IMG/VR virus record: IMGVR_UViG_3300032282_001443
Location: 1-31,882 of that record
Reading direction: 5' to 3' (one strand)
DNA: 31,882 bases
Origin: a virus
Lineage: Duplodnaviria > Caudoviricetes
Positions 1 to 31,882 of this stretch are shown here, piece after piece. The notes beneath the pieces were generated by a model, which saw only the letters and a list, made by a program, of their open reading frames with translations, had not been told where the DNA came from and searched no databases. How positions within the stretch are numbered: position 1 is the first letter of the stretch; every line of letters begins with the position of its first letter. The position numbers were made by a program, and so were the translations under genes.

Positions 1-1361
1 ACCGCGTAATGTTCCCCACCCTGGACCGCACCAAGTCTATGAGCAAGACAGAGCGGGCTGCGTACGATCGGTTTGTGGCTGACGGGCTTATCGACATCAC
101 AGCGGTGTACGACCAATCAGGTCTGGCCGCGTCCCCTACGGAAAGCTACACCGGGCTGCGTCATCGCGGCATGGAAATGCTGACCTCGTTGTTTCACAAC
201 GCCGAGCGGTTTAACCGCGAAGTGATGGCCATGTCTGCCTTCCGCTTGGCCATGGAAAAGCGCAAAGACTATGCGGATAAGGACTTGGCGTTTGCAGAGT
301 CTATTGCTGAAGCAAAGGACACGACTACCCGGTCTATGTTTGATTACTCTTCACCGAACAAGCCGCGCTACTTCCAGCATCCGGTTGCTCGTGTGGTGTT
401 GCAGTTCAAGCAGTTCCCGCAGCAGATGACTTTCTTCTTGGCCCACAACATGGTCAACATGCTCAAGGGCGCTACGCCCGCTGACCGGCGTGAAGCTCGT
501 GCCCGGTTCGTGGGAACCATGGGCATGGCGGGCATCTTCTCAGGGGTAACTGGTCTCTGGGGGTTCCCTCAGGTAGCGTCAATCATTGAAGCCGTAATCA
601 ATGGGCTTGCTGATGATGACGAGCCGCCTTTTGATTTTGAGTTAGAGTTTGCCAACTGGGCCGTGGAAACCTTTGGCAAAAACGTGGGCACGATGCTGAC
701 TCGCGGTATTGGCAACGCCGCTGGCGTGGACTTGTCCAGTCGTCTAAAGATAAACGACATGTGGTTCCCTGACCTCCGTAAAAATTTAGACGAGACTGAA
801 GCATTGCAAGCCCGGCTTATTCAGTTGCTTGGCCCCACTGTGGGGCTGGCAATCAATGCAGCCGAAGCCGTAAAGCTGTACAACGAAGGTCATGCTGACC
901 GGGCTATAGAGACTCTCGCACCCGCGTTCATCAAACATCCGATGGTCGCTGCCCGCTATGCCAACGAAGGTGTGAATACCCTGCGTGGTGACCCGCTGAT
1001 GGAGGAAGTCAGCCCGTTCTACTTGTTCATGCAATCAATAGGGTTGCGGTCGGCAGAGTTGGCCGAGATTCAGTTCTACAACATTACGATCAAGGGTCAG
1101 GAGCAGGCAATCCTCAAGGAGCGCCAGAACCTGCTGAACCTGTACGCGCTGGCTTTCATGGCCAACGACGCAGATACCCTAGACAAAGCCTACGACAAGA
1201 TTGACAAGTTCAACGACAAGAACCCCGCTGTGTTTATCCCTGCGGACTCCATGTCCAAGTCAATCACAGAGCGGCTCAAGAAGTCCAGCCAGACAGATCA
1301 TGGGCTGTACATCGACCCGAAGCTGGAAGGTGTGTTGCGTAAGCATACGTACTTGGATTAA
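1..1361 (+). CDS. C-terminal part of a large virion internal/DNA-ejection-type protein (5' truncated by window)
   Basis: The frame is open from the window edge to TAA at 1359-1361, giving at least 450 aa. It is helical with a hydrophobic Gly-rich stretch (FVGTMGMAGIFSGVTGLWG) and is the last + strand gene before a convergent terminator, the usual position of giant podovirus internal proteins. Function is inferred from position. Confidence 0.55.
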   Translation, partial: RVMFPTLDRTKSMSKTERAAYDRFVADGLIDITAVYDQSGLAASPTESYTGLRHRGMEMLTSLFHNAERFNREVMAMSAFRLAMEKRKDYADKDLAFAESIAEAKDTTTRSMFDYSSPNKPRYFQHPVARVVLQFKQFPQQMTFFLAHNMVNMLKGATPADRREARARFVGTMGMAGIFSGVTGLWGFPQVASIIEAVINGLADDDEPPFDFELEFANWAVETFGKNVGTMLTRGIGNAAGVDLSSRLKINDMWFPDLRKNLDETEALQARLIQLLGPTVGLAINAAEAVKLYNEGHADRAIETLAPAFIKHPMVAARYANEGVNTLRGDPLMEEVSPFYLFMQSIGLRSAELAEIQFYNITIKGQEQAILKERQNLLNLYALAFMANDADTLDKAYDKIDKFNDKNPAVFIPADSMSKSITERLKKSSQTDHGLYIDPKLEGVLRKHTYLD

Positions 1362-1393
1362 AAAAACCCCGCTAAGTTGCCCTAGCGGGGGTT
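1361..1393 (-). terminator. Rho-independent terminator between convergent arms
   Basis: Stem CCCCGCTA/TAGCGGGG with an A-run on the left, which is a U-tail for the - strand transcript. It sits between two convergent stop codons. Confidence 0.8.
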
Positions 1394-1396
1394 AAA

Positions 1397-1639
1397 TCAC
1401 TTCAAAGGAGAACGAGCAACTGCGTGTTGCTCCGCCAGTTTACGCTTTATGCGCCAAACTCGCAATCCTCTTACGCCATCCTCGACGACAATTTTTACAA
1501 TAACAGTAAATCCAAGGCGTTTCATCTTGCGTTCTATACGCGCTTTGCCCTCCTCGACCGCCAAGCAAGGGACAAAGAACGAGCTACCTACGGTGAATCC
1601 TCTCCAGTTGAGGTGGTAGCTGACACCATCAATCAGCAT
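1397..1639 (-). CDS. Small hypothetical protein (about 80 aa) coupled to the primase-helicase
   Basis: ATG at 1639 overlaps the primase stop. The protein MLIDGVSYHLNWRGFTVGSSFFVPC...GLRVWR ends at the terminator. Confidence 0.7.
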   Translation of the reverse strand: MLIDGVSYHLNWRGFTVGSSFFVPCLAVEEGKARIERKMKRLGFTVIVKIVVEDGVRGLRVWRIKRKLAEQHAVARSPLK

Positions 1640-4472
1640 CGTCGTCAGATACAACAGTCGGGACGGTAGGGGTAACCCCTAACTTGAGTGCATCAAACTC
1701 CAGCACTTCAACCGGGGGCGCGTGCATATCCGTACCAATGTCAATACGGGTGCGAACGTTGTTTATAAACGACTTGTCTTTATTCAGTGCCGCCAGCAGG
1801 TCATTGAACGTGATCTGCCTGTTGACGCAAAACTCCTTCAGCGCGGTCCGCAGGATGAAGATACGCTCGGTGTCTGGCTCGTAGCGCACGATGATCGCGC
1901 CGCGTGGCATGGACAACGGGGTCGCCGCGATGTTGGCCTTAGATGTACTCTTGCGGTTGACGATGAGGATGTTCTGGTTGTGCTTGAGCAAGAATTCGCC
2001 AATGACCGCCGCGTAGTCGTCCATGGTGAGCTTGGACGCAACCTGCATGTTCTTGACTTCTTTGGTTATCCAGTCGTACACGGGCTTGATCGGTATGTCG
2101 TGGAGGCCCAGCTTCTGCGCCACCATTGCGCCAGTAATGTTTGCCGCCACGATCGCTGACCAGAACCGCTCTCGGGTATCAATGTTGGCCCGCTTGTCAA
2201 ACCGGGCCTGTGTGTACAGTGCGGTGTCGATGATCTCCTCCAAGTGCTGCACCAAATGCTGGGCATAAATCTCGCCCGCGTGACCGTAGTTACTCTGCAA
2301 TCTCCCGAATATCCGCTTGGCTTCCTGCTTGTCAAGGTTGTTGGTTGGGTCAATCCGGTACTGCATCAGCCGCATCAACTCGCCTTCTGAGGTGGCCTTC
2401 AGTGACTCCAACTTGTCGGTCATGCTGGAGTTGGATGTGCACACCATAAGTGTTGCCCAGAACCCTTGGGCCTCACGCTCCTCATTGGCAGATGCCTTCA
2501 TACGGCGGCGCGGTGTTCCTTGGGTAACGCTGTACGCCATATCTGAGAAGTCGTCCCCACTCATCTTGGTGATCTCGTCAACCCCCAGAGGGAGGTTGCA
2601 CATCACAGCCATGCGGTGTAGCTTTACGTTCAACGTGTCCCGCCACTGAATCATCAACTCGTCGGGATGACCCCAGACGCTGTTCATAACCTGAAGTATG
2701 GTTGACTTGCCTGTACCCGAGCGGTTGTTTATAAGGTTGATGATGCCGCCCTTGACGCCAAGAAACTTGATCAGCGGCGCACCAAACGCAGTGAAAAGGG
2801 CAAAGGCATGGGGTTCAAACCCTTCCATCCCATACACGTTGAAAATATTTTTCCACTCTTCCAACGACCCCACAGGCCGAAGCGCGGCGGCTATGTGCGC
2901 CGTGGCTTTGGAAGGCGGGCTGTACTTACTGTAGTTGGCCCCGATCTCCCGGTTGCCAAGAATAAATTTCTGGTCGTCATCGGTCCAGCCAAATTGCAGT
3001 CGCATCATCTCTACCTCTTGGGCTACTTGTAGTTCTTTTGCACACGACACAACATACGACAGAATGTGAGTCATCTGCGTCTGGTGTGCCAAAACACCGT
3101 GGAAGGACATGACCTTCCGGAATTCATCTTTGCTCAACGTATCCACTGTGGTCAGCGGAAATTCTTTCGTGCCGTCACGCGGCAGTGTCAGGCGAATAAG
3201 AATAGTTTCGCCGTGGGCTGGGTCATACAAACGCTTGACCACGAACAGGTCGTACTCATACACGCACTCGGTTGAAGCCCCATCGTCATCGCCGTCACCT
3301 TCCTTGACGTGCATATAGATACCGCCGTTTTTGCCCCTGAAGTATCTGAACGGGAGCTTTGGTACAACGAAGGATGTCGACGGGTCAGCCTTCGTGGGCT
3401 TTTTTGGGATTACTGCGCCCTCCTCGGCTTTGGCAATCTCATGACCCAGTGTGACGGGGGACTTCAGTTTCCCCCAATGTATGCACTTCTCACATACACC
3501 GGGCCGGAAATCATTGATCGTTTCGCAGGTATACGGCCCTTTGATGCTCTGGGTCTTACGCTCCGTGGCTTCTGGGGTGTACTGCGGGTGTTGTTTGGAG
3601 ATGATGTGTATGGCCTTCTCGGCATCCACACAATGCTTGGCGATGGACAGCCCCGCCCGCCACAAAGGTTCCTCAACGTCAGCTTGGTTCTCCATGATGT
3701 AGCGCAGTTGTTCGCATCCCGTGCCCGCCATGGTCTTGTCGAAGATTGTGCGGAACCTTGATTGCCTGTTGCCCAGCATTGCCTTGGTGAACTCATCCAA
3801 TTGCTTGGGCATGTACGCTGGCCGCGCCTGAACCATCGGCCCCATCTTGGCAACGAAGTCCTCAAACGTCATCGGCTCAGCAGTGTGCATCAGCACGACA
3901 TCGTGCGCTGGGTCATCTTTGAAATTCTTTGTGCCCGGTATACGCAACACCCGTGCGGCATCTGCGGGGACATCAGGGTCAATGATGATGTTCAACTCTT
4001 TGCAACGAGCCTTGAACGTATGCGCTACGGGCAACCACTTGCTCACTTCCACTGACTCAGTCAGCGGCCAGTAGACATGCCAGCCACGCCCAGAATCTAC
4101 GATAGTGGGCTTGGGCAAACCAAGACCCTTGCATAAATCCTTGATGGCCTGCATGCCTGTGGCTTGGTCGATATAACCCTTGATGCGTCCGTATCTGTCT
4201 GGTACGGCTTTCGTAGGCCCGCAGTCGATGTCGAGAAAGAACGACTGCATCCATCCGCAGTTGTCCGCCTCTCGGGAGTCGTCCGTTTTAAACTTGCCGC
4301 ACCCAAAGAATGCGTTGCGATCATAGGCAACAAGTCTATCTGCCTCTTGCTCTACCTCTTGTAGAGTCCTGTGGAATGTTTGGATCGGGGGTTTCCCATC
4401 CATCAACCCTACAACGCAATACCATCCGTCTTCCTGTGGTACTACGCTCCGTAGCAATTCAATATCCGCCAT
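1629..4472 (-). CDS. Primase-helicase: N-terminal RepB-like/AEP primase, Cys-rich domain, DUF927 and P-loop helicase
   Basis: Primase motifs FFLDID, VDSGRGWHVYW and ARVLRIPGT. Cys cluster PYTC...CEKCIHW. Walker A SGTGKS and Walker B LGVDE. Start is probably ATG 4472; the ORF track extends to TTG 4493. Confidence 0.85.
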   Translation of the reverse strand: MADIELLRSVVPQEDGWYCVVGLMDGKPPIQTFHRTLQEVEQEADRLVAYDRNAFFGCGKFKTDDSREADNCGWMQSFFLDIDCGPTKAVPDRYGRIKGYIDQATGMQAIKDLCKGLGLPKPTIVDSGRGWHVYWPLTESVEVSKWLPVAHTFKARCKELNIIIDPDVPADAARVLRIPGTKNFKDDPAHDVVLMHTAEPMTFEDFVAKMGPMVQARPAYMPKQLDEFTKAMLGNRQSRFRTIFDKTMAGTGCEQLRYIMENQADVEEPLWRAGLSIAKHCVDAEKAIHIISKQHPQYTPEATERKTQSIKGPYTCETINDFRPGVCEKCIHWGKLKSPVTLGHEIAKAEEGAVIPKKPTKADPSTSFVVPKLPFRYFRGKNGGIYMHVKEGDGDDDGASTECVYEYDLFVVKRLYDPAHGETILIRLTLPRDGTKEFPLTTVDTLSKDEFRKVMSFHGVLAHQTQMTHILSYVVSCAKELQVAQEVEMMRLQFGWTDDDQKFILGNREIGANYSKYSPPSKATAHIAAALRPVGSLEEWKNIFNVYGMEGFEPHAFALFTAFGAPLIKFLGVKGGIINLINNRSGTGKSTILQVMNSVWGHPDELMIQWRDTLNVKLHRMAVMCNLPLGVDEITKMSGDDFSDMAYSVTQGTPRRRMKASANEEREAQGFWATLMVCTSNSSMTDKLESLKATSEGELMRLMQYRIDPTNNLDKQEAKRIFGRLQSNYGHAGEIYAQHLVQHLEEIIDTALYTQARFDKRANIDTRERFWSAIVAANITGAMVAQKLGLHDIPIKPVYDWITKEVKNMQVASKLTMDDYAAVIGEFLLKHNQNILIVNRKSTSKANIAATPLSMPRGAIIVRYEPDTERIFILRTALKEFCVNRQITFNDLLAALNKDKSFINNVRTRIDIGTDMHAPPVEVLEFDALKLGVTPTVPTVVSDDDAD

Positions 4473-4501
4473 TGTGAATCCATTCGCCGTCAAAATAGAA
4501 A

Positions 4502-4556
4502 GGGGGCAACAGGGGTCGACGGGAACCCTATTCGCTCCGTCGAGCTAGTTGCCCCC
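4502..4556 (-). other. Long intergenic hairpin upstream of the primase-helicase (attenuator or structured leader candidate)
   Basis: Outer stem GGGGGCAAC (4502-4510)/GTTGCCCCC (4548-4556) and inner stem TCGACGG (4516-4522)/CCGTCGA (4537-4543). On the - strand it is followed by TTCTATTTT. Confidence 0.65.
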
Positions 4557-4561
4557 GAAAC

Positions 4562-4789
4562 TTATAGAACGCGATCTAAAAAGTCGCGAATGGTTTTTTC
4601 GTGAGTTTTGTTCGGTGGATGTATTCCAACAAACCAGTTGTAAACAGTTTGTTTAGACACATCGAAGAACGCCATCACGTCGGTTACCGGGATGTCTTTG
4701 GCGATGCAGTACCGCCCAAGACGCACCCCGACACACTTACCATCCGCATCTCTATTGAGGCGTACAGTTTGCAGTGTGTAACCCTTCAT
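4562..4789 (-). CDS. Small Cro-like HTH DNA-binding protein
   Basis: 75 aa with the HTH pattern VTDVMAFFDVSKQTVYNWF. TAATG coupling to the upstream gene. Confidence 0.75.
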   Translation of the reverse strand: MKGYTLQTVRLNRDADGKCVGVRLGRYCIAKDIPVTDVMAFFDVSKQTVYNWFVGIHPPNKTHEKTIRDFLDRVL

Positions 4790-5655
4790 TACTTGTCATC
4801 TCCCCACTCATCCATCATTGCGGACAGCCCCAATTTCTGCTTGGGGGCTTCGTCCTTGGGCTTCTCCGCCCGCTTCGTAGGTGGCGCAATCTCAGCGGCG
4901 GCGGAGCCGGGAGGTGCAACCAACTTGGGAAGTGCAGGCGCATCAGACTTCTTGGTGAAGTTGAGCTTGCCAGCATTGATGGCAATCATAGTTTCGCCTT
5001 GGGCTACGGCGGTGTCGTAGCTGTCTTTATCAAGGAACTCGGACCGATTGAACACCAGCTTGGGGAAATCGCTGTCGGTGTCAAAGGTCAGCCGGGTAGA
5101 TAGCATGTTCAGGTTATAGCCTGACTGCGCCACATACTTGGCGTATTGCAGGAACGGCATGTGGTCAACATCGCCCTGACCAAACAATGACTTCTGGGGC
5201 AGAATCAACTGGTAGATGTCACCGCCAATGTTCTTGCTCAACACAACAGCCAGACGCATGGAGTAACGGCATGCGGCGCGGCCCGCACCAGCCGAACCTT
5301 TGATGGCTTGGGGGCACTCTTTGCAGTGTGAGTGCTGTGGGTCGTCGGCATCAGCGTCAGGGCGCTCACCATCGCTGGACCAGCAATCAGGCACGGAGGT
5401 CTCATCGGGGTTGTACTCAGCGGCGTAGTAAGACTTCTGCACTGTGCGACTACCGTTGACAATGACAACATCCATGGATGGGTCGGTGTTCTTGGCGATC
5501 TCTTTGCCCCCGTCAACCAAACGGAAGACACGCCCGCGCAGGGTGATGCGCTTCATGCTACCGCCAGAGTTGGCAAAGGATTTGGTGAAGTCGTCCAGCT
5601 TAACGTTTTGTAAGTGGGCGGGCAGGTTCTCATTGAAAGTGGAAACATTGGACAT
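4789..5655 (-). CDS. Putative ssDNA-binding/recombination protein
   Basis: 288 aa with an AAGGAG RBS. Beta-rich core, Cys cluster (PDCWS...CKECPQ...AC), Pro/Ala linker and acidic aromatic tail (MMDEWGDDK) typical of phage SSBs. Located in the replication module. Confidence 0.6.
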   Translation of the reverse strand: MSNVSTFNENLPAHLQNVKLDDFTKSFANSGGSMKRITLRGRVFRLVDGGKEIAKNTDPSMDVVIVNGSRTVQKSYYAAEYNPDETSVPDCWSSDGERPDADADDPQHSHCKECPQAIKGSAGAGRAACRYSMRLAVVLSKNIGGDIYQLILPQKSLFGQGDVDHMPFLQYAKYVAQSGYNLNMLSTRLTFDTDSDFPKLVFNRSEFLDKDSYDTAVAQGETMIAINAGKLNFTKKSDAPALPKLVAPPGSAAAEIAPPTKRAEKPKDEAPKQKLGLSAMMDEWGDDK

Positions 5656-5670
5656 GGTTTTTCTCCTTGA

Positions 5671-6072
5671 TTAAACAGATGACTTACGGCGAACGACCAC
5701 CGTATAACGACTATCGACATTCAGACCAGCGGGGTACTCATCTGGATGTTCCTCTAAAAACGTGCTCATGTTTTGGTCATGCACACGCTTAAACAAAAGG
5801 CCGTAAGCCTTGTGTTTGTCAACCAACTGATAGATGGCTTCCCAGTTGGTCGGGTTGTACCGCTTAGTAACGCGGCGCATTACTACGGCTGAGTCGGTTG
5901 ACATGCTACTGGTCTGTGCCGCATTGAGCACATCCAGAAGTTGAGACTCAATGGCATCCATCTGCGCCGTGAGTTCTCCATCAGTGGCGTTGAATTTCTC
6001 TTTGAGTATCTCTCGCTCGGTACGCAGTTTGATGTACTGCTCCGACAGCTTATCCACGGAAGTGATTTCCAT
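5671..6072 (-). CDS. Conserved phage replication-module protein with N-terminal coiled coil
   Basis: 133 aa with an AGGAG RBS. First gene after the promoter at 6097-6124. Confidence 0.7.
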   Translation of the reverse strand: MEITSVDKLSEQYIKLRTEREILKEKFNATDGELTAQMDAIESQLLDVLNAAQTSSMSTDSAVVMRRVTKRYNPTNWEAIYQLVDKHKAYGLLFKRVHDQNMSTFLEEHPDEYPAGLNVDSRYTVVVRRKSSV

Positions 6073-6096
6073 TTTTTTCTCCTGAAGTGAAAGATT

Positions 6097-6124
6097 AGTA
6101 TAGGGCTTATTTAGACTTTGTCAA
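6097..6124 (-). promoter_or_regulatory. Sigma70-like promoter TTGACA-16-TATACT
   Basis: The - strand reads TTGACA aagtctaaataagccc TATACT. The -35 box contains the TGA stop of the SNF2 gene. Confidence 0.75.
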
Positions 6125-7506
6125 GTCTCTTCAAGCTCTTTTTTGTACAAATCCACAATTTTTTCGTGGTTCGTAATGTTGTTTTGCAACATCATGTACA
6201 GCTTGCGCTCAATAGGACTACCTTCGATGTGCACCACTGTCATTGTGTTGCGTTGACCGGGCCGATCAATGCGAGCATTGGCCTGAAGGTACGTCTCAGT
6301 TGAGGTGACTGGAGCGTACCAAATTATGGTGTCCGCCGCAGTTAGGGTAACCCCGTGCGATGCCGCTTGCGGCTGAATCACGAGAACTTTTGGGTTCGGG
6401 GTTTCTTGAAATCGTTTAAAAATTTCAGTGCGATTACGTACGGTTACATCGCCGTGAATCACATCGCAGGTTATGTTGACCTTCACCAGATGGCGCTGGA
6501 GCAACTCAATCGTGTGACGAAACGGTACGAAGATCAAGACCTTGTGGCTCGACTCGTCAATGACTTCCTCCACCGCTTGTAATCGGTTGGATACATCAAA
6601 GTCTACAACCGCCCCACTGTCTGTGTACACCGCGCCACAGGAAATCTGGAGCAGCTTGTTCATGCGTGACGCGGCATTGACTGTGCTGATCTCCTCGCCC
6701 GCCGCCTCCATGAGCATCTGGTCTTTCAACTCCTTGTAGTACTTACGCTGTTGTGGGGTGAGGGGCGCAAGTCTGCTGGTGTATGTGACTGCTGGCAAGT
6801 CGAGGCATTGGGATTTCTCAAACCGAATGGCTGGCTGTAGCATGTCAAATACGATCTGCTCCGCATTGGGCCGGGGCATCCATCGGTACATGCCAACCTT
6901 GAGCATCACAGACTCGCGATAGTCACCCAAGAATGAAGGCGCACGGTTGGGCACACAAAGCTTCGCCAGCCCGTACGCATCCACTGGGGACTGCGCGGCG
7001 GGAGTGCCAGTCAGCATCCATAACCAAGTGTTCTGGGTGATGATCTTACGCATTAGCTTCCAGCGTTTGGTCTGCACGTTCTTGTATGCGTTGGCCTCGT
7101 CGATCACGACGAGATCAAACATCTTTCCGTCAATAGCCGCCTGTGCAATCGCAGGAAGGCCATCGTAGTTGATGATCACAAACTCAGCCGTGCTGTTGGC
7201 GATCTTATTGCGCTTATCAGCGGAGCCATAGGCAACATCGACAGAGCGGTGGACAGCAAACTTGAACAAGTCGTTCTGCCATGCTGACTGCATGATGGAC
7301 AGCGGGCACACAACCAGTACGCGCTTTATGAGCTTCGTGGTCATCAAGTAATCAGCGGCCCAAATGACAGAGGCGGTTTTGCCTGTGCCCTGTTCGTTGA
7401 AACAGAATGCGCGTCCATTGTTGACCAGAAAATTCGCAGTTGTCTTTTGGTGATCGAATGGCTCGAAGCCCATGGGCCTCGGCCACTTATATTGTTGTGA
7501 GATCAT
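6121..7506 (-). CDS. SNF2-family (SF2) helicase
   Basis: Motifs EQGTGKT, VIDEA, LTGTP, SHGVTLT and QANARIDRPGQ; 461 aa. Confidence 0.9.
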   Translation of the reverse strand: MISQQYKWPRPMGFEPFDHQKTTANFLVNNGRAFCFNEQGTGKTASVIWAADYLMTTKLIKRVLVVCPLSIMQSAWQNDLFKFAVHRSVDVAYGSADKRNKIANSTAEFVIINYDGLPAIAQAAIDGKMFDLVVIDEANAYKNVQTKRWKLMRKIITQNTWLWMLTGTPAAQSPVDAYGLAKLCVPNRAPSFLGDYRESVMLKVGMYRWMPRPNAEQIVFDMLQPAIRFEKSQCLDLPAVTYTSRLAPLTPQQRKYYKELKDQMLMEAAGEEISTVNAASRMNKLLQISCGAVYTDSGAVVDFDVSNRLQAVEEVIDESSHKVLIFVPFRHTIELLQRHLVKVNITCDVIHGDVTVRNRTEIFKRFQETPNPKVLVIQPQAASHGVTLTAADTIIWYAPVTSTETYLQANARIDRPGQRNTMTVVHIEGSPIERKLYMMLQNNITNHEKIVDLYKKELEET

Positions 7507-7778
7507 TTTTTCGGTTTGTTCACTTTTATTGTGTGGTCGCTGTTGCGGCTGAACGACCGATTTGCACTGGGCTTCTTCAGCTTCAAGTTGCTCGGTGCGT
7601 TTGTGCCACCCTTGGACAGCGGGATGGTGTGGTCGATGTCTTTGCCCGTGCGATCAACGCCCTTGGCATCCATCGCCCGCCTAGCTTTTTGCCGCTCCAT
7701 TCGTGTAGGTAGCTCGCCCCGCTCCACTTGTTGCTGGTATTCTTTTTTGTACGGGCGTGGTTTGTTGACGTAAGGCAT
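7503..7778 (-). CDS. Small HNH endonuclease
   Basis: DIDHTIPLSKGGTNAPSNL...ANR HNH signature. ATGA coupling to SNF2. Confidence 0.8.
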   Translation of the reverse strand: MPYVNKPRPYKKEYQQQVERGELPTRMERQKARRAMDAKGVDRTGKDIDHTIPLSKGGTNAPSNLKLKKPSANRSFSRNSDHTIKVNKPKK

Positions 7779-7953
7779 CTTCTTGTTCCTTCATGAGAAT
7801 AAGGGTGTGGTACAAAACTCTGGACTCCGCCACTAACTGAATCGACAGTTCTTGGGCTTGAAGCATTTCATGGTCCAGAAGATGATTGTGCATCCGACGC
7901 AGAAGATTTTCAATCTTCATCATGGGCATTGCGTAGTCAGTTATGTCAGTCAT
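7681..7953 (-). CDS. Hypothetical protein; its 3' end overlaps the HNH gene by 98 nt
   Basis: AAGGAGG RBS and ATGA coupling. Helical N-terminal about 57 aa, then a low-information tail overlapping the HNH frame. Confidence 0.6.
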   Translation of the reverse strand: MTDITDYAMPMMKIENLLRRMHNHLLDHEMLQAQELSIQLVAESRVLYHTLILMKEQEDALRQQTTPVQKRIPATSGAGRATYTNGAAKS

Positions 7954-8114
7954 TTGGCCTCCTTCTGACGCCTCTCTTCGATGCTCTTGGCCAGAAAAGC
8001 CCGTAACCAGCGCGACCCGCCAATTCGCTTGAACTCTTCTTTCATTGAGGCGGTTACCCGCACAGCAACTTGAATCTGTTTAATCGCAGTTATTTCCGAT
8101 TTAGGTCTAGGCAT
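7950..8114 (-). CDS. 54-aa putative ribbon-helix-helix DNA-binding protein (below the ORF-track cutoff)
   Basis: Hand translation MPRPKSEITAIKQIQVAVRVTASMKEEFKRIGGSRWLRAFLAKSIEERRQKEAK. AAGGA RBS; the stop overlaps the next ATG. Confidence 0.7.
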   Translation of the reverse strand: MPRPKSEITAIKQIQVAVRVTASMKEEFKRIGGSRWLRAFLAKSIEERRQKEAK

Positions 8115-8352
8115 TTGATGTTCCTTTTGGAGGTGCGTACTCCCCCTCTGTCGTGTGTTCGGCTAGTCTTTTGTGTAGTCTTGCAATACGCTGTTCGTTG
8201 TATGCCACAACTGATCTGGCGTACTCAACCGCGCTTTCAGCTTCTAATTTACGCATGTGCGCTTCGCGTAATTCTTTTGCAATCATCTCGTGGATAGTCC
8301 TCGGCTTGAGGATTTCCTTGAGGTATTTAATAGTTGCTTCACGCCAAATCAT
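8107..8352 (-). CDS. Hypothetical coiled-coil protein
   Basis: 81 aa, GGAG RBS, ATGA-coupled. Confidence 0.7.
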   Translation of the reverse strand: MIWREATIKYLKEILKPRTIHEMIAKELREAHMRKLEAESAVEYARSVVAYNEQRIARLHKRLAEHTTEGEYAPPKGTSNA

Positions 8353-8501
8353 GATGTCTCCGTTCTACATTTATGTTCATTGGCTTGGGTCTTGTTTTGA
8401 AAGTACAAGTTACATTCAGTACACCGCCACACTTGACCTCCAGTCACCTTGGTGCGGTCACCAGACTCCCTGGTCTGCCATGTGCGGACAAGTTCAATCA
8501 T
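8349..8501 (-). CDS. 50-aa C2HC/C2H2-like zinc finger protein (below the ORF-track cutoff)
   Basis: MIELVRTWQTRESGDRTKVTGGQVWRCTECNLYFQNKTQANEHKCRTETS. ATGA overlaps at both ends and fills the gap exactly. Confidence 0.7.
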   Translation of the reverse strand: MIELVRTWQTRESGDRTKVTGGQVWRCTECNLYFQNKTQANEHKCRTETS

Positions 8502-8722
8502 TTTCTCCCCTGTGACAAGATTGTGCAGATTGCCGTTTCTGCGTGGCTGTTCACGCCGTCCAGCGCACAGGCCGTGACCATAGGGTCAGCACCGTTGCTC
8601 ACGGCCCGCTCCCACTTATCCCGCTTGCCATGGGCGTTGATGGTGACGCACACCATAAGCGCTATAAAGAACGCCAGCACCATGCCCCAAATACAAAGCC
8701 AAAATTTCTGATCACTGCCCAT
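8498..8722 (-). CDS. Small membrane-anchored protein
   Basis: 74 aa with an N-terminal TM helix (FWLCIWGMVLAFFIALMVCVTI). AAGGAG RBS. Confidence 0.7.
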   Translation of the reverse strand: MGSDQKFWLCIWGMVLAFFIALMVCVTINAHGKRDKWERAVSNGADPMVTACALDGVNSHAETAICTILSQGRK

Positions 8723-8888
8723 TGTTCTTCTCCTTAAGTTGTTGCATCGAAGTTTTCAAATGCTCGTTTTGTTGCGTTCTTGCCTCTATCATGTCGGCAA
8801 GCAGTTGATCTATTTCTGCGATTGAATACATACCCGCAGGCACATAAACCCGCATCGTGTCATATGTTTTGTGTGTGTATTCCGTCAT
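8712..8888 (-). CDS. 58-aa hypothetical protein (below the ORF-track cutoff)
   Basis: MTEYTHKTYDTMRVYVPAGMYSIAEIDQLL...LKEKNNGQ. ATGA coupling with an AAGGAG RBS. Confidence 0.65.
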   Translation of the reverse strand: MTEYTHKTYDTMRVYVPAGMYSIAEIDQLLADMIEARTQQNEHLKTSMQQLKEKNNGQ

Positions 8889-9208
8889 GTGTTCTTCTCC
8901 TTGAGTTTGGCTTCAATGGCTCTGGTAAATGGGGCATATGACATGACTGCCCAATTGACTGTTCCGTGAAGGTCAGCAAGAGCATCAATCTCCTCATCCG
9001 TCAGCCCTACCCATGTGCGGGGTGGTGTCCACCCCAGTACAGTTGCAATACGGATTGCCGCAGATTTGTCAATGACAGGCTCTGTGCGCTGTGTCAACGC
9101 TTTCTCTGTCACCATTTCTGCAAAGTGATAGCGGATATACACCTCGCCATCTTTGATTGACTCTCGCATGGCCTGTTGCCATACGATGTCAATTTCTTCG
9201 TGTGTCAT
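8885..9208 (-). CDS. Hypothetical protein with a WVGLTDEEI...AIEAKLKEKNT C-terminal module
   Basis: 107 aa; shares the module with 9450-9746. Confidence 0.75.
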   Translation of the reverse strand: MTHEEIDIVWQQAMRESIKDGEVYIRYHFAEMVTEKALTQRTEPVIDKSAAIRIATVLGWTPPRTWVGLTDEEIDALADLHGTVNWAVMSYAPFTRAIEAKLKEKNT

Positions 9209-9453
9209 CGCTTCATTCCCCTCACAAACGCCGCAAAACTTGCCACTGTGTCACGCCCAAAAGGCATGGTAAATTTTGTTTCCAACTCCACAGCCACTTC
9301 TTCCAAGGTGTCGTTGCGGTGCAGGTGGACAAACTCAACTGGATGTGAGTGGACATCCATGTGTGCAATTTGTTTCTTGCGCCAGCCGCTGGTGTGTTCC
9401 CACTGGCCCTGCTTCAAGGCCAACTGCTCAAATGCTTCGTCTTCTTCGTTCAT
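9205..9453 (-). CDS. Hypothetical protein
   Basis: 82 aa, ATGA-coupled at both ends. Confidence 0.7.
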   Translation of the reverse strand: MNEEDEAFEQLALKQGQWEHTSGWRKKQIAHMDVHSHPVEFVHLHRNDTLEEVAVELETKFTMPFGRDTVASFAAFVRGMKR

Positions 9454-9746
9454 GTGTTCTTTTCCTTCAAGGCTTGCTCAATGGCTCGGGCGTACCGAAT
9501 CACATATTCGTTTGATACGTTGCCATCATCAAGACCAAATGCAAAGCCGTCATCAATAGCGCCTTCAATCTCCTCATCCGTCAGCCCAACCCACGGGCGC
9601 TTTGTACTGTCGTGCATCATCCTCAGGTATTGAGTGCTATCCCAATACTGCGCTTCCGACATGATTTGAGCGCATATGTTGCGGCGTTCCTCTGCCGTGT
9701 AGTCGGCTCGGTTAAGCCAGTCTGATATGTTGGCTCGGTTAATCAT
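9450..9746 (-). CDS. Hypothetical protein with a WVGLTDEEI...AIEQALKEKNT C-terminal module
   Basis: 98 aa, GAGGAG RBS, ATGA-coupled. Confidence 0.75.
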   Translation of the reverse strand: MINRANISDWLNRADYTAEERRNICAQIMSEAQYWDSTQYLRMMHDSTKRPWVGLTDEEIEGAIDDGFAFGLDDGNVSNEYVIRYARAIEQALKEKNT

Positions 9747-10126
9747 GTGTTCTCCTCAATCCCATGATCTGCCGCTTTGCCCCCCATAGGGGGAAGCGCC
9801 CACCGCAATCTAGCCCGTATGATTCGGTAATCAGCGGTGGTTAGCTTGTCTTTTTTGAGCGGCATTATTTCTCTGTCAACAAGATGCTCTAAAAGTGCTT
9901 CCCCGCTTACCCCAATCAGTTGCGCGTAGTAAAGAAACAACTTACTTCTAAAGAATCGGACACTGCGAACAGGTTCCGTTTGCAAGTTAGTCGCAGTCTT
10001 GCGTTCTTTGCCCGTGGGGGCAACAGTTAAATCCTCCACAGCCTTGGCAATGACCGCCGCCAAAAGTCTTGCACATCCTTGGGTCTGGGCATCAACGTCG
10101 GCGCGGGTTGAAACTAAGTCCATCAT
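9743..10126 (-). CDS. Hypothetical protein (about 127 aa)
   Basis: Likely start ATG 10126, which has an AAGGA RBS and overlaps the upstream stop. The ORF-track extension to 10270 overlaps a better small ORF. Confidence 0.65.
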   Translation of the reverse strand: MMDLVSTRADVDAQTQGCARLLAAVIAKAVEDLTVAPTGKERKTATNLQTEPVRSVRFFRSKLFLYYAQLIGVSGEALLEHLVDREIMPLKKDKLTTADYRIIRARLRWALPPMGGKAADHGIEENT

Positions 10127-10248
10127 TTGTCTTTCCTTTCGTTTTCGTCCATCCAAAACCAAATCTCTGAGAGCGCATACAGCACCAGCCCTGCTACGGA
10201 TACGCACAGTGCGCCCAAGAGAAATACGATCATTACGGTCTCGGTCAT
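10123..10248 (-). CDS. 41-aa single-pass membrane protein (below the ORF-track cutoff)
   Basis: MTETVMIVFLLGALCVSVAGLVLYALSEIWFWMDENERKDK. GGAGG RBS, with TGATG and ATGA overlaps. Confidence 0.65.
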   Translation of the reverse strand: MTETVMIVFLLGALCVSVAGLVLYALSEIWFWMDENERKDK

Positions 10249-10451
10249 CACGCCTCCCCGCACTCGTCAAGCGCCATGTTGGTTAGCTCCCGGACTTTCT
10301 CCAAAACATCCTTGGGGTCCGCATCGTGTTTGAAATGACTGCGGACCGCCATCTGGATGTCTATCAGGGCGCTGATAGCTTTACCCCCATAGAGGGCGTG
10401 GCGCAAATTGGCCTCGTCCTCCGGGTACGTAAACTCAAGTACGGCTTTCAT
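10248..10451 (-). CDS. Hypothetical protein
   Basis: 67 aa starting MKAVLEFTYPEDE; tightly packed in the operon. Confidence 0.7.
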   Translation of the reverse strand: MKAVLEFTYPEDEANLRHALYGGKAISALIDIQMAVRSHFKHDADPKDVLEKVRELTNMALDECGEA

Positions 10452-10902
10452 TCGCTCTCTCGATGGCGCGGTCGATGTACCACTTGGCCTTCTGCAAGTC
10501 TTGCAGTCGGTTGCCCTTGTGGTCGGCGCGGGTGATGTACTTCACTGCGTTACCCAAGTGATAACTCAATGCCTTTGCTTCGATGAAGTCGATGGTTTCA
10601 ATCCCACCCACCTTGTAGTGAACCGGATGATTCACCGGATCAACTTTTGGCTCTTCGGGCTTGACGCACTCAGGGTTGATCGTGTCCAGTACGGACTCGT
10701 TGCTTGAGAACACTGCTACCCGCTTGAAGTTCCCTGCGCCTTGCTTCTTCGGCTCCATCGCCCGCTTCACCATATACGCAACCTGATACGTGGTTTTGAA
10801 CCTCTTCGCCACATCCTTGGGTGTGGCCTCTGGGTTGCCGTTGTAGTACTGACGCATCAGAGATGCACGAGATACCTTCTTTGCTTTTTTAGCTGTTGCC
10901 AT
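10435..10902 (-). CDS. DUF3310 (SaV/T7 gp1.7-like) protein with an N-terminal HTH-like extension
   Basis: Signature DPVNHPVHY...IETIDFIE...GNAVKYITRADHK...DLQKAKWY. Start ATG 10902 with an AAGGAG RBS. Confidence 0.85.
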   Translation of the reverse strand: MATAKKAKKVSRASLMRQYYNGNPEATPKDVAKRFKTTYQVAYMVKRAMEPKKQGAGNFKRVAVFSSNESVLDTINPECVKPEEPKVDPVNHPVHYKVGGIETIDFIEAKALSYHLGNAVKYITRADHKGNRLQDLQKAKWYIDRAIERANESRT

Positions 10903-11569
10903 TTTTAGCTCCTTCGTTGTGAACACATGAAACAACCGGGCACCACCCCCGGCAGGTGAAATTGGGCTTCGCGTTCCATACTTTGTTCTCGACGGACGAC
11001 TGCAACTGCCCAACATCTGAAACCCACGGACCCCACAACTCATCTTGTGTGTCCGAGTGGTAATCAGCCTTTACAAAGTCATCAGCGAACAGGAACATCA
11101 AGCCCGCTTTGACTTTCTTAACTTGTGGAAAATGCTTGAAGATGGCCAATGACAGCACCTCCAACTGTTTGAGATCGGCGTACTTGCTCGACTTGCCCGT
11201 CTTGTAGTCAATGGTCAGCGCCTTGTCGCCCTGCAAGATGATGAGGTCAGCAATGCCGCGCCACCACACACCCTTGTCGAAGAACCCGCACGGCTTGAGG
11301 TCAGCGGTCAAGCCCAGCTTGTTCTCACATAGCTTTTCGCCCTGCATATTGCGGATGCTCTCAAGGGCTGGCTCAATCTCTTTGTATTTCTCCGGAATAG
11401 GAGTTCCTTTAGATACGTATTCTTCAGCCACCTTATGAATCGTGTTCCCAAAGATGATCGCCTCACTGAGCGGCTCCTTGATGTCCTTCACCACTTTGAG
11501 GTGGTAGTACTTCTTAGGGCACTGTTGGTACAGGGACAAACTGCTGTACGACCATGTGATATTCGCCAT
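10889..11569 (-). CDS. PD-(D/E)XK exonuclease (Cas4/RecB-like)
   Basis: WSYSSL...QCP, GNTIH, GIAD...IDYKTG, QL and C-terminal CRGWCPVVSC. TAATG coupling to the polymerase. Confidence 0.85.
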   Translation of the reverse strand: MANITWSYSSLSLYQQCPKKYYHLKVVKDIKEPLSEAIIFGNTIHKVAEEYVSKGTPIPEKYKEIEPALESIRNMQGEKLCENKLGLTADLKPCGFFDKGVWWRGIADLIILQGDKALTIDYKTGKSSKYADLKQLEVLSLAIFKHFPQVKKVKAGLMFLFADDFVKADYHSDTQDELWGPWVSDVGQLQSSVENKVWNAKPNFTCRGWCPVVSCVHNEGAKNGNS

Positions 11570-13398
11570 TAACAATCTCCGTAGTTACGAGCCATGCCTG
11601 ACTCACAATTTAGGGGCAACCCAACGGCCCAAGCCGGGGGTGTCCGCATGCACTGCTCTATGTAGGCTTGTGCCTCTTGCGCCTCGTCTACCGGTACAAC
11701 ACAGGCTATGGCGTCGTGGACGGTCAGAACTACGCGGTGTCTTTTCTCAATCTGAATCATCTGCTCACCAATGATGCAACGGGCAATGGCTTGGCACAGG
11801 TTCTCAGCCACCTTGCCGCCGTATATCCTGTTGACACCCTGCCGGGTCATGTAGGTGAACTCACCATTCGTGGTGCGGCGCAACTCCGGGTAGTTGAGGT
11901 GCAGACCATTTGGCAGGGCGATGCCCGTAAAAGGAGACAACTCCATCAACCCAACCTTGTCGACTTCCGCAACCTTGCTGTGAATCATGCTCTCCAGCAC
12001 TTTATTCAGGTGGTTCCACCACGCAGAGATACGGACATTGGATGCGCGGTATCTGCGGATGATGAACTTGCAGGTGTCTAGGTCCAAGTCCTTGCCCATG
12101 TTCTTCAACTGCATCTGGAACTTGACCGCCCCCATCCCGTACCCCGCGCCTAAAACTGTGGTTTTACCGATGAACCGCTGTTCAGGAGTCACCGAGTCTT
12201 CGTTAAGAACCCCGTAGATGACTCTGGCCATGTACGAATACACATCTTCTTTGCGGGCAAACAACTCAAGAACCTGACGTTCCCCGGCCAGCCACGCCAA
12301 GACACGGGCCTCAATCTGGGACGAGTCACAGTCGATGATGACATGCCCGCGAGGGGCTTCGATGCACCGCTTCAACTTGCCGCCCTCAGACCCACGGCTG
12401 GGTAGATTCTGGAGGTTGACCTTGTCAGACCCGCCCCACCGCCCGGTGTGCGCGGCGTAGTATTTCAACGGAATAGGTAAGCGCCGCAGTGCTCCGCCAA
12501 TGTGCCCCCTGCGGGAAATGGCTATAAACCGCTCGGTCCGGGTCTCCTCCAACGTGGACTTGGCCCCCAACCGTGCCGCAACAAGGGCTTGCACGATCTC
12601 ATTGGGGTGGTCCAGCATCGCCACAAACTCTGGGTCGCTTTTGGCGAACGCAAAGACCACCTTGTCTGGGTTGGAAGGGCTGACCTTTACAGGAGGCGGA
12701 ACATACCTGCCCAATAACTCTGCAAATTTTGCACTGCTGTTGAGGGTTTCCTTGGTGATGTTGGCTTCTTCAAACAGTTTGGCCTTGCGCTCACGCACCC
12801 CAATCAGGTGTGCCTCCAGCTTCTCGGTGTTGGCCTCCAGCAACGGGTCGCTGAACATGCGGATGGTGATGTCGATCAGGCGCTTCTCAATGACTGGGAA
12901 GCTGTGGTCCATCTCCTTGAACAGCTTATAGGTTAACTCGACATCGTTCTTGCAGTACTCACCATAGGACGCTAAGTGTTCAGGGGTGAAATCCTCGCGC
13001 CGAAACCCCTTGGCATCTTCCACCTCAGTGCCCTTGGCCCCCAGCCCGAAATGCTCAACCAACGCCCGCAAGCTACCACCCACCTGCGTACCAAACATGG
13101 CACGAGCCATGGACAGCGTATCCAGCCACGCCTTAGGCTTTTGGCCGAAGACCCATGTCAGGATAGCCGCATCAAAGATTGCGTTATGGGCTAACACGAA
13201 GTGGTTGCGCCATTCAAACTGCGCCAGCCACTCAGCCGTTTCCCCGAGGTCCCCGGAAAACCACTGCGTAGGTTCGTCATTCACCTTGACCGCCACGCCG
13301 ATCACTTGGAACTGTGGGTCACGCACATACTCCTCAGTCGTGAGTTTCGTCAGGGAGAACTCGCGGCTGTAGAAGGTTTCAAAGTCAATGGTGATCAC
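11569..13398 (-). CDS. polA: Family A DNA polymerase with 3'-5' exonuclease domain
   Basis: ExoI IDFET and ExoII HNAIFD; TGRW; motif A DSSQIEARVLA; motif B RFIGKTTVLGAGYG; motif C VHD. Confidence 0.93.
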   Translation of the reverse strand: MITIDFETFYSREFSLTKLTTEEYVRDPQFQVIGVAVKVNDEPTQWFSGDLGETAEWLAQFEWRNHFVLAHNAIFDAAILTWVFGQKPKAWLDTLSMARAMFGTQVGGSLRALVEHFGLGAKGTEVEDAKGFRREDFTPEHLASYGEYCKNDVELTYKLFKEMDHSFPVIEKRLIDITIRMFSDPLLEANTEKLEAHLIGVRERKAKLFEEANITKETLNSSAKFAELLGRYVPPPVKVSPSNPDKVVFAFAKSDPEFVAMLDHPNEIVQALVAARLGAKSTLEETRTERFIAISRRGHIGGALRRLPIPLKYYAAHTGRWGGSDKVNLQNLPSRGSEGGKLKRCIEAPRGHVIIDCDSSQIEARVLAWLAGERQVLELFARKEDVYSYMARVIYGVLNEDSVTPEQRFIGKTTVLGAGYGMGAVKFQMQLKNMGKDLDLDTCKFIIRRYRASNVRISAWWNHLNKVLESMIHSKVAEVDKVGLMELSPFTGIALPNGLHLNYPELRRTTNGEFTYMTRQGVNRIYGGKVAENLCQAIARCIIGEQMIQIEKRHRVVLTVHDAIACVVPVDEAQEAQAYIEQCMRTPPAWAVGLPLNCESGMARNYGDC

Positions 13399-13742
13399 TT
13401 GGCTTTTTCCCGCAACACAACTTCCACTTTTTTGCGTGGCTCTGCGCTCTGCATGCGGATAGGTGCTCTGTATTCCCCCGATTCAAACTTGCTTTTTAAA
13501 ACTTCGCTTGGGTGAGTGTCGCGGCCTAACACAATCTCCATGGCCTGATTGAGCATGTAAGCCCTATCCCGTTTGTGCAATGCGCGGTTGATCACCCAGC
13601 GTTCGTAGCTGGTGAGGTAAGGAGTTCGATTGACCCACTCGGAAATTACGTGGTGGGAACTGGTCTCGTCAAGAGACTCAATCTTTTCCACGACAGCTTT
13701 GATTTGATCAGGGAGTGGGAGGCGCAGTAGCTTTTCCAGCAT
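13395..13742 (-). CDS. Hypothetical protein
   Basis: 115 aa, AAGGA RBS, GTGA overlap with the polymerase start. Confidence 0.7.
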   Translation of the reverse strand: MLEKLLRLPLPDQIKAVVEKIESLDETSSHHVISEWVNRTPYLTSYERWVINRALHKRDRAYMLNQAMEIVLGRDTHPSEVLKSKFESGEYRAPIRMQSAEPRKKVEVVLREKAK

Positions 13743-14040
13743 GGTTAGTTTCCTTTGAAGTGAGAATACGGGTGACCAATGCGATGTTGGTCTCGTTGAT
13801 GACTATGGCCACCCCGCCCGCTTTGTTTATGTTATCCAATTCACGATCTTGCAGTCGTGTGGTTTTTCCGTTGCCCGCTTTACATTCTATGGCGATGAAG
13901 TTACCATGGTGACACACGATGATGTCGGGTATGCCCATGCGCCCGAAGCCGTTGCTTGCAGGGAAGAAGTAGTACGCGCCGCGAGCTTTAAGCTGGGCCA
14001 CCACTAGGTCTTTTACTTTTCGTTCTGGAGTTAATGCCAT
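13708..14040 (-). CDS. VRR-NUC domain nuclease (Holliday junction resolvase-like)
   Basis: TPERKVK, GIPDII...FIAIECK, and LQ...I...GG. Start ATG 14040. Confidence 0.85.
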   Translation of the reverse strand: MALTPERKVKDLVVAQLKARGAYYFFPASNGFGRMGIPDIIVCHHGNFIAIECKAGNGKTTRLQDRELDNINKAGGVAIVINETNIALVTRILTSKETNHAGKATAPPTP

Positions 14041-14046
14041 GCCCAG

Positions 14047-14075
14047 AATATACGGGGCTTGTTGGACTATGTCAA
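14047..14075 (-). promoter_or_regulatory. Sigma70-like promoter TTGACA-17-TATATT, probably leaderless
   Basis: The - strand reads TTGACA tagtccaacaagccccg TATATT ctgggc ATG, with no SD sequence. Confidence 0.75.
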
Positions 14076-14121
14076 GTGCCCAACAGAAATATTTTATAGG
14101 GAGAAACACTAATAGGGTTTG

Positions 14122-14150
14122 GGAATAGTCGACACGTTGTCGATAATTCC
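14122..14150. repeat. 29-bp palindrome copy 1
   Basis: GGAATAG TCGACA CGT TGTCGA TAATTCC, between the terminator and the promoter. Confidence 0.9.
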
Positions 14151-14154
14151 GGGC

Positions 14155-14180
14155 AAAAAAAAGACCCGCCGAAGCGGGTC
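14155..14180 (-). terminator. Rho-independent terminator (UUCG loop)
   Basis: The - strand reads GACCCGC-TTCG-GCGGGTC-TTTTTTTT. Confidence 0.92.
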
Positions 14181-14193
14181 AAAGGGTAGCAGG

Positions 14194-15081
14194 TTACGGG
14201 TTAGTTAGTATCACGAAGTGCGTGTCGTTGTGCCTGTAGCCTACATCACGCACGACCTCTTCATCTTCCATCAGTTGGAGCACCGCCAGTCTGTCTTGCC
14301 ACGGGGTAGGTAACTCTTCAAACGACTGGAACCTAGTAACCATCTCGGTCAGGTGTTCATCATGAGACACAGGTTCCTTGTATAAGTACCCGCCCTTGTA
14401 CCGTATGACAACTAGCTTGTCTTTCCTGACATCCATAGACGCGGCCAGATCAAACTCACTCATTGCCTTATGGTACTTGTCCGAAGTCATCTTAGTTTCC
14501 ACCCGCTGTTTAAGCTGGGTAGGTATCTCCCGCCCTGTCAACTGATGGTAGACATACTCCTGCAAGTCCGAATGGTTCTTGAATAAAGTATTGCGTGATA
14601 TGTCGTTTGCCAGACGAGCCAACGCCCGATCGCAGTCATACAGAACACTCTTTGCGGCCTCCAATACTTCATCAAACCCTCTGGGCAGAAAGTATTTCTT
14701 GACCGCACGCTTGGCCACCTCAATCTTGGTAGTCTTGGTGGTGTTCCGCGAGCCTCGCTCGTTCTCTATGCGCCAGCACTTGATCTCCCACACCACATCA
14801 CTGCCCTTAGTACGGCTGTACCTAGTATCCACCAACAACTCCCCCATGTTCTCGTCTTCGCAGAACACAAACAGTCTTCGCATAAACTTCATACCCTCGG
14901 GGGCTTGCACCGAACGAGCCTTCAAGGTAGAGGGGTACGAGTAGTGCACGAACTGTGTGTCGTCCATGGTCCGCGTGGTGAATGTATAGGATGGCATGGC
15001 CAAGGCCAGCGGAGTTACCAACTCTGCCAGCATAGGGTCCATGATATATCCGTCTTTGATAATTACGTTTGCAAGTTGCAT
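14194..15081 (-). CDS. Hypothetical protein
   Basis: 295 aa, AAGGA RBS, last gene before the terminator. Confidence 0.8.
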   Translation of the reverse strand: MQLANVIIKDGYIMDPMLAELVTPLALAMPSYTFTTRTMDDTQFVHYSYPSTLKARSVQAPEGMKFMRRLFVFCEDENMGELLVDTRYSRTKGSDVVWEIKCWRIENERGSRNTTKTTKIEVAKRAVKKYFLPRGFDEVLEAAKSVLYDCDRALARLANDISRNTLFKNHSDLQEYVYHQLTGREIPTQLKQRVETKMTSDKYHKAMSEFDLAASMDVRKDKLVVIRYKGGYLYKEPVSHDEHLTEMVTRFQSFEELPTPWQDRLAVLQLMEDEEVVRDVGYRHNDTHFVILTNP

Positions 15082-15091
15082 TATGTTTTCC

Positions 15092-15976
15092 TTACCAATT
15101 GAATTTACTGAGGATGTCGTCGACGCTAGACTTCAACTCGACACGAGCGCCGTCACTACCACGCAGGTCCTTCGGGTCAAAGCCCGCTATCGCTTGCTCT
15201 AGCATACGGCGAGCCTTCTCAAGCTCTGGGTCCTTCGTCACATTGAGCCGCGTCAGCAGGTCACACATACCTGACGCATTGGTCACGATTGAGTCGCGGA
15301 ATATCTTCCGTTCACCATCATCCCTGTCGGTCAAGGTGGTGCTCATCTTAGTCAACAGTGCATGCAGTCTCTCCCATGGGTCACGCATGGCATCGGCCAG
15401 CTTGGCGTTGTACATCTTCTCGTACTGCTCAGCCAAGTCGGCGCGGACTTGTTCTTCGCAGCGGATGCGGAAATCCCCCTTCTCTGGAACAGGGAGGAAG
15501 TTGTACTCAAACTTGAACCTGCGCGGCAAGGTCTCCACATCGGGAAACTCTTCAGCGCGGTAGTACTTACCCAGCCTGAACGCTTGATCGTTCTTGAGTT
15601 TGGGGTACTCCGCGATGAAAGCGTCAACCAATGCGTAGAAATTGGATTCCATCGTGCCAAGCTGGCCACGGTAATGAAAGAAGTTCTCCATCGGTAACAG
15701 CCCAATACCCTTCATCCAAGGCAGGGTCTGCGTCCCGTTCCACGAGCGACACTTGGCCGCGTACTTCTCAATCTTCTTGAGGTGGTCACTGCCCGCCATC
15801 AGGTACTTGTAGACAGAGCCTGAGTCTTGGTCAGCTTCCTTGGAAGTGTTGACCTCCATCGTGGTCTCGTTGTCACGCTTACGCGCTGTCCATGTGCTGA
15901 TACGCAGTTCGACCAGCATGGCCATGGATGCAAGGGATACCGCCGGGGCGGTGTGAATGATCGTATTCTGTGTCAT
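15092..15976 (-). CDS. DUF3150-like protein
   Basis: 294 aa. MLVELRISTWTARKRD, TLPW...LLP and YP...F...Y...FP resemble the family that accompanies phage AAA/vWA pairs. Family name is from recall. Confidence 0.6.
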   Translation of the reverse strand: MTQNTIIHTAPAVSLASMAMLVELRISTWTARKRDNETTMEVNTSKEADQDSGSVYKYLMAGSDHLKKIEKYAAKCRSWNGTQTLPWMKGIGLLPMENFFHYRGQLGTMESNFYALVDAFIAEYPKLKNDQAFRLGKYYRAEEFPDVETLPRRFKFEYNFLPVPEKGDFRIRCEEQVRADLAEQYEKMYNAKLADAMRDPWERLHALLTKMSTTLTDRDDGERKIFRDSIVTNASGMCDLLTRLNVTKDPELEKARRMLEQAIAGFDPKDLRGSDGARVELKSSVDDILSKFNW

Positions 15977-15988
15977 GGTGTTCTCCAG

Positions 15989-17062
15989 TTAGTTAGGAAT
16001 CATCGACACTTTGTCGATTGTTCCGAGGTTGCGAATGTGAATCTCGTGAAAGAAGTTAAGGTTGTTTCTGGTGGGTAACTGCCCGTCAGGTAGACGCTCA
16101 CGGGTGAACACCTCATCGTTGTGCAGGAATGAGGTCAACGCCCTGAGAAACTCCACTGTCCTATCAAGGGGTAGTATGGCTTTCGTGTGCCTGTACGCCC
16201 CGTTGTGGTCCCTGAAGTGCAGGTGCCGACCCTGATGCCGTGTGATGACATACATAGCTTGCACCCAATCCTCCGCATCCTCGTTCGTGAGCCACGAGTC
16301 AAGCAACTCACAGCTTGGGCGGTGGAAGTGGGAATAAGCATGGCGCGAATTGCCGCCACGAAACGGGAGGCACCCAGCATTACGCCGCTCGTCGTACAGC
16401 GTCCATCCTTCAGAGCTAGCGCGTAGTTCAATGTTTCGTATTGCTGTCCCATAGGCTTCTTCCGAAGGAACACCGGCAATACTCCGAAGCCGATCGCATG
16501 CTTCCTGCATTTCATCCGTGTCGATCTCGCGGTTCACGCCCGTCACGACCTGCAACCAATCCATGAAGGGCTGGTACTTGGTCATGATCTTCATCGCCAC
16601 ATTCCTATTCGCTCGTACAGCGTAGGCCACAGGTTTATTGAGTAACAGGTGGTGGTTGCCCGCCACTTGAAACTCCAACTTACCGCCCGCTGGGATGAAG
16701 TACTCCATGCCACTCTTCAGCGCCACGAATATCTCGCCATGCCTCCAGCCGAATATCCCCTCTGGTACATACTGACTGGTGTTGTTTGGCGTGTACGCGC
16801 TGGCATACACAGGTCTGTGCACTGTGTAGGTGTCGTCCGATCGCCACTGCACGAGAGGTCTCCCGCAATACTCCATGTTGACCGTGTCTGCATCGGGCAT
16901 CGAGATACTCGCCATCCTGTGATGACGGCGTAACCCGAGTGGCCTAACGCTTTGTGGATGCCCCTTGATGGGCTTGGTCTGCTCGTACCTCTGCTTCGCT
17001 TGCGCGAAACTCGTGATGTGCGGTACGCCCGCTGTGTTGTAACTACTGTACCCGTAAGCCAT
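15989..17062 (-). CDS. Hypothetical protein
   Basis: 357 aa, AAGGAG RBS. Confidence 0.8.
   Translation of the reverse strand: MAYGYSSYNTAGVPHITSFAQAKQRYEQTKPIKGHPQSVRPLGLRRHHRMASISMPDADTVNMEYCGRPLVQWRSDDTYTVHRPVYASAYTPNNTSQYVPEGIFGWRHGEIFVALKSGMEYFIPAGGKLEFQVAGNHHLLLNKPVAYAVRANRNVAMKIMTKYQPFMDWLQVVTGVNREIDTDEMQEACDRLRSIAGVPSEEAYGTAIRNIELRASSEGWTLYDERRNAGCLPFRGGNSRHAYSHFHRPSCELLDSWLTNEDAEDWVQAMYVITRHQGRHLHFRDHNGAYRHTKAILPLDRTVEFLRALTSFLHNDEVFTRERLPDGQLPTRNNLNFFHEIHIRNLGTIDKVSMIPN
15996..16024. repeat. 29-bp palindrome copy 2
   Basis: GGAATCA TCGACA CTT TGTCGA TTGTTCC, in the last codons of the 357-aa ORF. Confidence 0.9.
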
Positions 17063-17252
17063 GTTGGCTCTCCTTGTGAAGATATGCTTCCTGAATAAAC
17101 GACATGCTGATAGATAGCTGGGCTATCTGTGCACGCCGATGCTGAGACTGCACGATTTCATTCATGCAGACAAGACTCCCGATCTGGGGAAGTTCCTGTT
17201 TGTTGGGGCGCTGATACTCAACTCTCCCCTTACCTATAACAACTAAAGGCAT
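17043..17252 (-). CDS. Hypothetical protein
   Basis: 69 aa filling the gap between neighbours; weak RBS. Confidence 0.5.
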   Translation of the reverse strand: MPLVVIGKGRVEYQRPNKQELPQIGSLVCMNEIVQSQHRRAQIAQLSISMSFIQEAYLHKESQHGLRVQ

Positions 17253-17258
17253 GACGAT

Positions 17259-17414
17259 CTACCCCTTTGCTGTGTTATACATACTGATCAGATGGCGTAC
17301 CACCTGCCCGTAGGTTGGCTCAAACCCTAGCTTTACGCCAAGGTCATCGCGCACCCTCTGCAACAACTCAAAGGTTTCCCTGTTGAGGTTGATGTTGTAG
17401 TTGCCCGCTATCAT
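17259..17414 (-). CDS. 51-aa putative ribbon-helix-helix protein
   Basis: MIAGNYNINLNRETFELLQRVRDDL...TYGQVVRHLI gives a strand-helix-helix pattern. ATGA-coupled. Confidence 0.6.
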   Translation of the reverse strand: MIAGNYNINLNRETFELLQRVRDDLGVKLGFEPTYGQVVRHLISMYNTAKG

Positions 17415-17665
17415 TTCTTGTCCTTCGCTTCCTTGGCCTTGCGGTTGGTCTCCAACTGAAGCCAATAGTGCGCGGTCATGGGCTGGATACTCACCGAATC
17501 AAGTTCGGGGCCGCTCATCACATTCCCCCAATCCTCGGCTATCCGCACTTCCTTGATGCGTGACGCACTACACAAGATCTTCGCAACAGCGAGAGCTTCG
17601 GCTATCTCCATGTAGAAAGTATGGCCACTGATTTTCAATATGACTTTGTCGTCGTCCATGATCAA
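17411..17665 (-). CDS. Hypothetical protein
   Basis: 84 aa, coupled to the vWA gene stop. Confidence 0.7.
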   Translation of the reverse strand: MIMDDDKVILKISGHTFYMEIAEALAVAKILCSASRIKEVRIAEDWGNVMSGPELDSVSIQPMTAHYWLQLETNRKAKEAKDKK

Positions 17666-18954
17666 TCCTTAATGTTGACAAGCTGACCCACGGGCGGGGT
17701 AAAGCTTTTGCTACCAATAATGCACCACAGGACAGGGCATGTCACGCCCGCCCACTTCGCCGGATCACTGCTCATGTACCCATCGGAGAGAATCACAAGC
17801 ACATCAGGAGCCAGGTCATGAGCGTGCATGAACACGGGTACGCAGTCAGGGTCCGTGCCACCACCACCCTTGGGGTTGGTGCGATGCACAATAGACTTCT
17901 TGTCCGCATCCTTGTATGTCTCATGCCCTGCAACATCGGTGTCCCAGTACAGTACATCGACCCGCTCGGGATTCGTATCCGTTATGACCTTATTGAACTC
18001 GCTCATGAACATGGTGAGTAGATCGCCTACCACAGAGCCAGAAGTATCCATCGCCAGCACGAGGTGCCTGACCCGCTTACCTATCACGCTGGGCAGGATG
18101 ATGTCCTGCCACAGATAGTTGCGGTGCGCCTTGCGCCATGACGGAGCCTGACGATCGCGCATGTGCGTCTTAACGAATGCTCGCACCACCTCACGCCAGT
18201 CAACCTTAGGTGTGAGCAACTCACCGATCTCACGGGACATCTGCCCACCCATCTTGCCAGCATAGATACCGCCTTGGCGCAGGGCTTGGTCGATGTCACG
18301 CTCAAGCTGTTTCTTCTCGTTCTCGCTAAGCCCGTCCTGTGCACCTTCCCAATCGTGCTCGTCGAGTCCGGAACCATCGACACCTTGTCGATCATTCCCA
18401 TCCCCCGGCTCGCCCTGTTCATCGGAAGGCTCGCCGCCGCTACCGCCGCGCCCTTTACGCCCGCCCTTGCACTCCTCCTTGAGGATGTCGTAGACCTGCC
18501 GCGCATCCATACCTTGGAAGCGTGGGTCGTGTGCGCCCATGCGCTTGCCCGTCACCTTGTCACGGGGATGCACGAGTACAGTCTCGTTGGGGTCCATCTC
18601 TTCAAGCTGGAGGTTGATGACATGATCACACGCGGTGTTGGCCAACGAATGGTTATCGTCGTACAGGCTACGCCATGTTGTGAGATGGCGGTAACACTTG
18701 TGCATGTTCTCGTGCATGACAAGAAAGGCTAACTCCTTGTCGGTCAGCGAGTCCACGAACGCCCGCCCGTAGACAGCGTCACGCCCGTTGGTCTTGGCAG
18801 TGGGAGTCGTGTCATCCACGCTCGTCTTGCCCACCATGAACAGACCTGCGAACAGGGCGAACCGCTTGTCCTGCATGAGGGACACATGCACCACCTCAAT
18901 GCGCTTCTCCGCGACCAGCTTGGGCTTGGCCGTTGGCTTACTTACTACCAGCAT
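17662..18954 (-). CDS. HEXXH metallopeptidase-like plus vWA domain protein (DUF2201-type)
   Basis: TAKTNG...FLVMHENMH...N.ACD..IN, then a Gly/Asp linker with LDEHDW, then MIDAS DTSGS, GGGTD and LSDG. Start ATG 18954 with an AAGGAG RBS. Confidence 0.85.
   Translation of the reverse strand: MLVVSKPTAKPKLVAEKRIEVVHVSLMQDKRFALFAGLFMVGKTSVDDTTPTAKTNGRDAVYGRAFVDSLTDKELAFLVMHENMHKCYRHLTTWRSLYDDNHSLANTACDHVINLQLEEMDPNETVLVHPRDKVTGKRMGAHDPRFQGMDARQVYDILKEECKGGRKGRGGSGGEPSDEQGEPGDGNDRQGVDGSGLDEHDWEGAQDGLSENEKKQLERDIDQALRQGGIYAGKMGGQMSREIGELLTPKVDWREVVRAFVKTHMRDRQAPSWRKAHRNYLWQDIILPSVIGKRVRHLVLAMDTSGSVVGDLLTMFMSEFNKVITDTNPERVDVLYWDTDVAGHETYKDADKKSIVHRTNPKGGGGTDPDCVPVFMHAHDLAPDVLVILSDGYMSSDPAKWAGVTCPVLWCIIGSKSFTPPVGQLVNIKD
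18370..18398. repeat. 29-bp palindrome copy 3 (intragenic)
   Basis: GGAACCA TCGACA CCT TGTCGA TCATTCC, encoding GNDRQGVDGS in the disordered linker. Confidence 0.9.
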
Positions 18955-19147
18955 TTTCGATCTCCTTGAATTGAATACTTCCATCAGTCGTTCGGGTGAA
19001 CGAACCTTTTTTGTCAGCAGCTCCTTGAACCGCTTCCATTAACGCGATAAGGGCTAGCTTGAAGAAGGACACCCGCGCCCGCTCGTAGGCATAGAGTCCC
19101 ACCATCACGCAGTTCCCTAGCACCAGCAGTAGTTCAGTGTCGGTCAT
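18938..19147 (-). CDS. Small protein with a hydrophobic N-terminus
   Basis: 69 aa, GGAGG RBS. Confidence 0.65.
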   Translation of the reverse strand: MTDTELLLVLGNCVMVGLYAYERARVSFFKLALIALMEAVQGAADKKGSFTRTTDGSIQFKEIENAGSK

Positions 19148-19310
19148 TGGTCACCTCCGCGATGTAGGTTATTGCGCTCTCCACGAACCGAGCACTCTTT
19201 ATGATGTCAAAGGACTCAACCGCTTTTGTCTCAGCTTCCTCTTTCGTTTCAGCCTCGACCTCAATAGAGTCCCAGTAGGTCAGTTCTACATGTACTTTGT
19301 ACTTCTTCAT
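19134..19310 (-). CDS. 58-aa DpnD/PcfM-like small protein (below the ORF-track cutoff)
   Basis: MKKYKVHVELTYWDSIEVEAETKEEAETKA... AGGAGG RBS, ATGA-coupled. Confidence 0.65.
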   Translation of the reverse strand: MKKYKVHVELTYWDSIEVEAETKEEAETKAVESFDIIKSARFVESAITYIAEVTNDRH

Positions 19311-19582
19311 ACTTCCTCCTTCTTGAGCATTGCATCTGCCAGCATGGTCATGCCGCTGTAGACGAGCGAGTCGTCACTCTTACGCGCCACATCATCGCCT
19401 AAGCGCATAATGTCCACAGGCATTGACCAGTAGTCAGGGCCATCGTCACCACGCCGGGCAATAACAGTCTTGTTAAAGCCCGCGCCGCAGGTGTACCAGT
19501 CCAGCGTGTCGCTGAGCACAAACATACTGCCAAGGTACTTGCACTTGTTGCAGTCGTGCTTCCATTTCGGATTCATCTTCAT
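19307..19582 (-). CDS. Hypothetical protein with an HDCxxC motif
   Basis: About 91 aa from ATG 19582 (GGAG RBS); contains PKWKHDCNKCKYLG. Confidence 0.7.
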   Translation of the reverse strand: MKMNPKWKHDCNKCKYLGSMFVLSDTLDWYTCGAGFNKTVIARRGDDGPDYWSMPVDIMRLGDDVARKSDDSLVYSGMTMLADAMLKKEEV

Positions 19583-19592
19583 TTGTTTCTCC

Positions 19593-19621
19593 GGAGTTTT
19601 AGACAAGTTGTCGATTTATCC
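19593..19621. repeat. 29-bp palindrome copy 4 (variant)
   Basis: GGAGTTT TAGACA AGT TGTCGA TTTATCC; overlaps the AAA gene stop. Confidence 0.8.
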
Positions 19622-20692
19622 CTTGAGGCCAGCAAACATGTACTGGTTCTCGCGGGCCCATGTAACGAACGAGGGGTGAGACATGGCCCACTGCTTCTTC
19701 TCGCGCACCTCCAGTAAGCTGTTAATGAACACAGCCTGAGTCTCTTTGGGCATGCGCCGCACGAACCTCATCCACGGGGCGTAGGTGTCACGGGTCACAA
19801 CGGCCACGCCCTTGAACGCCAAGATACACAAGGCGGCGGGGCTGGTGGGCATGGTCACCGAGTCGGGCGAGTTCTCGATCGCCTCGCGGGTCGGGAGTTG
19901 ATCGGACAAGCTGATGTACGCCTGCAAGTCACGACTGCCTGCGATACCTAGCGTGCCGTCAAGACAGGCAATCAAGCTGTTCTCTGTTAACTCGTCACGC
20001 ACCTTCACCCAGCGTGACGCCTTCTCCAGCGAACGCGGCGACACAAAGCTGGTCTGCGCCGCATTGGTTGGGTTGAAGATGTACGGGTTATCTTTCTGCC
20101 CGCCGTCCATGTAGCTGTGCATGCAGTGCTCATACTCCTTGACCCACGCCATAACCTCTGGCGCAATGCCCGCGTTGCCCGCCCACACCAACCACTTGGC
20201 GGCAGTCGGTTTCATATATGTGAGCCATGTCTGGCGGTTGACGGTGTGTTTCTTGACGGAGTCCCCCACGCCATCGCCGTCCATGTTGCCCGTGGTGAAC
20301 ACAATGGTGTTGGGGTGCAGGTTGTAATCGCCAAGGCGACGCTCGTGCAACAACGGGTGCAGGGTATTGCGGACATAGTCATCGGTCTTGGTCCACTCGT
20401 CGATCATGATCACGCAGGGTTCGTTCAGATGCAGTTTGAAACTGCCCGCTGGGTAGAAGTCCAAGATGCGCTTGTCATGGTTGGGGATGGGCATGCCCGC
20501 TTGGCCCACATCGGTGTTCGGCCCGTCGATGTAGACCTTGTGGTATCCGGTCTTGGCGACCAGCACATCCTGAATGGCCGTCTTGCCCACGCCCGGCTCG
20601 CCCCGCAGGTGCACGGAGTTGCCTCCAGAATTGAGGAGAATGGCCACGGCTTCGTCATGGTCCACGCGGCGGTTGAAGTTGATGTCAGACAT
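19616..20692 (-). CDS. AAA+ ATPase (MoxR/AAA_5-like)
   Basis: Walker A GEPGVGKT, Walker B IMIDE, sensor I TTGN, Arg finger NR and sensor II SPRS. Confidence 0.9.
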   Translation of the reverse strand: MSDINFNRRVDHDEAVAILLNSGGNSVHLRGEPGVGKTAIQDVLVAKTGYHKVYIDGPNTDVGQAGMPIPNHDKRILDFYPAGSFKLHLNEPCVIMIDEWTKTDDYVRNTLHPLLHERRLGDYNLHPNTIVFTTGNMDGDGVGDSVKKHTVNRQTWLTYMKPTAAKWLVWAGNAGIAPEVMAWVKEYEHCMHSYMDGGQKDNPYIFNPTNAAQTSFVSPRSLEKASRWVKVRDELTENSLIACLDGTLGIAGSRDLQAYISLSDQLPTREAIENSPDSVTMPTSPAALCILAFKGVAVVTRDTYAPWMRFVRRMPKETQAVFINSLLEVREKKQWAMSHPSFVTWARENQYMFAGLKG

Positions 20693-20733
20693 CTTGGTTT
20701 CCTTGAAAGTGAAGGTTTATAAGTTGAGATACA

Positions 20734-20762
20734 GGAGAAATCGACACCGTGTCGATTACTCC
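20734..20762. repeat. 29-bp palindrome copy 5
   Basis: GGAGAAA TCGACA CCG TGTCGA TTACTCC; overlaps a stop codon. Confidence 0.9.
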
Positions 20763-21040
20763 GAGCGGGTGTTTTTCTGATTGGTGTCTTTAAGTGTCTG
20801 GGGTGCAGACGCTTGAGTCACCAGCATATACGGCCCCTTGCCGTATGTTTGCACCACGCACCAAGATGCGCGATCAGCCTCTGCGGCTTCTTGCCCGCAG
20901 AATAAGCAGAGTTTGAAACCGAGGTTCCAACGCTCTACATGCACATCATCCCCGCAACGGGGACACATGCGCCAGTCGTAGTTGACGCGATCAACTTTAG
21001 CTGCCATAGCGTCAACCAATTCTCTAGTATGGAGAGTCAT
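20756..21040 (-). CDS. C4 zinc-finger protein, DksA/TraR-finger-like
   Basis: CPRCGDDVHVERWNLGFKLCLFC. Start ATG 21040 by ATGA coupling. Confidence 0.65.
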   Translation of the reverse strand: MTLHTRELVDAMAAKVDRVNYDWRMCPRCGDDVHVERWNLGFKLCLFCGQEAAEADRASWCVVQTYGKGPYMLVTQASAPQTLKDTNQKNTRSE

Positions 21041-21126
21041 GCCCGCCACACCAGAAGATCAAGGGCCAGCACAATGAGTGCCAGCAGAAACACAACGCGC
21101 AGGACGCGGTCTGGGAGTTTGTTCAC
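21037..21126 (-). CDS. 29-aa single-pass membrane peptide (below the ORF-track cutoff)
   Basis: MNKLPDRVLRVVFLLALIVLALDLLVWRA. GTGA and ATGA overlaps at the two ends. Confidence 0.65.
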   Translation of the reverse strand: MNKLPDRVLRVVFLLALIVLALDLLVWRA

Positions 21127-21365
21127 AGTTCGTACCTGTCTTTCTCCCGCGCAATGCGGATGGTCATGTCGTCTTCGCAGACAGATGCACTCACATCTAT
21201 CATGCCCGCTTGCATACGCTCGTTGATGGTGAGCACAGACCCATCGGTGAAGACCACAGAGATGCCTTCGCCAAAGTCATCAAAGTAATCAATACGGGCT
21301 ACTGTCTTGCCTTGGAACACTTGAAACATGTCATTACTCTCGTGCATTTCTTTACTCTTACGCAT
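21123..21365 (-). CDS. Hypothetical protein (about 80 aa)
   Basis: ATG 21365 with a GGAG RBS; first gene after the promoter at 21479-21507. Confidence 0.7.
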   Translation of the reverse strand: MRKSKEMHESNDMFQVFQGKTVARIDYFDDFGEGISVVFTDGSVLTINERMQAGMIDVSASVCEDDMTIRIAREKDRYEL

Positions 21366-21394
21366 AGGAAACTCCAATAAAGGATTGAGGAACC

Positions 21395-21423
21395 GGAGAA
21401 ATCGACAGGCTGTCGATAACTCC
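21395..21423. repeat. 29-bp palindrome copy 6
   Basis: GGAGAAA TCGACA GGC TGTCGA TAACTCC, in a 5' leader. Confidence 0.9.
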
Positions 21424-21478
21424 GAACATGGGGAAAACCCCCTGTACATCCGTTCGCTATCCCAAATGTACAAAGTAC

Positions 21479-21507
21479 ATTCTAACACACTAATTAGACT
21501 TTGTCAA
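21479..21507 (-). promoter_or_regulatory. Sigma70-like promoter TTGACA-17-TAGAAT
   Basis: The - strand reads TTGACA aagtctaattagtgtgt TAGAAT. Confidence 0.8.
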
Positions 21508-21539
21508 GTCCCTCTCCGCGTTTTGGCACCTGATTCCGT

Positions 21540-22256
21540 TTAACTCTCAAGTCGGCCATCTATGGGTTCGGGATAACCCTGAGCCATGAGTTTCTCCCTT
21601 TCCTTCTCTTGTTTCTTGGCCATGAGCAGGTCAAAGTACGGACCGAGGAAGCCTTCCATCTCTGTCTCCATCTCGGGCGTGATCGGGTCGACAAAGGTCG
21701 AGGCTTTCTTTGGGGGTTCTTCGCGGCGGCGTATGACGAGCAACGGTTTGTTGGGGTCGGCGTACTTGGGTGCTTTGAGGGCGGTGAACACGCCGCGCCC
21801 GTTGAGGATGCCCCGGCCATCGTAGCCCGCTGTGAGGGCAGAGTTCGCAAGCATGATAAGTAAGTCGGGGTCCTTTGGCCGCATCGCCCGCAGTTCCTCT
21901 TCCGGTGGTGCAATCAGATCGCGGACACCTTCCTGATCAGGAAGCAAAGCATTGGGCTGTCCGTTCTTGAGGCGCTTCTTGCGAATCGCCGTGGCTTCAA
22001 CATAGTGGTAGGGGTTGATGCAGTAGGGTTGATCGCAACACCGGACCAAGCGACTGCGTGACGGGATGTGTCGGCATAGGGTGAAGGTCACCCGCACGAT
22101 GCTGGTGGTGTTGAACTTCATCGCCAGCGTGGACATGGGCGAGAAGGTCGGGGTGGAGAGGGTGTTGGAGGTTTGGGGCCAGATGAGGCAGTCGTTGACC
22201 TGCTTGCAGTTGGCGAAGAGATCATCGGCGTTCTTGTACTTGGGCGTGCGTGACAT
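21540..22256 (-). CDS. Protein with a degenerate HNH/zinc-binding N-terminal domain
   Basis: DCLIWP...LVRCCDQPYCINPYHY resembles the HNH motif VRHxCDNxxCVNPxHL, with His replaced by Cys; 238 aa. Confidence 0.6.
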   Translation of the reverse strand: MSRTPKYKNADDLFANCKQVNDCLIWPQTSNTLSTPTFSPMSTLAMKFNTTSIVRVTFTLCRHIPSRSRLVRCCDQPYCINPYHYVEATAIRKKRLKNGQPNALLPDQEGVRDLIAPPEEELRAMRPKDPDLLIMLANSALTAGYDGRGILNGRGVFTALKAPKYADPNKPLLVIRRREEPPKKASTFVDPITPEMETEMEGFLGPYFDLLMAKKQEKEREKLMAQGYPEPIDGRLES

Positions 22257-22278
22257 GGGGGGCCTTTAAAAAGTGCTG

Positions 22279-22617
22279 TGGAGGGACATTATATGCACAC
22301 ATCTCTTATTTAATCAAGCCCCAGAACCCTAGTGTTTACCCCGTTTTTGAGGATAATGTAATAGATGTTATGTGTTGTCGCTTTTTTTTGCACCTAGAGG
22401 AGGCGGGGAAAAAAGTTGGCGAGGTGGGCGTGGCGAGAAGGTCGGGGAAAAGAGGGGATGAATCCCAGGACCTCTCACTGGTACAGAAAAAAGCGACAAC
22501 ACACAACATCTATTATTATATTATTATTATAAATAAATAAAGAGAACAAAAACAAGGACTTGCAAAAATCGGGCTGGATTTTTAATGTAAGAGACCTGTG
22601 CAATATGTGTCCCTCCA
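22279..22617. repeat. Nested inverted repeats with an AT-rich tract (candidate replication origin)
   Basis: Outer arms 22279-22321/22571-22617 are imperfect. Inner arms 22359-22387/22487-22515 match at 28/29. AT tract at 22511-22541. Confidence 0.75.
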
Positions 22618-22850
22618 GAAGAGGCTTCCTGCGGGCTTATTATTGGTGTTGCGGGGCCGAGTGGGGGAAATGGCGGGTGCATCGCCCGTAGTTTTATAGA
22701 TTATCGCTGTGGTGCTGAGCCAACAAACTATGCAGGATTTGCATGGGAAAACGTCGCCCGTTGCTGACTTATGTGTCAGTGGTACTTAGGCCCCTAAGTA
22801 AAACTAGACCCGCTGGGCACTTGCCGAGCGGTCGACTGTCTTCCAAGCCC

Positions 22851-22879
22851 GGAAAGAACGACACTTTGTCGACTATTCC
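22851..22879. repeat. 29-bp palindrome copy 7
   Basis: GGAAAGA ACGACA CTT TGTCGA CTATTCC, non-coding. Confidence 0.85.
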
Positions 22880-23078
22880 AGGCTACCCCGTTACCAAGGG
22901 AACTGGTATACAAAGAAGAGCGTGGTCACCCCGTTCACACCGCCCGCCCAGCTTGTTCTTTGGGCAGCAAAGTTGATAGATACCTATAAGCAAGCATAGG
23001 CTACCCCGTTGCTCGGACAGGAACTGGTCTCAAAGCCCGCGCCGACCGCCGATTGGAATTCAGCGGGCAACGCGGGCC

Positions 23079-23105
23079 AAAAAAAATGGGGGCCGAAGCC
23101 CCCGT
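23079..23105 (-). terminator. Rho-independent terminator (UUCG loop)
   Basis: The - strand reads ACGGGGGC-TTCG-GCCCCCAT-TTTTTTT, directly after the stop at 23108. Confidence 0.9.
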
Positions 23106-23107
23106 GG

Positions 23108-23335
23108 TTACTCAATCCCATTTTCGCGGCAGAATTCTCTGAGTGCGCTGTTAGTACGCTCCAGACTTTCCGCCCCATCCGTGGGCACATCTGCGATAAA
23201 GTAGCACACGGCCCGCCATGCGTGGGCGGGCTTGTTGTCGTAGTCTGCCCTCGGGTCAAACCAATCACCCACGGATGCGTGATTGGACAGAAGAAACTCT
23301 TTCATTGCGATAAGCTCTTTACGGGTCATGATCAT
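23108..23335 (-). CDS. Hypothetical protein (about 75 aa)
   Basis: GGAG RBS, ATGA-coupled, ends at the terminator. Confidence 0.7.
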   Translation of the reverse strand: MIMTRKELIAMKEFLLSNHASVGDWFDPRADYDNKPAHAWRAVCYFIADVPTDGAESLERTNSALREFCRENGIE

Positions 23336-23487
23336 TTCTCCGAGCAAAAGTACAACAAACCAGCCACGCAGTAGCCGGAACCAATCAGCAGGAATTGACG
23401 CAAGGGCACGCCCTCAGAATCCCAGCCAAACACGATAGTGATCACGGCCATAGCCGCGAAGAAGGCAATAAAGATTTTGTCCAACAT
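23332..23487 (-). CDS. Small two-TM membrane protein
   Basis: MLDKIFIAFFAAMAVITIVFGW...FLLIGSGYCVAGLLYFC. Start is uncertain (23487-23496). Confidence 0.65.
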   Translation of the reverse strand: MLDKIFIAFFAAMAVITIVFGWDSEGVPLRQFLLIGSGYCVAGLLYFCSEK

Positions 23488-23521
23488 AATCATCATCCTA
23501 TAACAAAGAAGGGGAAAGGCC

Positions 23522-23550
23522 GGAACAATCGACAGAGTGTCGACCATTCC
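23522..23550. repeat. 29-bp palindrome copy 8
   Basis: GGAACAA TCGACA GAG TGTCGA CCATTCC, intergenic. Confidence 0.9.
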
Positions 23551-23561
23551 GACCCAAGGGT

Positions 23562-24209
23562 TTAGCTCAGCATTTGCAGAGCAGAGATCAACAACGCGTC
23601 CGCGTCATCCGTGCCCGCTTTTGCCAACTCTTTCACGCGGGCGATCAACTTGTCACGAATCGCGACACGCTCAGCCGTGGCTTGTGCTATGTCCGCCGCA
23701 TTACGCCGTGTCAACTCAGCGTTGATCTTCTTGACCATAGTGCACGACTTGTCATCGCCCTTGGTTAACAACTCAGCTTTGCGACTTTCCAAGTCATCAT
23801 CGCTGAACTCAGCCAATTTGGCGATCTCTTTTGCCTTCGCTTCAGCCTTGCGGACCGCGTCTTTCGACTCTGACTTTGGTACCACGAAGTCAAAGGTAGT
23901 GCCAAGCCGCTTGATCTGCCTTTCCCAGATTTTCTGCGCCGCGTCATCCGACTTGCCCTTGTCAACCGCGCCCGCTTTGTGGAAGTCACGAACCAGACTA
24001 AACTCAACGAAGGGTAAACCCTTCACGATGTCGAACAGGTTTTGATCCAAGATGGCGCGAGCTTCTTCGCCCTTTGCCATGAGAATCTCAGCCGCCAAGG
24101 TCTCTTCACCGATGGCGAAGATGGTTTGTTGCATTTCGACAGCAGGAACGCCGCCGATGGTTTGCACCGCAATCGCGGACGCGATCGCTGTAGAGGTTTG
24201 CTGAGCCAT
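23562..24209 (-). CDS. Hypothetical Ala/Lys-rich helical protein, first gene of the leftward arm
   Basis: 215 aa, GGAG RBS. Confidence 0.8.
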   Translation of the reverse strand: MAQQTSTAIASAIAVQTIGGVPAVEMQQTIFAIGEETLAAEILMAKGEEARAILDQNLFDIVKGLPFVEFSLVRDFHKAGAVDKGKSDDAAQKIWERQIKRLGTTFDFVVPKSESKDAVRKAEAKAKEIAKLAEFSDDDLESRKAELLTKGDDKSCTMVKKINAELTRRNAADIAQATAERVAIRDKLIARVKELAKAGTDDADALLISALQMLS

Positions 24210-24250
24210 GATTTAATCTCCAAGTTAAGAGGTTTGCCAATATCGGCACA

Positions 24251-24280
24251 GGAACAATCGACACACTTGACGATAATTCC
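24251..24280. repeat. Palindrome copy 9 (30-bp variant)
   Basis: GGAACAA TCGACA CACT TGACGA TAATTCC, with a 4-nt spacer, in the leader of the first early gene. Confidence 0.75.
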
Positions 24281-24629
24281 CGATGTCCAGCCAATCTCGC
24301 TGTCCATGGTTAAACTATAACGGAACCACCGAATAAGGGTTGAATCTCCACAGCGTATTCCAAAGCATTGAATGGAAAAATCTGGCGCGATCTTCTCCGA
24401 CTACACCACCAAAATCAAAACGATCTCGCGCCGGACACGCTACTGCAAAACGAAACGCCGCCCGCGCCGGACCCACCGTGGTGGCACCCCCCAAATTGGA
24501 GAACACGGTGCGTCACGCCTACGTACACAGTGTTCCGCGCAGCGGATGTTCAAAAATTAAAAACACCCCCCGTCACTTTTTATTTTGCCGACCCCCCACC
24601 CCCTATATATTTTTGTAGAAGACCCCCCC

Positions 24630-24658
24630 TTGTTTTTCTGGTTCCATACTGATACACT
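24630..24658 (+). promoter_or_regulatory. Candidate rightward promoter TTGTTT-17-(TGn)TACACT
   Basis: TTGTTT at 24630-24635 and extended -10 TGA-TACACT at 24650-24658, upstream of the TerS-like gene. Confidence 0.5.
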
Positions 24659-24690
24659 CCGCCCATCTTTTTGGAGTGCCCCTTTCCTCC

Positions 24691-25464
24691 ATGACTCTTT
24701 ACATTGATCCTGACAAGACGGTTCCGTACCCTGAGAGTACTGAACCCGAGGAAGCCCCGACTCTGCGCGAAAACATGCAGATCGCTGCCAACACCGCCGC
24801 TGTGTTGAAAGGGCTCGGTGCCCAATACGAAGAATCTCCCACGGACCAAGCGGACGCGGATGCCGTGTTTCAAGATTTTGCAAAGCGGGCAGAGCGGGAG
24901 TATCGGGACGCGATGGAGGTAGAGGGATCAGATAGAGTGGCGGGACCAGCGGGCGTAGAAGCCGTGCCCAAAAGAGGCGTTGGTCGCCCAAGGACCAGAC
25001 CCCTCAAAGAAGATAAGCCTCCTAAGAATTCCTCTCTTCTCGAGCGAGTGTCCGTCGCTGAGCGAATCGGCACGATGTTGCAAGAGTACAACAGTCAGTT
25101 TGTTGCAGACGCGGCGGAGCTTAGGTTAGTAGTGACTAACAAACTGCTGGACCTTGCCGGTTGCGGAGACCCGCGTATTGAGATCAAAGCCGCTGAGATG
25201 CTGGGCAAGATTTCAGACGTTGGGCTGTTCTCCGAGAAGACCGAGATTACGGTTACGTACAACAACGTGTCTGATCTGGACGAGGCGATCAAAGACAAGA
25301 TCAGGAAGATGATGCGGCTGCATGCCGTGGATGTGCCAACTCTTGAGATTGACGTCGACAAAGTGCTGGGTCTTGAGCGCGAAACAACTCTGGTCGAAGA
25401 CATAGAGATGGCCCGAGGGAAAACCCTACCCGCCGATCCACCTCAGGAGAGTGCCGGTGCGTGA
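24691..25464 (+). CDS. Putative terminase small subunit
   Basis: Immediately upstream of and overlapping TerL. C-terminal EIKAAEMLGK...GLF pattern as in small terminases. Start is ATG 24691 or GTG 24676. Confidence 0.6.
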   Translation: MTLYIDPDKTVPYPESTEPEEAPTLRENMQIAANTAAVLKGLGAQYEESPTDQADADAVFQDFAKRAEREYRDAMEVEGSDRVAGPAGVEAVPKRGVGRPRTRPLKEDKPPKNSSLLERVSVAERIGTMLQEYNSQFVADAAELRLVVTNKLLDLAGCGDPRIEIKAAEMLGKISDVGLFSEKTEITVTYNNVSDLDEAIKDKIRKMMRLHAVDVPTLEIDVDKVLGLERETTLVEDIEMARGKTLPADPPQESAGA

Positions 25465-26986
25465 GCAACAATCCGACATTCTTGACCCCGAGTTCAAAAT
25501 GCTGCTGGCGCAGCTAGATAAACTGCCCGATTCTAAAAAGATGGTGATCCTCCAAGATTTGGAGCGCCGCGAGAAGATGTTGGAGAAGGAACGTGCTCGA
25601 AATACGTTCATGGGGTTCGTTGAGAGAGTGTGGCCAGAGTTCATCAGCGGGCGTCACCACAAGATTATGGCTCAGGCGTTTGAGCGGGTCGCACGGGGTG
25701 AGTGCAAACGGCTCATCATCAACATGCCGCCCCGCCATACGAAGTCAGAATTCGCAAGTTACCTCCTGCCAGCATGGTTTCTAGGTAAATACCCTAACAA
25801 AAAGATCATTCAAAGCTCAAATACGGGCGAATTGGCCGTTGGTTTTGGCCGGAAAGTGCGAAATTTGGTCGATACGGAGGTTTACCGCGAGATTTTTCCG
25901 GAATTAACGCTCCAACAAGACTCCAAAGCCGCTGGACGATGGAATACCAGCAAAGGGGGCGACTATTTTGCCATTGGAGTCGGTGGAACTGTAACCGGAA
26001 AGGGTGCAAATGTGCTGATTATTGACGATCCGCACTCAGAACAGGAAGCTGCACTGGCAGCAAGTAACCCAGAAGTGTTCGATAAGGTGTATGAGTGGTA
26101 TACCTCCGGCCCAAGGCAGCGTTTGCAGCCGGGCGGGGCAATCGTGATCGTTATGACGCGGTGGGCGCAGCGGGATTTGACCGGTCAGGTGCTGAAAGCG
26201 GCCCATAACAGGGGTGGCGAGCAGTGGGAAGTGATTGAGTTTCCTGCCATCATGCCCTCGGGCAATCCGCTATGGCCAGAGTTTTGGTCGTTGGGGGAGC
26301 TTGAAGCTCTTAGGACGGAACTGCCTAATAGTAAGTGGCAGGCGCAGTATCAGCAGAACCCCATTGGTAACGAGTCTGCGATTGTGAAGCGGGACTGGTG
26401 GAAATGGTGGGAACAAGAGCGTCCGCCACAGTGTGAGTACATACTTCAGTCGTGGGACACAGCATTCGAGAAGACTCAACGGGCCGACTATTCAGCGGGC
26501 ACGACGTGGGGGGTATTCTACAACGACGAAGACCACAGTCTGCCCAACATCATCTTGCTCAATACGTACAAGAAGCGTGTTGAGTGGGTGCAGCTTAAAA
26601 AAGATGTGTTCAATGAGTACGAAGAGTGGGAGCCTGATAGTGTGATCGTCGAGAAAAAGGCGACCGGGGCACCACTGATCTATGAACTACGTGCGATGGG
26701 AATTCCGGTGCAGGAGTACACACCAAGTAGGGGGCAAGACAAAATTGCCCGCTTGAACTCTGTCTCGGACATAATTGCGTCAGGTAAGGTGTGGGTGCCA
26801 CGGACTGCTTGGGCCGAGGAATTGGTCGATGAGGTAGCAGCGTTCCCGTCGGGCGAGCATGACGACTTAGTCGACGCTACCACTCTTGCGCTGATGCGCT
26901 TCCGACAGGGGGGATTCTTAAGATTGCCTACTGATGAACCGGAAGAACAGAAATACTTTCGCCGCCGCAATGCGGTGTTTTACTAA
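25451..26986 (+). CDS. terL: Terminase large subunit
   Basis: Walker A variant NMPPRHTKS, Walker B LIIDDP, MTRW, and nuclease motifs SWDTA...ADYSA...HDDLVDA. The true start may be GTG 25457. Confidence 0.95.
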   Translation: MPVREQQSDILDPEFKMLLAQLDKLPDSKKMVILQDLERREKMLEKERARNTFMGFVERVWPEFISGRHHKIMAQAFERVARGECKRLIINMPPRHTKSEFASYLLPAWFLGKYPNKKIIQSSNTGELAVGFGRKVRNLVDTEVYREIFPELTLQQDSKAAGRWNTSKGGDYFAIGVGGTVTGKGANVLIIDDPHSEQEAALAASNPEVFDKVYEWYTSGPRQRLQPGGAIVIVMTRWAQRDLTGQVLKAAHNRGGEQWEVIEFPAIMPSGNPLWPEFWSLGELEALRTELPNSKWQAQYQQNPIGNESAIVKRDWWKWWEQERPPQCEYILQSWDTAFEKTQRADYSAGTTWGVFYNDEDHSLPNIILLNTYKKRVEWVQLKKDVFNEYEEWEPDSVIVEKKATGAPLIYELRAMGIPVQEYTPSRGQDKIARLNSVSDIIASGKVWVPRTAWAEELVDEVAAFPSGEHDDLVDATTLALMRFRQGGFLRLPTDEPEEQKYFRRRNAVFY

Positions 26987-26995
26987 AGGTACAAA

Positions 26996-29512
26996 ATGGC
27001 AACGAACATGATTGACAAGGGTATGTATGCAGCCCCCATGGGTTTGGGGATGGACAGCATGGAGCCCGACCTAGAAATTGAGATTGAAAATCCTGATGCG
27101 GTTACGCTCAGCGACGGTAGTATGGAGATAACTATCGAGCCGGGTAGCGATAGGGAAAAAGGAGCGTTTGGTGCAAACCTTGCCGAAGAAATGGATGACG
27201 GTGAGTTGGCCAGTTTAGCTAGTGACTTACTGGAGCTAGTTGATGCCGACATTGCCAGTCGCAAGGATTGGACTGAGACGTATGTGAAAGGTCTTGAAGT
27301 ACTGGGGACTAAGTATGAAGAGAGAACAGAACCTTGGAACGGGGCTTGCGGGGTATATTCAACAGTTCTTACAGAAGCCGCGATTAGGTTTCAGAGCGAA
27401 ACGATTACTGAGACATTTCCAGCTCAAGGCCCGGTTAAGACAGAAATCATCGGTGCTATAGATAAACTGAAAGAGCAAGCGGCGCAGCGGGTTCAAGATG
27501 ACATGAACTTCAAGCTGACCGAGGAGATGCCTGAGTACCGGCCTGAGCATGAGCGCATGCTGTTTAACTTGGGGCTTGCAGGCTCGGCGTTTAAGAAAGT
27601 ATATTTTGATCCGGGTTTGGGGCGGCAGACTTCGATCTTTGTGCCCGCTGAAGATGTGATTATCCCCTACGGGTCGAGTGGTGCGCGGATGGCTGAGCGT
27701 GTGACGCACGTCATGCGTAAGACTAAGAACGACATCAAGAAGCTGCAAGTAGCTGGGTTCTACCGGGACATTGATCTGGGTGAGCCGGTGATGAACCACA
27801 CGGACGTTGAGAAGAAAAAAGCTGAGGAGCAGGGCTACTCAGTTACTGACGACGATCGGTATCAGGTGTATGAGATTCAGGTGGACTGGAACCTCAAAGG
27901 GTATGAGGATGAGGATGAAGTAGCTGTTCCCTACATCGTGACGATTGATAAGGGAACGCAGGATGTTTTGGCGATCTACCGTAACTGGGAAGAAGGTGAT
28001 GAGAACTACCAGAAGCGTCAGCATCTGGTGCAGTATGACTATATCCCCGGGTTTGGGGCATATGGCATGGGCCTCATTCACATTATTGGTGGTTACGCCC
28101 GTGCTGGCACGAGCCTTATCAGGCAGTTGGTAGATGCAGGCACTTTGAGCAATTTGCCGGGTGGTCTTAAATCTAGGGGGTTAAGGGTTAAGGGAGATGA
28201 CACTCCGATCGCCCCCGGAGAGTTCAGAGATGTGGATGTCCCCTCTGGAAGCATCAAAGACAACATCATGACGCTGCCTTATAAGGAGCCAAGCCAAGTA
28301 TTGATGGCCCTGCTCAACCAGATCACCGATGAGGGTCGGCGGCTGGGCTCTATTGCTGACATGAAGGTCAGCGATATGAGTGCTCAAGCTCCTGTTGGCA
28401 CGACGCTGGCGTTGCTGGAGCGGCAGTTAAAGATCATGGGCGCGGTACAGGCGCGTGTACACAACTCGATGAAGCAGGAGTTCAAAATACTCAAAGGCAT
28501 CATCAGGGACAACACGCCGAGCCAGTATGACTATGAGCCTGAGTCAGGAGACGCGTCTGCCAAGCAAGAAGACTATGACATGGTGGAGGTCATTCCAGTC
28601 AGTGACCCCAACAGCAGCACGATGGCCCAGCGGATCATGCAGTATCAAGCTGTGATTCAGTTGGCCCAGCAAGCTCCGCAGATATACAACTTACCCAACC
28701 TGCACAGACAGATGATTGAGGTGTTGGGGATTAAGAATGCGGAGAAGTTGGTTCCGATTGAAGATGATCAGACCCCGCGTGACCCGATCAGCGAGAACAT
28801 GGCGTTCCTCAACGGGGAGCCGACCAAGGCGTTTATTTACCAAGATCATGACGCACACATTGCGGCGCACTCGACGTTTATGCAGGACCCAATGATTGCT
28901 CAACAGATGGGGCAGAACCCGATGGCGCAGCAGATGATGGGTGCCATACAGGCGCACATTGCTGAGCACTTGGCGTATGCGTACCGTAAGAAGATTGAAG
29001 AGCAGTTGGGTGTTCCGCTGCCCAAACCCAACGAGAAGCTGCCCGAGGAAGTGGAAGTTCAGTTGTCACAGCTTGTGGCGCAGGCGTCCACTCAGTTGCT
29101 CCAGCAGAACATGGCGATGGCGCAGCAGCAGAAGAACCAGCAGATGGCGCAGGACCCGATCATCCAGATGCAGCAGGCTGAGTTGCAGATCAAGCAGCAG
29201 GAAGCTCAGACTCGTGCCGCCAAGGTGCAGGGTGAGTTGCAGCTTAAAGCGCAAGAGTTGCAGATCAAGCAGCAAGAGATGGCCAGTAAGCAGGGTGAGA
29301 ACCCGGCGATTGCAGCGGCGCGGGCGCAGCAGGAGATGGAGACCAAGCGTATGAACATGGGGCTGATGGCCGCGCAGAAACAACAGGACTTGCGCCACAA
29401 GGACATGGCCCACCGCCAGAAGTTAACTCATGCTGAGCAGGTGGCGCGGCAGCAAGCGGCCCTCGCAGCACAGCAAACGGCGCAGGCACCACAACCGGGG
29501 AAGATTGAATGA
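26996..29512 (+). CDS. Portal protein (P22-like, with Gln-rich C-terminal barrel)
   Basis: 838 aa directly after TerL. GSAFKKVY and GFGAYGMG motifs, and a long Q/M/A-rich coiled-coil tail. Confidence 0.88.
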   Translation: MATNMIDKGMYAAPMGLGMDSMEPDLEIEIENPDAVTLSDGSMEITIEPGSDREKGAFGANLAEEMDDGELASLASDLLELVDADIASRKDWTETYVKGLEVLGTKYEERTEPWNGACGVYSTVLTEAAIRFQSETITETFPAQGPVKTEIIGAIDKLKEQAAQRVQDDMNFKLTEEMPEYRPEHERMLFNLGLAGSAFKKVYFDPGLGRQTSIFVPAEDVIIPYGSSGARMAERVTHVMRKTKNDIKKLQVAGFYRDIDLGEPVMNHTDVEKKKAEEQGYSVTDDDRYQVYEIQVDWNLKGYEDEDEVAVPYIVTIDKGTQDVLAIYRNWEEGDENYQKRQHLVQYDYIPGFGAYGMGLIHIIGGYARAGTSLIRQLVDAGTLSNLPGGLKSRGLRVKGDDTPIAPGEFRDVDVPSGSIKDNIMTLPYKEPSQVLMALLNQITDEGRRLGSIADMKVSDMSAQAPVGTTLALLERQLKIMGAVQARVHNSMKQEFKILKGIIRDNTPSQYDYEPESGDASAKQEDYDMVEVIPVSDPNSSTMAQRIMQYQAVIQLAQQAPQIYNLPNLHRQMIEVLGIKNAEKLVPIEDDQTPRDPISENMAFLNGEPTKAFIYQDHDAHIAAHSTFMQDPMIAQQMGQNPMAQQMMGAIQAHIAEHLAYAYRKKIEEQLGVPLPKPNEKLPEEVEVQLSQLVAQASTQLLQQNMAMAQQQKNQQMAQDPIIQMQQAELQIKQQEAQTRAAKVQGELQLKAQELQIKQQEMASKQGENPAIAAARAQQEMETKRMNMGLMAAQKQQDLRHKDMAHRQKLTHAEQVARQQAALAAQQTAQAPQPGKIE

Positions 29513-29700
29513 CAGAAATAGAGTTTCTTAAAAAACAAAACGACGAGTACCGCCAGCAGGCGGTAGACAGGCTTTGTACGGGCGCAGCCAAAGACTACGC
29601 CGAGTACCGAGAGTTGGTGGGGGTGATTCGAGGTCTTGACCACGCCAACTTAACACTTCAAGACTTCGCTAAACGAATGGAGCAATTAGACAATGAGTGA
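29509..29700 (+). CDS. Small conserved head-module protein
   Basis: 63 aa, ATGA-coupled to the portal; contains YAEYRELVGVIRGL. Confidence 0.75.
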   Translation: MTEIEFLKKQNDEYRQQAVDRLCTGAAKDYAEYRELVGVIRGLDHANLTLQDFAKRMEQLDNE

Positions 29701-30094
29701 AATCCTCGTAAGCCAAGACGGTGCAACATCAACTGTCCTTCCCGAAACGGCTGAAGAGAAAGCACGGCAGGTACCCGATCCCGCCACCTTCCATCTTCTG
29801 TGTGTTTTGCCTGAAATTGACGAGTCCTACGACAGCGGCATAGTGAAAGCTAGCCAGACGCTGCACTACGAGGAGGTCCTATCTCCCGTGTTGTATGTCG
29901 TCAAGATGGGACCCGATGCGTACAAAGATGAAAAGCGGTTCCCCAGTGGTGCGTCATGCAAAACAGGGGATTTTGTGTTGGTTAGACCCAACACCGGTAC
30001 ACGGATCAAGATTCATGGCAAAGAGTTCCGCATCATCAACGATGACTCGGTCGAAGCCGTGGTTCAAGACCCGCGTGGTATTTCCCGTGCATAA
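29693..30094 (+). CDS. groES: GroES-like co-chaperonin
   Basis: Mobile loop SGIV, then VVKMGPDAY, KTGDFVL and GTRIKIHGKEFRIINDDSVEAVV. Confidence 0.85.
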   Translation: MSEILVSQDGATSTVLPETAEEKARQVPDPATFHLLCVLPEIDESYDSGIVKASQTLHYEEVLSPVLYVVKMGPDAYKDEKRFPSGASCKTGDFVLVRPNTGTRIKIHGKEFRIINDDSVEAVVQDPRGISRA

Positions 30095-30104
30095 GGAGTA
30101 ACTC

Positions 30105-31073
30105 ATGGCTGAATTTGAAAAAACTACGTTTGTATTTCCGGACGAAAAGGAAGAGGCTGAAGCCAAAGCAGCGCAAGACTTGGAAGAGTCTGGAGTTGCC
30201 CTAGCTGAGCCTGAGATAGAGATTGTTGACGATACGCCAGAGGGGGATAGGGGTCGCAAACCGCTGGACACCCCTCCCGAGGCAGTAACGGAAGAAGAAC
30301 TGTCTAAATATAGCGACAAACGTCTCAAAGAGCGGTTGGCTCACTTGGGGCGTGGCTATCACGATGAACGCCGGGCAAAAGAGGCGGCTAATCGTGAAAA
30401 AGAAGAGGCTTTGCGGTTGGCGCAGACGGTCGTAGATGAGAATAAAAAGCTCAAAGGATCGTTAAATACTAATCAAGAAGCACTACTTGAGCAGGCAAAA
30501 CGGGTGGTTGCCAGCGAAGTTGAAACAGCCAAGCGTGCCTACAAGGAGGCGTATGAATCAGGGGACTCTGACAGGCTTGTGGAAGCCCAAGAAAACCTGA
30601 CTACTGCCAAGATTCGTGCGGACCGGGTAAGTAATTTCAAACCTACCCCTTTACAAACGGATGAGGTTAGTGTACAAACTAAACAAATCACGCGGGAAGC
30701 GCCGTCTGATCCTAAAGTGGAGGCTTGGCAAGACAAGAATCCATGGTTTGGAAAAGACCGGTTAATGACCAGCTATGCTCTCGCGTTGCATGAAAAGCTG
30801 GTTTTGGAAGATGGTGTTGACCCTACTTCGGATGAGTACTACAAGAAACTCAACGGAGAGATTCGCCAAAGGTTTTCGGATAAATTTGCGTCCGACGAGC
30901 CCGCTGAAGCTAACTCTTCTCAGCGCCCGAAAGCAAATGTTGTTGCACCCGCAACGCGCAGCACTGCATCCAAAAAAATCGTGCTCAGCCCGTCGCAGGT
31001 GAATATCGCCAAGCGGCTTGGAATTCCTTTGGAACTCTATGCTCGTAAGGTTGCGGAAGAAATGAGGAAATAA
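30105..31073 (+). CDS. Putative capsid scaffolding protein
   Basis: 322 aa, acidic with coiled coils. Contains W...NPWF and a C-terminal LSPSQVNIAKRLGIPLELYA. Confidence 0.7.
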   Translation: MAEFEKTTFVFPDEKEEAEAKAAQDLEESGVALAEPEIEIVDDTPEGDRGRKPLDTPPEAVTEEELSKYSDKRLKERLAHLGRGYHDERRAKEAANREKEEALRLAQTVVDENKKLKGSLNTNQEALLEQAKRVVASEVETAKRAYKEAYESGDSDRLVEAQENLTTAKIRADRVSNFKPTPLQTDEVSVQTKQITREAPSDPKVEAWQDKNPWFGKDRLMTSYALALHEKLVLEDGVDPTSDEYYKKLNGEIRQRFSDKFASDEPAEANSSQRPKANVVAPATRSTASKKIVLSPSQVNIAKRLGIPLELYARKVAEEMRK

Positions 31074-31075
31074 TC

Positions 31076-31543
31076 ATGGCAGAACAGAACAAACTTAATC
31101 GTGAACTCGAATCTCGTGCTCGCGAGGTGCGTCCAGTGACCAAATGGGCACCTGCTGAACTTCTACCCGAAGTTGACGAAGAGCCGGGCTACGCGTTCCG
31201 CTGGATTCGTACCAGCATGATGGGCCAAGCTGATGCCAAGAATGTGTCTTCAAAATTCCGCGAGGGCTGGGAGCCTGTAAAGGCTTCGGATCACCCTGAG
31301 GCGCAGCTTTTTGCCGAACCCAATAGTCGGTACAAAGACGCGATCGAAGTAGGTGGACTCATCCTCTGTAAAACCCCGGTGGAGTTTGTCGGTCAACGCA
31401 ATCAGTATTTCCAAAAGATTACTGATTCGCAAATTGATTCGGTAGACAACACCTACATGCGCGAGAGCGATGCCCGTATGCCGCTGTTCAATGAGCGCCG
31501 CTCAACAGTGACTAAGGGACGAGCTTTCGGTTCTGGTTCTTAA
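31076..31543 (+). CDS. Conserved head-module protein
   Basis: 155 aa; contains GYAFRWIR and REGWEPV. Confidence 0.75.
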   Translation: MAEQNKLNRELESRAREVRPVTKWAPAELLPEVDEEPGYAFRWIRTSMMGQADAKNVSSKFREGWEPVKASDHPEAQLFAEPNSRYKDAIEVGGLILCKTPVEFVGQRNQYFQKITDSQIDSVDNTYMRESDARMPLFNERRSTVTKGRAFGSGS

Positions 31544-31560
31544 TCTTTAGGAGTCTTTCA

Positions 31561-31882
31561 ATGGCTTACCCCACTGTCTCCGCACCCTATGGTCTAAAGC
31601 CTGTCAATCGCATTGACGGCATGCCATACGCTGGTGCTATTCGACAGATTCCCGTTGCAGCCGCCTTTGCTACCGCCGTCTTTTTTGGCGACACGGTAGC
31701 GATTGACAGCACCGGTTATCTGGTTGTTTCTTCCACCACCAACTCTGGTGCAATTGTCGGCGTCTGTGTCGGCGGTCAATACGTGAATTCGAGCGGCCAA
31801 ACCGTTCAAGGTCAGTATCTGCCTGCTTTGATCAGCACTTCGACCAACCTCGCTTATGCGTATGTGATTGATGACCCCATGG
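31561..31882 (+). CDS. Putative head decoration/minor capsid protein (3' truncated)
   Basis: AGGAG RBS. MAYPTVSAPYGLKPV...FFGDTV...AYVIDDP, open to the window end. Confidence 0.65.
   Translation, partial: MAYPTVSAPYGLKPVNRIDGMPYAGAIRQIPVAAAFATAVFFGDTVAIDSTGYLVVSSTTNSGAIVGVCVGGQYVNSSGQTVQGQYLPALISTSTNLAYAYVIDDPM

Follow-up and report, generated by a model that had tools for sequence, protein, structure and literature searches.

The window analysed here is the whole stretch of 31,882 nt from a lake-phage genome (IMG/VR record IMGVR_UViG_3300032282_001443). The initial annotation described nine 29-bp copies of a palindrome in its early arm, with an outer box (GGA/TCC) and an inner hexamer (TCGACA/TGTCGA) in each half. 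A motif scan confirmed the array. The pattern GGARNNNTCGACANNNTGTCGANNNYTCC was matched by eight copies of 29 bp, with at most two mismatches (Table 1). It was matched by nothing across 100 dinucleotide shuffles, and nothing else in the window matched at fewer than six mismatches. The ninth copy is 30 bp long, with one mismatch, because its centre comprises 4 nt. Nine of the 29 positions vary among copies. Gaps between neighbouring copies range from 661 to 2374 bp and become shorter near the terminase junction, as had been claimed. Copies had also been placed inside open reading frames; this holds for 18370, the sole copy deep in a gene, but not for 21395, which is a leader site because the gene start is taken after the ribosome-binding site.

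Table 1. Sites and predicted transcription features of the early arm, with the gene of the likely reader (positions in the window).
Feature	Position	Strand	Description
g215	23562..24209	-	first early gene, 215 aa; likely reader (gene and residue covariation, model)
Site 1	14122..14150	.	final early-arm site; just past early terminator; next -35 box 47 bp on
Site 2	15996..16024	.	last codons of 357-aa gene, ahead of DUF3150
Site 3	18370..18398	.	within low-complexity linker of DUF2201 vWA/metallopeptidase gene
Site 4	19593..19621	.	spans AAA ATPase stop codon; 2 mismatches
Site 5	20734..20762	.	spans stop of 97-aa gene; upstream of AAA ATPase
Site 6	21395..21423	.	leader; 55 nt past -10 box of strong early promoter
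Site 7	22851..22879	.	intergenic; 1 mismatch
Site 8	23522..23550	.	immediately past stop of 215-aa gene
Site 9	24251..24280	.	g215 leader; 30 bp, 4-nt centre
Predicted sigma70 promoter, replication genes	14047..14075	-	TTGACA-17-TATATT
Predicted intrinsic terminator, early operon	14155..14180	-	UUCG loop on a 7-bp GC stem, then 8 T; from sequence
Predicted strong sigma70 early promoter	21479..21507	-	TTGACA-17-TAGAAT
Candidate first promoter	24314..24352	-	conserved TGTGGARWTY box and TATAGT -10-like hexamer; by eye, 20 aligned upstream regions

The array was conserved in relatives, each of which had 8-11 sites in the same slots as the window phage, with nearly constant gene order between the sites. 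The proposed confinement to the early arm holds in three complete genomes, where all 9-10 copies lay within one arm of 10-13 kb. We used 55 of 160 terminase-anchored loci, leaving out the 105 with less than 4.6 kb upstream. Both g215 and bipartite sites were present together in 20 of them, 26 had another first gene and nine had neither. The 26 sister loci with another first gene carried 8-18 CTAACA-N1-2-TGTTAG sites in which the outer box was absent. The examined parts of DSL-LC04, HTVC023P and 023Pt_psg01 showed no array of inverted hexamers, and neither did L180, L214, L237 and L260. We estimated that the layout is common to a large lake-phage group with about 1,500 stored terminase stretches. 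L041, which had no phage homologue, was left out of the counts.

The site sequence was lineage-specific. Stem letters were constant inside one genome, differed across lineages and had changed at all slots of a lineage. There were more than ten natural specificities, and a metagenome scan added four loci and no new site type. When relatives are compared, the bases of the sites covary with certain residues of g215, and this protein is very probably the reader of the sites. In the mosaic phage L068, the nearest neighbours were of type D at 15 of 16 genes and of type C at g215 only; its sites were of type C, in agreement with its g215. Phages G001 and G002, which differ in site type, were 88-99% identical over the majority of core genes, whereas their g215 proteins had 48% identity. 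The overall correlation with motif distance was 0.64 for g215 and 0.57-0.67 for terL, portal and g322. The partial correlation between g215 distance and motif distance was 0.41-0.72 when any one of 19 genes was controlled for, and the reverse partial correlation (other genes, controlling for g215) was at most 0.40. With the contact columns removed, the g215 tree was compared with 18 gene trees: 8 required more type changes than it did, 10 the same number and none fewer, with margins of one to three steps.

Some of this covariation could be assigned to single residues. Two pairings, K121 with G2 of the site and R101 with C12, each held for every one of the 29 discovery phages. Among 18 new distant loci, K121/G2 and R97/C12 were each right in 17 and were the best single predictors over all positions; these g215 alignments had 20-35% identity, the site register was anchored on an A required at position 3, and one locus (L254) contributed two sites only. 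The Fisher values (0.0007 and 0.0016) overstate independence because the phages are related. The exceptions to the code were L265 (K121, T2), L175 (E97, C12) and L029 (N97, C12). The difference between GGAA and GGAC was not accounted for by the code: L105 had mostly GGAC, with A-type residues in both helices.

The predicted model of g215 was all-helical, with a three-helix domain (residues 44-106, pLDDT 96), a PKS linker, a helix at residues 116-133 and long helical stalks. Helix 88-106, with W95-x-R97 and R101, would contact the inner hexamer, and the helix past the PKS linker, with K121, would contact the outer box. The protein is net neutral (32 K+R, 35 D+E). No consistent family match was found in Pfam. 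At E <= 0.001, Foldseek matched the full model to nothing in PDB or BFVD, and the domain to nothing in PDB. The best Z of VIA-align was 6.4, without a clear match; the helical domains of PafBC, SelB and DnaD scored Z 4.8-5.2, amid many unrelated rows. In a profile search of solved structures, the best E was 0.034, to unrelated helices. The top Atlas score was 0.89 for phage clusters lacking names and 0.81 among named ones. Weak or absent structural matches do not prove a new fold. A search of 50,697 annotated phage records yielded no relative of g215. Homology to the sister-clade first gene was not supported (probability 0.8-2.4%, the aligned piece being the W-x-R helix), nor was homology to the first gene of Pag-Yong1 (0.6%) or to HTVC023P gp23 (5.3%). 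A literature search outside subscription papers and supplements found no paper on the array or g215.

The sites were closely linked to predicted promoters. Among 50 of these, 38 had a site starting 31-58 nt past the -10 box, compared with 2.6 expected, and in the sister clade 38 of 43 had a site 37-84 nt past it. The candidate first promoter sits about 34 nt ahead of site 9. Overlap between promoter boxes and sites was never seen, and promoter duplications each came with a site. Because the sites follow promoters at 31-58 nt without overlap, roadblock repression of the early arm by g215 and the sites is suggested, in line with the stoperator-like role first proposed. On balance we slightly favour the view that g215 binds the sites as a symmetric pair, a dimer as judged from the symmetry of the sites, and likely blocks host RNA polymerase, so that the early genes would damp themselves. 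As the first early product, g215 would occupy the site in its own leader and would also fill those behind early promoters and along the operon. It would then stall elongation by host RNA polymerase across the early arm and back up the terminator bordering the replication genes. If g215 is the reader, this course of events is moderately probable.

Site position alone cannot separate repression, antitermination and a structural role. In the last case, g215 would coat or loop the first-entering DNA, shield it from host defence or aid entry of the remaining genome, as pre-early proteins of T5 do in second-step transfer. Sites occurring every 0.7-2.4 kb wherever coding permits, even mid-gene and past the terminator, would suit such a role, as would their limitation to one arm in the three complete genomes and the long stalks of the model. 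However, the tight spacing behind promoters argues against it, and a protein made after entry would be too late to shield the first DNA unless it were packaged. We consider a structural role rather unlikely. It is more doubtful still that g215 acts behind promoters as a positive factor, either at an antiterminator loading site or as an activator of the replication promoter. In phages, antitermination signals are located in the stretch that is transcribed first from an early promoter, which is also where these sites are found, and the promoter of the replication genes has site 1 upstream of it. Nevertheless, ten symmetric copies, some of them mid-gene, are more than a loading signal requires, and across relatives site 1 and the next -10 box were between 71 and 105 nt apart, unlike a fixed activator contact.

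We surveyed 223 distinct sites from 32 phages, leaving out loci with fewer than five sites (22 of 54) and six near-duplicate or short loci. Most centres were 3 nt long (196 sites), with 22 of 4 nt and five of 2 nt, and half-site position 7 was mostly A (151 of 223 left arms). The variable triplets had been described as mostly unpaired. They are, but this was an understatement, as pairing was rarer than chance: the three triplet positions paired in 81, 69 and 97 of the 223 sites, compared with 104.9, 96.7 and 115.8 for shuffled arms, and pairing was below expectation in 29 of 32 phages. The vWA-gene site was retained in 27 phages in two reading frames (18 and 9), and the peptide encoded across it varied with site type. 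Because the triplets underpair, the in-gene site occurs in two frames and one site lies past the terminator, the palindromes are likely double-stranded DNA binding sites, which supports the original view: a protein would contact two sub-sites in each half of a DNA dyad, and an RNA hairpin is the poorer fit.

It is very improbable that the element instead works after folding, in RNA or single-stranded DNA, into a stem interrupted by a 3x3 internal loop, either as a processing site or as a hairpin recognised by g215 or by a nuclease of the host. Good copies folded at -11 to -14 kcal/mol, the sense strand had more G-U than A-C (117 vs 69) and folded better at 133 sites vs 78, centres of 2-4 nt were tolerated, and avoided pairing could signal a needed internal loop. 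However, a coding-strand bias of A-to-G and C-to-T would presumably also give the G-U excess. Stem pairs of RNase III-type processing stem-loops show compensatory covariation. Here, compensatory change was at shuffle level or below at 12 of 13 positions; position 4 covaried within phages above shuffles (173 vs 163.8, P = 0.004), and positions 5-7 were below them. In addition, the letters were fixed per genome and changed between lineages, site 4 folded at -3.1, six of the 14 sites from the sister clade did no better than -3.2, one site is found beyond the terminator and another in the middle of a gene, and an Rfam search gave no match to the element.

Nor does a reader other than g215, whether a host regulator (with the sites as decoys or a hijacked operator) or another phage protein, seem at all probable. 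Lineages could differ in host, and g238 and g84 diverge between G001 and G002 as g215 does. However, exact matches to the site type of the window numbered two in 596 Gb of prokaryote genomes, a set from which the host may be absent, compared with about 2.2 expected at even base composition; the host-decoy idea in the initial annotation was therefore not borne out. The 238-aa protein g238 tracked the backbone and not the site type in L068, its correlation with motif distance was negligible (rho -0.03), and the residue-level rules fall in g215. Among the binders proposed from the window, the 215-aa first gene fits and the others do not. Between two phages of different site type, the HTH protein (4562) was 97% identical and the 68-aa RHH-like protein 98%, and the latter had 96% identity when a phage of type C was compared with one of type D; genes outside the analysed stretches were compared in one genome pair. 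The RHH-like gene at 7950 had no tblastn match in 31 motif-bearing contigs, among them L036, which covers the neighbours of that gene.

Least probable of all, the repeats would serve as joints at which recombination reshuffles early cassettes, with gene conversion maintaining their similarity: most sites are at gene borders, and repeat-to-repeat recombination is reported in the accessible text on Cluster O palindromes (PMC4351075), but gene order between sites is near-constant, one site is mid-gene, copies that differ at 9 of 29 positions are probably not similar enough for general recombination, four of four records lacked a tyrosine or serine recombinase, and no site-to-site joint was among the joints listed for seven runs, in which contigs drop rare forms.

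Several known systems resemble the array in part; the comparisons with mycobacteriophages and T5 follow the accessible parts of the cited sources. The operators and stoperators of Cluster A phages, bound by L5 gp71 and the TipsytheTRex immunity repressor (PMC9283540, PMC6550527), are likewise many scattered sites for one phage protein, near promoters or between genes, with motif and protein diverging jointly. Two DNA-contact modules per polypeptide were shown there and are inferred for g215. However, a Cluster A site is an asymmetric 13-mer that points along the direction of transcription, and each genome has more than 20, compared with 8-11 symmetric 29-mers in one arm that never overlap promoter boxes here. 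The Cluster A sites are bound by a monomer in temperate phages, whereas integrase and ParA profiles (PF00589, PF00239, PF13614) matched none of our four records, including the three complete ones. g215 had no detectable likeness to the Cluster A repressor (HTH plus Stoperator domain).

Cluster O phages carry 17-bp palindromes, TGTTCGG-NNN-CCGAACA, whose function was unexplained in 2015 (PMC4351075). They share with our sites the dyad, the 3-bp centre, intergenic and coding positions, conserved slots and absence from the host, and the phages are not obviously temperate. They differ in having 34 copies genome-wide, mostly away from promoters, with one box per half; a reader was not identified and lineage-specific versions were not described in the available text. 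The first-step-transfer region of T5 also has palindromes and repeats in its first-expressed part, early DNA-acting proteins and an injection stop signal with A1/A2 (bioRxiv 10.1101/866236), but its repeats are clustered in one untranslated region, compared with single sites across 10 kb of genes. D29 Gp36 is a lytic phage's own sequence-specific repressor that lowers genes downstream of its site; it differs in belonging to the MerR family and binding GC-rich direct repeats, with no palindrome array in the part of the source available (PMC12266134).

The nearest records by terminase (49-57%) were HTVC023P-type phages and Pag-Yong1, MinM2 and Pra-JY27, which share head genes with GroES. Pag-Yong1 also shares the early block of AAA, vWA and DUF3150 and has its own palindrome array, in which two sites flank the first early gene. 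Its array differs in sequence (GGTTCAG-N-CTGAACC) and extent (37 copies genome-wide), and its first gene has no detectable homology to g215. The 357-aa gene of the window had no detectable likeness to the protein annotated as "AcrVA2" in Pag-Yong1.

An unexplained kind of phage repeat now has a named candidate reader and a residue-level code. The g215 family has no clear match among known folds or profiles, and its more than ten natural specificities are raw material for orthogonal regulators. The case also suggests where to seek the reader of the Cluster O palindromes, and Pag-Yong1, a cultured phage, bears a comparable array. If g215 alleles were swapped and every site was then rewritten to match, each lineage would end up with a specificity private to it. 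Tentatively, the system may silence kin without an integrase: the first protein of a resident would coat the early arm of a same-type newcomer and shut it down, or would hold the resident's own genome in dormancy when the lake bacteria are starved. Kin would evade silencing through exchange of the reader allele and a change of all ten sites. The reader would then found a new family of DNA-binding proteins whose code has two parts, the inner hexamer being read by R97/R101 and the outer box by K121. If the private specificities do serve kin competition, they would amount to an immunity-like system in lytic phages.

The palindrome array of the window is real. Among the nine 29-bp copies described in the initial annotation, eight fit the pattern with 0–2 mismatches, compared with none in 100 shuffles; the ninth departs from it in having a 4-nt centre. 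The proposed confinement to the early arm was seen again in three complete relatives, with all 9–10 sites within the 10–13 kb early arm. We found the exact pattern in 31 distinct viral contigs, 30 of which had homologues of window genes and sites at the same slots; the conserved slots of relatives span the small terminase to the VRR-NUC gene. The idea of decoys for a host regulator fared badly, as 596 Gb of prokaryote genomes gave 2 exact matches, approximately the chance level.

The window is a 31.9-kb tailed-phage piece; its minus strand encodes the replication genes and the early arm, its plus strand terminase and portal. The named records nearest by terminase were DSL-LC04, HTVC027P, HTVC023P and Pag-Yong1/MinM2 (49–57%), and lake and freshwater metagenomes contain DNA nearly identical to the window. 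Its early-block AAA ATPase was 22–26% alike to N4 gp24-type proteins. Among annotated phages, DUF3150 occurred in the Pag-Yong1 group only.

Coordinates of features in the window and in two other records
Feature	Record	Position	Strand	Remark
DarB-like giant virion protein, C-terminal part	window	9-1361
Site 1	window	14122..14150		downstream of early terminator
Conserved early block	window	15092-20692		AAA ATPase, DUF2201 vWA/metallopeptidase, DUF3150
Small second palindrome	window	21463-21484		AATGTAC-TTT-GTACATT; over -10 box and start of strong early promoter
Hypervariable stretch	window	22250-23100		largely non-coding, A/T runs; most strain joints seen in contigs
Span of deeper contigs	window	23135-24422		contains g215
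g215	window	23562..24209	minus	215-aa first early gene
TGTGGARWTY-like box	window	24337-24352		upstream of -10-like hexamer before g215; replaces TTGACA
GroES-like gene	window	29693-30094		within head cluster
Sister-clade first gene (example)	L205	8431-8943	minus
Pag-Yong1 first early gene	OL906435.1	38932-39495		flanked by two GGTTCAG-N-CTGAACC copies

Further relatives were retrieved via the AAA ATPase or g215. They kept the slots and the 4-3-6-3-6-3-4 layout, and all sites of a phage were altered together. Type A (window) reads GGAA..TCGACA, type B GGAC..TCGACA, type C GAAC..CCGACA, type D GAAC..TCGAA and type E GGAA..CCCTT. Locus L146 has GAAG..CCGACA, and L148 has a 4-nt centre at 8/8 sites. 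Extra inner boxes in terminase-anchored loci were GTGTCA, CTGACA, GTGACA, GTTACA, CTTAG, GCGACA and CGGAT.

Several observations point to g215 as the reader of these versions. A mosaic phage (L068) had type-C sites in a type-D backbone; 15 of its 16 genes were nearest type D and only g215 was nearest type C. Two others (L029, L063) were placed among GAA-type phages by the terL+AAA tree, yet had GGA sites and K121, and fell outside the GAA clade on a g215 tree without contact columns. Between genomes G001 (type B) and G002 (type A), the HTH and RHH-like proteins shared 97% and 98% identity and g215 48%; g238, g84 and a 200-aa head-region protein were likewise divergent. Partial correlations with the site motif favoured g215 over each of 19 genes. 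Of 18 gene trees, 8 required more type changes than the g215 tree and 10 the same number.

In the discovery set of 29 phages, K121 matched G at position 2 of the site, in the outer box (29/29), and R101 and R97 matched C at site position 12, in the inner hexamer (29/29 and 28/29), although kinship gave many other g215 columns equally high scores. In 18 new loci (20–35% identity), where the R101 column is gapped, K121/G2 and R97/C12, both named beforehand, were each right in 17 and were the best among all positions. Lysine and arginine reading guanine is established chemistry. The A/B difference (GGAA vs GGAC) was not accounted for by this code (L105). The AlphaFold model of g215 is all-helical (pLDDT 92, pTM 0.62) and contains a three-helix domain (pLDDT 96). 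We infer that g215 binds the palindromes and represents a new reader family. In L171, L175 and L221 a g215 relative is inverted onto the terminase strand; sites still flank it in L171.

A pairing test against shuffled arms covered 223 distinct sites in 32 phages, those of related phages not being independent. Position 4 alone paired above shuffled arms. Triplets paired below them (81 vs 104.9, 69 vs 96.7 and 97 vs 115.8), a reduction seen in 29/32 phages, and all three were paired at 15/254 sites (33.5 expected). Twenty-seven phages retained the site in the vWA linker, with one of two reading frames running through it and a peptide that varies with site type, and site 1 is located past the early terminator. 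These features favour a DNA site over an RNA hairpin. Pointing the other way, G-U exceeded A-C on the sense strand (117 vs 69), with the better fold on that strand at 133 sites vs 78; however, coding-strand mutation bias would produce the same signal.

Among 50 predicted sigma70 promoters within arrays, 38 had a site starting 31–58 nt past the -10 box, against an expectation of 2.6, and no site overlapped the promoter boxes. Each duplicated promoter comes with its own site, and g215 has one on either side. In a sister clade, 38/43 promoters had a site 37–84 nt past -10. A protein there would hit elongating polymerase rather than prevent polymerase binding. Given this position we favoured a roadblock that would repress the early arm and exert negative feedback on g215, a reading that seems somewhat probable. 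A structural role on first-entering DNA is unlikely, and positive control by a site-bound protein still more so.

The promoter at the small second palindrome also has such a palindrome in L056, L059, L066, L068, L069 and L070. The TGTGGARWTY-like box is shared by most of 20 relatives and may be bound by an activator or act as an end/packaging signal. Contigs spanning g215 were deeper than their neighbours in four runs (X1, 26–32 vs 12; X4, 41 vs ~18; X3, 10 vs 7.5; X5, 13 vs 9). This hints weakly at a terminal repeat there; alleles shared among strains would give the same picture, and contig depth is not copy number.

Among 160 terminase loci, the 55 with at least 4.6 kb upstream were compared. 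Twenty encoded g215 (two repeating earlier contigs), all with bipartite sites, 2–10 per available stretch. Another 26 (L164-L301), the sister clade, had a different first protein of 162–189 aa, whose helix-turn-W-x-R segment is conserved and whose W45 and W83 are invariant; it lacks the PKS helix (the K121-bearing helix of g215). These 26 each carried 8–18 CTAACA-N1-2-TGTTAG sites without an outer box, compared with 0–3 in the other 29; five complete sister-clade genomes had 8–12 exact sites in a single region each. Four loci had a third first gene and the palindrome TTAACA-NN-TGTTAA; no array was seen in four of the 55. Comparison did not establish homology among these first genes. Centre length (1 or 2) roughly tracked two first-protein subfamilies in the sister clade, and L205, L248, L250, L282 and L301 had the first gene in two copies. 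The first-gene families beyond those of g215 and the sister clade, with palindromes of their own (TTAACA-NN-TGTTAA, or in L310 8 copies of ATACTGTC-N-GACAGTAT), occurred in L276, L291, L292, L309 and L310.

Pag-Yong1 has 37 GGTTCAG-N-CTGAACC copies genome-wide (<=2 mismatches), densest in the early arm. Three records of equal length, 65,014 bp, are assigned to three different cyanobacterial hosts. The array of the window would work much as Cluster A stoperators do (PMC9283540, PMC6550527), but it differs from them in its symmetric sites and its apparently non-temperate lifestyle. The unexplained Cluster O palindromes (PMC4351075) are alike in symmetry and lytic context but differ in sequence and genomic spread. 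A literature search found no description of the 29-bp array or the g215 protein. Judging from sequence, the two probably form a variant of a known site-array type with a new reader family.

Neither tyrosine/serine integrase nor ParA was found in four records, three of them complete; therefore, ordinary prophage maintenance is not indicated. On a plain reading, the array would be a timer of the early-to-replication switch; on a bold one, it may be a kin silencing or dormancy system.
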